A stretch of 64,000 bases of DNA from an uncultured Acidobacteriota bacterium (GCA_963804995.1 CAWDSK010000001.1:128001-192000), one strand, 5' to 3'. Counted from the stretch's first letter, positions 1-64,000 are shown. Made by a program: numbers and translations. Notes: generated by a model not told the origin, from the letters alone.

Positions 1-1740
1 CCAATCCACCTTGTAGGGAACCCGCCAGGTTCCCGAGAGACTCACCGCCATGGGCAAGATACCACGATTGGTGCTTTGGCTCTGTAGGAAATTTACCCGC
101 CAGGATTTGCAGGAACTGGTCGAGCAACTGCAAGAGATTCTCGCCGGGCGCCAGCCCGAGCCTCAACCCCGCGACGACTTTCGCCAGCAGCATCCACACT
201 ATCGCGACTTCTACGTTGACCCTCTGGCTCCCTTGACCCAGCCGCCTCCGGCACCTCGCACCTGGAACTGGCGGCAGTTGCTGGCTCAGTACCAGCGCCA
301 GCACCGCCGACCGTTGGCTCCGATTCAGCGTTCTGGCGCCCACCCCCTGCCTCCCACTTGTCGTTGTGCCCACTGCGGCGCACCGCGCGACTTCCTCTAC
401 CTCAACGATGGCCGTCACGCCCGCCAACTGCGCTGCAAAGTCTGTGGCCGGCTGTCGCAAATCGCTCGTCGTCATCGCCCGACGAAAACTCCTTACTGGT
501 GCCCCTACTGCGGCAGCTCCCTCTTCCGCTGGAAGCAGCGTGCCGATTGCACCATCTACAAATGTCCTGGCGAGCGTTGTCCTCACTATCTCCAGAAGCA
601 GCAAGCCCTGCACTGGAACGAGAAGTTGCTCCAGAAGCTGCGCCGCACGCAGTTCAAGCTGCGTTACCAGTATCGCGAATACCACTTTCAACCCGCCCAA
701 CTGGCCCCCACCGCTCCCGATCCGCCCACCGTCGACCTCACCCGTCTGCATCGTTCTTCCGATGTCTTGGGCCTGGTGTTGGCCTTCCACATCTCTTTCG
801 CCCTCTCCGCCCGCAAGACCGCCCAGGTCCTGCGGCAAGTCTTCGGCGTGCCTCTCAGCTACCAGTCCGTTCTCAACTATGCCCAGGCCGCCGCTTACTA
901 CTGCCACGCCTTCAACCTCCGCTACAAAGCCCCGCTCAGCGCCACCGCCACCGGCGACGAGACTTATATTCGCGTCGCGGGGAAGCACCCATACACGTTC
1001 TTCTTTCTCGATCCCCAAGGGCATCGCATCACGTCCTATCACGTGGCGCCGGAGCGCGATGCCTTGGCCGCCACCGTGGCCCTGGGCGAGGCCGCGCGCA
1101 CCTTGCCCGAAGATCAGGCCCTGCGTTTCATCACCGACGGCAACCCCGCTTATCAGGCCGGCGTACACTTCCTCAACGCTCACCGCACCGCTTCCCAACC
1201 TCCCCATACCTTGCGGCAGGTCATCGGCCTGGAAAACCTCGACGCGGTCTCCAAGGAATTCCGCCCCTTCAAGCAACTCATCGAACGTCTCAATCGCACC
1301 TACAAATACCACGTCCGCCCGGCTTGCGGCTTTGCCACGCGCAACGGCGCCGTGGCCCTCACCACCCTGTTCGTCACCCACTACAACTTCCTTCGCCCCC
1401 ATCTGGCCCTGGGCTACCGCGTACCCATCCCCTTGCCGGAGTTGAGTTCCCTCACCACCTTGCAAGGCCAGTGGAACAAGATCCTCGCTCTCGCCCTGGC
1501 GGCCTGAGCCCGGTGGGAGTAAACTTCGCGGTGGCCGGGGCGGAGGATAGGGCTCCGCAGGGATGCGACCTGAGCGCCGACCCCGGGGCCGAGATCGGTC
1601 GGGAGCGAGCCCCACTCGCTCCCCCAGTCCAGACCCATCTTGGCACCAAAGCGATAAATCCTGGGGGTCTGGGGGCAAATCCCCCAGCTCTACCCACCTC
1701 CCGACCCTTCATTACCTTTCATAAAACTTTTGACAGAACC
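1..1740 (+). mobile_element. IS6-family-like insertion sequence, left end outside the window
   Basis: Ends in aaacttttgacagaacc (1724-1740), whose reverse complement GGTTCTGTCAAAAGTTT resembles IS6-family IRs; the next base enters a truncated integrase gene. Confidence 0.75.
50..1507 (+). CDS. IS6-like DDE transposase with N-terminal zinc-ribbon repeats
   Basis: 485 aa; several CxxC pairs (CAHC, CKVC, CPYC, CPGERC); DDE motifs GDETYIRV, ITDGNPAY, IERLNRTYK, and HYNFLRPH. Confidence 0.85.
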   Translation: MGKIPRLVLWLCRKFTRQDLQELVEQLQEILAGRQPEPQPRDDFRQQHPHYRDFYVDPLAPLTQPPPAPRTWNWRQLLAQYQRQHRRPLAPIQRSGAHPLPPTCRCAHCGAPRDFLYLNDGRHARQLRCKVCGRLSQIARRHRPTKTPYWCPYCGSSLFRWKQRADCTIYKCPGERCPHYLQKQQALHWNEKLLQKLRRTQFKLRYQYREYHFQPAQLAPTAPDPPTVDLTRLHRSSDVLGLVLAFHISFALSARKTAQVLRQVFGVPLSYQSVLNYAQAAAYYCHAFNLRYKAPLSATATGDETYIRVAGKHPYTFFFLDPQGHRITSYHVAPERDALAATVALGEAARTLPEDQALRFITDGNPAYQAGVHFLNAHRTASQPPHTLRQVIGLENLDAVSKEFRPFKQLIERLNRTYKYHVRPACGFATRNGAVALTTLFVTHYNFLRPHLALGYRVPIPLPELSSLTTLQGQWNKILALALAA

Positions 1741-2156
1741 GACAAAGACGTGGTTCGAAGGATTCTCGCCCGTCACTATCGACCGGGACAGGACTCTGGT
1801 GGTCCATCTCCGACAACGATCCGCTTTATCGTTTTCATCAATGGCAAGCCAACCTGCGAATCCTGGATGTGGCCGAAATCAAGACCGTGCCCTACGTTCC
1901 TTTGTCCCATCCCTTTGTGGAGCGGTTGGTCGGCACCCTCCGCCGAGAGTGTTTGGATCGTACGCTGTTCTGGACAACCGCCGATCTCAAGAGCAAGCTG
2001 CTCGATTTCAAAAGCTATTTTAACCACCATCGCACGCATAGCGCACGGGCGGGGCGACCGCCAGAGGACGCACCGCCTCGGCCGGTCGCCAACCTCCAAT
2101 CTTATCGATGGGAATCTCACTGCCGGGGACTGTATCAAACCCCGATAGCTGCCTGA
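1741..2156 (+). pseudogene. rve/integrase-core transposase remnant, 5' cut by the IS6-like element and internally deleted
   Basis: DKDVVRRILARHYRPGQDSGGPS joined out of frame to DNDPLYRFHQWQANLRIL...SHPFVERLVGTLRRECLD...HCRGLYQTPIAA. Confidence 0.8.
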
Positions 2157-2556
2157 TTCCCAAGAAACCTAAAACACCGGCCTCGTGGCATTGATGGCGT
2201 CACGTTCGACGCATTGCGATGCCGAAGTGTAGAAGCAACTGTCTAGGGTCTCGGTGAAGATGGATGAAACGGCGGTCAGATCCGCGTGCCCGCGGCATAA
2301 CAAGATTGCGAAATGCAGAAAACCTCAGGAAACTAGAAATTCGCCAGGTCCAAGTGACCACCAGAGCAAGATGAGGAGTTGCACCGCACTGGGGTTGTTT
2401 TCGAGTAGGTTTGAGGCGAGTAACATGCATCGTTCGAACGACACGGATATGAATCTGAAAGGAGTTGATGAGTGGCGGAAAGTCGCCTACCAAATTCGTC
2501 TTTCTGACTCGAAGCAGCTATAGATTGGCAACTGCCCTTGTGGGATTCGGAACGCT

Positions 2557-3213
2557 CTAGAACTGCACAATCTTATTGCGCAGGGCGTAGCGAATCACGC
2601 CGGTCAAGGAATGGGTGCCGAGCTTGTGCATGATGTTGCTTCGGTGGGTTTCTACCGTGTGAACACTGAGCCCCAAGGTTGCCGCGATCTCCTTGTTACT
2701 CTTCTCCTCGGCCAGAAGCTGGACAACTTCTCGCTCGCGAGGGGTCAATAGGTCACGAGTGAGGTTCGTTCTGCCGGTTGTCTTGCCCCCTTTCAGGAAG
2801 CTCTCCACTACAACCGTTGCTACCTCGGATGAGAAAAAACCTTTGTGCCGGCCAAGCGCCGCCACGCCCTCCGCCAAGTTTCGTCCTGCGTCGGACTTCA
2901 GGATGTAGGCACGAGCGCCTGATTCGACCACCCTGCGTATTAACTGTTCGGACTCATGAAGCGTGAGGATAAGCACCTCGGTTCTAGGGAGGGCTTTCAG
3001 GATTTGTCGCGTCGCTTCCAAGCCGTTCAATTCCGGCATGCTGATATCCATCACCACCACGTCAGGCTTCGTCTGTTTAGCCCGTTCAACCGCCTCCCGG
3101 CCATTGGCCGCCTCCGCGCAGATTTCCCATTCGGGACAGACTTCCAAAAGGGCTCGCATTCCCTTCCGCACGACCTCGTGATCATCTGCCACCAGAATAC
3201 GAAGCGTTTTCAC
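2557..3213 (-). CDS. NarL/FixJ-family response regulator (REC + LuxR HTH)
   Basis: ILVADDH, VVMDISMP, LTPREREVVQLLAE...SNKEIA...TVETHRSNIMHKL. Confidence 0.95.
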   Translation of the reverse strand: MKTLRILVADDHEVVRKGMRALLEVCPEWEICAEAANGREAVERAKQTKPDVVVMDISMPELNGLEATRQILKALPRTEVLILTLHESEQLIRRVVESGARAYILKSDAGRNLAEGVAALGRHKGFFSSEVATVVVESFLKGGKTTGRTNLTRDLLTPREREVVQLLAEEKSNKEIAATLGLSVHTVETHRSNIMHKLGTHSLTGVIRYALRNKIVQF

Positions 3214-5066
3214 GGAACAACCTCGGGATTCGGGATCACCACTCGGACGGTTGTGCCTCGGCCGCTTGAATCGATTTCCAGCCGACCCCCGAGTTGTCGG
3301 GCGCGCTCGCTCATGCCCATAATGCCCACTCCAAGCTTTCCGCTTTTCTGATTGCCCGAGTGGAGGGCCTTTGCGGGCATCCCCCGGCCTTTGTCCGCTA
3401 TTTCTAACTTCACCTCCGTCGCGCGCCGGGAAAGCCGTATCCTGGCTGTAGGACTTTTGGAGTGGCGGTGGACGTTTGTAAGGCCTTCCTGCACTACGCG
3501 AAAAAGGGTTGTCTCTGCCTCCTGGGGCAGTCGGCCAAATTGGGGAGACACTTTGAGGTCGACCTTGATTCCGCTTCGCTCGGCAAACCCCTTAACGTAC
3601 CAAGCCAAGGCTGAAGCCAAGCCATCTTCATCAAGCAGTGGCGGGTGTAACAAATAGGAGAGGGTGCGCATCTCCTTTAGGGACCGCTCTGCCACCTCAA
3701 GACTTCCAGACAGAGCTTGGCGTACTTTCGGATCAAGCTTACGAGCCGACTTGCGCGCCAAGGTGAGGTTCGCCACCAAACCGACGAGGTTCTGGCCTAT
3801 GGCGTCGTGGAGTTCCCGGGCAATGCGCCGCCGCTCCTCATCCTGCAACTGCAGCAAACGTGTAGAAAGCCCGCGGAGGGCCTTTTCAGCTTGCTTGCGT
3901 TCGGTGAGGTCCCGCATGACGGCCAACACACAAGGTGATCCCGTCCCATCACCAATAGGGACCGCATAAGTCTCCGCCCACCTTCGCGCCCCTTTGAGCC
4001 CGACAATCTCGAATTCCAAATTGGCATTATTGCCGCTGCAAACTCCCTGCAAGAGAGCTTTGAACGCCGCCCTGTGCTCGGGCACAATCAAGGGAAGCAC
4101 TGACTTTCCACTAACTTCGGCAAAGCTCTCAGCCTCGATCAGGGCCAGGCCCGCCGGGTTTATTTGAAGAAAGTCGCCGTTGCACGCGACCTTCGCGACA
4201 CATTCCGGCTCGGTTTCAACGATGGCACGCAGGTGACTTTCACTTTGCCGGAGCGCCTCCTCCGCCTCCTTACGCCGGGTAATATCGATGATGGTCCCTA
4301 AGATGAACGGTTGGCTGCCCGCCTCCCCTTCAATCAGATTCTCGTTAGCTAGAACCCAAACCGGGCTCCCATCTTTTCGCTTAAGGCGCAATTCTAGATT
4401 CGAGAGGGTCTTTTCCGCTCTTATGCGGGTGGTGATTGCCTCCGGCTCGCGGGGATCAAAGTAGAATTCCTGCACTGGATGAGCTAAGACCTCTTCACGA
4501 GAGGCAAACCCGAAGACCTTGACGAAAGCTTCATTACAGTCCGTGATGCGGCGGTCTAGGGCAGTGCGGTATACGCCCGCAAGGTTTCTTTCAAAAAGCA
4601 GGCGATACTGCTGCTCGCTTCTCTCGAGAGTTGCCTTCGCGTGCATCCGCTCAACTGCAAAGAGGACGGCGCGGCAAATCCACTCGCCACTCACCTTTCC
4701 TATGACCAGGTAATCCTGCGCCCCTTCCCGGACTGCTTGGAGGCCAAGCTTTTCATCGGTAAGATCCGTTAGCACTACGATGGGAGTGCCGGGGAATTGA
4801 TTGTGTAACTCCACAAAAGTGCTAATGCCCTGGCTGTCTGGAAGCCCGAGATCCAATAACACCGCGTCGATTCCCCCCTTCGCCAGCCGCTCGATCGCCG
4901 TCAGTAAGCTTGGGGCATCCTCCAGGTCAGCCAAGGCGGGCTTCGCTTCCTTCAGCATTTCCCGGATTAGGCTGATATTTTCCGGATTATCCTCCACCAG
5001 CAAGACCTTAATCGGCTCGGATGTCATGGCGTTTTTCCTCACGGGAGTTTCACGATCGTCAACCAA
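3210..5066 (-). CDS. REC-PAS-PAS-HisKA_3 sensor histidine kinase
   Basis: N-terminal receiver (VLLVEDN, LLDLGLPD), two PAS/PAC domains, ERRRIARELHD H-box, QEGLTNVHRH N-box; true start may be 5027. Confidence 0.93.
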   Translation of the reverse strand: MVDDRETPVRKNAMTSEPIKVLLVEDNPENISLIREMLKEAKPALADLEDAPSLLTAIERLAKGGIDAVLLDLGLPDSQGISTFVELHNQFPGTPIVVLTDLTDEKLGLQAVREGAQDYLVIGKVSGEWICRAVLFAVERMHAKATLERSEQQYRLLFERNLAGVYRTALDRRITDCNEAFVKVFGFASREEVLAHPVQEFYFDPREPEAITTRIRAEKTLSNLELRLKRKDGSPVWVLANENLIEGEAGSQPFILGTIIDITRRKEAEEALRQSESHLRAIVETEPECVAKVACNGDFLQINPAGLALIEAESFAEVSGKSVLPLIVPEHRAAFKALLQGVCSGNNANLEFEIVGLKGARRWAETYAVPIGDGTGSPCVLAVMRDLTERKQAEKALRGLSTRLLQLQDEERRRIARELHDAIGQNLVGLVANLTLARKSARKLDPKVRQALSGSLEVAERSLKEMRTLSYLLHPPLLDEDGLASALAWYVKGFAERSGIKVDLKVSPQFGRLPQEAETTLFRVVQEGLTNVHRHSKSPTARIRLSRRATEVKLEIADKGRGMPAKALHSGNQKSGKLGVGIMGMSERARQLGGRLEIDSSGRGTTVRVVIPNPEVVP

Positions 5067-5253
5067 AAATCTTCAACCGACTTCACAACCTGGACAAGAT
5101 GATGATTAACCCTCGCCACTCGTCCAAGAGAGGACACTCAGACTCTGTTAGATGCCGAGTGTGAAGGATTCTCAAACGCCGGGCAGCGGAGTTGATGTTG
5201 ACGCACTTCTTAACGATAATCAAGCTTCATACGTACCAATCCACTGCCATATA

Positions 5254-5281
5254 TGTCTCTACTGTAGATTATGTAGAGACA
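5254..5281. promoter_or_regulatory. Inverted repeat, candidate operator between the kinase and the divergent Crp gene
   Basis: tgtctctac-N10-gtagagaca, perfect 9 bp arms. Confidence 0.35.
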
Positions 5282-5563
5282 CCTAGAGGTTCGGGCGCTC
5301 AACGTACTGTCGAATACTCAATGTGCAGAATTGTGCCTGTCCCTGCTATCAAGATAAGCTGCTAGGCGGCGCCAGGAGGGTGCTAAGTCGGGGAAGGTCG
5401 TTACCGAGAACGAAGCATTCGGGGGATGACGAGTGAGCAGCCCAATCGCACCCTGAAACTCCCTTGGAGTTAATCCGACCCGCGAGGTGATCCAGCGTGG
5501 TCGCCAAAATCCCATTCCTTCTGACACCACGGGCGCGCCCTTAGCAGGCAGAGGAGGGTTGTT

Positions 5564-6403
5564 ATGGCTAAGAGAAGCCAGCCTGCCGATTGGGCCCTCG
5601 CGGGAATCACCGGCGAGAATGCGGTTCTGGAATACGCCGCGAACCGCGATATCTTCAGCAAGCAGACGGAGGGTGTTATGACGCCACAGAAGAGCCCGCC
5701 TGAGGTTGACATGGCCAATGGCAAAGGCAAGCCTCCACTTGCTACAGCAAGCGAGAAAATTCAGACCGTCGATTGGGCAGCATTTCTCGCAGGAATCTCG
5801 CGCGGAAAAACCGTTCTAGAATACGGCGCGGGCCGCACGATCTTCGTGCAGGGAGACCCTGCGGATTCCGTGTTCTATCTCCACCATGGCGAGGTGAAAC
5901 TCGCGGTGACATCCCAACAAGGCAAGGAAGCGATCGTCACCGTTCTGGGCGACAACGAGTTCTTCGGCGAGGGATGCCTGGCAGGCCAGCTGCTGCGTAT
6001 CTCAACGGCTATCGCGGTGAGCGATTGCACTCTTTACAGAATCGAGAAGGCGTTGATGGTGCGTTTGCTCCACGAGCAGCACGGAATCTCGGAATTGTTC
6101 ATCACGCACCTCCTTTCACGCAACATTCGATTTGAAGGGGATCTGGTCGACCAGCTTTTCAACTCCAGCGAAAAGCGCCTGGCCCGGATTCTCTTATTGC
6201 TGGCGCATTTTGGCAAGGAAAGCAGAACCGAAACGGTCCATCCCGGAATCAATCAGGAACACCTGGCCCAAATGGTCGGCACCACCCGGTCACGGGTCAG
6301 TTATTTCATGAACAAGTTCCGCACACTGGGCTTTGTCAATTACGCGGGCAGCGGCGAGTTGACGGTTAACAGTGGCCTCTTGAGCGTGGTCCTGAGTGAC
6401 TAG
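5564..6403 (+). CDS. Crp/Fnr-family transcriptional regulator (copy 1; start may be 5678 or 5711)
   Basis: cNMP-binding fold (IFVQGDPADSVFYL, FFGEGCL) and HTH (INQEHLAQMVGTTRSRVSYFMNKFR). Confidence 0.93.
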   Translation: MAKRSQPADWALAGITGENAVLEYAANRDIFSKQTEGVMTPQKSPPEVDMANGKGKPPLATASEKIQTVDWAAFLAGISRGKTVLEYGAGRTIFVQGDPADSVFYLHHGEVKLAVTSQQGKEAIVTVLGDNEFFGEGCLAGQLLRISTAIAVSDCTLYRIEKALMVRLLHEQHGISELFITHLLSRNIRFEGDLVDQLFNSSEKRLARILLLLAHFGKESRTETVHPGINQEHLAQMVGTTRSRVSYFMNKFRTLGFVNYAGSGELTVNSGLLSVVLSD

Positions 6404-6661
6404 CCCCGTATAGCCGAAATAGGTATAACCGGGAGGCTTGGCCTGCCATGCTGAGCGGGGTAGCGCTGAGGAAAGCATTCGGTTTGATGGGGTGCTCTCC
6501 AAGGGATAGCCCTCGCTCAGGCTCAGGAAAAAAGCCACCGCATTGTGCCACTTTCCTACGTAACGAAGCACCCGTATCCATGTCAAACCCTCGGTAATTC
6601 CCACCGGCCGCCCAAAACGCAGTTCCCCCTCACTAACTGGCATGAGTAATTCTGACCAGAC

Positions 6662-6683
6662 GTCTGTGCAATATTGAACTGAC
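6662..6683. promoter_or_regulatory. Crp-like palindromic operator upstream of Crp copy 2
   Basis: gtctgtgcaatattgaactgac, 18/22 self-complementary, TGTGC-N6-GAACT resembles the Crp box geometry. Confidence 0.4.
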
Positions 6684-6759
6684 CCCGCGAGTTGCCCGCG
6701 AGTAGTGTGTTGTGATGGCTGGGTAGGCGCAGAAAGATGGCTGTCAAGGATGAACCCTA

Positions 6760-7584
6760 ATGCGCAAATCGAAAGAGCCTAAAACACACTTCGAGCAGAT
6801 TCCGGTGGAGATAGTCAAAAAGATTGCGGAAGAAGACATTCCGGACGACGAAGAGAACGGACCCAACGTGACCGTCAAACCTCAGGTTGTCAGGGCCAAC
6901 GGCAAAGGCAAGCCCAGGCTTGCTGCAGCAAACGAGAAGACTCAGCCCGTCGATTGGACAGCATTCCTTGCCAGAATCTCGCGCGGGAAAACCGTTCTAA
7001 AATACGGCGCGAACCGCACGATCTTCGCGCAGGGAGACCCTGCGGATTCCGTGTTCTATCTCCACCAAGGCAAGGTGAAACTCTCGGTGACATCCCAACA
7101 AGGCAAGGAAGCGATCGTCACTATTCTGGGCCCCGACGAGTTCTTCGGTGAGGGATGCCTTGCCGGCCAGCTTTTGCGCATCTCAACGGCTATGGCGGTG
7201 ACGGATTGCAGTCTTTACAGGATCGAGAAGTCACTGATGGTGCGTATGCTCCACGAGCAGCACGGAATCTCGGAATTGTTCATCACGCACCTGCTTACCC
7301 GCAACATTCGATTTGAAGAGGATCTGGTCGACCAGCTTTTCAGCTCCAGCGAAAAGCGCCTGGCCCGGATTCTCTTATTGCTTGCGCATTTTGGCAAGGA
7401 AAGCAGAACCGAAACTCTCCATCCCGGAATCAATCAGGAACACCTGGCCCAAATGGTCGGTACCACCCGGTCACGGGTCAGTCATTACATGAACAAGTTC
7501 CGGACGCTGGGCTTTCTCGATTACACGGGCAACGGCGCGTTGACGGTTAACAATGGCCTCTTGAGCGTACTCCTGAGCGACTAA
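6760..7584 (+). CDS. Crp/Fnr-family transcriptional regulator (copy 2, paralog with a different N-terminus)
   Basis: Closely similar to 5564..6403 from ANGKGKP onward. Confidence 0.93.
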   Translation: MRKSKEPKTHFEQIPVEIVKKIAEEDIPDDEENGPNVTVKPQVVRANGKGKPRLAAANEKTQPVDWTAFLARISRGKTVLKYGANRTIFAQGDPADSVFYLHQGKVKLSVTSQQGKEAIVTILGPDEFFGEGCLAGQLLRISTAMAVTDCSLYRIEKSLMVRMLHEQHGISELFITHLLTRNIRFEEDLVDQLFSSSEKRLARILLLLAHFGKESRTETLHPGINQEHLAQMVGTTRSRVSHYMNKFRTLGFLDYTGNGALTVNNGLLSVLLSD

Positions 7585-7675
7585 CATACGATAACCGGCA
7601 TAGGTATTACCGGCCCGCTTAGCCTCCCATCCTGAGGGGGGCATGGCGGAGCGAAGTATCTCGCTTGGAGGGCTG

Positions 7676-7707
7676 GTCGCGGTAGGGATACCGGTTGCCC
7701 GGTACCC
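7676..7707 (-). mobile_element. Group II intron 3'-end (domain VI) remnant cut by the IS
   Basis: gtcgcggtagggataccggttgcccggtaccc matches 48651-48682 (3' end of the full intron) at 30/32. Confidence 0.8.
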
Positions 7708-7913
7708 TGTCCTTCGCCAATACACGATAATGCTGCATTCGCTGCAAAAGTGGCCGCCCAAAGACCGCAGTCTCCGCTTGTCGCTCTGTGCCTTGGTCTC
7801 TGGTCCGAGAGGTCATCGGGCTGGTCGCGCCTTTGCGCCGACAAGCACCCGCCTGGCGCGAGACAGGTTGCAGTTTTCGAGGTAAGGGAACGGCAGGCCG
7901 ATGCTGCCCTCGG

Positions 7914-8165
7914 TCAGGCAGCGCGCCGTTCGTAGCGATGGTGCAGGCCACCGACCTGCGGGATCTCCACCATCTCTCCGGCCTCCGGTCCCTGCACGAC
8001 CCGAGGGGTCGGAGCGTCCTTGGCTAAGGAGAGGTGAGTTCTTGAACCCAGATAGTAATCGAAATAACTTTTCAGGATTCGTCGCAGATGCTTCTCTCCC
8101 AGCACGATCACGTGATCCACGTACTCACGTCGGATGGAGCCCACCAGCCTTTCCGCAAACGGATT
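7914..8165 (-). pseudogene. 3' part of the interrupted rve transposase
   Basis: NPFAERLVGSIRREYVDHVIV...GGLHHRYERRAA; continues in frame from 11544. Confidence 0.9.
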
Positions 8166-8458
8166 GGATCAGGTCGTCAACTACACACCATAGAGACTAT
8201 TCAAAACGACGTTTCCGAGTAACTCACCCTTACCATCCACTGTTCCAACGTGAATTCGAATGGGTGGACTACCGCCAGAACTGGGGGGAGGACCGAGTGT
8301 ATTTCTACGACGAAGGAGGCCAGTTGACCTCGCTACCGGCGCGGTGGACGAGTGTCGTGGGGGAGGACCCATTCGTGGTCATAGGGGGAGGCCGCTCGTA
8401 TTTTCGCGTTGAGGACCTGATTGAATTGGTGCGTTTGGTGGAGGGTTTACGGTCCTGA
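8166..8458 (+). CDS. DUF5372 (Y4bD/Y4pK-like) small protein; its first 16 nt lie at 11528-11543
   Basis: FRVTHPYHPL...WGEDRVYF...SLPARWT...DPFV...GRSYFRVEDL motif pattern recalled for this family; no start codon inside the element ahead of the motif. Confidence 0.75.
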
Positions 8459-8472
8459 AGCCCCGGAAGGTC

Positions 8473-8514
8473 TGTAAAGGGAATTACGCCGTTTGTGTTA
8501 AAGGGATTATGTCG
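8473..8514 (+). repeat. Imperfect direct repeats, candidate HTH-protein binding sites
   Basis: tgtaaagggaattacgccg (8473) and tgttaaagggattatgtcg (8496). Confidence 0.45.
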
Positions 8515-8608
8515 GAGCTTGAGCCGAAGTCCAGAGTTTTCGGTGGGTGTGTGAGTGCAATATCCGCTTATTGTGCAACACAAATTCGGGTCGGAGGATA
8601 GAAAAGGC

Positions 8609-8637
8609 TTGACAGGGAGCAAGAGAATGTATATAAT
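8609..8637 (+). promoter_or_regulatory. Consensus sigma70 promoter of the recombinase operon
   Basis: TTGACA-17 nt-TATAAT; GGAG RBS before ATG 8679. Confidence 0.85.
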
Positions 8638-8678
8638 TAACATTACACTCGTTTGCCGGATTTGCTCCGGAGGAGCCC

Positions 8679-9146
8679 ATGTCCCCTTCCTCACGCCACG
8701 ATGCCAAGCGCCATATCCTGCGCTCCCAAGGTACCTTGAATCCCCGCCCGCAGGAGGTGGCCCACGCCCTGTTCCAGGACAGCGACTTCTTCAATCCCCG
8801 GGACTTGCTGCAGGTCAAGTACGAGATGCTGCGCCAAGTGAGGGTCGAAAACCAAGCGGTGAGCCAAGCGGCGGAGGCTTTTGGTTTCTCCAGACCCTCC
8901 TTCTACCTCGCCCAGGCGGGCTTCGTAGCCAGGGGACTCGCAGGATTGATTCCCCAGAAACGGGGACCTCGGCACGCCCACAAGCTCACGGCCGAGGTAA
9001 TGGAGTTCGTCCGGCAGGCCCGAGCTGCCGAACCCTCCTTGCGGAGCGAGGAACTGGCGGCCCGGGTGAAGAAAGCCTTCCGTCTACGGGTCCATCCTCG
9101 CAGCTTGGAGCGCCGGCTTCGGCAGCAGCAAAAAAAACGACGTTGA
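8679..9146 (+). CDS. Helix-turn-helix protein of the serine-recombinase element
   Basis: FFNPRDLLQVKYEMLR...AAEAFGFSRPSFY...GLAGLIPQKRGP...VHPRSLERRL; transposase-like HTH. Confidence 0.85.
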   Translation: MSPSSRHDAKRHILRSQGTLNPRPQEVAHALFQDSDFFNPRDLLQVKYEMLRQVRVENQAVSQAAEAFGFSRPSFYLAQAGFVARGLAGLIPQKRGPRHAHKLTAEVMEFVRQARAAEPSLRSEELAARVKKAFRLRVHPRSLERRLRQQQKKRR

Positions 9147-9448
9147 GCGACCCTCCCGTTGCTCCCCTGATGGCCCAGGAGGGGATCGTAAACCAATATG
9201 AGGAACTCCGGCGACAAGTGCGGGGTGAGTTAGGCGGCAGGCGCGGAGCCTTGGGCCTGGCGCTGTTTATTCGCCAGGGGATGAAAGGCTGGATGGAAGC
9301 CTGGTCCCACTGCCTGCCGGGTGGGATTCCGATGAAACCCCAGAATCCGTCCGGCCCTGAGGAGAGGGTTCCTCTCGATCTGCACACGGAAGTGGTTACG
9401 ATTCTGGCGAGCATGGTACTTCACAGTCGGCCGGAGGTGAGAGGATGA
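9143..9448 (+). CDS. Small hypothetical protein (ORF3; start TTG 9143 or ATG 9170, or a -1 fusion with the HTH gene)
   Basis: Fills the gap between the HTH gene and the recombinase with 4 nt overlaps at both ends; YEELR...GLALFIRQGMKGWMEAW. Confidence 0.7.
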   Translation: MSDPPVAPLMAQEGIVNQYEELRRQVRGELGGRRGALGLALFIRQGMKGWMEAWSHCLPGGIPMKPQNPSGPEERVPLDLHTEVVTILASMVLHSRPEVRG

Positions 9449-11538
9449 GAACCGAAATGCCGCAGAAGGTTCAAGCCCACCATTTGAAACGCGACGCCTA
9501 CCTGTATATCCGGCAGTCCACGCTTCGGCAGGTCTTTGAGAATACCGAGAGCACCCAGCGCCAGTACGCGTTACGCCAACAGGCCGTGGCCCTGGGCTGG
9601 CCTTTGGAACGGATCATCGTGATCGACAACGATCAAGGCCAGTCGGGAGCTTCGGCGGTAGACCGAGAGGGATTTCAAAGGTTGGTGAGTGAAGTGGGGA
9701 TGGGGCGAGCAGGGATCGTTCTGGGTCTCGAGGTGTCGCGCCTGGCGCGCAACTCCACGGACTGGCATCGACTGCTGGAGATCTGCGCGCTCACCGACAC
9801 GCTCATTTTGGATGAAGATGGCATCTACGACCCGGCGCACTTTAATGACCGCCTGCTGTTGGGGCTGAAAGGCACGATGAGCGAGGCGGAACTGCACGTG
9901 CTGCGAGCCCGGTTGCGAGGCGGAATCCTCAGCAAAGCTCGGCGCGGTGAGTTGGAGATCCCACCTCCGGTCGGCTTGGTCTATAACGGCTCGGGGCAAC
10001 TCGTTCTCGATCCGGACCAGCAGGTGCAACAGGGCCTTCGACTCTTGTTTGAAACCTTCCGTCGTACGGGATCCGCCCTGGCCACGGTGAAGGCCTTTCG
10101 CCAGCAGGGGCTGCTGTTTCCCCGCCGCCTGCGGGCGGGGCCCCACCAAGGAGAGTTGGTATGGGTGGAACTTGTTCACAGCCATGTCCTGCGCGTTTTG
10201 CACAATCCTCGGTATGCCGGGGCCTACGTCTTTGGCCGGAGTCAGACGCGCAAGAAGCTGGAGGGTGGCGTGACGGTGAAGTGGTTGCCTCGCGAGGAGT
10301 GGGACACTTGCCTTCCTGGGGCCCATGCGGGTTACCTCTCCTGGGAAGAATATGAGAGCAATCAGCGGCGGTTACGGGAATCCGCGCAAGCTTGGGGTCC
10401 CGACCGTCGTCAAAGCCCTCCGCGGGAAGGTCCAGCGCTTCTGCAGGGATTAGTGATCTGTGGCCGCTGTGGGAATCGGATGACCGTGCGTTATCATGTT
10501 CACCGGTCACGCCTGGCCCCCCATTATGTGTGTCAGCGGTACGGTATCGAACACGCTCAAACCATCTGCCAGACGGTTCCTGGAGCGGGTATCGACCAGG
10601 CCATCGGGGAACTGCTGATCGAAGTGGTCACTCCGTTAGCCCTGGAGGTGGCGCTGAGCGTGCAGCAAGAACTTCAGTCTCGTTGGGAAGAAGCGGATCG
10701 GTTGCGCCAAACCCAAGTCGAGCGCGCCCGGTATGAGGCGGAGCTGGCCGAGCGGCGCTACTTGCGTTGCGATCCCGACAACCGGCTCGTGGCGGATTCG
10801 CTCGAGGCCGACTGGAACCACAAGCTGCGTGCTCTGGGAGAGGCTCAGCAAGAGTATCAACGTCAACGTCAGGTCGACCGTGGGTTGTGTCGGGAAGAGG
10901 AACGCGCTCAGATTTTTGCCCTGGCCACAGACTTCCCTCGGCTGTGGCGCGATGCGAAAACGCCACATCGAGAACGGAAGCGTATGGTCCGCCTTCTATT
11001 GGAAGACGTCACGTTGACCCGCAACCATGAGATCACGCTTCAGATCCGCTTCAAGGGGGGAGCTACAAAGACCCTGCATTTGCCCATCCCCCTCAATGCC
11101 TGGAAACAGCGCACCACCAAGCCGGAGGTGGTGGCGGAGATCGACCGGCTCCTGGATCAACGTACCGATCGGCAGATCGCTAGCCTGCTGAATGAACGCG
11201 GCTGGCTCTCGGGCGAAGGCAGGCCCTTCAGCCCTCACATCGTCGCGCGCATACGGCGTAACTATGCCTTGAAGAGCGGTTACACTCGCCTACGCGGAGC
11301 CGGCCTGTTGACCCTGCAAGAGATGGCTAAGCTGCTCGGCATCTCCACCGGGTGGGTGAAAGTCTGGCGGGACCATGGTCTGTTAAGAGCTCAAGCCTAC
11401 AACGAGAAAAACGAGTGTTTATATGAACACCCCGGCGATGATCCGCCGCGCAAGATGCAAGGGACGAAGCTCGCTGCCAGGCAGCGATTCTTCGAGGACC
11501 CCTCGAATCATACCAATGAGGTGCAGTATGAAGCATAA
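9445..11538 (+). CDS. Large serine recombinase (resolvase, recombinase, Zn-ribbon, coiled coil, C-terminal HTH)
   Basis: AYLYIRQST catalytic Ser motif, SRLARN, LHNPRYAG, LLQGLVICGRCG..Y.C; 697 aa. Confidence 0.95.
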   Translation: MRTEMPQKVQAHHLKRDAYLYIRQSTLRQVFENTESTQRQYALRQQAVALGWPLERIIVIDNDQGQSGASAVDREGFQRLVSEVGMGRAGIVLGLEVSRLARNSTDWHRLLEICALTDTLILDEDGIYDPAHFNDRLLLGLKGTMSEAELHVLRARLRGGILSKARRGELEIPPPVGLVYNGSGQLVLDPDQQVQQGLRLLFETFRRTGSALATVKAFRQQGLLFPRRLRAGPHQGELVWVELVHSHVLRVLHNPRYAGAYVFGRSQTRKKLEGGVTVKWLPREEWDTCLPGAHAGYLSWEEYESNQRRLRESAQAWGPDRRQSPPREGPALLQGLVICGRCGNRMTVRYHVHRSRLAPHYVCQRYGIEHAQTICQTVPGAGIDQAIGELLIEVVTPLALEVALSVQQELQSRWEEADRLRQTQVERARYEAELAERRYLRCDPDNRLVADSLEADWNHKLRALGEAQQEYQRQRQVDRGLCREEERAQIFALATDFPRLWRDAKTPHRERKRMVRLLLEDVTLTRNHEITLQIRFKGGATKTLHLPIPLNAWKQRTTKPEVVAEIDRLLDQRTDRQIASLLNERGWLSGEGRPFSPHIVARIRRNYALKSGYTRLRGAGLLTLQEMAKLLGISTGWVKVWRDHGLLRAQAYNEKNECLYEHPGDDPPRKMQGTKLAARQRFFEDPSNHTNEVQYEA

Positions 11539-11543
11539 GCCTT

Positions 11544-12320
11544 TTGCCAAGGGCTCTGCGGCGCGGTCAGGACTTCGGTGATGTCCATGTCGCTGAGAAG
11601 ATTGCGGAAACCTTCCCCGTAGATCTGGTCCCGGTCTCGGATCAAATAGCGTGGCGCCGTGTCTTCGGGGAACGCTTCCAGGATTTGCTGAGTGGCCCAA
11701 GCCGCCGTCGGATGCTCGGTCACGTTGAAATGCACGACACGCCGGCGATGATGAGCCAGCACGACAAAAACGAATAACACTCGAAAACTGACCGTGGGCA
11801 CCGTGAAGAAGTCAACCGAGACCAAACCCTGAACATGGTTATTCAAGAAGGCCTTCCAAGTCTGGGAAGGTGGCTTCCGGCACTTGGGCATCAATCGGGA
11901 AACCGTGCGCTCGGAAACCTCCATTCCCAGCTTGAGCAGTTCCCCGTGAATGCGAGGGGCGCCCCAATACGGGTTCGCGGTCGCCATCTGCTTGACCAGG
12001 GCTCGGACTTCTGAACTGAGTTGTGGTCGACCTGAACTTCCCCGCTGCGAGATCCTCGCCCAATAGATTCGGAAGGCCTTTTGCTGCCAGCCGACAACAG
12101 TATCACCGTTCACCACATGCAAGGCCTGTCGCCAAGGGGCCCAGACTCGGGAAAGCACCACCCAAAACAATCGATCTTTCCTCTTCAGTCTCGGCACGCC
12201 CTTCCTTCTCTTTAGCACTCCCAGCTGTTGTCGCAAAGCCAGATTTTCCAAGGCCAAGTCACGGCGTTCTCTAAGAGCTGCAATTATGAAAATGACCAGC
12301 CATCGTAATGTCTCGATCAT
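11544..12320 (-). pseudogene. 5' part of the interrupted rve transposase
   Basis: LALENLALRQQL...WGAPRIHGELLKLG...DFFTV...YLIRDRD...TAPQSPWQ, then broken by the insertion. Confidence 0.9.
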
Positions 12321-12391
12321 GGGTTGGAGTGTGGAGGTAACGACCTGAATAATCAACGGATTTCGAGCCGATGGAGTTTTGGCGATGGACA

Positions 12392-13095
12392 GCTGGCTCG
12401 AACGAGCGACCTGGGGAAAGTATCTCCTGATCCCGCCTGACCAGGGGCCGGACGCCCTGGGCGACAGCAATCTCTTGGCCCTCGCGAGCCGTATCACTAG
12501 CCGGTACTACTTCGGCCTCGGCACCGCCGCAGCGCACTATGGGCTGACAACTCAGCACCGCAACGTGATCTTTGTTGTAACGCCGCAGCGCCCGCGCGCG
12601 CGCACCGTCGGAGAATCGCGGGTCCGGATCGTCAATCAGGCGGAGAGCAAGTTCTTCGGATTTGAGCCGGTCGACGTGCTCGGCTACAAGGTGATGATCT
12701 CGGACCGCGAAAAGACTGCCATCGACTGTATTGATCACCCACCACTCGCCGGAGGCGTGGGGGAGGCCGCCACCATTCTTGCCACCGCGACTCGCCGCTT
12801 CGACTGGAACAAAGCTGCTGATTACCTCGAACGGATAGGCACCGGCGCGCTGGTGCGCCGATTCGGCTGGCTGGCCGACCACGTCAAGGCGGATATTCCG
12901 CCCTCCACACGCGAGCGCCTGCTCAGGTTGGCGGCGCGAAGCCGCAAAACGTGGCTCGGCGCCGCTCCCGAACACGCTATGCCGGGCGCAATCGGTTATG
13001 ACGAGACATGGCGCCTGTTCGTGAATGTTTCGCGCGAAGAGCTGCAAGGCAGCGTCGGCCTCGGACAGCGGAAAACGGTCAGGGGAGGTGCGTAG
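12392..13095 (+). pseudogene. Type IV toxin-antitoxin AbiEi antitoxin, 5' truncated by the IS
   Basis: WLERATWGKYLLIP...YYFGLGTAAAHYGLTTQ...ISDREKTAIDC; N-terminal HTH missing. Confidence 0.8.
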
Positions 13096-13097
13096 CC

Positions 13098-13220
13098 ATG
13101 CTTACGCAGCCCCAGGTTCAGCGCTATGCCATCGAATCCGGCCTTCGCAACATCATGATCGCGGAAAAGGAAGTGGTGCTGACGTCTCTGCTGCAGGTTC
13201 TCGCCGAGCGTGGCCTTCCC
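13098..13220 (+). pseudogene. AbiEii nucleotidyltransferase toxin, N-terminal fragment
   Basis: MLTQPQVQRYA...IAEKEVVLTSLLQVLAERGL directly after AbiEi; stops before the KGGT motif. Confidence 0.65.
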
Positions 13221-13309
13221 TTAGTCGGCCATAGCCAGTAGCGCGCCGCAGTGCACTGCCTCTCTATGATGGGCGGCCCTTGGCCGAAAGCGCTGCAGCC
13301 CATCGCCAT

Positions 13310-13499
13310 GCACAAGGACTTGAAGCCATTCCTTGATTACCTGCCCGCTCTTGGCTGAGACCGTAACGAAAGGGAGATCGGGGCGCACGGCCTGAATGTT
13401 GCGGGCGGCACTGGCTGAATCAAATTCCACAGCCTCTGCCAAGTCCACTTTGGTGATCACCGCCGGGGCGGTGGCGTGAAAAATGGGCGGGCATTTCAA
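13310..13499 (-). pseudogene. HypB-like GTPase C-terminal remnant
   Basis: PIFH...VITKVDLAEAVEFD...NIQAVRP...VSAKSG. Confidence 0.65.
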
Positions 13500-13695
13500 G
13501 GGTTTGTCCTCACCATCGGAACGGGCGCGATGGCGAAGCAGGATGAATCGGATTTTGCGGGAAAAAACGGCACCAGAAATCCTTGCCCATTTCCTTGCCC
13601 AAAACGTTGCCGACTACGCCCGAATGAGGCCATTCTACCCTACGAATACCGGCGTAAATCGCTGAAAACACATGAACCCGACCCATGACAAGACA

Positions 13696-13735
<40 letters not shown>

Positions 13736-14198
13736 GCGCCTCAGCCACAGGCAATGCCCTCTAACTTGGAATTAGCGCACTTACCCCGAAGCTCGATGGC
13801 CGCCGCGGAGTAATCGAGCCAATCTCCAACCTGCACTGCCAATCCTCACAAGTTACCATCCGCAGCCGGAACTGACAAGCCGGAGCTGAGGTGAGTGACA
13901 CCCCATGTTATGGAGAATTTCGTTTTGCTCGTGGCCAATAGTGGAGCCCCACAGCCGTAGATTCTCCCGGGAATCGTGGCCCCACTAGGTTGGCGGCCCT
14001 TGGGATATTCCGGCCTTCACCCGTGGGCACAGCAGGTCTTTGGCGCGGTTGCCCACCTCACGGCGTAGAGGGTTGCATCCCACCACTCAAGGATTTTCGA
14101 TCCGGCATCTTGGGCGAGGGTTGCCCTCGGGAACTGGTCTCGTACATCGTCGCCCCAGCGCCACCCGCACCATTCCAACCGAGGCTGCATCAGCTTGG

Positions 14199-14660
14199 CT
14201 AATCCGACCAAGCCAGATAGCCGGGTACGATTAATCCGACCAGGGGCACGATGAGCAGGATTCCCCACCAATTGGGTTTGCCGCGCGCCTCCGCAATGGC
14301 CATCCAGACCATGATCCCGATCACGATGTTCACGAACGGGACGAGTAGAAGGATGAACCACCAGACCGGCTTCTTGGCGACATTCAACATGAGGATCGCA
14401 TTGAGGATGGGGACCCAGGCCCACCAGGCGTTCTCCGTGTTGGTCTTTTTGGCGATGGTCTGGAGTGCCAGGGCAAAGTACACATAGGCCGCAATGGCGA
14501 ACACAACAAATACGAGCATCATCACACCCAGCACGGCGGCTCCGGCCCCTCGCTGATCAAACTGCGCATACGCCGGGACTGCCGTCAGCAGGCCTATGCT
14601 GGCGAGAACCGATAAGCAAATCAGGGTCGGGGCCGATCGATGCCTGGAAAGTTTTCTCAT
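14199..14660 (-). CDS. DUF5684-like membrane protein
   Basis: AWWAWVPILN...KPVWWFILLLVPFVN...GYLAWS. Confidence 0.75.
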   Translation of the reverse strand: MRKLSRHRSAPTLICLSVLASIGLLTAVPAYAQFDQRGAGAAVLGVMMLVFVVFAIAAYVYFALALQTIAKKTNTENAWWAWVPILNAILMLNVAKKPVWWFILLLVPFVNIVIGIMVWMAIAEARGKPNWWGILLIVPLVGLIVPGYLAWSD

Positions 14661-15038
14661 AGATTGTTTCCCTTTCAGGTCAGACCACGGCCGAGGTCGC
14701 GTGGTTAGACGGAGTTGATTTCGATTTTCAGCTAGCCGAACGCTATCTCCCATTTTTCTGCCCGGTCGGAAGGTTCATCCCTCTGAGCGCTTGAATCGTT
14801 GAAGATCACCCAGGCCCCTAGCGTCACACCGGTCAGGGATCACACTTCGAATTTCGGGCATCCTACCTGAACTCTGGCTAGTCGGCTGTATACACCGGTT
14901 TGGCGGGCAAAGCAAGTGGTACGAGTTCGATGTGTCGTTAAGGATGTGGCGCTGGGCAGCGGCGCGTGGTATAAAAAGGCACCTGTGTGTGCTAGCATCC
15001 AGACAACCGGGCAGAAACCCAATATCAAGGAGGATTTC

Positions 15039-15713
15039 ATGGGAGACGTGAAGGCAATCCGCATCACCCGGCTCATTGCAGTTCCCGTCGTGATCACGCT
15101 GGCCGTGACCATCCTGCGGCTGATCGGCGAGCTTGCTCACTGGCCCGCGCCGTTGTTCAACGCGGCGCCCGGCGGTGGAATGGCAATCGTCGGCATTTCC
15201 TGGCTGCCGATCATCTTCGGCCCGTACTTTGCGCTGAAGCTCGCGGGGGCGGGCAGTGGCCCTCCGAGCAATGGGAAAGCCATCATGATGGCGATGATTG
15301 GCTTGGTGGTCTTTGTTCTCGGTGGGGTTATTTTCGCCACGACCATTGCGCATCCGTCCTACCTGACCGCCGCCGCACTCCTCTTGATGTTGGCTGCGGC
15401 ATTTGTTCCGGCCCTCGGTTGGCGGTCCCTGGGGATAACCCTGTTGGCGTATGCGTTCGCGGCGCGAATTCCGGTTCTGGTCGTCATGTACTTCGCGATG
15501 AGCGGGAACGGCGGCGCGGGATGGGGAACGCATTATGACGGCATGCCTCCGGCGCTGGCTCATGTCCCGTTCGGGACGGCGTTTCTTTACGGGGCGGTTA
15601 TGCCCCAGATGACCTTGTGGATTGGTTTTACGGTGGTGGTGGGCGCCATCATTGGCACCCTCGTCGTTGCCATCATGGGTCGGGGGAAGCAGCCGACGCA
15701 GGCCAGCGCGTGA
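15039..15713 (+). CDS. Hypothetical multi-pass membrane protein
   Basis: About 6 hydrophobic segments; AAGGAGG RBS before ATG 15039. Confidence 0.75.
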   Translation: MGDVKAIRITRLIAVPVVITLAVTILRLIGELAHWPAPLFNAAPGGGMAIVGISWLPIIFGPYFALKLAGAGSGPPSNGKAIMMAMIGLVVFVLGGVIFATTIAHPSYLTAAALLLMLAAAFVPALGWRSLGITLLAYAFAARIPVLVVMYFAMSGNGGAGWGTHYDGMPPALAHVPFGTAFLYGAVMPQMTLWIGFTVVVGAIIGTLVVAIMGRGKQPTQASA

Positions 15714-15772
15714 GTTTGCTTCCGCGCTGACCTGCAACTCGTGTGGCTTCCGGTGTGGCGGTCAAGGGGAGT

Positions 15773-16627
15773 CTACTTGGCGGCTGCCTTAAACCACTCC
15801 GCTTTCACGTCCGCGATGACTTCCTGGGCGGCCTGCTCAACCTGCTGCGCCCCCCACGCGCTGTCAGAGTGGGTGCGTGGATCTTGTGCTTCGCGCAAGG
15901 TGTGATCGGGCGTGGGGACACAGTCGAAGGTGTCGCCATCCACGATGGCATAGTCCACGTTGCGGAGCTTGCCGGTCGCGGGGAGTCTCGAAACATCGGT
16001 GCTGCCCGGCCACATGGCTTCGAGCATCGAAGTCTCCTCAGAAGCCGCATGGCCAATCGCTCCAGCCACCAGGGAGCGGGGAAATCCGGGATAAACCCAC
16101 ATAACCCGCTTGGGCTTGAGGCCGGTGTTGAATTCGCGGCATAACCGGTCGAGAGTGCCCCGCTGGTTGTCGGCGCCGTGCCCGTTTACAATCAGGACAT
16201 GGCGGAAGTGCATCCGGTCGAAAAGGATGTTCAGGATGTCACGCAGGACCGCCGCAAAAACCTCCTCACGAAAATAGGCGCTGGCTACCGAATTCTTGGG
16301 AAAGTCCATTCCTTCAATGAAGGCATCGCGGCTGAACCCCAGCGACTCCAGCATGTTCGGATGACGCTCCCTTTCGGTGCCAACAAAAAGTGGTGGATAA
16401 TAGGGGCATTCGAGCTCGCGGGCCAGGCGGCGGGCAAAGGCATGGGCCAGCAGGTTATCGCATCCCATGGCCAGGTGCGGTCCGTGCCACTCCAAGGGAG
16501 CCACGGGTAGCAGCACCAAGCCATTGCGTTCCCGGGCAGCCGCCACTTCATCGGGGAACATGAAAGCCATGTTCCAGTCCCCTTGCTCAATAGGACGTTT
16601 AATATTCGGTTTATTTACATCTGCCAT
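15773..16627 (-). CDS. Creatininase-family amidohydrolase
   Basis: LEWHGPHL..G.D, NGHG..N, GHA..EETS. Confidence 0.9.
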   Translation of the reverse strand: MADVNKPNIKRPIEQGDWNMAFMFPDEVAAARERNGLVLLPVAPLEWHGPHLAMGCDNLLAHAFARRLARELECPYYPPLFVGTERERHPNMLESLGFSRDAFIEGMDFPKNSVASAYFREEVFAAVLRDILNILFDRMHFRHVLIVNGHGADNQRGTLDRLCREFNTGLKPKRVMWVYPGFPRSLVAGAIGHAASEETSMLEAMWPGSTDVSRLPATGKLRNVDYAIVDGDTFDCVPTPDHTLREAQDPRTHSDSAWGAQQVEQAAQEVIADVKAEWFKAAAK

Positions 16628-16706
16628 AATGATTCCTCCTATGAAAATATGCTCAGCGATCAAACCCTAAGAAACCAAGAAGCAATTCCCAGGGGGACTT
16701 CTTCTG

Positions 16707-17192
16707 CTAACCACCGTACAGCGTTTCAGTACTGACCGGCAATCCCAGCAGCTTCAGATAGGTAAAGAGTTGCATCTTGTGATTGTTAAAGTGCCCGAGG
16801 AAGTTGACACTCATAATCTCCATCTTGGCCTTCCACCCCCAGGGCACGGAAACCACGCGATTAGTAAAGTCATCTTCGCTTAAGCCATCCATCACCGCCC
16901 GCAGAGTCGCCTGGTCCTTCGCGAGCTTCGCCAGCGCCTCGGGAACTCCACAGGAGGGCATGTTTTCCAGTTTCATACCGACTTCCATTTCTTCCATGGG
17001 CGGCCACTTGCCACTCACCAACATTTCCAGTCCGCCGCCGATTCCGTCGCTCAGGTGGCTAATGACTTGGCCGATGCTCATGAACTTCGGCCCCGGTTTC
17101 CAATCCAGTTTGTCGGCCGGAACCATGCCGATCAGCTTTTCGGCAGGCTGAGTTGATTGCAAAACGATTTCACAGAATTCATTCTTGGTCAT
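16707..17192 (-). CDS. DinB-family protein
   Basis: LDWKP...MSIGQVISHL...HFNNHKMQLFTYLKLLG. Confidence 0.85.
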   Translation of the reverse strand: MTKNEFCEIVLQSTQPAEKLIGMVPADKLDWKPGPKFMSIGQVISHLSDGIGGGLEMLVSGKWPPMEEMEVGMKLENMPSCGVPEALAKLAKDQATLRAVMDGLSEDDFTNRVVSVPWGWKAKMEIMSVNFLGHFNNHKMQLFTYLKLLGLPVSTETLYGG

Positions 17193-17314
17193 GGATTCTC
17201 CTCCATTACTGTGTCTTGTGCATCGCGCGCGGTGGAACAGCCACCCTCCGCTCATTACAACTGTTTTGCCGCGAGGAGACTTTAGCGCAAATTCTCCGGC
17301 CAAGCCAGCATGGC

Positions 17315-17674
17315 TCACAACATTCGGTTGCCGTACTGGCCGCAGGACTCGAAAACGGAAAGCAGGTTGGTCATGCCAAGGAGTTCCTGGACTTTCTTGG
17401 ACAGGTTGATGAGTTGAAGCTCGCAGTTGGTTTTCTTTGTGGTAACGTAAACGCCGATGATGGCGCCGAGCCCGGAGCTATCCAGAAACGCCACTTCGTT
17501 CAAGTCCAAAACGATCCGCTTCGTCTGCGGAATCAAAGCCCGGACCTCTTGCTTAAATTCTGCGGCGATATCGGCCGTTAGTCGACCGCTACACCTTACC
17601 AAGGTCGACTCCGGGCCGGGTTGAATACGCAGCTTGAAGCGTGAAGAGGGAACAACCGGCGGATTCGTGGACAT
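17315..17674 (-). CDS. STAS-domain anti-sigma factor antagonist
   Basis: IVLDLNEVAFLDSSGLG. Confidence 0.9.
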   Translation of the reverse strand: MSTNPPVVPSSRFKLRIQPGPESTLVRCSGRLTADIAAEFKQEVRALIPQTKRIVLDLNEVAFLDSSGLGAIIGVYVTTKKTNCELQLINLSKKVQELLGMTNLLSVFESCGQYGNRML

Positions 17675-17900
17675 GGTAAACCTCTCCTTCCAGGCTCGGC
17701 TGCTGGGATTTGTCTGCGGTTAGGCGCTTACACAAACAAGCGAGACAGCACCTCGTCTCCGCGAAAGTTTATGCCAATACTGCGATGCCCTGGGGATCCA
17801 TTGTACCTGAAATCCACTCTCCTGCGGGACATCCACCGGCGACGGGCAGTGACTCATTTTGAGGTGCCACGGGCGTCCGATGGTGTGAAAAAATACCATT

Positions 17901-17978
17901 TTCACCGCTGAGACGCTGAGACGCAGAGAAATGACCCTTTGTTTTCAAACCTCTGCGCCTCCGCGTCTCCGCGGTGAA
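17901..17978. repeat. Intergenic inverted tandem-repeat module (8-mer units)
   Basis: ttcaccgctgagacgctgagacgcagag ... ctctgcgcctccgcgtctccgcggtgaa. Confidence 0.75.
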
Positions 17979-18078
17979 AGGTTTGATGGGATTTTTTCAC
18001 AGCTTCTCCCGCCCGTGTCCAGACACGGCCAAGACCCCGATGGATCGGGGCAGGTAGGCCGTGGCACGGAAAGCGAAC

Positions 18079-19350
18079 TTAAGCGCGCGCCGCTTCCATC
18101 AGCACCTCGCGCAGCCTTCGGGCAACCACCAAATCCTCGCCGGGCTGGAGCATCCACACCCCGACGACGATCGTGTTAGGCCCGCCTTCCAGGCCTTTGC
18201 TGGCGGGGCCACCTCCCGTCGCCGGGTTCAGTTGGATGCGCGGGGTTCCCTCCCGCAATTTTTCCGCGACCTCTTTCCCTGTGAGCTTGATCCGGCTGGG
18301 GTCGTAAGTAATCAACAGGTGCGACACATGATTGGCTACGGGCGGAACGAAAATCTTAGTTTGGACGCTCGGAAGACTCTTCAGGCGCTGCGCAATGCGT
18401 TCGGCACGCTGGTGGAACTCCTTCTGCAGAGTGGCTTCGTCCTGGGCCAGTAGCCAATCCACGGCTGCCACGAGTCCAATGATTTCCTCCTTGGCAACTT
18501 TCATGCCTCGGCCAACCGTGTTGGAGTTGGGGGAATTGTTCTTCACGGCGGCGTCGATCAGGTCCTTCTTTCCCAGGAGCAGCCCCGTACACTGCGGGCC
18601 ACGGATGCCTTTCCCTCCCGAAAACGTCACCAGGTCGAAGCCCATTTTGGTGTAATTCCACAAATTCGCAATGGGAGGAACATCCGCTGAGGCGTCGTTG
18701 AAACAGGGCACATCATGTTGATGCGCCACGCGTATCCAGTCCTCGCGGCTGATTTCGCCTCCTTCTGCAGCATTGAAGAAGTGTGCCATTACGGTCCGCT
18801 CGTTAAACGCCGCGTCGTACTCTGCAAGCGTTTCTACTTCTACAAAGCGAATCCCGCAATTCCGGAGGGCGTGATCGTACTCGTAGCGATGCGCCTTCTG
18901 GACGATAACCTCGTTCTTCAGCCCCTTCAGGTCGAGGGGTATGTTCACAATCGCGTCGGCATTTCCACGCGTAACGCAGGCGGCCGTGCCCAGCGTGAGC
19001 GCGGAGGCGGCCCCCGCCGTTACCAAGGCAGCCTCGCACTGCAAGCGCTTCGCTAAATACTCACCGGAGGCGCGCAACAACTCCTCGAGTTGGACGGGAT
19101 ACTTTGACGCGATGCTGATGGCGGCCTGAACTTCCTCCGGCATCGTCGAGGCTGAGAGGACAGTGTAAGTGCCCGCGGCGTTAATGAAGGGCTTGACGCC
19201 CAGTTTCTCGTAATAGTTAACGCCTTTCGCCGGACTATGCGTCGCACCACGGGCGGCGAAGACCGAGCCGCTGTATACCGCCGTGCCGCCCACCGCAAGC
19301 GCCTGACCAGTCTTGCCCATAAACTTTCGTCGTGTCATGACTTTGGACAT
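18079..19350 (-). CDS. SelA/DgaE-like PLP-dependent enzyme with a twin-arginine signal
   Basis: INAAGTYT, FSGGKGIRGPQ (PLP lysine), GRGMKVAKEEI; TRRKFM at the N-terminus. Confidence 0.85.
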   Translation of the reverse strand: MSKVMTRRKFMGKTGQALAVGGTAVYSGSVFAARGATHSPAKGVNYYEKLGVKPFINAAGTYTVLSASTMPEEVQAAISIASKYPVQLEELLRASGEYLAKRLQCEAALVTAGAASALTLGTAACVTRGNADAIVNIPLDLKGLKNEVIVQKAHRYEYDHALRNCGIRFVEVETLAEYDAAFNERTVMAHFFNAAEGGEISREDWIRVAHQHDVPCFNDASADVPPIANLWNYTKMGFDLVTFSGGKGIRGPQCTGLLLGKKDLIDAAVKNNSPNSNTVGRGMKVAKEEIIGLVAAVDWLLAQDEATLQKEFHQRAERIAQRLKSLPSVQTKIFVPPVANHVSHLLITYDPSRIKLTGKEVAEKLREGTPRIQLNPATGGGPASKGLEGGPNTIVVGVWMLQPGEDLVVARRLREVLMEAARA

Positions 19351-19644
19351 GGGAATTTCCTCTCTTGTCAACGCGAGAGGTGGAACCTGGGGAACATAGC
19401 CCCTGATCGTCCTTTACGCGTTTTAAGATACTGTCGTCTGATTAACACGTGGGGCGACAAGTGTCAACCCGTGCGTCAGGAGTTGGAGGCTCGTCCGGGC
19501 GGCCAGTAATACTCGGGTGGTTATTTTGGTTTGATCTGATATCATTTCTCTTTCCGTTTGGACTGATAGTCGCGAAAGCCAGTGAAGCCGTGGGCGGTTC
19601 CTGTTCAAATCATAAAAGGGACCCTGGTTTAGAGGAGAGTCATT

Positions 19645-20688
19645 ATGGAAAAGCAGCAGTTGGCCACCAACAGTCCGGCCTTAAACAAGAACGACTTGAT
19701 TGTCATCGCAGGAGCGGGCGGGTTTATTGCCGGCTCCCTCACGCGGTATTTCCACGAGCGTGGATTCACCCGGATTCGCGCCGTTGATAAGAAGCCCTTA
19801 CGCGAGTGGTATCAACATGTGCCGGGTGTGGAGAGCCTGTGCCTGGATCTGAGCGTGGAGAAGAACTGTGTTCGCGCCTGCGAAGGCGCTGTGGAAGTTT
19901 ACAACCTCGCCGCTGATATGGGTGGCATGGGCTTTATCGAGCGGTTCCGCATCGAGTGCTTGCGGAGCGTGTTGATTAATACCCACCTGATTGAGGCGGC
20001 TTGTCGCGCCGGGGCTGAGCGTTATTTCTATTCCTCCTCGGCTTGCGCTTACAACACGGAGCTGCAAAAGGATCCGAACGTTCGGGCGCTGAAGGAGTCG
20101 GATGCCTACCCGGCCATGGCTGAACGCGGCTACGGGTGGGAAAAGCTCTTCTCCGAAATGGTCTGCCAGGAATATTGGGCAGAGCGTGGAATGAAGACCT
20201 TCATGGCGCGCTTCCACAACGTCTACGGTCCGCACGGCACCTGGGACGGGGGCCGGGAGAAAGCGCCGGCGGCGCTTTGCCGCAAGGTGATCGAGGCCAA
20301 GGACAAAGGGCAAAAGGAAATCATGATCTGGGGTGATGGCACCGCCACCCGCAGTTTCATGTATATCGACAACTGCCTGAAGGGCATCGACATGATCACC
20401 CACTTCGAGGGCCTGATTGCCACGCCCATCAACTTGGGCTCCAGCGAGTTGGTCAGTGTTAACGAATTGGTGGACATTGTAGAGGATATCAGCGGGACCA
20501 AGCTTCACCGCAACTACGATCTCACCGCGCCGCGTGGCGTGGCCGGCCGCAACAGCGACAACACCATGATTCAGAGCATCCTCCATTGGGAACCGCGCAC
20601 CCCGCTGCGGGAGGGAATGGCCAAAACCTACGCCTGGATCGAGCAGCAGTACGCGGACCGCAAAGCCGGCAAGCGGACGGTCAACTAG
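19645..20688 (+). CDS. NAD-dependent epimerase (GDP-mannose 3,5-epimerase-like)
   Basis: [33 protein letters not shown]. Confidence 0.9.
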
Positions 20689-20720
20689 CACTGGGCATGA
20701 CCTCCGGCGGGGGAAACCCT

Positions 20721-21680
20721 ATGGCGAAGAATTTCAAAGACCTTTCGGAGCGGGAAATCCTGGCCTTGGCCATCACGCTGGAGGAAGAAGACTCCCGGGT
20801 CTACAGTGACTTTGCCGATGGGCTGCGCGAATCCTATCCCGCCACGGCTAAGATGTTTGAGGAGATGCAGGCAGAGGAATCCGGACACCGGCGCAGCTTG
20901 ATTGAAACTTTCCGCGAGCGTTTCGGCGAACACATTCCGCTCATCCGCCGGCAGGACGTTAAAGGGTTCGTCAACCACAAGCCGGTTTGGCTGGTGCGGC
21001 CGTTGGGAATTGACACGGTGCGCAAGCAGGCGGAAATCATGGAACTCGAGACGCGGCGCTTTTACGAACACGCCATTGAGAAGGTGACCGACGCGTCGGT
21101 GCGCAAGTTGCTGGGCGACCTCGCCGAAGTGGAGCGCAAGCATTCGGCGATGGCCGAGTCTCTGGAAGAAAAGCTCCTGACGCCGGAGACACGCAGCCAG
21201 GAAGAGGCCGCGAGTCGGCGCTTGTTTGTTTTGCAGATTATCCAGCCGGGTCTGGCCGGGCTGATGGATGGCTCGGTGTCCACGCTGGCCCCGGTCTTCG
21301 CAGCGGCTTTCGCAACGCGCAGCAGCCCCGACGCCTTTCTGGTCGGCCTGGCGGCTTCAGTGGGAGCAGGCATCTCGATGGGTTTCGCCGAAGCCTTGTC
21401 CGACGATGGCTCGCTCACCGGACGCGGGCATCCCTGGGTACGCGGAGCGGTTTGCGGGTTAATGACCGCGGCCGGAGGCATTGGCCACACCCTGCCGTTT
21501 CTGATCCGGGATTTCCGCCTCGCCATGACCGCTGCAGTCGTCGTCGTGGCGGTGGAACTTGGGGCCATCAGTTACATCCGGCACCGTTACATGGACACGC
21601 CCTTTCTTTCCGCGGCGTTTCAGGTGATGGTGGGCGGTGTGCTGGTTTTTCTAACGGGAATTCTGATTGGGAGTTCGTGA
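20721..21680 (+). CDS. mbfA: Iron exporter MbfA (rubrerythrin + VIT1 domains)
   Basis: [46 protein letters not shown]. Confidence 0.9.
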
Positions 21681-21725
21681 GGCTGCCGGTGCCTCCGCGA
21701 GCAACCCCGAAAGGACAAGCAACTC

Positions 21726-22187
21726 ATGCGACTCGTATTGGGTGCGGATCACGCCGGGTACGAGATGAAACAGGAATTGGCAGAATACCTACGTGGCTTG
21801 GGCCATGAGGTCGTAGACGTTGGCACCAACAGCACCGTGGCGGTGGATTACCCGGATTACGCACAGGCAGTCGGAGATGCGGTGCTGGACGGTCGCGCCG
21901 AGCGCGGCGTGCTGATTTGTGGGAGCGGCGTGGGCGCGTGCGTAGCAGTAAATAAGATCCCGGGTATCCGCGCCGGCCTCTGCCACGACACCTACTCTGC
22001 GCACCAGGGAGTCGAACACGACGACATGAATGTACTGGTGCTGGGTTCCCGTGTCATCGGGCCGGAATTGGCCAAGGAACTTGTTCGAGATTACCTGCGC
22101 GCTACCTTTTCCGGTGAGGAACGCCACGTCCGGCGGCTGGGAAAAGTTAAAGCGATCGAGGCCCGCTACTTACACAGCGTCCGTTGA
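21726..22187 (+). CDS. rpiB: Ribose-5-phosphate isomerase B
   Basis: GADHAG, DYPD, ICGSGVG, ERHVRRL. Confidence 0.93.
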
Positions 22188-22223
22188 AGACGACGCGTGA
22201 CTTCCGCGGGCCTTGGAGAAATT

Positions 22224-22625
22224 ATGAGTACGCCCCTCGAAACTCCGGATCAACAAGAAATTTGGCGGATCCTCCACCTCCTCAACCAGGCGTGGGTGAG
22301 CGGCAGCCCAGCGCAGATGACCAACCTTCTCCACCCTGACGTGGTGTTTGTGACCCCGGACTTCCAGAAGAGAATTCAAGGGCGAGAAGCCTGCATTGCG
22401 AGCTACCAGGATTTTTGCAACCGGGCGAAGATCCAAAGTTTCAGCAAATCCCAGCCCGCCATCGATGTGTGCGGCAACACTGCTGTGGTGATCTATCATT
22501 TCGAAATACGCTATGAAATCAAACAACAGGCTTTTCACGAGACAGGACGAGACCTGTTTGTCTTTGCCCGCGAGGGCGGCGAGTGGAAAGCCGTCTGGCG
22601 GACAATTCTGGGCATAGACAAGTGA
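22224..22625 (+). CDS. NTF2/SnoaL-like (DUF4440) protein
   Basis: Size and pattern: LNQAW...LLHPD...GREA...TAVV.Y...GRDLFVF...WKAVWR. Confidence 0.7.
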   Translation: MSTPLETPDQQEIWRILHLLNQAWVSGSPAQMTNLLHPDVVFVTPDFQKRIQGREACIASYQDFCNRAKIQSFSKSQPAIDVCGNTAVVIYHFEIRYEIKQQAFHETGRDLFVFAREGGEWKAVWRTILGIDK

Positions 22626-22702
22626 GTTGAATTTCCGGAATAGCCCTTGGGGAGTTTTCTCTCTTCTCCTGAGGGCATACCCGGATATGTGCGGAGGCGG
22701 TG

Positions 22703-23098
22703 ATGTCGAAGAAACCCGAATACACTCCCGAACATGCTCGGGGAGGCGTCGGTGTCGAACTGCCTGAGATCGAGACCTGGCCGAACCAATACGTCGGGTA
22801 CGAGATCACCATCACCATTCCTGAATACACCTCCATCTGCCCGCGCACCGGTCTGCCGGATTTCGGAACGATCACCATCCATTACCTTCCCAACAAGCTG
22901 TGCCTGGAACTGAAATCGCTGAAATACTACATCCTTGCCTATCGCAATCTCGGGATCTTTTACGAAAACGCCGTCAACCGGATTCTGGATGACGTGGGGC
23001 ACGCGTGCCATCCAAAGTGGGCAGTCGTGAAAGGCGAGTTCACCACGCGCGGCGGCATGCACACCATGGTAGAGGCCCGTTACCCGCGCAGGAAATAA
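22703..23098 (+). CDS. queF: preQ0 reductase (preQ1 synthase)
   Basis: PEYTSICPRTGLPDFG, ELKSLKYY, RGG. Confidence 0.93.
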   Translation: MSKKPEYTPEHARGGVGVELPEIETWPNQYVGYEITITIPEYTSICPRTGLPDFGTITIHYLPNKLCLELKSLKYYILAYRNLGIFYENAVNRILDDVGHACHPKWAVVKGEFTTRGGMHTMVEARYPRRK

Positions 23099-23225
23099 CG
23101 GCGATCCTAAATCCAGCTTATTCATATCGCGGTCGATGCGATTGGGAGTGATCTGAACCGCTGGCGGCCTGCGACCTCCCCCAACTTGTGTTACTCTACA
23201 CGGCCCGACCTCGCTTATGTAACCG

Positions 23226-25007
23226 ATGAAGACTTGCCCCACGTGTCACTCAATCTATCCCACCCATTTTGCGGTCTGCCCGCGTGACGCCGCACCGCTC
23301 ATCGAAGCCGAGGGCTGGGCAGAGGGCACGGTCGTGCGGGGAAAGTATCGCATCCTCGGCAAGATCGGCCAGGGTGGCATGGGCGCCGTATACAAAGCCC
23401 TCCACGTGAAGTTCGACCAGTTACGCGCCCTCAAGGTCATGAGCCGGGATTTGGCCGCCGACCCGGATTTCGTAAAGCGCTTCGAGCGCAAAGCCGTCCT
23501 CATGAGCAAGCTGCAGCATCCCAACGTGGTGCGCGTGGACGACATTGACGAATCAGAAGATGGCTGCCCGTTCATCGTCATGGAATTCGTTGAGGGCCGA
23601 AGCCTGCGGCAAGTTGTCCAGCAGGAGGGCCCGCTCGTGCCGCTGCGTGTTTGCGCGATCGCCAGGCAGGCAGCATCGGGGCTTGAGGCAGCTCACCTTC
23701 TCGGGATGGTGCATCGCGACGTTAAACCCGAAAACATTGTGCTGCTTGACTCCTCCGAGGGCGAGAGGGCCAAGGTCCTGGACTTTGGCATCGCCAAACT
23801 CAAGGAGGCTCGCGCCGGCGAAGGGCTGCGCACGTCGACGGGGGTCATCATCGGCACGCCGCAGTATCTGTCGCCCGAACAGGCCATGGGGAAACGCAGC
23901 GAAGAATTGGACGGCCGCTCGGACCTCTATTCCCTCGGCCTGGTCATGTATCAGATGCTCACGCGCGAGTTGCCTTTTCAAGCTGACTCCGCCGTGGGCT
24001 GGATGTTGGCACGGCTCAATGAACCACCTCGACCGATTCAGTTGGCACGCCCGGATTTGGCTATCCCCGAAGGGCTTGCCGCCTTGGTAATGCGCTGCCT
24101 GGAAAAAGACCGGGACTTGCGGCCAGCCAGTGCTCGGGAGTTAATTGGCGAGATCGAGCGCGTGGAACTGGAAATCCACAAACCCGCCAAACCGGTGCCG
24201 CATCCTCGGCCCACCGTACCAGCTCCAATCCCGCCGCGCCCCGAGTCTGCTAAGGTTGTGAAGCCTTCGCCTGAAACGGCTCCAAGGGCAATCTCAACAT
24301 CACGATGGGCACGAGGCTGGAGATTCTGGGTCGGGCTCACGGCTATCGTGCTCGCGCCCGTAGTCCTGTGGCCGGTTCTTGATCTCACACCCTACACAAG
24401 CCCGCGGGAGTCATTCCCCGCCTACGTGGTGGCTTTAATCGCCCTCATCGGTGGCGGCGGCTGGTGTCTCCTGACGCGCCTGCACTGGGCATTCCGCTTG
24501 ACCGCCTTACTTCCGCTCGGATTATTCGCGTTGGTCCTTTCGGCACGGGTCTCCAATATCTACACTTTGAATAATTCTCCCGGGAGTTTCCGGCCGACGG
24601 ATCCCGCCAGGATTTACCCCATCGCAGAGTTGAAGCAGACCAACCGCAGCCCCATCGAGACTCTGCCAGCTACTCGTGGAGTTGACCAGACCGGACAGGC
24701 CAGTTTCAAACTCGTCTTACAGAACATTTCCACTGACGCCCTGGTGACGGACTGGAAAGCCGACGTGCTTTACTTCGACGACCAAGGGAAATTCCTGAGC
24801 GAATCCTCACCCGTAAATCAAACGCCGATACCAATGGAACCCGGAAAGTCGTACCCTCTGCAGCTCACGGGTGGTGATCTGGGCAAAGCAAAGACGGTCA
24901 AGATGGTCTTCAAAGAGGTGGACTACGATGTAAGGGGGACCGAAGAAAAGGGCCCCTGGATCAATCCTCACTTTCAGGAGGATATCGAGAAAGCCAAGCA
25001 ACCCTGA
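23226..25007 (+). CDS. Hanks-type Ser/Thr protein kinase with transmembrane segments and a C-terminal domain
   Basis: GQGGMG, ALK, HRDVKPEN, DFG, GTPQYLSPE; Zn-ribbon N-terminus; Pro-rich linker; 3 hydrophobic segments. Confidence 0.92.
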   Translation: MKTCPTCHSIYPTHFAVCPRDAAPLIEAEGWAEGTVVRGKYRILGKIGQGGMGAVYKALHVKFDQLRALKVMSRDLAADPDFVKRFERKAVLMSKLQHPNVVRVDDIDESEDGCPFIVMEFVEGRSLRQVVQQEGPLVPLRVCAIARQAASGLEAAHLLGMVHRDVKPENIVLLDSSEGERAKVLDFGIAKLKEARAGEGLRTSTGVIIGTPQYLSPEQAMGKRSEELDGRSDLYSLGLVMYQMLTRELPFQADSAVGWMLARLNEPPRPIQLARPDLAIPEGLAALVMRCLEKDRDLRPASARELIGEIERVELEIHKPAKPVPHPRPTVPAPIPPRPESAKVVKPSPETAPRAISTSRWARGWRFWVGLTAIVLAPVVLWPVLDLTPYTSPRESFPAYVVALIALIGGGGWCLLTRLHWAFRLTALLPLGLFALVLSARVSNIYTLNNSPGSFRPTDPARIYPIAELKQTNRSPIETLPATRGVDQTGQASFKLVLQNISTDALVTDWKADVLYFDDQGKFLSESSPVNQTPIPMEPGKSYPLQLTGGDLGKAKTVKMVFKEVDYDVRGTEEKGPWINPHFQEDIEKAKQP

Positions 25008-25080
25008 GTCGGGGGAGCCGTAGCCGAGTTCTCACATCACCACCCGAAGGCCGGTCGGGAAGAGCGGTCGCCAGAACCGA

Positions 25081-25608
25081 TCACGAATTCTGGATGTCCT
25101 CCAAGCCATCCTGCCACAGGTCAGCGGTCATTTGCGGCGTTTCAATGGGGATCGCCCGGCCCTTGATTGACTCCTGAAGCGCCACGCTGTATTTCACACG
25201 GGTCTTCGGCGCGAACGGATCGCACAGCTCGGTGGCGATTTGGCGGAAGGCCGCGGAGAGATCGTATTCGTCCCCCGGTTCCGGATTAATGGGCGTCCCG
25301 GCGGCGACTCCTGCATCGGCGCGCGCCGCGTGGCCATCGTCTCGCACGGCGTTGACTTCTACGCGATCGAGCTTTGACATGGCGGGTCCCTTGCACATCA
25401 CGCGCAGCTTGGGGAAGTCGGTTTTGGCTCCGGGATGCCGCGCCAGCTTCACCACCGTCTGAATCCGCGTGGTAACGGTGCGGGTCTTTGCGGGAGGTTG
25501 CTCGTCCGAATTGTCTCGCATCCCTCTCCGCTTCATAACCAGTATGGTGAGGACCGCTATAACACCGAGCATGATGATCAACTGCATGTTGTGGTCGTGT
25601 GGGTTCAT
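25081..25608 (-). CDS. Hypothetical membrane-anchored protein
   Basis: 175 aa ORF with an N-terminal hydrophobic helix, filling the gap. Confidence 0.55.
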   Translation of the reverse strand: MNPHDHNMQLIIMLGVIAVLTILVMKRRGMRDNSDEQPPAKTRTVTTRIQTVVKLARHPGAKTDFPKLRVMCKGPAMSKLDRVEVNAVRDDGHAARADAGVAAGTPINPEPGDEYDLSAAFRQIATELCDPFAPKTRVKYSVALQESIKGRAIPIETPQMTADLWQDGLEDIQNS

Positions 25609-25822
25609 GCGCGCAGTCTAGCAACCGCAGGCAAGCGATGCAAGGCAGTCGCGGTAGCTCTCCGCCCGCTTGTGGCGTGCTTTCGTGCCTCCCTCCAAGA
25701 TGACAGCACAATAAATCTTATTACGAGCTTATGACAGTTGTAATATCCCGGAAGCATTTCGCCTGCTAGACTTCCAATGATGGGCCGCAATTCTCTTAAA
25801 TAAATGCCCAAGGGAGGCTGCC

Positions 25823-28222
25823 ATGGGTACTTCGTCAAATCGTCCTGCGTCTTCTGAAATCCCCGCCAACATCCTTTCTCAGGAGGAGGCCCGCAAGATG
25901 CACGCTTACTGGCGGGCGGCGAATTATCTTTCGGTCGGGCAGATTTACCTGATGGACAACCCTCTGCTGAAGACCCCGCTCAGAATCGAACACGTCAAGC
26001 CGCGCCTTTTGGGCCATTGGGGAACGACGCCGGGCCTGAACTTCATCTATGTGCATCTGAACCGGGTCATCCGGAAGTATGACCTGAATATGATTTACAT
26101 TGCCGGTCCCGGGCACGGCGGGCCGGGCCTGGTGGCGAACACATATCTGGAGGGCACCTACAGCGAGGTCTACCCGAACATCCCGCAAAGCGCCGCGGGC
26201 ATCCAGCGGCTGTTCAAACAGTTCTCGTTTCCGGGCGGCATCCCCAGCCACGTGGCGCCGGAGACTCCCGGCTCGATTCACGAGGGCGGGGAGCTGGGCT
26301 ATTCGGTTGCGCACGCTTACGGCGCGGTATTTGACAACCCGGACCTGATTGCCGCCTGCGTGGTGGGTGACGGCGAAGCGGAAACGGGTCCGCTCGCAGC
26401 CAGTTGGCATTCCAACAAGTTCCTGAACCCCGCGCGCGACGGCGCCGTCCTGCCCATTCTGCATCTGAACGGATACAAGATCGCAAACCCCACGGTGCTG
26501 GCTCGCATCGGGAACCAGGAGCTGGCGGAACTTTTCCGCGGCTACGGCTACCACCCGTTTTTCGTGGAAGGCGACGAGCCCGGGAAGATGCACCAACTCA
26601 TGGCCGGAACGCTGGAGGCGGTGCTGGCGGAGATTCGATCCCTTCAGCAGGACGCGCGCTCGAAGGGTTTCCGCACCCGGCCACGCTGGCCGATGATCAT
26701 CCTGCGAACGCCCAAAGGCTGGACGGGGCCGAAGACCGTGGACGGCAAACCGGTGGAAGGCTCCTTCCGTTCGCACCAAGTGCCGCTGGCGGATCTGCCC
26801 ACTCACCCCGACCGGTTGAAGATGCTGGAAGAGTGGATGAAGAGCTACAAATCCGAAGAGCTCTTCGACCCGGACGGCAAGCTGCTGCCGGAACTTGCTG
26901 AACTTGCGCCGCAGGGCTCCCGCCGCATGGGCGCCAATCCCCACGCGAACGGCGGCTTGCTGCTGCGTGACCTCATCATGCCGGACTTCTGCGACTATGC
27001 CGTGGAGGTCTCGAAACCTGGCCGCGTGGAAGCCGAGGCGACGCGCGTCATGGGAGTTTTTCTGCGGGATGTGATGAAGCTGAACGCCGAGAGCCGCAAT
27101 TTCCGGGTCGTGGGCCCGGATGAAACCGCCTCCAATCGCCTGGGCGCGCTGCTGGAAGTCACTAACCGCGTTTGGACGGCGGAAATCCTGCCTACGGACG
27201 ACCACCTGTCCCCCGACGGCCGCGTCATGGAAGTGCTGAGCGAGCATCTGTGCCAGGGCTGGCTGGAAGGTTACCTGCTCACCGGGCGGCACGGCCTTTT
27301 CTCCTGTTACGAGGCATTCATACACATCATCGATTCCATGTTCAACCAGCACGCCAAGTGGCTGAAGGTGACACGGCACATCCCCTGGCGGCGGCCCATC
27401 GCCTCGCTGAACTATCTGCTCACCTCGCACGTCTGGCGGCAGGACCACAACGGCTTCAGCCATCAGGACCCGGGGTTCATTGACCACGTCGTGAACAAGA
27501 AGGCGGATATCGTGCGTGTCTATCTGCCCCCCGATGCCAATACGCTGCTCTCGGTCACGGACCACTGCCTGCGCAGCCGCCATTACGTTAACGTGATCGT
27601 GGCGGGCAAGCAGCCGGCCTTGCAGTGGCTCTCCATGGACGCCGCCATCGCCCACTGCACGGCGGGCATCGGCATCTGGGATTGGGCCTCGAACGACGAA
27701 GGCTCGGAACCAGACGTGGTAATGGCCTGCGCGGGCGACGTTCCTACGCTCGAAACGCTGGCCGCAGTGGCCCAACTGCGCCACGACATTCCGGACCTGA
27801 AAATTCGCGTCATCAACGCGGTCGACCTGATGACCTTGCAGCCCGCGAGCGAGCATCCGCACGGGCTTTCCGACCGCGACTTCGATTCGCTGTTCACTTC
27901 CGACAAGCCCATCGTCTTCGCGTTTCACGGCTACCCGTGGCTGATCCATCGGCTTACCTATCGACGCGCCAATCACGCGAACCTGCACGTGCGCGGCTAC
28001 AAGGAAGAAGGTACCACCACCACACCCTTCGATATGGCCGTGCTCAATGAGATCGACCGCTTCCACCTGGCCAGCAACGTCATCGACCGCGTGCCGCGCT
28101 TGCAGAACGTGGCCGCGCTCGCCAAACAGCGCCTGCGCCTTAAGCTGATCGAGCATAAACGGTACATCGAGCGCGTGGGCGAAGACATGCCGGAAATCCG
28201 CGATTGGAAATGGCCGCTTTAA
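25823..28222 (+). CDS. xfp: Xylulose-5P/fructose-6P phosphoketolase
   Basis: [54 protein letters not shown]. Confidence 0.97.
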
Positions 28223-28244
28223 GGAATCGGGGCAACGCTTCATC

Positions 28245-30300
28245 GGATGATCGGGTGATCCGGCGATCGGGTGATTCGGCGATTGAGTCAGCGGGCCATG
28301 GATTGATTGGTAATATGAAATCTGCGATTTGTGATTTGCGATTCGAAACGTCAGCATTTGATTCATCTTCTCACCTGAGCCGGCCGATAACCGAAGCGGG
28401 GGAGTGTGGGCCGGCGGGGGCTAGCGATCGGTTGATCCGGAGATCGGGCGATCGTTTCATCAGCCCAAGGCGAAAATTCATAGCCCTCTCCGAGGGGAGA
28501 GGGTGGACCGCCGCCGGCGTTTTCACCAGCCGGGGCGGGACGGGTGAGGGGTCAAGCCGCTTGTCACGGGCCACTGAATTTGCCTCATCCCTGGCGTCGA
28601 ACCCGCCGATAACCGATATGGGGGAGTGTGTGCCGGCGGGGGCGAGCGATCGGGAGATCGGGTGATCGGGCCATCGGGTGATCGAATCTTTGGACAGGCG
28701 AATTGCTGCAAATCTCCGGTCGGCCGAATTGGGCTCATGTTCCTGTGCCATCCATCCGATTACCGATGTGGGTGAGTGTGTCACGGGCGCATGGCATTCG
28801 GTCGGCGGCGTTGGTCGCTCGCGGCGGGTCCCCCGCGCGGGCCGTCGCGCTGCCCGGTCCTTGCAGTGACAACCGGTGGCCGAGGCAGGGGGCTGTGGCG
28901 GGTCGGTTGGGGCAGCGGACATCACCGCTTTTGACGCCCCGTACAACGCCTATTGCACCTTCCGGCCTCACCCCGTTCATCGCGTCACCTGCTCTTGCCA
29001 GCCCCGTCTCCGATGGAGGGTCCCTCTTTTCTCTTTCCTCCGCACTTTCAATAACCCCCTTTATTTTCATAAACATCGTGGGTTAGCGACTATAACTAGC
29101 TTATTTTTCATAAACATCGTGGCATTAGTCAAAATGTCACTTCCTTCTTTCTTTGTTTTCAACAACATCGTGGGTTTAACCTTCATTTTTAATTCCCCCT
29201 TTTTCCTCACCCCATTTGCAACAGAATCGATTAACTCTCCTTATTTCAATGAGATAGAATTTTGCCAACTTTCTTCTCCTCTTCGCTAACCCCTTTTGCT
29301 TTCTATAACATCGTGGCTTAGGGGCCTGAGTAAATTTCCGCAGATTGAATTAGTCTTGTTGTTTCAATGAGTTACATTTTGAGAGTTTTTGCTCCTCTTC
29401 GCTAACTCCTTTTGTTATCTGAAACATCGTGGGATAGGGTGGTGAGCCAACCGGCTGCCGACGGGACGGAATCGATCTCGATCCTATCGGGACGCTGCCC
29501 TTTGGCGAGGTAAACTCGCCGCTACGCCCTCCGTTTGACCCACCACCTTCCGCCCGTCTGCGATGCCCCATCGAGGGTGCGGGATTGCCCAGCTCCAGGC
29601 CGATTGGTGAGCTCAGGTTCGTGTCCCAACCCGCCGATAACCGGAAGTGTTCGGGGAGGGCTCTAAAGGTCGGCGCTGGTTCGCCCCGAATTTCCGCATA
29701 ACCTGTGCATTTTCGGCCAACAATCCCGTTCGATTGTCGTCGATTGTCACAAAACTCCGGAATTTTCTGCAAAAAGGTCGAACAATAGCCTGACAAATTG
29801 TCACCCTCTCCTGTGTTTTCATACACATCCCCGGAGGTTCCTTCATTTTTAACATCTCTACGGATCAGCGCTCCCTTCCCGGACGTTTGTCGGCGTGTTG
29901 GAGAGGCATGGCAGACCCCCGGTTTTGGCGCCCGTGGCTCTTGGGTAGAGACTTCCGCGTGGACACATCATGGCGCTAAGCCTCCTCACCTCCATTGTGC
30001 GCTTCATTGACTGGGCTATGTCAATAGGCAATGTACACATTTGGGCTACCGGTAGCCCAAAAATGAAATAAATCAATCAAATTGCCCGAACGGAGGGCAG
30101 GGGGAGGAGCGAAGGATGCAGAAGATGGAGTCAGGAATTAGAAGGCAGAAGGCGGAAAGCCGGAAGCAGCGAGCGCCGTTTGCACGGCAAATCCAGCGTA
30201 AGCAATCTGCGGCATAATTTCCTTGCTCTCTTCGTGCCTTGGTGTCTTGGTGGTTCAATTTGCTATTACCACCAAGTCACCAAGACACCAAGAAAGCAGG
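28245..30300. repeat. About 2.1 kb non-coding nest of several repeat families between convergent genes
   Basis: gatcgggt and gatttgc tandem units, four CCGATAACC units, five AACATCGTGG units, a REP-like hairpin element, gaaggca and caccaaga units. Confidence 0.75.
28481..28553 (+). repeat. REP-like dispersed element (ccctctcc/ggagaggg family)
   Basis: Further copies near 45690-45763 (-), 45807-45877 (+), 60594-60687 (+), 60902-60975 (-). Confidence 0.85.
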
Positions 30301-30333
30301 GGACGAAGGCACCGGCAGGAAAAACGAAGTGCT

Positions 30334-31005
30334 TTAGGGTTTTGGGTTCGGGGTTTCACCGAACTTTTCGTGATAGACAAGAGCTCGCAGGGGGAGCTTG
30401 GGGACGGGCGCCGACAGCGTTTCCTCGCGGAAGCCGATGGGAAGTAGCGCTGCCACCAGGAAGTTATCCGGGACATGGAAATGGGTCTTGATTTTGTGTT
30501 CGTCGAATTCGGTTACCCAGTAGGCCGAAAGGTTGCACTCAGACGCTGCCAGCAGCATTTGATGAATGGCCACGAAGGTATTGGCAAGGGCCGTCCGATT
30601 CGCGACCTCGGGAGACGCCGAGTAGTATTCGCGCAGCTTGCGCAGGGTTTCGTGGGCCTCACCCTCCGTGATTTTCCGGCTCGCGATCATTTCCTGGAGG
30701 TGTTGGGACGCCGACTTCCAGGCCAAGGTATCGGCCAGGCAGATCAAGATGACGGGGGCGGAGCTGATGGGCGCTTTGATATAGGTGACATCCTCGAGCA
30801 GCTTCTTGGCGGATTCGCTGCGCACCACAATCCAACGCCAGGGCTGGAAGTTCCACTCCGAGGGCGACAGGCGAGCGATCTCGATGACGTGCTCCAGACA
30901 CGACTCAGGGATATCCAGCGCGCTAAAGCGTGTGAAGATTGGTCCCACACGCAGCGCGGGTTTGGCTGCGGCACCCTTGTCGCCCGGGCTGTCATGGTCT
31001 TGCAT
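30334..31005 (-). CDS. Nitroreductase-family protein
   Basis: ARLSPSEWNFQPWRWIVV, MLLAA, LLPIG. Confidence 0.88.
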   Translation of the reverse strand: MQDHDSPGDKGAAAKPALRVGPIFTRFSALDIPESCLEHVIEIARLSPSEWNFQPWRWIVVRSESAKKLLEDVTYIKAPISSAPVILICLADTLAWKSASQHLQEMIASRKITEGEAHETLRKLREYYSASPEVANRTALANTFVAIHQMLLAASECNLSAYWVTEFDEHKIKTHFHVPDNFLVAALLPIGFREETLSAPVPKLPLRALVYHEKFGETPNPKP

Positions 31006-31018
31006 AGGGTGACTCCAC

Positions 31019-31879
31019 TTACCCAAGTTGGATGTGGTAGCCCGCAATGAATAACCCACCGAAGACGATCGCATAAGCCAGCTCACTCATCCCCAACCGA
31101 TGTACCTGCAGCGGCCGGGGGGATTCAAGGAACCATGCGAGACCTCGGATGAGAACCGGCGCAAACGCCAGCAGCGCCAAGCCGGGGAGCCAACCGGCTC
31201 GCCAGGCCATTCCCAGGAGAAACAGGGCGACAACCTGGTGAACCAAAAAGCTTCGCCCGCATACGAGTTTCTCCGCCAGGGTTATCACCCGCGCGGAGTG
31301 GATCCGGAGCTGGACGAAATGAATTTGATTGGCAGCGAAAAGCCAGTTCGCCGCCCAGATCAGCAAAGCCGTCCGGTTCAACTCGCCGGCAGCCAGGTAA
31401 TAGGCTCCCGCTGCCGTGGAGGTAAGCGCGATGGCCCCGGTCAATTGGGCATTCAGGCGCGTCTCCCGGCCCAGTCGTTTCAGAACAGCTTGCAGCAAAA
31501 AAGATGTCGCAGCGGCCGCGCCCAGTAGGAGAAGTCCGTAGGCACGCACCCCGAATATTAGGACGGCCAGAGCCAGGCCGGCAAAGGAGGCGTAAGTATA
31601 AATCGAATAATAAACTAGCCTCCGTTCCACATCGTTCTGCGGACGCAACGGTGAGATTTCTAACCAAGCCTCAACCGGCGTCCTGAGGCAGAAGAGCCCT
31701 AACGCGACCGCGGCGAATAGCAAAATCCAGATAATCCGCTGCCCACTGGGATGGCCCATCACCGCGCCGGTCGCGAGGGGAACCAAAAGCATTCCCCAGG
31801 CGCCGTGTTCACGGGGCCAGACGAATGAGCGAAAGCGGGAGCGATGAAGCGAATGGAGCGCGGGGGTAACACTGGCCAT
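31019..31879 (-). CDS. YwiC-like membrane protein
   Basis: PREHGAWGML N-terminal motif and LGMSE near the C-terminus. Confidence 0.85.
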   Translation of the reverse strand: MASVTPALHSLHRSRFRSFVWPREHGAWGMLLVPLATGAVMGHPSGQRIIWILLFAAVALGLFCLRTPVEAWLEISPLRPQNDVERRLVYYSIYTYASFAGLALAVLIFGVRAYGLLLLGAAAATSFLLQAVLKRLGRETRLNAQLTGAIALTSTAAGAYYLAAGELNRTALLIWAANWLFAANQIHFVQLRIHSARVITLAEKLVCGRSFLVHQVVALFLLGMAWRAGWLPGLALLAFAPVLIRGLAWFLESPRPLQVHRLGMSELAYAIVFGGLFIAGYHIQLG

Positions 31880-31891
31880 GATAATCGGGCC

Positions 31892-32119
31892 TCAAAATGC
31901 TCGGGCGGTTACCCCCCGGTTTTTGTAAATGGCAGTATTCACTTCTACCAGCAAATCCTCGCAAGTGGCGCCGACCTTACGCGCTGCCATCTCAATCGAG
32001 CAGTCATCGCAGGAAGGCCGCAGGCCAAACCGATCGAAGATAGGCACGGTCTCGGGAAACTTCAGCTTCACTTCGCGCATGGTCTCTCCGCCCCGCACCA
32101 GATCAGTGAATTGCAACAT
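31892..32119 (-). CDS. Small Cys-containing protein (DUF542/DUF1858-like)
   Basis: 75 aa, PETVPIFDRFGL..CDDCSIE.AA..G; GGGAGG RBS; overlaps the radical SAM gene stop. Confidence 0.65.
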   Translation of the reverse strand: MLQFTDLVRGGETMREVKLKFPETVPIFDRFGLRPSCDDCSIEMAARKVGATCEDLLVEVNTAIYKNRGVTARAF

Positions 32120-33317
32120 GGCTTGCCTCCCTCTCCTTGCGGTCCGGCTCCGCCTGCCGGGGTTGGTAGACGCAGAAAGGTTCCTCGTCCAGGTAGTCTC
32201 CCGTGGCGGCATAGGCCCGCGCGCGGCAGCCCATGCAAATGTTGCGGAACTCGCAATAGCCGCATTTGCCTTTCAGGTTATCGGTGTCGCGCAGCTCACG
32301 GAAGACTGGAGCGTTTTCCCAGATCTCTTCCAAAGTCTGCTCGTGGAGATTACCCGCCAAGGCTGGCAGATATCCGCAAGGAAAAACTTCTCCTTGATAA
32401 GATATGAAGCACACGCCGGTGCCCGCCAAACAGCCTTTAGTCATAGCCTGCATGCTGTCAGGATGGCCCGCGACAGGATGCCCCGCGTGGGGATGGAGTC
32501 CGATTCCTGTCGAGCCGGGCATGGTCATTTCCGTGGGGCCGATATCGTGACCGATACCTTCTGCGGCAGGCGGGGCGATGGAAGCGGCACGGCGTTCCGC
32601 AGCGCGACGCTGCCGCGCCACGCGGAAGTAGTGCGGCGCGCAGGTGGCTTTCAATTCGATGCCGCCTTCCTGGGCGCGGTCGTAGAACCAGTTCAGAATT
32701 CTTTCGTATTCGTCGGCCGGGACCATCTGGTCTTCAGCAATGTCCACTCCACAGCCGACCGGAACCAGCAGAAAAGTGTGGAGCGCGTCCGCACCCAGCC
32801 GGCGCGCCAGATCCAGAACGGCGGGAAGCTGGTGCGCGTTGTGCCGCGCGATGGTCATGTTGATCTGCACCGACATGCCGAGTTCCTTCAAATTTCGCAG
32901 GCCGTGCAGGGCCTTATCAAATGCTCCCGGGATGCCTCGAAAGGCATCGTGGGTAGCGGCGTCCGCTCCGTCCAAACTGATGGAGACGCGGCGCACGCCG
33001 GCATCCACGATCTTGTGTGCTACTTCTTTGCTGACCAGAGTTCCATTGGTCGCCAGCGCCACGCGCAATCCACACTCGCGCGCGTAGCGGGCCAATTCAA
33101 AAATGTCGTCACGAAAGAGAGGTTCGCCACCGCTTAGAACTAGGATAGGTAGGGATAACTGTGAGATTTGCTTTATTATGTTCAGGGCTTTGGTTGTTGG
33201 TAGGTCATTTGTGGATGAGAGTTCCGTAGCGGTGGCACGACAGTGGATGCAACGCAGGTTGCAACCCTTGGTCACCTCCCAAAAGATGAGTCGCGGTTTG
33301 TAAGTTGCAATTTTCAT
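32103..33317 (-). CDS. Radical SAM/SPASM protein, AhbD/NirJ2-like heme b synthase
   Basis: WEVTKGCNLRCIHCRA, SGGEPL, TCAPHY, GCLAG...PCGY, CGYCEFRNICMGCRARAY. Confidence 0.85.
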   Translation of the reverse strand: MKIATYKPRLIFWEVTKGCNLRCIHCRATATELSSTNDLPTTKALNIIKQISQLSLPILVLSGGEPLFRDDIFELARYARECGLRVALATNGTLVSKEVAHKIVDAGVRRVSISLDGADAATHDAFRGIPGAFDKALHGLRNLKELGMSVQINMTIARHNAHQLPAVLDLARRLGADALHTFLLVPVGCGVDIAEDQMVPADEYERILNWFYDRAQEGGIELKATCAPHYFRVARQRRAAERRAASIAPPAAEGIGHDIGPTEMTMPGSTGIGLHPHAGHPVAGHPDSMQAMTKGCLAGTGVCFISYQGEVFPCGYLPALAGNLHEQTLEEIWENAPVFRELRDTDNLKGKCGYCEFRNICMGCRARAYAATGDYLDEEPFCVYQPRQAEPDRKEREASHVAIH

Positions 33318-33352
33318 CAGCAGTTCACGACTCGAAAATCAAACAAGCTGTT

Positions 33353-33640
33353 TTACGCAGCTTGCTCTTCCAAGAGCACGTCGTTCTCCATTGTCCCGAC
33401 CTGCTCTGGTAATTCCTTAATAATTTCCTCTGCCGTCAAGTAGCAAGCAGGGTCATACATCCATTCAAATTGCAGGCCTGAGTCACCTGCCAGACAACCC
33501 GGGGGGGCGGAACCATTCCCCTCGTGCGACGCGAGGAACGGATCTGCCGCTCCGGCTTCCGCCTGGCGCCCCGGCTCCCACGATTGAGGGGCGGCGTTTG
33601 CCGCATAGGAATAGCAAAGGTCTGTGATGTCCAGCATCAC
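33353..33640 (-). CDS. Small acidic hypothetical protein, first in the operon
   Basis: 95 aa ORF between the sigma54 promoter and the radical SAM gene; GAGG before GTG. Confidence 0.5.
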   Translation of the reverse strand: MMLDITDLCYSYAANAAPQSWEPGRQAEAGAADPFLASHEGNGSAPPGCLAGDSGLQFEWMYDPACYLTAEEIIKELPEQVGTMENDVLLEEQAA

Positions 33641-33807
33641 GTGCCTCTTAACGACTCATATTCTCTGCTGAGGGTTTGCCCGTAACGCGATTGAATTTAT
33701 TTATGGGGGCTGAAGATCCCGGTTCGTCCGATTTCCGTTATCCCCAACCCCCAACCTGGTTTTTTCCAGGTTCCTAGGACCCGAAGTCCCTCGCACCCAG
33801 ATATAGG

Positions 33808-33822
33808 GCAACAATTGTGCCA
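33808..33822 (-). promoter_or_regulatory. sigma54 -24/-12 promoter
   Basis: TGGCAC-AATTG-TTGC on the minus strand; AT-rich IHF-like tract at about 33860-33885. Confidence 0.75.
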
Positions 33823-34313
33823 AACAGTCCCACAAACCAAGTTCATGGTGGCTAATCGAGGATATATTGTAATTAAAGGGCTTAGCTATACACGGCCAAT
33901 CCTTGCAGTCAATCCAGTGCCAAGATATCCCCCGGCGTCAATGCGCAAAATGACGGACATCATGTCACTGATGGTGTGAAAAAGCGCAAAGCTTCTGTGG
34001 GACAGCATCGTGTTGGGGAATCGGAGCCATTCGACCCTATGGGGCCGTAGTCCCACCCTGCCCATTGTGAGTCGGACCAAACGCCCCCCGGTGCGAATAA
34101 AGCATCAAAGGTGGAAAGCAATATTGCAAGCCCACGCAATCATCTTCGCCCCAAGCTGCGTCCGCACCTGATTAGTTTGCACGGATTGGAAGCTCCGGGT
34201 CTTTCGACTATAATGGCTGCCGGTCACAGTGACTCCCCCTGCGACGTGCTGCGAGCCTCCGAACCTTGGACCCAGCGATCCAGCCGCGCAATGTGTGACT
34301 CGGATGGTAATGC

Positions 34314-34811
34314 ATGGCGGACGCAACAACACCCCCCGGCACGGAGAACCGTGTCATTTACAGCGTAACGGAGATCATGAAGTTTCTCCCGCACCGCTAT
34401 CCGTTTCTGCTGGTGGACCGGATCGTGGAGATGGACCCGCCCCAGCGCATCGTGGGGCTGAAGAACGTCACCATCAACGAGCAGTTCTTTCAAGGACATT
34501 TCCCCGGCGCGCCGGTCATGCCGGGGGTTCTCATCCTGGAAGCCATGGCGCAGGTGGCCGGCGTGATGCTTTACCGTGACGTGCCCGACGAGGAGAAGGC
34601 CCGGAAGCTCATCTACTTTACGGGCGTCGACAACGCCAAGTTTCGCCGTCCCGTAGTGCCCGGTGACCAATTGCGCATCGAAATGGAGCTGCTGCATCGC
34701 CGCAATACATACGGCAAGGCGTCGGGACGCGCGCTGGTGGAAGGAAAGCTCGCGGCAGAAGCCATCGTGATGTTCGCGATCGCTGATCGCCCAGGTCAAT
34801 CAAGCTCATGA
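34314..34811 (+). CDS. fabZ: 3-hydroxyacyl-ACP dehydratase
   Basis: LPHRYPFLLVDR, FFQGHFPGAPVMPGVLILEAMAQ. Confidence 0.97.
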   Translation: MADATTPPGTENRVIYSVTEIMKFLPHRYPFLLVDRIVEMDPPQRIVGLKNVTINEQFFQGHFPGAPVMPGVLILEAMAQVAGVMLYRDVPDEEKARKLIYFTGVDNAKFRRPVVPGDQLRIEMELLHRRNTYGKASGRALVEGKLAAEAIVMFAIADRPGQSSS

Positions 34812-35581
34812 AAGCACATCCCACCGCAATTATTCATCCTGGCGCGCAGGTAGCCTGCAATGTAACTGTGGGCCCCTACACGGTCATCGGCGAGAACGTG
34901 GAAATCTGTGAAGATACGGAAATCATGTCGCATGTGGTGATCGATGGCCACACGCGCCTGGGCAAGGGCAACAAGGTTTACCCCTGGGCGTCGGTGGGAC
35001 TGGCTCCCCAGGACTTGAAATATCGCGGCGAGCCGACGCGCGTTGACATCGGTGACGGCAACACCCTCCGCGAGTTCCTCACCATCCACCGCGGCACGGG
35101 CGAGACCGGAGTAACCCGCATCGGCGACCACAACCTGCTGATGGCTTACGTCCATATCGCCCACGACTGCGTGATCGGCAATCATGTCATCATGGGTAAT
35201 GCCGCATCACTGGCTGGACACGTGGAGATACAGGATTTCGCCATCGTGGAACCCTTCTGCGGCATCCACCAGTTCTGCCGGGTGGGCCAATACGCTTTCC
35301 TGGGAGCCTACTCGGTGATCAACAAGGATATCGTGCCGTACTCGAAGATGTCCGCGCCGCGGCCGGTGGACATGTACGGCGCCAACACCGTCGGCCTGGA
35401 GCGCCACGGCATCCGCAAGGAGGAGATCGACGAATTGCAGGCCGCCCTCAAGCTGCTCTCACGTTCCAAGCTGAACACCACCCAGGCACTCGAGGCCATC
35501 GAAGCCCGCCAGTTCCAGTCTTCTCACGTCCGCACACTCGTGGAGTTCATCAAGACGAGTACGCGGGGAGTGGCGAAGTGA
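34808..35581 (+). CDS. lpxA: UDP-N-acetylglucosamine O-acyltransferase
   Basis: Hexapeptide repeats, PQDLKY, HIAHDC, LAGHV, HQFCR. Confidence 0.96.
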   Translation: MKAHPTAIIHPGAQVACNVTVGPYTVIGENVEICEDTEIMSHVVIDGHTRLGKGNKVYPWASVGLAPQDLKYRGEPTRVDIGDGNTLREFLTIHRGTGETGVTRIGDHNLLMAYVHIAHDCVIGNHVIMGNAASLAGHVEIQDFAIVEPFCGIHQFCRVGQYAFLGAYSVINKDIVPYSKMSAPRPVDMYGANTVGLERHGIRKEEIDELQAALKLLSRSKLNTTQALEAIEARQFQSSHVRTLVEFIKTSTRGVAK

Positions 35582-35587
35582 AGCTAT

Positions 35588-35757
35588 TGATCCATCGGGG
35601 CAGCAGGTCATCTAAGGGCTGTCCGTGGTCCGTTGTCCGTAGTCAGTGGCTTCAATCATGCGAACTCCGTCGTTCCTATGCAACGGACAACGAACTACGG
35701 ACAACTGGCAGCTAGTAAATGGCCAGATGACCCGATTACTCAATGACCCGATAACCC
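35588..35757. repeat. Nested inverted 7/8-mer tandem arrays between lpxA and lpxI
   Basis: gtccgtg/gtccgtt/gtccgta pairing with caacgga/caacgaa/ctacgga, inside ggtcatct...agatgacc. Confidence 0.7.
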
Positions 35758-35758
35758 T

Positions 35759-36583
35759 ATGACTCAGTCTTCCAACTCCCACGGCCGCTACGCCATCATT
35801 GCCGGTAACGGACATTTTCCTTTCCTGGTCTTGGATGCGGCCCGGGACCAGGGTCTGGAGCCGCTGGTCGTAGCCATCAAGGAAGAAGCTGCGCCGGAGC
35901 TCGCCGAGAAGGCCCAGGATATCCGGTGGCTGAGCCTGGGTGAAGTTGGCAAATGTCTCGACCTGCTGTGTGCCGAAAAGGTCAGCAAGGTGGTGTTGGC
36001 CGGGCAAGTGAAGCATGCGCAATTGTTCAGCGCCATCAAGCCGGACGGCCTGGTAAACCGCATGTTGCAAGGGCTCTCCCGCAAGAATACGGATGCCCTG
36101 ATCGGGGCCTTCGTGCGCATGATTGAGAACCGCGGCATGCAGGTGTTGGATTCAACCCTGTTTCTGAAACCCTTGCTGCCGGAGCCTGGCCCGCTTACCG
36201 TACGCGCGCCGGATGATGACGAGCTGGCTGACATCGCTTACGGGCGTGAGATTGCCAAGCAGATTGCCGGTCTCGACCTCGGCCAGACCCTCGTGGTGGC
36301 AGATCGCGCCTGCATCGCCGTCGAAGCCATGGAAGGCACCGACGCCACCATCGAACGCGCCGCGGGCCTCAGTAACGGACGCCGCCTGGTGGTCGTCAAA
36401 GTAAGTAAGCCCCAGCAGGATATGCGTTTCGACGTTCCTGTGGTGGGGAGGAAAACCATCCAGGTCATGCAGAAGTCGAAGGCTACTGTTCTCGCCGTGG
36501 ATGCGGGCAAAACGCTGCTGTTCGACAGGGTAAAGTTGCTCGAGGATGCGAATCAGGCGGGAATCGCGATCCTGGGAATGTGA
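35759..36583 (+). CDS. lpxI: UDP-2,3-diacylglucosamine diphosphatase
   Basis: IIAGNG.FP, DLGQT, AVEAMEGTD, KPQQDMRFDVPVVG. Confidence 0.93.
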   Translation: MTQSSNSHGRYAIIAGNGHFPFLVLDAARDQGLEPLVVAIKEEAAPELAEKAQDIRWLSLGEVGKCLDLLCAEKVSKVVLAGQVKHAQLFSAIKPDGLVNRMLQGLSRKNTDALIGAFVRMIENRGMQVLDSTLFLKPLLPEPGPLTVRAPDDDELADIAYGREIAKQIAGLDLGQTLVVADRACIAVEAMEGTDATIERAAGLSNGRRLVVVKVSKPQQDMRFDVPVVGRKTIQVMQKSKATVLAVDAGKTLLFDRVKLLEDANQAGIAILGM

Positions 36584-36651
36584 GTAACGAAACTCGAAAA
36601 TCGAAATCCGAAACTCGTGGGTGCTGCATCGAATTTCGACTTTCAAATTAG

Positions 36652-37638
36652 ATGAGCGAAAAGATTCCGGTCGCGGTGCTGGGCGTCGGTGAACACGGCA
36701 AGAAGCACGCCCGTGCGTTCAAAGAGATTGCCGGGGCGGAGCTAGTGGGCGTTTACGACCTGCGTCCGGAGCGTGCGAGTGAAATGGCCGCGGAACTTGG
36801 CGTGCGCGCCTTCGCGAGTCTGGATGAGGCACTTACCGCAGCGCGCGCCGTCAGCGTGGTGATTCCAACCAGCGAGCACGCCGCCGTGGCCCGCCAAGCC
36901 TTCACCCGCGGCGTGGACGTACTGCTTGAAAAGCCTCTGACCCGCACCGTGGAGGAAGCAGACGAGCTAATTGAGCAGGCGGAGCGCGGAGGGCACATCC
37001 TCCAGGCGGGGCACCTGGAGCGTTTCAATCCCGGCGTGGTGGCGGCCAAGGCGGCGACCACGCACCCCATGTTCTTTGAAATTCATCGCATGGGAGTCTT
37101 CAGCCCGCGCAGTCTCGATGTCGACGTGGTTTTTGACTTGATGATTCACGATCTGGATCTTGTTTTGTGGATGGTCGATTCACCCTGGCGCGATGTCCGC
37201 GCCGTGGGGTTGCCGGTGCTCTCTGACAAGGTGGATATCGCCAACGCGCGTGTGGAATTTGCTAACGGGGCCGTGGCCAACCTTACCGCCAGCCGCGTGA
37301 GTACGGAGAAGGTTCGTAAATTCCGCTACTTCCAGCCCAACGAATATTTCTCAATCGATTTCACGCGGCGCGATGCCGGCCTGATCCGTGTGGAACGCAC
37401 TGGGCCGACCCCTCGCATCGCCTTCCAGAAGCTGACGACCACTCCGCAGGAACCCCTCAAGGCGGAGCTGGAGGCTTTTGTGGAGTCGGTTCGGACACGA
37501 CGCCCGCCCCTGGTCGGCGGTCACGAAGGAAAACAGGCTTTGGCATTAGCCGAACAGGTCATGATTTGCATCGAACAACATGCGGCCCTCGTCAACGTCC
37601 CCATGGGTCGTTCCGTCGGCCAGAGTGGTGAGTCATAG
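36652..37638 (+). CDS. Gfo/Idh/MocA oxidoreductase in the lipid A cluster
   Basis: GVGEHG, LEKP, GHLERFNP, DLMIHDLD, TASRVS. Confidence 0.9.
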   Translation: MSEKIPVAVLGVGEHGKKHARAFKEIAGAELVGVYDLRPERASEMAAELGVRAFASLDEALTAARAVSVVIPTSEHAAVARQAFTRGVDVLLEKPLTRTVEEADELIEQAERGGHILQAGHLERFNPGVVAAKAATTHPMFFEIHRMGVFSPRSLDVDVVFDLMIHDLDLVLWMVDSPWRDVRAVGLPVLSDKVDIANARVEFANGAVANLTASRVSTEKVRKFRYFQPNEYFSIDFTRRDAGLIRVERTGPTPRIAFQKLTTTPQEPLKAELEAFVESVRTRRPPLVGGHEGKQALALAEQVMICIEQHAALVNVPMGRSVGQSGES

Positions 37639-37690
37639 GACCTGAGAGACATCCACCGGCAAAAGAAATGTCTGGCGTGAAAAACATTTG

Positions 37691-38746
37691 ATGAGTACGC
37701 AAACCCCAATCGATCTCTGGCGTGCAGAACATTCGACCAGTGTGGAAATCCCGATACACTTACTGGTGGAAATCGACCCGGAGGTCGCCCGTTGGCGCCG
37801 ACGCACGTTGTTCCTGACCTCGGTAATGCTGCACATTTTTCTTGTATTGTTCATTGTCTACGCGCCCGACATTTTCCGCCGTGGCAGGCTCCTGATGGGG
37901 ATTCCCGTCACGGCCCGGCCACAGCAGCAGATAACAACCTTGTTTCTGCCGCCGGACTTGTTGAAGTCGCTGCGCGAACCGCCTCCCGAGGCGCGCAATC
38001 CCTCTGACAAGAACCGCCGTGCCCAGGGACCTTCACCCACGATCGATCCCAATGGCGTGCACATGCCCTATTCGCGCGGGAACACAGAATTGCCGGAGAT
38101 GGCACGTGGAGGCGGAGCCCCTCCACCGCCAGCCGCCGCGCCGACGCCGCCTCCGGGTGGACCTCCTTCGCCGCAGCCGAATCCGGCTCCTCCCCCGCCG
38201 CCCAAAACCGACAACAGCTTGCGCTTCGAAGATGTCAAGCCGGAGACCGGGGGCGGAGGCAAATTCCGCTTGCCTTCGATGACACCCGGCCAGGCCATTC
38301 AGGAATCGATGCAAACCGCCGCGCGGGGAGGTTATCACCCTGGCCAAGTCGGACCGGGCGGTGGGGGCGATTCCGATATGCAGTTTAACAATCTGCACCC
38401 CAACTTCTCAACGGAAGCGCCGATCATTCTTTCAGACACCCGCGGCGTGGATTTTGGACCTTACCTCGCACGCATTGTCTATATCGTGCGGCGCAATTGG
38501 TATTCCGTGATTCCGGAATCAGCGCGCCTTGGCGAAAAAGGGCGGTCGGCCGTAGTTTTCGAAATCCTTAAAGATGGCTCTGTGCCGCAATTGCGCTTGG
38601 TCGGCTCCTCAGGCTCCGATCCGCTCAACCGCGCTGCGGTGGCGGGCATTCACGCCTCCATTCCCTTCCCACCTCTCCCCGATGAGTTCACGGGTAACCA
38701 CCTCGTCTTGCAGTTCATCTTCCTCTACAACCTTGCTCCCCAGTAA
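37691..38746 (+). CDS. TonB-family energy transducer-like protein
   Basis: N-terminal TM, Pro-rich linker, C-terminal TonB_C-like domain (SSG...RAA...PFPPLP). Confidence 0.85.
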   Translation: MSTQTPIDLWRAEHSTSVEIPIHLLVEIDPEVARWRRRTLFLTSVMLHIFLVLFIVYAPDIFRRGRLLMGIPVTARPQQQITTLFLPPDLLKSLREPPPEARNPSDKNRRAQGPSPTIDPNGVHMPYSRGNTELPEMARGGGAPPPPAAAPTPPPGGPPSPQPNPAPPPPPKTDNSLRFEDVKPETGGGGKFRLPSMTPGQAIQESMQTAARGGYHPGQVGPGGGGDSDMQFNNLHPNFSTEAPIILSDTRGVDFGPYLARIVYIVRRNWYSVIPESARLGEKGRSAVVFEILKDGSVPQLRLVGSSGSDPLNRAAVAGIHASIPFPPLPDEFTGNHLVLQFIFLYNLAPQ

Positions 38747-38943
38747 TGTTGCCTTCCCGGTTTCTGAGTTTGGATTCACGCGCCGCATGGCCGAGCCGAT
38801 GATGAAAAGTCATGCGCAAAACGTATGAGATCGGGGAATTTGGTGGGACAAGGGTCGCTTAGCCCCTCGTAGAGCAACATGTGGGACAGTCCCACTTGTT
38901 TACAAAAAGTGGCGGGTCGGCATAAACCGAGTGGGCGCTACGG

Positions 38944-40702
38944 TCACCCTGCCACAGGAAGCAGCAAGGTGAAAGTAGAGCCTTTGCCCAACTGGCTTTC
39001 GACGGTCACCGTGCCGTTCAGGCGTTCGATGATGTGCTTGACGATGGAGAGGCCGAGCCCCGTCCCGCCCACTTCGCGCGAGCGCGCCTTATCGACACGA
39101 TAGAAACGCTCGAAGATGCGGGGCAGGTCGTCGTGGGGAATGCCGATACCCGTGTCGGCAATGGAGATACTGATTTTACCCTCGCTGGGGCGCGTGACCT
39201 CGACCAGAACCTCCCCGGAGGGCCGGTTGAATTTCACGGCGTTATCCAGGAGATTCACGAAGGCCTGCTCAATCTGCACGCGGTCACCCAGAATCTGCGC
39301 GTCGTCCATACGCCCCCACACCAAGCGGACCTCGCGCAGGTTGGCTTCGCCCTCCACGGTTCGCAGTGCCGACTCCAGCGCCCCGCGCACCGAAATGGGT
39401 TCAGGAGCGGGCCGTCCCTTGCCGGATTCGAGTTCCGATAGCGTCAGCAGGTCGGAGGCGATGTTATTCAGCCGGATCGAGTGCGCCTTGATGATCTCCA
39501 GAAACCGGCGATTGTTTTCCTGATCCTCCAGCGCCCCTTCCAGAAGGGTTTCAGCATAGCCGCGGATGGCGGTAAGCGGCGTGCGCAGCTCATGCGAGAC
39601 GTTGGCAACAAAGTCCTTGCGAATACGTTCCAGGCGTTCAAGGTCGGTGATGTCGTGCAGAATGGCGAGCGCGCCCCGCACCGAACCCGAGGTCAGGGGT
39701 GCGGCCTGGACTTCGAAAACACGGTCGGCCGCGGCGGGGAGTTGTACGCGGCGCCTGATGAACTCGCCACCCTCCAGCACGCGGGCCAGGATTTCGCGCA
39801 TCTCAGGATCTCGCACCAGATCGACGAGGGGCAGCTTGGCGGGAATGGGATTAGGCGCCCCCACGGCGCGCGCAAACGATTCATTGGCGAAGGTGATGCG
39901 CAGGTTACTGTCCACCGCCAGCACGCCCTCCACCATGCTCGAACAGAATGGCCTCACGCTGCGCGGACTCCACACTCAGCCGCTCTAGCAAAAGCTTCAG
40001 CTCGGCGGCAGTGGAGTTCAGCGAGCGCCCCAGCGCGCCCAACTCATCGTCGTCATCTGGCAACCAGGCTGGCGCGGAGGGCACCCGCACCAGGCCCTCG
40101 GCGAGCGCCCGTAAACGCCCAATACGCAGGGTGAAGGAACGCGAGAAGAAATAGGCGATGATAAGGGCCACCAGCGCCGCCGCGAGCGACGCACGCAGGA
40201 TGCGCCAGCGCACCGCCGCGATGGAGGAGTCCAAGTCCTCAAGCGGCAAGGCCAGGCGCAACACGTACCCGGCTTCCCCAGCGTAGCTGGTACGCAGGGC
40301 CACGTAACAGAGGTCGCGATTGATCGTATCGCTGTGACGGATCGAACTACCCACACCGTTTTGGGAGGCCTGCTGAATCTCCGGGCGGGTCGAGTGGTTC
40401 TCCATGGTTTCGGGATCGTGATGAGAATCCGCCAGCACCACACCCTGCGGATTGATGAGGGTGACGCGCGCCCCCGCCCGCAGCGAAGCCTGGTGCGCCC
40501 AGTCCTCGAGTTGAGGCTGCGCTGTCCCCATGACTTCCGACTGGAGAATCCGCGCTTCCACTTCCAGCCGCTGCTCAACGCTCTGCACTTCACGCCCAGA
40601 CGTGTAGCGTGTGAGGTAGAAATCCGACACTCCCAAGGTGACAGCAATCAGAAGGAAGGCGCTGGCGATGAGTTTGCGAAAGATGGGGCTGCGAAAGGTC
40701 AT
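38944..40702 (-). pseudogene. phoR: PhoR-like sensor kinase with a single +1 frameshift at 39942-39943
   Basis: REAIL|SSMVEGVL split between two ORFs by one extra base; ENHSTRPEI, DFVANVSHELRTPL, RVDKARSR..GGTGLGLSIVKH. Confidence 0.85.
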
Positions 40703-40705
40703 GAT

Positions 40706-40736
40706 ATTTTGGATTTTGGATTTGCGATTTTGGATT
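40706..40736 (+). repeat. Heptamer array (attttgg)n, inverted partner of 44599-44629
   Basis: 28/31 reverse-complement match. Confidence 0.8.
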
Positions 40737-41623
40737 GGTGCGCGACAGCGTGCAGGCACGTCCGGCAATCCAGAACCTGAAATCCAATTGTGGTAGAGGC
40801 AGTGGCTACCGCAAGCGGCCTCTGTCCGCCGGGATTACACCACATCGGCACCGTGGGAGCAATGACTTTTGCATGTTACAGCCGGCTGGCGCAGGGCGCG
40901 CCCAGTTCTGCGATTTAATGCGAATCATGCTTGTGCTATGTAACAGCCGGTAGCGCGGAGGTGCGCGTAGTTTGCGTTCCTCCGCGGTCCTTCCCAAATA
41001 CGTGCGGTGTTCAGGTCTTTATTAACGCCAACGCGAGATGAAAAGCCGCACAGGAACGCAGAGTACGCGTACCTGTGCGCTACCCGCTGCAGCGGATCTG
41101 GGCGCTACCGGTGCCGAACGGGTAGCACACCGATTGCGGTTGCAAAGTCTGGGGCCCACGGAGGAGGGTCGGTGAGGTGTCTGGGAAATCGATGACGCGG
41201 CGGCAAGCCGGGCTCGTCAGACGCGCAAGACTAGCCGTCGGAACCCGCGACCTTGGCTCGGGCCTGCTTTAATGACAAATCTCGTTGTGTCGATGGCAGG
41301 AGAGGCGTACGATGCAGACGAGCAACGGGTCCAAATCGGAAATCCCGGTTATATCGTGTTCCGTGGAATTCCGTGAGATCAACTGCTTGCAGAGTAATCA
41401 AGGGAAAGAGGAGTATTCGGAATGAATGGATGTGCTTCATACACTGCGCGGGTGACCGCAAACAGGTGAGATGGGTGTATGATATGCACCGATTTTGAAG
41501 CCCAAAGGGAGTTTCCGGTTGAGTGGCTTTGGTGAACGCAATACCAACTCAGACGTAATTCATGAGCGAGCAACTCTTGCCCCCCCGCGCCTAGGTTAGG
41601 GCATTGGGGAAGGAGGCCACACT

Positions 41624-43987
41624 TTGAAGGCAATCGAAGCTGTAATCCTGACCATAATGCTGGTAGTTCTTCTACTCCTTCTGATGCCGAGCGGCGACAC
41701 GCGGACGGCCACGGTCATTCTGGTAGTTGCCACTATATTACTATTCCTCTTCGGCCTGCGGCGGCGACCTAGGCAGTCTGAGTTGGCCCGTGCTATTGCC
41801 CTGTACCATGTTCGACAAATTAAATCTGCACTTGGACTTTCCGATCTTCAGATCGGCGCATCGTACCCCCTATATCAACTGGATGGAAATAGCCCTCGCA
41901 CCCACGATGTTAAGCTCATCTCAAGCACTGGGGAGGATAAGGGCTACATCGTAGCCAATCTGGATAGAGCGGAGTTTCCGATACCCGAATTCACCACGAA
42001 AGGGCCGTGTTTAACCGAGCAGTTCCGAAAGAAACTAGGACGCAGAGATTTTCGAATCGTCTGGATAAATCCAACGTACTCTCTTGCCTTAGACAAAGAC
42101 GGTAAGATACTCACAACGATTGGAAGCGATCTTTTCCCGGATCGGCCAGATAGTGAACAAAGTGCCAAGCCTACTGAAAGGGAATTCCTGCAATTCATCC
42201 GCGAAGCTCAAGAAAAATGGCGTGCTCGTCACAAAAAGGCTGTTGCCGAGGCGTGGCGCATGCTGCCCGGTGGTGGAACGAACACTACCGACTTGGTGGA
42301 GGACCAGCCAACCGGCAATTATTCAATCGACTATGCTGAAGGGTATGAACGAGAGCCTGACTTTCGCCAAATTCCTCCAGGAGTTGGTGCAAATACCAAA
42401 GACTATTACTCCGGATGCGGCCCTACAGCATGGGCCACTTTGATCGCTTGGCATGACCTGAATTGGACTCCAGAACTACTACGGGGATCCGAGAACTACA
42501 ATGGGGGTGACTACGGATCCCCAGTCGAACCCGCATGGAACACTTATATAGACCGGGTGATCATGGAGCTGGGGCGCAAGGAGTACTTGGATACCCATAA
42601 GTCCTCTAAAGATGGTGGATATACGTCCGATGCCAAGATGGAGCACGGCTTTGATTACATCCGGCAGGAACTCGGGCGTGACTTCACGGGTAGGGCAACA
42701 GGGGATGACAATCTCCAAAAAGTCTACGACTCCATCATCATTGACAGGCGACCGGTTCTGATAAAGACCCCCAGTCATTTCTGTGTTGCCGCTGGCTTTT
42801 GGTTCGACAATGACGGGCAGAATCACTACTTACTGTTGAATACAGGATGGGGCGCTTCCGACAAATGGATCAAAAGCAAGTACTCTCAGAAGTACTGGTA
42901 CCTGAAAGATGTGCTCCCAGGTACGGAATTGACTGTACCGAACATCTCCCCAGTGCGAGCGCATGGTCCGGTTCTGTGTACATCCCCCTCGCCAAGTGGA
43001 GTTCATGACAGCCTTTGGGCGTTTTGGATGAACGGAGACCAGGGGCGTATCGAGTGTGCGAGGTCTACTGGCTGGCAAAGCCTCACGTACATGCCCGATC
43101 CACATGACGCCCTCGATGGCCCAGCGATCTACCCTCCAGCAGTAGCTGCTGAGGTGGATTCACAGAGAATCTACCTCCTGTGGGTTGACGATGCGCATAG
43201 GATGCACCTCATCCGCTGGGAGGGCCCGGAGAAGGATTGGACTCGGCTCGAGTTCCCGTCTGACCTCAAGACTCTTGTTAGGCCAGCGATTGTCGGCCGA
43301 CAAGGGGACTGGCTAACAGTTGCATTTTCGGACGATCGATACGGTCTTCAGGTAATATCCACTTGCCGGGATGTTCAGCGTCCCAATCCCCATCCTTGGC
43401 CTGATCAAATCGGCTGTCATCAGGCCGATTGTTACTGGGACCAGGTAGACCCCTTTGGGACGCCCACGAGCCTCAGCATGGTCACTTTTCAAGGCCCGAC
43501 CCCTATTCAAGACCAGACAGTTCTGGCGTGGCTACGTGCAGCAAACTACCTCGAACGCGCTGGGCACATAGCATTCCGTCTTGCAAAACCGGACGGCAGT
43601 TTTTGTGGCTACGTCGATTCCACGCTAGATCTAGGTAACGGGTCATTGAATCTTGCTGTATCCAACAAGACTTTGTTCGCAACATATCGAGATTGGGAGG
43701 GTCGTGTTGCGATTTGCTACCTCCAGCCCACGCTTCCTAATTGGGGCCAAAATCCGTATAATCCGTCTACTCCGGTTTGGATACCTGCTCAACTATCGTG
43801 GGCGGAAGTGGCTCGGCTCACTGAGACCTGCGAAGAGGATCCATACCTCGGTTTCATTGACCTTGAGCAAGGGAAGCACCCCCAATTGGTACTCGGCCGG
43901 ACGTCGACGATCGGTCCGATGTACTTGCGGCTCTTGAGCATGGATGTTCCCAGTGCGAGGTTGGACTACAGAGGAATACCGTACTGA
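41624..43987 (+). CDS. Membrane-anchored papain-like (C10/C39-like) cysteine peptidase with a beta-rich C-terminus
   Basis: YSGCGPTA (Cys), SHFCVAAG (His), LNTGWG; prodomain-like GYIV segment; 2 N-terminal TMs; visibly lower GC than the core genes. Confidence 0.65.
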   Translation: MKAIEAVILTIMLVVLLLLLMPSGDTRTATVILVVATILLFLFGLRRRPRQSELARAIALYHVRQIKSALGLSDLQIGASYPLYQLDGNSPRTHDVKLISSTGEDKGYIVANLDRAEFPIPEFTTKGPCLTEQFRKKLGRRDFRIVWINPTYSLALDKDGKILTTIGSDLFPDRPDSEQSAKPTEREFLQFIREAQEKWRARHKKAVAEAWRMLPGGGTNTTDLVEDQPTGNYSIDYAEGYEREPDFRQIPPGVGANTKDYYSGCGPTAWATLIAWHDLNWTPELLRGSENYNGGDYGSPVEPAWNTYIDRVIMELGRKEYLDTHKSSKDGGYTSDAKMEHGFDYIRQELGRDFTGRATGDDNLQKVYDSIIIDRRPVLIKTPSHFCVAAGFWFDNDGQNHYLLLNTGWGASDKWIKSKYSQKYWYLKDVLPGTELTVPNISPVRAHGPVLCTSPSPSGVHDSLWAFWMNGDQGRIECARSTGWQSLTYMPDPHDALDGPAIYPPAVAAEVDSQRIYLLWVDDAHRMHLIRWEGPEKDWTRLEFPSDLKTLVRPAIVGRQGDWLTVAFSDDRYGLQVISTCRDVQRPNPHPWPDQIGCHQADCYWDQVDPFGTPTSLSMVTFQGPTPIQDQTVLAWLRAANYLERAGHIAFRLAKPDGSFCGYVDSTLDLGNGSLNLAVSNKTLFATYRDWEGRVAICYLQPTLPNWGQNPYNPSTPVWIPAQLSWAEVARLTETCEEDPYLGFIDLEQGKHPQLVLGRTSTIGPMYLRLLSMDVPSARLDYRGIPY

Positions 43988-44042
43988 ACTAGCTGTCGCG
44001 GACCAGCAGGGCGAGTCGGGAACACTTCGTTAGTTAGGACAT

Positions 44043-44181
44043 GTGATCTTGCATCGCTCCGTCGCCATCGACCGCCGGGACGCCATTCAGCCGGCGTTCG
44101 ACGCTCTGCTCGGGATTGTCGATCAGGTGCTGGACGTTACGCGGAGCGCCGCCGAGGAGATTGTCCTGGGACATCGACGGA
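44043..44181 (+). pseudogene. PIN/VapC toxin internal fragment
   Basis: [31 protein letters not shown] resembles the central helices of a PIN domain. Confidence 0.5.
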
Positions 44182-44345
44182 ATCGGGATAGGGGGGATAC
44201 CTCGCGGCTCCGCCCCTCCCACACCACCGGACATGCGGGTCCGCATCGGGCGGTTCGGCGGGTTGAGCTAAGAACCGGCGGCGAGGCAAGGCAAACCGCA
44301 GGTGGCGGATACGTCCAGGCGCTGTTTGCCGGGATGTATGCTGCC
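44182..44345 (-). mobile_element. Group II intron 3' remnant (domains V-VI, class C-like)
   Basis: gaaccgcccgatgcggacccgcatgtccggtggtgtgggagggg...cccctatcccgat on the minus strand. Confidence 0.85.
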
Positions 44346-44388
44346 TTCTAAGGCAGTTATATGACCGGGTGCCCCGGCAGAAACATAA

Positions 44389-44556
44389 GTACAGGGAACA
44401 GGGAATAGGGAACAGGGAACGGAAGTACAGGGAATAGGGAACGGAAGGACAGGGAACAGGGAATAGGTGACAGGGAACAGAATAACAGGGAACAGAAAAG
44501 AGGGAACAGGGAACAGAAGTACAGGGAGTAGGGAATAGGGAATTGGGATTTGGGAC
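44389..44556 (+). repeat. Heptamer tandem array (agggaac/agggaat)n, about 20 degenerate units
   Basis: acagggaacagggaatagggaacagggaac... Confidence 0.9.
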
Positions 44557-44632
44557 TAGCCACTAACCGCTAACGTGGGGAAGCGCAGGGTCGTCCTTAA
44601 TCCAAAATCCAAAATCGAAAATCCAAAATCAA

Positions 44633-45346
44633 TCAGGCCTCAACGCCTTCCATCACTTCCGGTGAAAAACGATAACCGCTGCCCCGGACTGTCTGGAGGA
44701 AATGCGGGCGGTTGGGCAGTTCTTCGATCTTCTCGCGCAGGCGGCGAATGTGCACATCCACCGTACGTGGCGTCACAAAGCGGTCGCGGCCCCAAACCTC
44801 GTCCAGCAGGCGGTCGCGGTCGAACACGTGACGGGGGTGTGAGGCGAGGAAATAGAGCAGCTTGAACTCCAGGGCGCTCAGCTCCACCAGGCGCCCGCGC
44901 ACCGTGACTTCCTGGGTGCGCGTGTCCAGCTTCAGGGCGCCCGATTCCACCACTTCGCGCTTTTCCGCTGTGCGTTCCTGGCGACGCAATACGGCCTTGA
45001 CCCGGGCCACCAGTTCACGCGGGCTGAAGGGTTTTACGACGTAATCGTCCGCACCGATTTCCAGGCCCAGAACGCGGTCCATCTCCTCACCCTTGGCGGT
45101 AAGAAAGATGACGGGCAGACCCTTCATGCGCTCGTCGGCGCGCAGGCGCTTGCAGATGTCGAACCCGTCTTCATCGGGCAAGAGGATGTCCAGCAGAACA
45201 AGGTCGGCGGGATTGCGCCGCAAATATTCTAAACCATCGCGGCCGCGCGTAAAGCTCTCAACTTCGAAGCCTTCTTTGCGGAAGTTGTACCGAACCAGTT
45301 CAACGATGTCACGTTCGTCTTCAATGATGACCACGCGTTGTCGCAC
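44633..45346 (-). CDS. phoB: PhoB/OmpR-family response regulator
   Basis: IIEDE, LLDILLP, GADDYVVKPFSPRELVAR, RTVDVHIRRLR, TVRGSGY. Confidence 0.88.
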   Translation of the reverse strand: MRQRVVIIEDERDIVELVRYNFRKEGFEVESFTRGRDGLEYLRRNPADLVLLDILLPDEDGFDICKRLRADERMKGLPVIFLTAKGEEMDRVLGLEIGADDYVVKPFSPRELVARVKAVLRRQERTAEKREVVESGALKLDTRTQEVTVRGRLVELSALEFKLLYFLASHPRHVFDRDRLLDEVWGRDRFVTPRTVDVHIRRLREKIEELPNRPHFLQTVRGSGYRFSPEVMEGVEA

Positions 45347-46000
45347 GGGAGAATTATAGCATTCTCAATGTTACGGGAGTGTGAATAGATGAAAAGCCCG
45401 ATGTGACGGCGATTGGCGTTTTTGGGTGACACGTGAAAGGCGGGGGTGGCAGCTCAGCGATAGTGCCGAGGGTCGCCACTTTCTCCCAACTCATGCTTTT
45501 TCAGTGAGATAGCGCACGTGCGAGATTGGCAAGGGAAACGCTCGTGAGTAGGTGGCGGCTGCGGCTGCGCCAATCGCAGGTGGAATCAGGAACCGGCCTG
45601 AATTTCTCACCACAGGTTTGGAAGGGCTGGGGTTATGGTTTTTGAATCCTTAAATTGTCAATTTTTCCGACGCCTTGAGCATGCAAGTAACCCCTCATCC
45701 GACCTCCTCCGTCGACCACCTTCTTCCGCCACGGCGGATCTGCGACCCCTGGGGAGAAGGCTATTATCTAGCGTGGTTACGGCGCGGCACCTCACCTTGA
45801 GTAACCGCCCTCTCCAAGGGGAGAGGGTGGACCGCAGCCGGCGTTTTCATCAGCCGGGGCGGGACGGGTGAGGGGTCACTCGCGGGTTGGGGGCGTTTGA
45901 GAATTTCAGGAATTAAAAAACCATCGGCCCCGCCGTTAAGAAGTTTATCCCCATGCCCCGCACCCTAATTCGCCGCTTTTCGTGTACGGGAGCAAACACC

Positions 46001-46918
46001 GTGAGTTCTACCCTCCCCATTTCGCTGGCTCGATCCCGAAGCATTCCTTCGCTGCGCCTGCGATTCAGTTTTACATTGGCTGAGAAGATCACCCTCACAT
46101 ACTTCGCATACATCATCCTCGCAGCATGCGCGTTCGGCTTGGCCACGCGCGACCTGTGCGTCATTATCGCGCTCAATACGCTGGTTGCCGCCACCATGAT
46201 CGGGCTCAACCGAATCTCCAACCGCGCCCCGTGGCTGGCCGTCGCGAGCGACCTTTTCCCTGCCCTGCTGCTTCTGGTTGCGTATCGAGAATCAGGCCTC
46301 TTGCTCAAACCTGATTCGACGCATCGCCTGGACTTTATCTTCATTCAATTCGACCGCGTGCTGCTAGGGAACGCGTTCGTTCGCGCCGCGCTCGATGCCG
46401 GAGCGCCCTGGCTACAGCATTATCTGGAATTCGCCTATCTGCTCTGCTATCCGCTGGTGCCGCTGGGCGTGGCCGCAATCTATATCGCGCCACGCGACGG
46501 CAGACCAGGCGAACCAAGCCAGTGTGCCTTGGACGATTTCTGGGCAACGGTTGTTCTGGCCACACTGTTCTGCTACGCCGTGTATCCCTTCTTCCCTTTG
46601 ACGCCACCGCGCGTGCTGTTCCACGACGTGCCGGGGCCGCACATCGAGCCGCTGCTACGCCAATGGAATTTCTGGTTACTCGATCATTACAGCGTGCAAG
46701 CCTGCATCTTTCCGAGCGGCCACGTGGCGGTGGTGACCGCCGTGGCGCTGGCCGTCCGCAAACACGCCCCACGCTTCGGCGCACTGTTCCTGTTTCTCGC
46801 CGTGAGTGTGGCGTTCGCCACCGTATACGGCCGCTACCACTATGCCGCGGACGCCTTCGCCGGCGCGCTGGTGGGTGTCGCAGCATTTCTGATTTCACAA
46901 GGTCTGCGGAGTAGATGA
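46001..46918 (+). CDS. PAP2-superfamily membrane phosphatase/phosphotransferase
   Basis: PLTPPR, FPSGHV, ATVYGRYHYAAD; start uncertain (45953 possible). Confidence 0.85.
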   Translation: MSSTLPISLARSRSIPSLRLRFSFTLAEKITLTYFAYIILAACAFGLATRDLCVIIALNTLVAATMIGLNRISNRAPWLAVASDLFPALLLLVAYRESGLLLKPDSTHRLDFIFIQFDRVLLGNAFVRAALDAGAPWLQHYLEFAYLLCYPLVPLGVAAIYIAPRDGRPGEPSQCALDDFWATVVLATLFCYAVYPFFPLTPPRVLFHDVPGPHIEPLLRQWNFWLLDHYSVQACIFPSGHVAVVTAVALAVRKHAPRFGALFLFLAVSVAFATVYGRYHYAADAFAGALVGVAAFLISQGLRSR

Positions 46919-46963
46919 GCAAGCGTAGCGCCTGTTTGGTAGGTCCGCGGCACTTCGGCATGG

Positions 46964-47260
46964 TCAGTGCTGCTGGGTATCGCGCGGTCGTAGGTCGTCC
47001 GGATGGATAGGTGTGATTCCGGTAAAGCGCTCAAAGTCCTTCGAGTTTAGAGTCAGCAGATGAGAGACGTTATTCACATTCATGACAGCGGCCAGGCGCG
47101 CATCATGAACTTGAACGCCGGAGACGCCACACTCCATAACTATCCGACGCCATCGGGCGTAGGTCGCCTCCGTCTCGGGCAAGAATAGAAATTGCTGTTC
47201 GATGAGTTGGAGACGTCGGTCTGTCTCGCGAAGGGGCAAACCTAAACCATCATCAATCAT
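46964..47260 (-). pseudogene. PIN/VapC toxin with an N-terminal deletion
   Basis: MIDDGLGL...VSGVQVHDARLAA...LLTLN.KDF; the first DTN motif and following helices are absent. Confidence 0.7.
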
Positions 47261-47510
47261 GGTCCTGGTAGATCGCCGCGCGCCGGAAGGTCTCGTTCGC
47301 GAGGCCGGGAACCGGTTCGATGCCTTGGCGCAATTCCTGGAGCCAGGCATGAAAATTCTTGGATGTCCGAGTTTTCGCCGAGCGGGGTGCCTGGCGTTGG
47401 GCCAACTCGGTCAGCGCCTCCTCAACAATCTGCGCCGGCTCGCGGCCCGGTGAACGAGCCAGTTGCTGGCGGAGCGCCTGTTCGGCCTGAGGTGTAAGGG
47501 TTACCTGCAT
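47253..47510 (-). CDS. Putative antitoxin
   Basis: 85 aa, MQVTLTP..E, ends FRRAAIYQDHD, overlaps the PIN gene start. Confidence 0.7.
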   Translation of the reverse strand: MQVTLTPQAEQALRQQLARSPGREPAQIVEEALTELAQRQAPRSAKTRTSKNFHAWLQELRQGIEPVPGLANETFRRAAIYQDHD

Positions 47511-47719
47511 GTAGATCAGTATAACTTAGGGCGCCTGCGCCATCAAAGAGCAATCCAGAATCGCGGACCATGAGTCTGCCGCTGCCCGACCAGCGGTCTC
47601 GTTTTTGACCCGGAAAGAAAAGCGTATGGGGATTGCGCCATCCTACGAAACTTATCAAGAGCGGGGCGGAATGTGATACTCCTAACCTCCCAACTGGTGA
47701 GACAGGAAGGTCGTGGAAA

Positions 47720-48619
47720 ATGAAGCTCTGCTCTTTAGTTCTCGTGTTCGTCTCGATCCAGCTTTTCGCACAGGGCCCAGGAAATACAGTCCGGCAGAAC
47801 CCCCAACCTCGGACCCAATTGGAGGATAACGAGCTACAGTCCCGCGCCTGGTTTGCGGAAAGGCGCAAGGAGCATCCTGACCTTAAGCAGGTCGCGGAGG
47901 GAAAGTATTTGTATACCGATCCCGACACGACGCCTGCGCCGAGTTCATCCTACGACGCCTGGACGCTCTGGAAATCCCCAGACGGCGAATTTGAGGTGAG
48001 CGGCGCGTTGGAATTCCCAGACGAGTCCGTTCCCTATTGGATCAAACTCACCCCCCGGATGCGGCCCACGGCTTTCAAGTTCTTCCGGATGGACCAGACC
48101 TCCATCGCCTGCCGGCGAACTCCCTCAGAACTGCGCTGCGAACAGACCAACGACGCAGGCAAGGTCCTGCGCACTGCAAATGATGCGATCAACGACACGA
48201 CTGAGATCTTCATGCCCATTACTTTTTTCTGGGCTGGACAGACCCGCGGTGCAGAATTCCATGGCGATGCAGCTATCCGCTTGACCTTCCTCGCGCAAGG
48301 TGGAGAGACGGAGACATTTCCTGTTTCCTTTTCCCCGATCGGTGCGTCACTTCGGGTGCTGCGGCGCGGGAAATACCCCATCTTGCACAGTGAAATCGAC
48401 GCTGCAGAATTCCAGTTGGACATGCAAGACCCGTCGGAAAGACCGGCCAACCCTCCCCACGCTCCAGGCGCCCCTCCCGGCTCAGCGCCTCAGCAACCGT
48501 TGTCCCCCGTTTTGAAGTTATGGGTTTCCGCCAAGGGGATTCTACTTTCTGCCTCTCCGACCGACCCCGAGGAGGGAAACGTTCGTCTGGTGGAATTCAA
48601 GAAGCTTGCGGAGTTTTGA
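47720..48619 (+). CDS. Secreted hypothetical protein
   Basis: Signal peptide MKLCSLVLVFVSIQLFA|Q; 299 aa. Confidence 0.7.
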   Translation: MKLCSLVLVFVSIQLFAQGPGNTVRQNPQPRTQLEDNELQSRAWFAERRKEHPDLKQVAEGKYLYTDPDTTPAPSSSYDAWTLWKSPDGEFEVSGALEFPDESVPYWIKLTPRMRPTAFKFFRMDQTSIACRRTPSELRCEQTNDAGKVLRTANDAINDTTEIFMPITFFWAGQTRGAEFHGDAAIRLTFLAQGGETETFPVSFSPIGASLRVLRRGKYPILHSEIDAAEFQLDMQDPSERPANPPHAPGAPPGSAPQQPLSPVLKLWVSAKGILLSASPTDPEEGNVRLVEFKKLAEF

Positions 48620-48650
48620 GACCATCTGTAAGCGCCTTGGAAGGCTGGCG

Positions 48651-50563
48651 GTTGCGGTAGGGATACCGGTTACCCGGTACCCCCCGCACGGATCCGTACG
48701 TGCGCTGGTTAGCGCATACGGCTCTTATCTCGGATGTGTGGCGGCGAACCGTTGGGATGGCCAAGGATGCACAACGTGCGGAGCAGGCAACCAGCAGGCC
48801 GCAAGCTTCCCCAGTCGGTCCCAGTTGAGGCGGTGGCGTTGACTGCGTTGACGCAGTTGCGTTCGCCACAGTCGGGTCAACCGTTCCCGAAAGATTCGCA
48901 GGCGGTTGAGGTTTCCCGGTACCGCGTGATAGTTGAAGTAGCCTTGCACGACCGACCGGAGCCATTTACCCGTATCCGCGATGGGATCGTGCCGACGCTG
49001 CCGGAGTTGTTGCTTGAGTTCCTGCAACTTCCCCCGCAGGCGCTTGCTGATCGTCTTCCGCTTCACGGTAAATTGCCCCCTCCGGTTCTTCCCGCTGATA
49101 TGCGTGAAGCCCAGAAAGTCGAACGTCTCCGGCTTACCTTCTCCTCTCCGTTTCCGGTAAAGTTCGGCAAACGGCCCGAACTCGATCCGGCGCGTTTTGT
49201 CAGGATGCAGTTCCAATCCAAACTTCCCCACCCGCTCCCGGAAATCCTCCAGAAAGCGGTCGGCTTCCGTCTGCGATTGGAATCCAAGGACCGTATCGTC
49301 GGCATACCGCACCACGACCACGTCTCCCCGGGCGTGCTTCTTGCGCCACGCCTGCACCCACAGGTCAAAGACGTAGTGCAGATAGATATTCGCCAGCAGG
49401 GGCGAGACCACCGCCCCTTGTGGCGTACCCATCTCCGTCTCCGACCATTCGCCTTCCTCCCTCACCCCGGCTTTCAGCCATTTCTGGATGAGCCGGAGAA
49501 TCCGGGGGTCGGCGACGCGATGCTGCACGAACTTGAGCATCCATTCGTGGGATATCGAATCGAAAAATCCACGAATGTCCGCGTCAAGAACGTAGTTCAC
49601 GTGCTTCACCGTGAGCGCGTACGAGAGCGCGTCCAGCGCTTGATGCTGGCTGCATCCCGGTCGAAAGCCATACGAGAAGCCCAGAAAGTCTTCCTCGTAA
49701 ATCGCCTTGAGGATGGTGACCACGGCCTGTTGGACGATCTTGTCCTCCAGTGCCGCAACCCCCAACGGACGTTGCCGCCCGTCGCCTTTCGGGATATACG
49801 CCCTTCGCGAGGGCTTCGCTCGGAATGCTCCGCGGTGGACCCGGCTGTGCAGATCGACGAGTCGACCTTCCAGCCCGCTTTCATACTCCTGCCACGTCAT
49901 GCCGTCTACTCCCGGTGCAGCTTTTCGCTTCAAGGCGTAAAAGCTTTCCCGCAGCAGATCGACCGTTAAGTGGTGGAGCAAGGCCGTGAACTTCATCTCC
50001 CTGTGTTCCTTCGCGGCTTTCCGCACACCCGCGAGTCCCTGGGACACGCGTGCCCCGCTCTGTGTCGGGTGCGTGTTAGGCCAACGGGTGTTCTCCTTGA
50101 TCAGCGGCCTTCCCTCCTCATTCTCCGCCAACGGCTTCCCGTCTTTGTTCAAATGATTCATCGGTACTGTTCCGCTGTCCGACTCCTCGAAAGCGTGCAG
50201 GCGGGCTGTACGGCCATCGCCTTTTCCCGCCGTCCGGCCACGATCTACGGCGGCCGGCGCCTCCGAGGTCTCCCGGTTCTCGTGCAGAAAGTGTCTAGGC
50301 GTGTCTGGGGTCTACGACTACGCAGGACTGTGCCGGAACTCGCGTTGGCGTCCCGGCCTCATGTTGCCTTCCGTTTAGTCTGAAAACGTCGGCGTCCTGA
50401 TTGGACATTTTCGAAGCTCAATACCCAGCCCACCTATTCCCCTGTTTACGCTTCACCGTGCGCCTCACGACGCCCAGCGCAAAACTCGGGGCCGAGTGGA
50501 TCGCTGCTCCTTCCTCGTGAGAAATTTTCATTCTCTGCTTTCTGCCGGTTTATCCCGGCGCAC
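48651..50563 (-). mobile_element. Full-length group II intron (1913 nt)
   Basis: 5' GTGCG at 50563; DV GAGCCGTATGCG...CGTACGGATC; 3' AAC at 48651; EBS1 CAGACU in a CGUUU/AAACG stem (50377-50382). Confidence 0.93.
48725..50161 (-). CDS. ltrA: Group II intron reverse transcriptase/maturase without an endonuclease domain
   Basis: APGVDG, RPLG, SYGFRP, GTPQGAVVSPLLANIYL, RYADD, FDFLGF, GYFNYH. Confidence 0.95.
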   Translation of the reverse strand: MNHLNKDGKPLAENEEGRPLIKENTRWPNTHPTQSGARVSQGLAGVRKAAKEHREMKFTALLHHLTVDLLRESFYALKRKAAPGVDGMTWQEYESGLEGRLVDLHSRVHRGAFRAKPSRRAYIPKGDGRQRPLGVAALEDKIVQQAVVTILKAIYEEDFLGFSYGFRPGCSQHQALDALSYALTVKHVNYVLDADIRGFFDSISHEWMLKFVQHRVADPRILRLIQKWLKAGVREEGEWSETEMGTPQGAVVSPLLANIYLHYVFDLWVQAWRKKHARGDVVVVRYADDTVLGFQSQTEADRFLEDFRERVGKFGLELHPDKTRRIEFGPFAELYRKRRGEGKPETFDFLGFTHISGKNRRGQFTVKRKTISKRLRGKLQELKQQLRQRRHDPIADTGKWLRSVVQGYFNYHAVPGNLNRLRIFRERLTRLWRTQLRQRSQRHRLNWDRLGKLAACWLPAPHVVHPWPSQRFAATHPR

Positions 50564-50676
50564 CAGACCCCTGACCTTTGGGTCTGCGATGACCTGAAGG
50601 GGCAGGGGTCGGTTGCGGCTTATTAGCGTCCCTGGGAGATCGCAGACCCCCGAGAGAAGGGTCTCTGCGCCAGCCT
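50564..50676. repeat. Inverted REP pair; the left REP is split by the intron
   Basis: aggctggcg (48642-48650) + cagacccc...gggtctgcgat (50564-50590) mirrors atcgcagacccc...gggtctctgcgccagcct (50639-50676). Confidence 0.8.
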
Positions 50677-50828
50677 GCCGTCCCGCCATATGGCGAGGTA
50701 AACTCGCCGCTACAAAATCAAATGGATACGCTATCCGGCTCCCATCCCGCTTGACGCGCCTGCCGTGCGGGATTTAGCATGGGAGGTTGGGGTTTTCTCG
50801 AAATTCCTCACTGTAGGGCTCAGGGCAA

Positions 50829-53636
50829 ATGATCGACCGAATTACAGTTCGCGGCGCACGCCAGCACAACCTGAAGAATCTCAGCGTGGAGATTCCCCGC
50901 AACACCCTGACGGTGGTGACGGGACTGAGCGGGTCAGGGAAATCCAGCCTGGCGTTCGATGTGATTTATGCCGAGGGCCAGCGCCGCTACGTGCAGACGC
51001 TCTCCGCTTACGCCCGCCAATTTCTCGACCAGCTCGAGCGGCCGGACGTGGACACCGTCGAAGGCCTGAGCCCGGCGATATCCATCGAGCAGAAAACCAC
51101 TAGCCGCAGCCCCCGCTCAACCGTCGGCACCATCACCGAAATCTACGATTACCTCCGGTTGCTGTACTCTTCGATTGGTACGGCGCACTGCCACCGGTGC
51201 GGGAGGAAAATAGCGCGGCAGACGACGGAGCAGATCGTTGCTTCCATCATGGCGCTGGTTAACGGCGGGGCGAGCGCCAATGGTGAAGGCGAGCGCGTGA
51301 TGATCCTGGCGCCCATCGTGCGCGGCCGCAAGGGCGAGTTCCGAAAACTCTTTGAGCAACTCTCGGGCGAAGGGTACGTGCGCGTGCGGGTGGACAAGCA
51401 ACTCCGCCAGTTGGACGAGGAAATCGCGCTCGACCGGCGCAAGAACCATACGATTGAAGTAGTGGTCGACCGCCTGCTGCTCAAGCCCGGCATTGAGGCT
51501 CGCCTGGCGTCGTCGCTCGAGACCGCCATGAAGCTTGCCAAGGGCATCGTGCAGGTGGCCGTCGTGAACGGCGAGGAACAACTCTACTCGCAGGAATGGG
51601 CGTGCGTTGACTGCGGCATCAGCATTCCGGCGCTCGAGCCGCGCTCGTTTTCCTTCAACAGCGTTTACGGCGCCTGCCCGGCGTGCCGCGGATTGGGCAG
51701 CCAGTACACCTTCGATCCCGCCAAGGTTATCGTGGATTGGTCGCGGCCGCTGCTGGAAGGCGGGCTCGGCCCGGGGGCGGGTTCGGGGTTCCTGCAACGC
51801 AGCCTGCTGCGCGCCGCGGAACAGTTTGGCTTCGACCTCAAGACCCCTTTCGAGCGCTTTCCGCGCAAGGTTCAGAATCTGCTGCTCTATGGAAAGATCA
51901 CGGAGAGTGCGCCGAAGTCGACGGAGTTCGCCGGCATCCTGCCGCTGCTCGAGCGCTGGTACGGCGAAGCGCGTTCCGAAAATTTCCGCGAGTGGTACGG
52001 CCAGTACATGTCGGCGGTGCCCTGCCCCAAATGCCAGGGCAAACGCCTGAAGCCGGAAAGCCTGGCGGTCAAGGTGATGGACTCCTCGATTGCCGACCTC
52101 ACGGCGCTGCCCGTCAGCAAGGCCCAGCTTGTGATGACCGAGCTCAAGCTCACCCCGCGTGAAGAGCTGGTGGCGCGGCGCATCGTAAACGAAATCAGCG
52201 AGCGGCTGGAATTTCTGAACGCCGTTGGGCTCGGCTACTTGAGCCTGGACCGGTCCGCCTCGTCCCTTTCGAGCGGTGAAAGCCAGCGCATTCGGTTGGC
52301 CACGCAGATAGGCTCGAAGTTGCGCGGAGTGCTCTACGTGCTCGATGAGCCCAGCATTGGCCTGCATCCGCGCGACAATCAGCGCCTGCTGCAAACCCTC
52401 GAGCAACTGCGCGACATGTCTAACACCGTGCTGGTGGTTGAACACGACGAGGAAACCATTCGCCGCGCTGATTACGTGATCGACCTCGGTCCCGGCGCGG
52501 GCAAGCAGGGAGGATATCTGGTGGCCGCGGGGCCGCCCGCGAAAATTGCGGCAACTGAGAGTTCCCTGACCGGCCAATACCTTTCGGGCCAGCTTCAAAT
52601 CCCGGTGCCGCAGAAGCGCCGCGTGACGAACGGAAAGATCTTGACCGTGCTCGGAGCGCGGGCCAACAATTTGAAGAATATCGACGTGGGATTTCCGCTG
52701 GGGCTGCTGACCGTCGTGACGGGCGTTTCAGGTTCGGGAAAATCGACGCTCGTCAACGACATCTTGCATCGCGCCATCGCGAAGAAGCTTTACCGCGCCA
52801 TTGAAGACCCGGGCACCCACCGCTCGATCCAGGGCCTCGAGCACCTCGATAAGGTGATCGTCATCGACCAGTCGCCCATTGGGCGGACGCCGCGGTCAAA
52901 TCCCGCCACCTACACTGGTGTCTTCACGCCCATCCGCGAGCTCTTCGCCATGCTGCCGGAGTCGCGCGCGCGTGGCTATCGGGCCGGACGTTTCAGCTTC
53001 AACGTGAAAGGCGGGCGCTGCGAGGCCTGCCAGGGGGAAGGGCTGCGGCGCATCGAGATGAATTTCCTGCCCGACGTTTTCGTGACCTGTGAGGTGTGCC
53101 GCGGGCGGCGTTACAACTCTGAGACGCTGGCGGTGAAGTACAAGGGCGTTTCCATCGCCGACTTGCTTGACATGACGGCCGCAGACGCGCTGCCGGTGCT
53201 TGAAAACATTCCACAGATCCGCCAGAAGCTCGAAACGCTGGTGGACGTGGGCCTGGGTTACATCCACCTCGGCCAGCCCGCCACCACGCTATCGGGCGGG
53301 GAAGCGCAACGCATCAAGCTGGGCCGCGAGCTCAGCCGCCGCCAGACGGGCCGCACGCTCTATATCCTCGACGAGCCCACCACGGGTTTGCACTTCGCCG
53401 ACGTGAAGCAACTGCTGGAGGTCCTGAATCGCCTGACCGACCTCGGCAACACGGTGATCATCATCGAGCATCATCTTAACGTCGTGAAACAGGCGGATTG
53501 GGTCATCGACCTCGGCCCGGAAGGTGGCGAGGCGGGCGGGCGCATCGTGGCCCAAGGCACCCCGGAGGCAGTGGCGCGCGCCAAAAAATCCTACACCGGC
53601 CAGGCGCTGGCCGCCATGCTGAATGGTTCGCACTAA
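50829..53636 (+). CDS. uvrA: Excinuclease ABC subunit A
   Basis: [13 protein letters not shown], Zn fingers, [20 protein letters not shown]. Confidence 0.98.
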
Positions 53637-53821
53637 GAAATCCCCGCAAATGGTAAAGTGTTAGCTGTGGCTTCCCGTACCCCAATTTGACCGGTGCCCC
53701 GTGACAGGGTATGTTTCCATTACCGTATGGATACCTGAGGATCCACCAGGGCAAGTTAGGACATGTCAGAAAAGCTCTCAAGGCAGCTCAAGGAGATTTG
53801 TGGCAGGCCACGAAGGTGAAC

Positions 53822-54658
53822 ATGCAGGATGACACGGCAAACATCTTCCCGGAGGCAAGTGTGGCGCCGGCACAGGCTCCTCGGCCGCAGCCTGCCCCAC
53901 CTCTTGCCCCACGCGAGATCTGGACCTTGCGCGACCTGCTGCTCTTCGTGGCCTTTCTTCCCTTCGCTTTCCTGGCGGCAAACCTGCTGGGGTTCGCGGC
54001 CTACGCGGCGCTGCGGCCCTTCGCCGGATGGCACACGCGGGTGGATGCGCTGCCGACCAATACTCTTTTCATGCTGATGTTGCAATTCGTGTTTTACATC
54101 TTTGTCCTGGGTTACCTGTTCCTGTTGGCCAAGCTCCAACATCATCAGCCCCTCTGGAAATCTCTGGGCTGGAATAAGCCGACGGGGCGCCAAGTCCTGA
54201 CCTACCTTTCAGCGGGTGGGGGATTGGCCATCGTCATCAGCGTGCTGTTATCGCTTCTGCCGGATGCGCAGGAATTCCCCCTGGAGCGGCTCTTCACGTC
54301 GGCGGCCGCGTCTTACGCCATCGGCGCGTTCGCTATCGGCATCGCACCCGTGGTGGAGGAACTGGTCTTCCGGGGCTTGCTGTTCGCCATTTTCGAGCGC
54401 GCCGTGGGATTGCCCTTTGCCGTAGTGACCACGGCCGTGCTCTTTGCGGTGCTGCACATTCCGGAGTACTGGCACGCCTGGAACCACCTGTGGATGATCC
54501 TGGTGGTGGGGGTGGTTTTCTCGCTGGCGCGTGGCAGGTCAGGCAGCCTTACTCCCAGCATCCTTCTTCACGTCGGCTACAACGCCCTCATCATGACGGG
54601 GCTCTTCGTCTCCACCCAGCATTTCCGCGCCCTGCATGCCTTTATCCCGTTCCGGTGA
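53822..54658 (+). CDS. CPBP (CAAX/Abi) family intramembrane metalloprotease
   Basis: EELVFRG, FAVLH, HVGYN. Confidence 0.9.
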   Translation: MQDDTANIFPEASVAPAQAPRPQPAPPLAPREIWTLRDLLLFVAFLPFAFLAANLLGFAAYAALRPFAGWHTRVDALPTNTLFMLMLQFVFYIFVLGYLFLLAKLQHHQPLWKSLGWNKPTGRQVLTYLSAGGGLAIVISVLLSLLPDAQEFPLERLFTSAAASYAIGAFAIGIAPVVEELVFRGLLFAIFERAVGLPFAVVTTAVLFAVLHIPEYWHAWNHLWMILVVGVVFSLARGRSGSLTPSILLHVGYNALIMTGLFVSTQHFRALHAFIPFR

Positions 54659-54753
54659 CGGCACACTTTCTTTCGGTTGCCGCCCAGTATTGCAATTCGT
54701 CATCAGATAAATTTGCGGGTTGACGACCCCGACAGCGTGTTAGAATCCGCGGC

Positions 54754-55869
54754 ATGTCAACCACCCCCCTACCTCAAACTGTCGCAACTCCGGCGGAAAC
54801 GCCCACTAAGTCTACGGCCACCGAGCGTTACGTGGCGCTCGATGCGTTTCGGGGATTCATCATGATCATGCTGGCGTCCGATGCCTTCGGCTTCGGAGCG
54901 CTTCAGCATAACCCGCAGTGGTCGCGCGTCGCCTCCTGGTTCGACCATGTTGACTGGACCGGCGCCGTCTTCTGGGATTTGATCCAGCCCTCTTTCATGT
55001 TCATGGTGGGAGTAGCCATGCCCTTTGCGCTGGCCCGCCGCCGGGAGTTGGGCGCGACCTCGAAGCAAAATCTCCAGCACGTGGCGGTTCGCACCCTCAA
55101 GCTGATCCTGCTCAGCCAGATTTTGATTATCGCGGCGGACGGCGGGCCGCGTTTCCAGCTTATCAATGTACTCTCGCAGATTGCCTTCACTTATTTCCTG
55201 ACTTATCTGATTCTCAAGTTGGAATTCCGCTGGCAAGTGGCCGTGGCCGCGGGGTTGCTGCTGCTTCACTCCGGCCTCTTCTTCCTCTTCCCGGGACCGG
55301 ATGGCGCGTTTTCGCCACTCGGCAACATCGGCCAGAGAATCGACAAGGCGCTGCTGGGGTACAACTATGAAGACCACTACGTGACGATCAATTTCATCTC
55401 AAGCACGGTCACTACGCTATTCGGCGCGTGGACGGGCAACCTGCTGCGCTCGGCACGGCCGCGAGCGGGAAAACTGAAGATCCTGGCCATCTCCGCTCTG
55501 GCGGCATTCGTGACGGGCCTCGCGCTCTCGCCGCTGATTCCCATCGTCAAGAAACTCTGGACGGCCTCGTGGACGTTCTATAGCACGGGCTGGGTCCTGC
55601 TCATGATGCTCGCTTTCATCCTGATCGTGGACGTGTGGGGCTTGAAGAAGGCCGCCTTCCCGCTGGTGGTGGTGGGGATGAATTCCATTTTCATCTACTC
55701 GCTGGGCTTCTTGATCCGAGGGTCTGTGGACAAAGACATTCGCTCTTTCAGCGGCGGCTTTCAGTTCATTGGAGCCCTGGCGCCCGTCGCCCAGCACTGC
55801 GCCATCCTGGTGGTGTTCTGGTACCTGTGCTACTTCCTCTACAAGCACAAGATTTTTCTGAAGGTGTAA
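54754..55869 (+). CDS. HGSNAT/DUF5009-like membrane acyltransferase
   Basis: RYVALDAFRGF, WDLIQPSFMFMVG, PIVKKLWT, GMNSIFIY. Confidence 0.88.
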   Translation: MSTTPLPQTVATPAETPTKSTATERYVALDAFRGFIMIMLASDAFGFGALQHNPQWSRVASWFDHVDWTGAVFWDLIQPSFMFMVGVAMPFALARRRELGATSKQNLQHVAVRTLKLILLSQILIIAADGGPRFQLINVLSQIAFTYFLTYLILKLEFRWQVAVAAGLLLLHSGLFFLFPGPDGAFSPLGNIGQRIDKALLGYNYEDHYVTINFISSTVTTLFGAWTGNLLRSARPRAGKLKILAISALAAFVTGLALSPLIPIVKKLWTASWTFYSTGWVLLMMLAFILIVDVWGLKKAAFPLVVVGMNSIFIYSLGFLIRGSVDKDIRSFSGGFQFIGALAPVAQHCAILVVFWYLCYFLYKHKIFLKV

Positions 55870-55957
55870 GCTGAGATTTTCACCTGTGAGGAAATGGGTT
55901 CTTAACCCCGATACTCTTCACTTAGCGAGCGTTTTCATCAGGACTTGCGCGAAGCGC

Positions 55958-56064
55958 CTTGGACTGCGGTAGCAGCAGCTACCGCCTTTCTTGCCCCACC
56001 TCTTGCGTCTTAGCCGTATGAACCGAAGGCGGAAGGCGGTAGCTGCTGCTACCGCAGTCCAAGG
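55958..56064. repeat. Inverted REP-like pair between convergent genes
   Basis: cttggactgcggtagcagcagctaccgcctt ... aaggcggtagctgctgctaccgcagtccaag. Confidence 0.85.
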
Positions 56065-56115
56065 TGGGCTTCGCCCGCAATCAGATTCCCTAATCCATGA
56101 CAACAACGAGGCGTG

Positions 56116-57510
56116 TCACGCCTCGCGGCGGCGTTTAACGTCGATTTGGAGGCGTTTGATTTTCTGATTGAGGGTGGAGAGGGGAATCTTGAAGCGCTCC
56201 GCGGCTTCGGTCTGGCTCCAGTTGGCGCGGTTAAGCATGTCGAGGATGACGCGGCGCTCGCAGGCTTCCATAATCTCGAACAGCGAGCGGCCGTCGAAGC
56301 TTTCCAGGGGGAACTGGCCACTGGCAGGCGCGGTGTTCTCGAAGAACTGCTCGGGCAGAAGTTCCGGGCCGAGAGTAGGTCCGGTCGCCAGGACCACGGC
56401 GCGCTCCACGGCGTTCTCCAGCTCGCGGACGTTGCCGGGCCATTCGTAATCCATCATCACCATCAGGGCTTCCGGGGAGAACTGCAAGCCCGGGCGGGAA
56501 TTCTCAGCGGAAAACTTTTTCAAGAAATGGTCGACCAGTTGGGGAACGTCTTCCTTGCGGTCCCGCAGCGTCGGCAAGCCCATGGAGATGACGTTCAGGC
56601 GATAGAAAAGGTCTTCGCGGAAACGACCCTCCAGCACCATCTTGCGCAGGTCGGAGTTGGTGGCCGCCAGGATGCGCACGTCCACCTTGATAGTTTCCGT
56701 CCCTCCCAGCCGCATGAACTCGCGTTCCTGGATGACCCGCAGGAGCTTGGTTTGCGTCTCCACGCCCACCGTACCGATTTCGTCAAAGAAGATGGTGCCC
56801 TGGTCAGCGACTTCGAAAAGGCCGCGCTTAGTGGCGATGGCGGAGGTGAAAGCTCCCTTGACGTGCCCGAAGAGCGTGCTTTCCAGGAGATCGACGGGCA
56901 TGGATCCGGTATTGACAGGCACAAAGGGGCGGTCGGAGCGGGGACTGGTGGCATGAATGGTTTTGGCCACCAACTCCTTGCCCGTCCCGCTCTCCCCGGT
57001 GATCAGCACCGTGGCCCGGCTGGCGGCGACCTGCGTGATGAGGTCCATCACTTTCTGCATCTTATCGCTCTTGCCGACGATATTGGGCAGGTCGTAGCGC
57101 TTGAGGGCGCGGCGGAGCTGGTAGTTTTCAAGTTGCAGGCGGGACTTGGCCAGCGTGTTGCGGATTTCCAGCAGCAGCTTATCGTTGTCCCAGGGCTTGG
57201 TGATATAACTCTCGGCGCCTTGCTTGGAAGCCTGGAAGGCCATCTGGCTGGAGTCGTAGGCGGTGATCATGATCACCCCCAACTCCGGGCTTTCGCGCTT
57301 GATGTGCTGGAGCACGTCCAGTCCGTTGCGGTCGGGCAGGTTGATATCGAGCAGGACCAGATCGAAGATTCCGTTTTCGATGCGCTTCAGCCCTTCCGTG
57401 CCGGTGGAGGCGCAGTCCGCCTTGTACCCTTCGAGCTTGAGAAGCTGCTCGAGGCTCTCGCGAATTTCCTGTTCGTCATCGATGACGAGGATGGAGCCTT
57501 TAGCTGACAT
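56116..57510 (-). CDS. NtrC-family sigma54-dependent response regulator
   Basis: REC domain, GESGTGKE, GAFTSA, FREDLFYRLNV, WPGNVRELEN, Fis-type HTH. Confidence 0.95.
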   Translation of the reverse strand: MSAKGSILVIDDEQEIRESLEQLLKLEGYKADCASTGTEGLKRIENGIFDLVLLDINLPDRNGLDVLQHIKRESPELGVIMITAYDSSQMAFQASKQGAESYITKPWDNDKLLLEIRNTLAKSRLQLENYQLRRALKRYDLPNIVGKSDKMQKVMDLITQVAASRATVLITGESGTGKELVAKTIHATSPRSDRPFVPVNTGSMPVDLLESTLFGHVKGAFTSAIATKRGLFEVADQGTIFFDEIGTVGVETQTKLLRVIQEREFMRLGGTETIKVDVRILAATNSDLRKMVLEGRFREDLFYRLNVISMGLPTLRDRKEDVPQLVDHFLKKFSAENSRPGLQFSPEALMVMMDYEWPGNVRELENAVERAVVLATGPTLGPELLPEQFFENTAPASGQFPLESFDGRSLFEIMEACERRVILDMLNRANWSQTEAAERFKIPLSTLNQKIKRLQIDVKRRREA

Positions 57511-60328
57511 TCACCGTTTTCCTTACTACAGGGAATTCCAGGCGGAAAGTGGTCCCCCGCCCCACCACGCTATCCACCTGGATGGAACCGGAATGCTCCC
57601 GGATAATGCCGTAGGTGACCGCTAAACCCAAACCCGTGCCCCGGCTGGTGGCCTTGGTGGTGAAGAAGGGATCGAAAATCTTGTGCAGGTGGTCGGAGGG
57701 AATGCCGACGCCGTTGTCGGAGACTTCGACGCGCACGGCAGAGTTCTCCGCCTCGGTGGCAATGGTCAATTCACCGCCGCGCGGCATGGCATCGCGGGCG
57801 TTCATGATCAGGTTCATGAAGACTTGCTGAAGTTTCCCGGCGTTGCCGTAAACGGCCGGCAGAGCCTCACCCAATTGCGCATTCACGGTGATCTTGGCAG
57901 CTTTCAGCATGGGGTCCACCAGCGACAGGGTCTCGCTGATCACCCGGTTCAACTCCAAGTCGGTGTACTCACTGCCGCTCACGCGTGAGAACTTGAGAAG
58001 ATTGTTGGCGATATCCGACGCACGGAAGGCTTGCTTGATGATCTTATCCAGGGTACGGCTGCGCGGGTCCTCCGGCTCCATCTGCCGCATGAGCAATTGG
58101 GCGTTGGAGGTGATGACCGCCAGGGGTGTATTCACTTCGTGCGCAACGCCCGCTGCCAGCAGGCCGATCGACAACAGTTTTTCGGCTTGCATCAACTGGT
58201 CTTCCAGGTTTACGCGCTCCGTCAAATCGGTGAAGATCAACAAGCGTCCAATGACCTCGTTTGCCTTCCCGATCAGAGGAACCACCGAAAGGTTCACGAT
58301 CAGCGAACGCTCTTCCACATTGCGCAAGCGGAACTTGTATAAGTTGAGGGTATGGTGCGGATCGGAGGCGTGCGAAAGCTCTGCCAGGAGCTCCCGGGGG
58401 AAGATCGTGTCCAGGGTCTTGCCCAGCGCCTCGGAGCGGGACATGCCGTAGAGCCGCTCCAGGGCGGAATTCCAAGCCTCAATCTTGCCTTCCAGGTTCG
58501 AGGCCAGCACCCCCGCGTTGATGGACTCGATGATGTTCTGGCTGAAGTCACGCAGGGCCTGGTAATCGTGCGCCTTCATTTCGAGCGACCCGTAGAGGCG
58601 GGCGTTCTCCAGCGCGATGGAAACATAACCCGTAATGGTTTTGAGAAGATCCAGATCCTCGCTGGAAAGGTAATCGCCGTCACTGGTTTTGCCGAGCCCC
58701 AGAAAGCCCAGGGTTCGCTCTTTGACCTTGAACGGCAGGTAATAATGCAAAGCGAGTTGCTCGATGGTTTTTTGCGCCGCCGGAGGAAACCCGAAAAGCC
58801 GCTTCAGGTTGTCGAAAAACAGATAGCCTTTGGCGAGGTCGGGATGATCCTCCTGGAGGAAACTCAGATCGGCCTTGCCGGGGAAGCTCATGCCCCGCGA
58901 CCGCACCAGGCGGTAGTCACCGGACTCCGAGGTGAGAAAGACGGCGAGCCGGTCCACCCCGAGAGTCTCTGACAAGCGATCGCAGATCTGCTCCAGCAAG
59001 CGGTCGGCATGGAGCTCAGAGGTGAGTTCACGGGCAAACTCCAGCAGGGTGCGGCGGTAATCGTAGCGCTCGCGATTAAAGAAACGGTCCAGCCCCTGTT
59101 GGATGTAATTCACAATGGGTTGAAACAAGATGGCGGTGAGAACGATCGCCATCACCCAGGTGCCACGGCTGGTGATGGGAAATGTGGCGCGGAAGAAATC
59201 CGCAAAGAGGGCAATAAGACCAAAATATAACCCCACGATGCTGGCCGTGGCCAACGTGTAAGCGATGCCCCGGCGGAAGATGATGTCCACGTCCATCAGC
59301 CGATAACGTACGATGGCGTACCCGAAGGTGACGGGCAGGAATACGAGGGAGAGGGCCGAGGCATTCATCCACGTGTTGGGAACGAAGCCTAGGAAATAGG
59401 GCAGGGCGTAAAGCGCTGCAAAAGGTACAATCGCCAGCCACGTGCCCCGCGTGACCCATTTCAACTGGTGGCGCAAAAGTGGATCGCTGGCGCGAGCGTA
59501 AGCGTATTGCAGGGCTACGGCGCCCGCCACAAAATACGCCGCCAGATAAAAGAGCTCCATGCGGTCCAGCAGCCAGCGAACCTGCAAGAGGGGCAAGGGA
59601 AGTACGAGCACATCGGCCGCCACCAGGGCATGCAAGGTGCCCAGCAGGACTCCCGGCAAATATAGCAGTGGTATCAGGTAACGCCGCTTGCTGATGAACC
59701 CTGCCTGCTCCGGAAAGCGCAAGCAGAAGTGCAGGAATAGAGCAGGTTGCAAGACCAGCGCGGCGACATTCAACCAGTAAATGGTCCAGTCAAATAGGTT
59801 CAGCTTACCCGTGTAGGAAAATGTGTAGAGGACAAAGGAAGCCAAGCAGAAGACATAAAAGTGGAGTGATTTGCGAGCTGTCCAGCGGCGAAAGAGAATG
59901 AACGTACCGATGAGGAGATAAAGCAAACCCACCAGAGCCAGGTAATGCCGAACCGAACTTGCCGTGCTCTGCGGGACCAGCACCAGACTGGTATCAAAAG
60001 GTTCACCGTTGCGGGCCAAGCTGTAGTTCGCCAGCGACCAGATACCCAGACGGAAGACCTGTTGGACGGCTTCCCCGGATGTCGGGATCAGTTGGCCGTT
60101 GATGGCCCGGAGCTGGTCCCCCTCGCGGATCCCCGCACGCTCGCCAGGACCTCCCCGGACCACGATCCAGGCCGTCACGCCCTGGGGAGAATCGATCCAG
60201 GAAACACCATCGTCAGGCGCTTGGTAGAGGTCCCGCTGCTGAAAATTGAGAATGCCGAACGCCACCAGAACCAGACTCAGCAGGGCAAGCGAGAGCGTGG
60301 TCAGTCGGAAGGGTGGAGTTCTGGTCAT
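57500..60328 (-). CDS. PDZ-7TM-GAF-PAS sensor histidine kinase
   Basis: PDZ ([11 protein letters not shown]), multi-TM region, GAF (IALENARLY), [23 protein letters not shown]. Confidence 0.93.
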
Positions 60329-60593
60329 TTTAAAACTCGGTATGACTAAGCAATTGACACTAACTCATACAACATGAGAGCACGTTTATTTCCAGTAATC
60401 TGGATCGTGCCAATATTTAAGTGTTCTGTTTACTGTAGGATATAATTATAGCTGAGTGAACGCTGCCGGTTCTACAAAATTCTGAATACAGCCTCCATTT
60501 ATTTGTATATATCGTACTTCGTAACGCCCGGTGTCAGCCGGGCACCCTAACGAAAACCGGTCGCCCTCGTTGTAGGCGCACAAGTAGGATCCA

Positions 60594-61111
60594 TAGCCCT
60601 CTCCGAGGGGCCGCAGATCCGCCGCGGCGGAAGAGGGTGGACCGCTGCCGGCGCTTTTACCAGCCGGAGCGGGACGGGTGAGGGGTCTCTCCGGCGCTGT
60701 TCCATTCAGTGCCTCCCTCACGAACCGCTCTCGACCTTCCGTTCCTTGCGCAGTGTCTCTGTGACCTCCATGCTCGGAACGGCTTAACACGGAGGTCACT
60801 GAGTTACTCGGTGTGCTCTGCGTCGAAGCTTGAGAAGCACACAGAGCGCGGAGAGCCTCCGTTGCAGCCGCGCTAGGAACTGGTACCTGCACGGAGAAGT
60901 AACCCCTCACCCGGGGCCCGCCCCGGCTGATGAGTACGCCGGCTGCGGTCCACCCTCTCCCCTCGGAGAGGGCTATGATCTATCCCGCGATGTTGAGCAA
61001 GCGCCGCGCGGCGGGGCCGCAAACAACGCGTCTCGTAGGGACACCCCTTGTGGGTTGCCCTAGCGTCGGCCATGCCGACAGGGAGGGCGGCACGAGGCCT
61101 GCCCCTACGAG
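60594..61111. repeat. Cluster of nested REP-like inverted repeats
   Basis: Inverted ccctctcc-family pair (60594-60687 and 60902-60975) around a ctctgtg/cacagag module; GTAG-type pair tcgtaggg...ccctacga (61033-61110). Confidence 0.8.
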
Positions 61112-61121
61112 ATTAGTTTCT

Positions 61122-62906
61122 TTAGAACTGAACTGAGAACCCGCCACGGAAGCAACGGTACCCCGAGCTCAGGACCACGGGTTTACCACCCCCTTGGCTT
61201 ACTGGGACGTAGCCTTGCGCCGTGAGGTTGCGGAAATCCGCCAAAGCTTCGATATGGGCGGGGAAGAAAGAAAAGGTGGGAAGAGGCTGGCGAATCTGCA
61301 CACCCAAATAGGGCTGCACCTGAAGCATCGCCTGCCCGTAAGGGTCAACCAAGGTAACCGGATCATTCGAAACCCGCTCATAGGAGGTAATGATCCGGGT
61401 GTGGGTGACGGGAAGTTCAGCGGAAATCTTGCCGGCCAGCGCTGTGGACTGCTGCGGTCGCAACAGGGCTTGCGGATTTTGCGGGGCGCCTGGCGGCATC
61501 CAACCCCGCGCCACCAGGGCATTCCCCGTAGCATAGGAAACCAAGGTCTCCACGTGTTCGCCGAAAGTCTGGGAATAGACTGCCCGGAAACCTCCCGACT
61601 GGTAATCCCCGGCATCCATCATGATGCCGTGGCTGGCGGGATTGGGAATAAAATTGCCGGCGAGCCACGTCGCGCCCGTCGCCTGGTTCCCCCAAACCGC
61701 GGCATTGTGGAAACTATCGGCGTAGCTCGCGAGCTGCACGCGGGCCGTCTTCCCGATCCGCCGACTGAGCGAAGCTTCCGTGTGATTCAATTGCTCCATC
61801 TTGAGCCGATAATCGCTTTCCGTCAGGCGTGGGAAGGCATTCAGCATGCCCACGCGCTCCAGCAAGGAATCGGAGCCGTCGGCGCGTGCTGACCCGTACC
61901 CCGCGGCAACGACCGTCGAAGGAGCAACCTGGTATTCCAGCTTCAAGTGCGGCTGCGCCGTCATAACCTCACCGAGAGCGTCTAAATAATCCACGTCCAT
62001 CCCGGCGGTCACCGTAACCTTGGGGGAGAGCAGGCGTGTTTCCGAGTAAGTTAACACCATACCCTGGCTATGGGAATAAAGGTTCGGCGCGGATCCCGCG
62101 GAGGACGGAAGCCCCCCCAGGAGGTTCAATTGATGGATGCTCAAGCCGAATTCCTGAGGATTCCCCTTCAGAAGATTGCGGCGGTACACCGTGCTCACGG
62201 TATTTGCCTGGGTGCTGGCGGTGGCGATGGAACCGGCCACCAGCAGGTCGGAATCCACGGAGAGTGACCGGACATAAGCCACCACGCTCTCCGCGCCCGG
62301 GTCATCGCTCAACGGATCCCGCCGCAGCGAGCCCGGCAGCATTCCGATTAAATATTGGTCCTCGGACGCAGGTGTTTTCGAACTGGGGAGCGAAACCTTG
62401 GCCACATCCTGGGCTTGGCGGTAGCGCAGGATGGGCCGGGTGGTGGAGGAAGTCCGCAGTACCCATTTCCAGTCATCCCCCCAAGTGGTGACCGTGTTAT
62501 TCGGAACCTGAAAACGGATGGGAGCGAAGATGTCAGTCAGGATAAACCGGGCGACGGCCGTTTCATCGGCGTCCACGCGAATGCCATTGCGCATGGCCGG
62601 CAAGCGCGTAGGCGAGATCACTTTGAGGGAGTACCAGCCCGGGACAAGATGCTCAATCGTGAACTGGCCGTGAGCGTTGGTGATGACACGCTCTACGGTC
62701 TGGCTGGCCATCTCCGTGGCGATGGCGGTGGGCCCCAGGATCATCACCGTGGCGCCCATCAAAGGGTTGCCCTGGGTGTCGGAAACGATCCCCGCCAGTT
62801 TCCCGTAACCCGCCGCAACCCCCAGGCGGGGTTGTAGGCAGGTAATGAGCAAACCGCTAAGCAGCAGTAAATTCGACAGCCGGCTTCCGGACTTAAGCAT
62901 CTTCAT
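61122..62906 (-). CDS. Outer-membrane beta-barrel protein with a carboxypeptidase-regulatory-like N-domain
   Basis: Signal peptide; GIVSD..G.PL.GATV...G.F....L.PG.Y; C-terminal GGFSVQF. Confidence 0.75.
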   Translation of the reverse strand: MKMLKSGSRLSNLLLLSGLLITCLQPRLGVAAGYGKLAGIVSDTQGNPLMGATVMILGPTAIATEMASQTVERVITNAHGQFTIEHLVPGWYSLKVISPTRLPAMRNGIRVDADETAVARFILTDIFAPIRFQVPNNTVTTWGDDWKWVLRTSSTTRPILRYRQAQDVAKVSLPSSKTPASEDQYLIGMLPGSLRRDPLSDDPGAESVVAYVRSLSVDSDLLVAGSIATASTQANTVSTVYRRNLLKGNPQEFGLSIHQLNLLGGLPSSAGSAPNLYSHSQGMVLTYSETRLLSPKVTVTAGMDVDYLDALGEVMTAQPHLKLEYQVAPSTVVAAGYGSARADGSDSLLERVGMLNAFPRLTESDYRLKMEQLNHTEASLSRRIGKTARVQLASYADSFHNAAVWGNQATGATWLAGNFIPNPASHGIMMDAGDYQSGGFRAVYSQTFGEHVETLVSYATGNALVARGWMPPGAPQNPQALLRPQQSTALAGKISAELPVTHTRIITSYERVSNDPVTLVDPYGQAMLQVQPYLGVQIRQPLPTFSFFPAHIEALADFRNLTAQGYVPVSQGGGKPVVLSSGYRCFRGGFSVQF

Positions 62907-62967
62907 AGCTTACGTCGCGCTCTCTTGAAAACCTCCCTTCCGTGGGGAGGAAGATATCCGGGTGTGC

Positions 62968-64000
62968 CTAGCGTACCTCAAAACTCGCCGTAGGGCTAAG
63001 ACTTTGTTTGCGGACGTTGTCCGTGATCTTAATCTGCACCGTGTACTTGCCTGGCTGAAGGGCAGTCAGGGGCATGGTCTTTTCGACTGTGAACTGCTGC
63101 GATACCTTCACCAGATTCTTGGGGTCCTCGGGTTGATCCAAAATAGGCTTCCCGTCTTTCAGGATGACGTACTGGACGTCCAAGGAGGACTTGTGCGTTT
63201 TCTCGTCGACCGCCAGATTATACACCTGCATGTAAATCCCCAGCTTCTGGTCGTGAGTGAAGGCGCTGCCGACGCTGGGACGGACCTTGGTCCCCCCAAT
63301 CACAAACATGCCGGATCCCACCTGGCTGGTCGGGAGGGGCTGGATCAGGTCGGCCAGGATCAAGGAGCTGTTGGTGAGCTTATCGTCTTCGTAGCGGGGC
63401 ACAATGATACCGATCTCCATGGACCCCATGTGACCATTCAAGTCGTCCTTCAAAACCAAGGTCAGCTTGTAACGGCCGGGCTTGAGGGGTATGTCTTCCT
63501 GATACACCGACTTGTGGTCCTGATAGCGCTGGAACTCATGTTCCGGGACATCCAGCACCAGGCTCTTTTCAAAGGTATTAACGATGCGCCCGCCCAGGCT
63601 GGAAATCTCGCCGAAGATATCCACCACCCCGTGCATGACCCCGTCCTTGTTCTGGAACTGCAGATCGCCGTTATTTATCTGGATGGTAATGGGGGTGAGG
63701 ACGGTTTCCTCCGTCACGCGGATAAAATCCTCACGCACGTCAAAGGGCAGCAGTTGAGCCGAGAGTTTGGAGGTGACCACCGCTTTCAGGTCCTTGAATT
63801 TTACCGGAGGAGGTCTGAAGATCTTGGCAAAGAGATCGAGGCGGGTGAACTCTTCCATGCTCTCCGGTGTGGCGCCCTGCATGGACCCGAGCGTCATACC
63901 GTCGGTGCGGGTAAAGCGGTCCTGCTTGGATCTCCCACCCGATAGACCCATCTGCTCCGCCATGGTCAGGCCGGCGCCGGGGACGTAGAGCAAGGCGTCC
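62968..64000 (-). CDS. GWxTD-domain-type protein, 5' part outside the window
   Basis: DALLYVPGAGLT and PPPVKFKDL motifs recalled for acidobacterial GWxTD proteins; Ig-like PG.Y repeats. Confidence 0.7.
   Translation of the reverse strand, partial: DALLYVPGAGLTMAEQMGLSGGRSKQDRFTRTDGMTLGSMQGATPESMEEFTRLDLFAKIFRPPPVKFKDLKAVVTSKLSAQLLPFDVREDFIRVTEETVLTPITIQINNGDLQFQNKDGVMHGVVDIFGEISSLGGRIVNTFEKSLVLDVPEHEFQRYQDHKSVYQEDIPLKPGRYKLTLVLKDDLNGHMGSMEIGIIVPRYEDDKLTNSSLILADLIQPLPTSQVGSGMFVIGGTKVRPSVGSAFTHDQKLGIYMQVYNLAVDEKTHKSSLDVQYVILKDGKPILDQPEDPKNLVKVSQQFTVEKTMPLTALQPGKYTVQIKITDNVRKQSLSPTASFEVR

Follow-up and report, generated by a model that had tools for sequence, protein, structure and literature searches.

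A serine-recombinase element whose attachment site lies within its own DUF5372 gene

Why should a mobile element carry a gene that, in its integrated form, has a body and a stop codon but no start? The question is raised by a large-serine-recombinase element found in a 64-kb stretch of DNA (the window) from an uncultured Acidobacteriota bacterium. The element spans 8166..11543 on the plus strand, or 3378 bp if the right-hand TT is counted, and the body of a small gene of the DUF5372 family begins at its very first base.

The element and its target

The ends of the element are fixed by four near-identical copies in its own genome, which differ from each other at 0–5 positions and are all 3378 bp long except for one of 3379. 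All four diverge precisely at TT followed by GG... on the left and after ...CCTT on the right. Metagenome contigs of the same insertion sequence (IS) exist without the element and jump from 8163 to 11542, with exactly 3378 bases absent. The left crossover dinucleotide, TT (8164..8165), constitutes the last two target bases before the element in the four own copies, and TT is present at both junctions in all verified loci except L034, which has CG at both. A two-base crossover common to both junctions, the absence of a target duplication and the inverted attP half-sites are the hallmarks of a large serine recombinase. The element at 8166–11543 is a cut-and-paste element moved by such an enzyme. 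The occurrence of identical copies at different sites, the empty site and the junction contigs described below are indirect signs of recombinase-catalysed excision to a circle followed by re-insertion.

The target in the window is the DDE transposase gene of a host IS, to which the element lies antisense. The N-terminal part of the interrupted transposase is encoded at 11544..12497 (minus strand; Pfam HTH_32, HTH_21 and rve) and the C-terminal part at 7914..8165 (minus strand; Pfam rve_3, 2e-4). Upon removal of the element in silico, the transposase frame runs on into 7914–8165, and the rebuilt insertion site translates as ...S-P-W-Q-[N]-P-F-A-E-R.... A P-x-x-N/K-x-x-x-E transposase motif is the target at 41 of 45 insertion sites. 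An uninterrupted copy of the host IS was not found in the own genome, where the next best match covers part of the query at 86% identity.

The sole strong promoter is internal to the element, a sigma-70-type TTGACA-17-TATAAT sequence (8609..8637, plus strand) with 12 of 12 matches. A TTGACA-16-CATAAT-type site scoring at least 10 of 12 is found at the corresponding place in 25 of the 33 lineages compared below. Upstream of the promoter, TAAAGGGA(A)TTAYG occurs twice in imperfect form at a spacing of 24 nt (8475..8515, plus strand). The pair was picked out by eye and is a possible operator; an automated repeat search of 8440–8700 reported none, because the two copies differ by one indel.

Three genes follow on the plus strand. 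The first encodes a 155 aa helix-turn-helix (HTH) protein (8679..9146; Pfam HTH_32/HTH_29/HTH_28) that is similar to the N-terminal part of IS630/IS481 transposases, with scores under the cut-offs for those families. The second, ORF3 (9170..9448), is an open frame of 92 aa with no match in Pfam, NCBIfam or PHROG, although a gene of its size is annotated at the equivalent place in a Burkholderia plasmid copy. Its stop overlaps the start of the third gene (ATGA), which encodes the large serine recombinase, a protein of 697 aa (9445..11538). The recombinase gene is whole in the integrated form. Its product has the Pfam domains Resolvase, Recombinase and Zn_ribbon_recom (PF00239, 1.7e-18; PF07508, 3.3e-14; PF13408, 1.6e-09; each above cut-off) and belongs to the PHROG 95 integrases (8.6e-51). 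Residues R23, Q24 and S25 are invariant across 27 recombinase sequences.

A gene divided at the attachment site

The DUF5372 body (8166..8458, plus strand; stop codon 8456–8458) matches Pfam PF17342 along the whole profile (positions 1–78 of 78) at 1.4e-22, with a score of 79.9 bits (cut-off 25). The domain begins at residue 18, and the window copy (L001) has no in-frame ATG, GTG or TTG between 8166 and the domain. At the other end of the element (11518..11530, plus strand) there is a Shine-Dalgarno sequence, GAGG (11518–11521), followed by the right attP half-site GGTGCAGT (11520–11527) and an ATG (11528–11530), all of them within the last codons of the recombinase gene, whose stop TAA is at 11536–11538. 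The last base of the element (11543) is T and the first (8166) is G, and reading from 11543 to 8166 stays in the DUF5372 frame, so that six right-end codons and 96 from the body make up a gene of 102 aa. The left attP half-site, ACTACACA (8180..8187, plus strand), has the consensus ACTGCACC in arm logos from 33 lineages and encodes an 'S-T-A/T-P' stretch. It mirrors the right one, with GGTGCAGT at -24..-17 in both arms.

The first-pass annotation had proposed this 102 aa junction gene, with its GAGG and its ATG at 11528 at the end of the recombinase gene, and every sequence statement made about it holds, including the lack of a native start in the integrated body and the location of that body upstream of the promoter. 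Its caveat that the frame is also open by chance is likewise correct: an ATG at 7901, supplied by the flank, opens an ORF of 185 aa (7901..8458) in the window copy.

To delimit homologous elements, a right-end rule that is blind to the start codon was used: GGTGCA with at most one mismatch, the dinucleotide of the left flank, and a location near the stop of the longest ORF. Of 83 loci, 55 passed, representing 35 lineages; L027 and L063 were set aside as unverified, which left 53 loci in 33 lineages from many phyla. When the elements were circularised in silico, the right end provided a GAGG-like Shine-Dalgarno sequence and an in-frame, stop-free ATG or GTG in 33/33 lineages. The start is ATG in 25, GTG in seven and a GTG one codon later in the remaining lineage, and it lies 16 nt from the junction in 32 cases; in the other, the distance is 13 nt. 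On the left, the domain begins 59 nt from the end in 31 lineages and 62 nt from it in two. One further locus, L064, carries a frameshift and is 2 nt out of frame. The same split layout is present in a Sinorhizobium medicae plasmid copy with 45% identity. The attachment site lies inside the element's own DUF5372 gene, and this layout is conserved across phyla.

An internal start is absent in 21 of the 33 lineages. The other 12 have some in-frame internal ATG, GTG or TTG, mostly the GTG codon for Val in the R-V-T-H-P of the domain, and the Burkholderia plasmid copy has an internal ATG, which RefSeq has adopted. Of 46 distinct flanks, 13 offer an in-frame ATG, GTG or TTG; in copy L002, a chance ATG is found 7 nt outside the element. 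Of the patterns that the first-pass annotation had named as contrary to its proposal, a start of their own in the homologs is not conserved, and a random frame across the junction gives way to a constant one. There is a strong case that the integrated DUF5372 body, without promoter or start, is silent, and an equally strong one that after the ends have been joined DUF5372 enters the operon as its fourth gene (HTH, ORF3, recombinase, DUF5372), with translational coupling and expression from the promoter at 8609–8637.

The DUF5372 protein and the direction of recombination

DUF5372 is predicted to form a small SH3-like barrel with a C-terminal helix. Its best Foldseek match has an E-value of 7.3e-3, with ribosomal eS4 and further SH3-like barrels among the hits. 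VIA-align gave a best Z of 5.5, with NdhS, KOW and SH3 domains and the C-terminal domains of retroviral integrases at 4.5–5.5. These fold matches are generic, weak and uninformative on function. The protein has no sequence match in the PDB and no PHROG or NCBIfam family. A search for longer DUF5372 proteins yielded no fusion to the recombinase, only nine proteins of 173–250 aa whose N-termini are unrelated and stem from read-through of the flanks.

Sequence alignment of the recombinase to solved integrases covers the catalytic domain only, and the coiled coil was placed from an AlphaFold2 model. In this model, a long helical hairpin (383–481), made up of helices 383–441 and 447–481, is inserted between strands 337–379 and 519–546, which corresponds to the coiled coil within the zinc ribbon of large serine recombinases. 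A predicted complex between DUF5372 and the recombinase has an ipSAE of 0.73 (0.74, 0.73 and 0.73 in the individual runs), compared to 0.00 for the best of three controls. At least 82% of the contacts are common to the runs, and the partner pLDDT is at least 72. Among solved complexes, 116 of 157 attain the ipSAE mark applied, as do 2 of 215 mismatched pairs; these counts hold approximately, since the alignments were self-made. Because DUF5372 has no solved relative, the score does not reflect a structure already known to the model. The predicted interface on the recombinase comprises residues 338–343, 394–414, 482–518 and 523–541. These residues fall in strands of the zinc ribbon and in the parts of the hairpin close to the domain, while the hairpin tip (442–446) is outside.

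DUF5372 thus probably docks, according to the model, at the point where the coiled coil emerges from the zinc-ribbon domain. The known directionality factors of serine integrases bind at this DBD2/coiled-coil junction, as described in an excerpt of PMC12286644, and the predicted position of DUF5372 is the one expected of such a factor. Of the roles suggested by the first-pass annotation, that of a directionality factor is supported by the predicted complex, whereas that of a replication helper found no support.

In the proposed life cycle, the element would have to be able to leave the chromosome without DUF5372, and re-insertion would have to take place while the protein is being made. DUF5372 would most likely turn the recombinase to insertion of the circle, or stop immediate re-excision, and would thereby be a directionality factor in the reverse sense, the supply of which would be shut off automatically by the insertion event itself. 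The proposed direction is derived from the logic of the life cycle: canonical directionality factors favour excision, which fits poorly with a supply that begins after excision. We lean, with some reserve, towards DUF5372 as a recombinase cofactor wired to the topological state of the element, which would either favour insertion or block immediate re-excision. A fuller scheme is offered more tentatively, as one that could well turn out otherwise: a self-contained two-state switch in which the recombinase with HTH/ORF3 carries out excision, excision assembles the gene for the 'reverse' factor and insertion dismantles it. The whole family, spread over many phyla, would rely on this switch for its life as a hyperparasite of ISs, inserting into the codons of the transposase catalytic motif and restoring them precisely on leaving. 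Such a two-state direction switch would be of a kind undescribed for serine recombinases.

DUF5372 could instead be a canonical directionality factor that promotes excision, blocks insertion and acts in trans from circles. One rare excision would then trigger the excision of other copies and keep the circles open, with horizontal transfer as one possible use. Known excision-promoting factors bind at the site predicted here, there are many copies on which to act in trans (four here and at least eight in each of two other genomes), and chance starts in the flanks of some integrated copies could fire the first event. However, with the gene for an insertion blocker coupled to that of the recombinase, the circle would stand in the way of its own re-insertion, and the first excision would be left to accidents of the flank, where 33 of 46 have no start. 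We consider a canonical factor unlikely, although it deserves to be taken seriously.

It is improbable that DUF5372 serves the circle through DNA binding or regulation, be it operon repression, target choice by DNA binding or circle maintenance, with no cofactor role. SH3/KOW-like barrels are often nucleic-acid binders, and KOW, SH3 and retroviral integrase C-terminal domains are the best fold matches. However, their generic and weak nature counts against this, as does the wide margin by which the predicted recombinase complex beats its controls, and the element has no replication gene.

Joined forms, conserved bases and related systems

A scan of metagenomes for the junction pattern gave 15 matches, 10 of which are due to chance, with neither recombinase nor DUF5372 adjacent. 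Three contigs (L090, L097 and L098) contain the 3' end of the recombinase gene, the junction and then an intact gene of 102–110 aa; these contigs are 1.1–2.7 kb long, under one element length. In two others (L085 and L092), the junction is followed by about 20 codons and then by unrelated chromosomal genes, so that the gene is truncated and the contigs are not simple circles. The single match to the pattern in viral contigs is the contig already counted as the chance match L086. Matching of sequencing runs returned 24 DNA runs, with a share of at most 0.35, and 0 RNA runs. In contigs of relatives from four runs (X1, X2, X3 and X10), only the empty site and related elements were present, and the joint of an own-genome circle, from right end to left end, was not seen, contigs being blind to rare forms. 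The joined form foreseen by the first-pass annotation is borne out by the intact gene in three metagenome contigs; no circle was seen for the own genome.

The junction contigs are compatible with either a circle or a tandem. Could the joined gene be used mainly from head-to-tail tandems in the chromosome, arising for instance by insertion of a dimer circle, rather than from free circles? The three contigs with an intact gene are short enough to fit both, and the other two have the junction in a chromosomal context. However, the junction pattern occurs in 0/84 genomic loci, and each of the 53 verified copies is a lone insertion between target flanks, which makes tandems an improbable main source.

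At the right end, the conserved bases overlap the recombinase binding site, and constraint at the DNA level is only partly separable from a translation signal. Of the 33 lineages, all have G at -26 and 31 have A at -25. The right arm conserves GA at -26/-25 and RTG at -16..-14, while the mirrored positions of the left arm are variable or different. Six actinobacterial lineages retain GAGGTGCAGTATG although their recombinase gene ends 27–104 nt earlier, and the recombinase coding sequence is thus not the explanation. Over the 56 nt from the start codon to +40, stops occur in the junction frame in 0/33 lineages, but in the other two frames in 26/33 and 30/33. The DUF5372 domain is under purifying selection (median dN/dS 0.24, 380 pairs) and must therefore be expressed. 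It is accordingly very improbable that the ATG and GAGG simply result from the recombinase binding site and last codons, with DUF5372 made by flank read-through or from a non-canonical internal start, or not made at all: the start codon does directly adjoin the conserved half-site, and the bases also encode the recombinase tail in most lineages, but the mirrored half-site has no need of them, the frame is open for at least 56 nt in every lineage, indels come in threes only, and just about 50 nt of element, without a promoter, lie upstream of the domain.

Several known systems bear comparison. In the clostridial elements Tn4451 and Tn4453, which use the recombinase TnpX, the circle joint reportedly forms a promoter for the recombinase gene, a finding attributed to Lyras and Rood in 2000. 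The present element shares with them a large serine recombinase, a presumed excised circle and an expression signal made by the joint that is absent when integrated. It is not a switch of the Tn4451 type, since its strong promoter is internal and what the joint supplies is a ribosome-binding site, a start and five codons, for a different gene. The directionality factors of serine integrases, such as SprB of SPbeta and gp3 of phiC31, are encoded by whole genes under separate control and favour excision. DUF5372 resembles them as a small element-encoded protein with a predicted position at the DBD2/coiled-coil junction of the element's recombinase, but it would be supplied only after excision and has no sequence relative or clear fold relative among them.

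In mycobacteriophage BPs, integration removes the 3' end of the repressor gene, resulting in an altered repressor that is shorter and active. An excerpt of PMC4557955 describes attP within a regulatory gene in BPs and its relatives, with different products in the integrated and free states. Integration of the present element instead strips the 5' signals, leaving a body without a start in 21/33 lineages from which no product is expected, so this is not integration-dependent immunity of the BPs type. Circle-specific promoters are described in parts of PMC13023037 and PMC2654960 for ICEclc (Pcir), ICEKp1 (P3'end), PAPI-1 (soj) and the transfer genes of Tn916. As far as those parts go, there too a signal at one end serves a gene at the other only once the element is circular; in contrast, the effect is transcriptional only, on genes with their own starts, in large conjugative elements with tyrosine recombinases. 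The 'suicidal' integrases of the SSV1/pTN3/pT26-2 type have an attachment site within a coding gene, which is split by integration and restored by excision, and an excerpt of PMC8371274 states that such recombinases are found in archaea only. There, the split gene is that of the tyrosine integrase itself, divided into N- and C-terminal halves, whereas here it is the initiation region of a presumed cofactor that is separated, while the bacterial serine recombinase stays whole; the element is thus not of this type either.

Genes for DUF5372, also named 'Y4bD/Y4pK family protein', occur on rhizobial and other plasmids, with a match in 132 plasmid records, 61 of them from Sinorhizobium and 38 from Rhizobium. 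These genes belong to the same Pfam family and the same four-gene element, the split layout having been verified in the one S. medicae copy, but databases treat them as small genes of the ordinary kind, with starts chosen ad hoc inside the gene or in the flank. A literature search found no paper on DUF5372 and none relevant on y4bD, y4pK, y4bA or y4pH, nor any on serine recombinases that insert into transposase genes or on the split gene. Among the 25 of 92 papers listed on large serine recombinases, circular intermediates and ISs, none deals with the present element.

Promoters (Tn4451, ICEclc and PAPI-1) and archaeal split integrase genes are known to be controlled by the physical state of a mobile element. 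Here, the part that is split off is the translation start of a presumed recombinase cofactor, and the presence of DUF5372 would be an exact readout of the element's state, free or inserted. This would, if confirmed, provide a function and a correct gene model for a Pfam family that is annotated with arbitrary starts. It would also represent a natural, compact means of serine-recombinase directionality without outside regulation, of interest for genome engineering, and would raise the question of an insertion-favouring factor. With a conserved catalytic motif in the DDE transposases of several IS families as their target, these elements would, if this is true, be widespread parasites and reversible switches of transposable elements.

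A gene split by the ends of its element

The element (8166-11543 in the window) has all of its genes on the forward strand. A DUF5372 body without a start codon (8166-8458; PF17342, 1.4e-22) is followed by genes for a helix-turn-helix protein (8679-9146), a 92-residue protein of no known family (9170-9448) and a 697-residue large serine recombinase with Resolvase, Recombinase and Zn_ribbon_recom domains (9445-11538). A perfect sigma-70 promoter (TTGACA-17-TATAAT, 8609-8637) lies 3' of the DUF5372 body and 5' of the other three genes. On either side is an interrupted DDE transposase gene on the reverse strand, whose two parts (11544-12497 and 7914-8165) belong to one gene.

The organism's own genome has four copies of the element, three of 3378 bp and one of 3379 bp, with 0-5 differences, and divergence among all four begins exactly at TT|GG on the left and past CCTT on the right. 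Contigs from three of the four metagenome runs carry the element-free IS, with exactly 3378 bases skipped. These exact shared ends and the element-free IS establish that 8166-11543 is a discrete unit whose crossover is TT, which the first-pass annotation had assumed. In one of the own-genome copies, L004 on contig 6 of genome G000, one base is inserted into the recombinase gene at the equivalent of about 9725 in the window, and the open frame of this gene is 616 codons, compared with 725 from stop to stop in the other own copies. It is probably non-autonomous.

The same annotation had proposed that a 102-residue DUF5372 ORF exists only in the excised circle. The final 26 bases of the element contain GAGG (11518-11521), an ATG (11528) and the recombinase stop codon (11536-11538). 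When 11543 is joined to 8166, the ATG frame runs on into the DUF5372 body to give 102 codons, so that the proposed ORF, with its ribosome-binding site and start at the right end, is borne out by reading across the joint. The body is indeed without a native start when integrated, since no in-frame ATG, GTG or TTG was found inside the window element upstream of the conserved domain. The chance ORF from 7901 that had been raised as a caveat is real as well. Between DUF5372 and the promoter, at 8475-8515, are two imperfect copies of TAAAGGGA(A)TTAYG, 24 nt apart, and in most lineages the -10 box is CATAAT, followed by a conserved T-A-x-x-T-T-A-C-A; these copies and the motif behind the -10 box are possible operator sites.

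Conservation of the start across the junction

A search with the DUF5372 alignment gave 223 relatives in genome contigs, of which 80 loci were kept. Together with the four own copies, this makes 84 loci, 83 with the left end on the contig. Left ends were placed by a conserved left-arm motif and right ends by a rule that is blind to the start codon: GGTGCA with at most one mismatch and a crossover dinucleotide identical to that of the left flank, both lying between -80 and +250 relative to the longest ORF's stop codon. The GGTGCA and dinucleotide conditions alone are expected by chance at about 0.9 sites per locus. Right-end candidates were present in 63 loci, and 55 of these passed the position filter, representing 35 lineages at 90% identity. 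Lineages L027 and L063, in which the left ends are non-matching or degenerate, were set aside, leaving 33. Eight loci have a candidate that failed the filter; two of them (L024 and L084) have the same in-frame ATG, and in a third, L064, the junction frame is off by 2 nt, so that this copy is either defective or genuinely exceptional. In the five others of the eight (L011, L026, L043, L045 and L052), no right end was identifiable. The remaining 20 loci have no candidate, most of them ending too soon past the gene.

When these elements are circularised in silico, the junction frame is open with a start codon in all 33 lineages. In 32 of them the start precedes the junction by 16 nt (25 ATG, 7 GTG); in the remaining lineage, L006, it is a GTG at 13 nt. 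The expectation that homologous elements keep an in-frame start at the end of the recombinase gene thus holds, and the frame across the junction is not random. The same layout is found in a plasmid copy from Sinorhizobium medicae at 45% identity and in one from Burkholderia, which has an internal ATG as well.

The half-site GGTGCAGT is mirrored in both arms at -24 to -17, along with more mirrored positions, so the start codon and ribosome-binding site lie in DNA that is itself constrained. The left half-site, read as codons, gives the protein's conserved S-T-A/T-P stretch. Judged from the aligned sequences, the right-arm bases, the retention of GAGGTGCAGTATG, the openness of the frame and the dN/dS values appear to go beyond constraint from a recombinase binding site. 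Conservation of G at -26 (all 33 lineages), A at -25 (31 of the 33) and R-T-G at -16 to -14 is confined to the right arm, and the left-arm positions that mirror these are variable or different. GAGGTGCAGTATG is kept in six actinobacterial lineages despite a recombinase gene that stops 27-104 nt earlier. From the start codon to +40, stops occur in the junction frame in none of the 33 lineages, compared with 26 and 30 in the other two frames, and 31 lineages have 59 nt between left end and domain, with 62 nt in the other two. The median dN/dS is 0.24 for the DUF5372 domain (380 pairs), which indicates a gene in use, and 0.77 for the N-terminal linker (459 pairs).

An in-frame start inside the DUF5372 body is absent in 21 of the 33 lineages but present in the other 12, mostly as a GTG, the Val codon in the R-V-T-H-P of the domain. 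In integrated copies, the frame remains open into the flank over a median of 52 nt (46 distinct flanks), with a chance ATG in 8 of the 46 and any of ATG, GTG or TTG in 13. DUF5372 starts in gene-caller and RefSeq models are arbitrary. In the own-genome copy L002 (G000 contig 6), an in-frame ATG comes from target sequence 7 nt outside the left end, so gene callers assign a 99-residue DUF5372 protein (P0001) to an integrated copy. Both L002 and L004 have C>T at the equivalent of 8175, which creates an in-frame TTG. In three plasmid records (L100, L101 and L103), the RefSeq DUF5372 models begin at internal codons, within the conserved domain itself in L103, or overlap the adjoining transposase fragment; the recombinase of L100 is in three pieces, and L101 has nested, partly decayed element copies within an IS21-like gene.

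A pattern spanning both half-sites had 15 metagenome matches and none in the 84 genomic loci. In five of the 15, the 3' end of a recombinase gene is directly followed by a left end; the other ten are chance matches, about the number expected. Three of the five have intact junction genes, of 110 (L090), 102 (L097) and 103 codons (L098), and fit a circle and a tandem alike, because the contigs are shorter than one element. Other contigs with DUF5372, of lengths 3379-3624, are about as long as one element. The other two, L085 (1303-1345) and L092 (439-481), have one precise junction of right and left ends in common, but DUF5372 breaks off after about 20 codons into unrelated chromosomal genes, with three ORFs of 120-147 residues; a tandem or rearranged copy may have left this junction behind. 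The suggested search for junctions thus found an intact joint in three metagenome contigs, but none for the window's own element in the contigs of the four runs. The search for sequencing runs turned up no RNA run.

Target choice and spread

Throughout the family (L001-L084), elements are inserted antisense in DDE transposase genes, and the targets come from several IS families. Joining the flanks rebuilt 45 distinct insertion sites. Read opposite to the element's gene strand, 41 of the 45 carry Glu four residues past the crossover codon, and Pro stands three residues ahead of it in 39; in the other two frames the figures are 0 and 4 of 45. Readings include P-W-Q-[N]-G-V-A-E, N-P-Y-D-[N]-A-x-C-E-S-F, S-P-Q-A-[K]-G-R-V-E-R and P-Q-G-[K]-G-K-I-E, and the crossover lies within the Asn/Lys codon of P-x-x-[N/K]-x-x-x-E. 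In codon terms, the conserved attB bases TC at -14/-13, TT, and GG at +8/+9 correspond to Glu, Asn/Lys and Pro. We take this stretch to be the surroundings of the last catalytic residue in DDE transposases of several IS families, and a RefSeq IS3-family transposase fragment adjoins one such copy.

The 27 aligned recombinases are 55-71% identical to that of the window, with a mean column identity of 72%, and come from Acidobacteriota, Actinomycetota, Myxococcota, Chloroflexota, Planctomycetota and other phyla; this similarity between distant phyla suggests recent horizontal spread of the element. In peat metagenomes, two contigs (4011 bases and 3642 bases; runs X2 and X3) carry a relative of the element that differs at 119 positions over window 8164-11555 (about 96.5% identity) and has other flanks, which indicates that such habitats harbour close relatives widely.

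The predicted protein and the proposed switch

The DUF5372 model (pLDDT 76.9) has four strands and a C-terminal helix, and fold searches returned generic SH3/KOW-like barrels alone. A complex predicted from the recombinase and DUF5372 alignments scored 0.73, with 0.00 for the best control, a contact agreement between runs of at least 82% and a partner pLDDT of at least 72. Among solved complexes, 116 of 157 reach the mark applied, and among mismatched pairs 2 of 215, counts that are rough here because our own alignments were used. No solved structure of a DUF5372 relative was found, so the score does not reflect a structure already known to the prediction model. In the recombinase model, the predicted interface (residues 338-343, 394-414, 482-518 and 523-541) maps to the strands of the zinc ribbon and, in a long helical hairpin (383-441, 447-481), to the portions near that domain but not to the tip. 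On DUF5372, it includes residues 77-87. For verified serine-integrase directionality factors, binding at the junction of DBD2 and coiled coil is predicted, and for SPbeta shown (PMC12286644). DUF5372 is thus predicted to bind the recombinase at the directionality site. Past the zinc-ribbon domain, the recombinase continues for about 150 C-terminal residues (about 550-697; window 11095-11535), an extension that includes a MerR/HTH_17-like helix-turn-helix (621-649) and is kept in the 27 homologues.

Tn4451 has a promoter at its circle joint, and such an expression signal is the one feature it has in common with the element. The other systems also have one feature in common with it each: circle-joint promoters in ICEclc, ICEKp1, PAPI-1 and Tn916, a gene split by its own attachment site in archaeal suicidal integrases and the BPs repressor, and a cofactor role, presumed for DUF5372, in serine-integrase directionality factors. 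A split initiation region and a cofactor gene are combined in none of these, and a literature search found no published account of DUF5372 or of the element.

We strongly infer that the joined form is the sole source of DUF5372, whose gene would be translationally coupled there and fourth in the operon. Excision would then occur from a state free of DUF5372 and insertion in a state that makes it. The main rival is that DUF5372 is a canonical excision-promoting factor that acts in trans, a role known for factors that bind at the directionality site. The element clearly moves, so excision must be possible without DUF5372 and insertion while it is made. Most likely, DUF5372 therefore favours insertion or blocks re-excision, a direction deduced from these two states, and insertion itself would turn off its supply.
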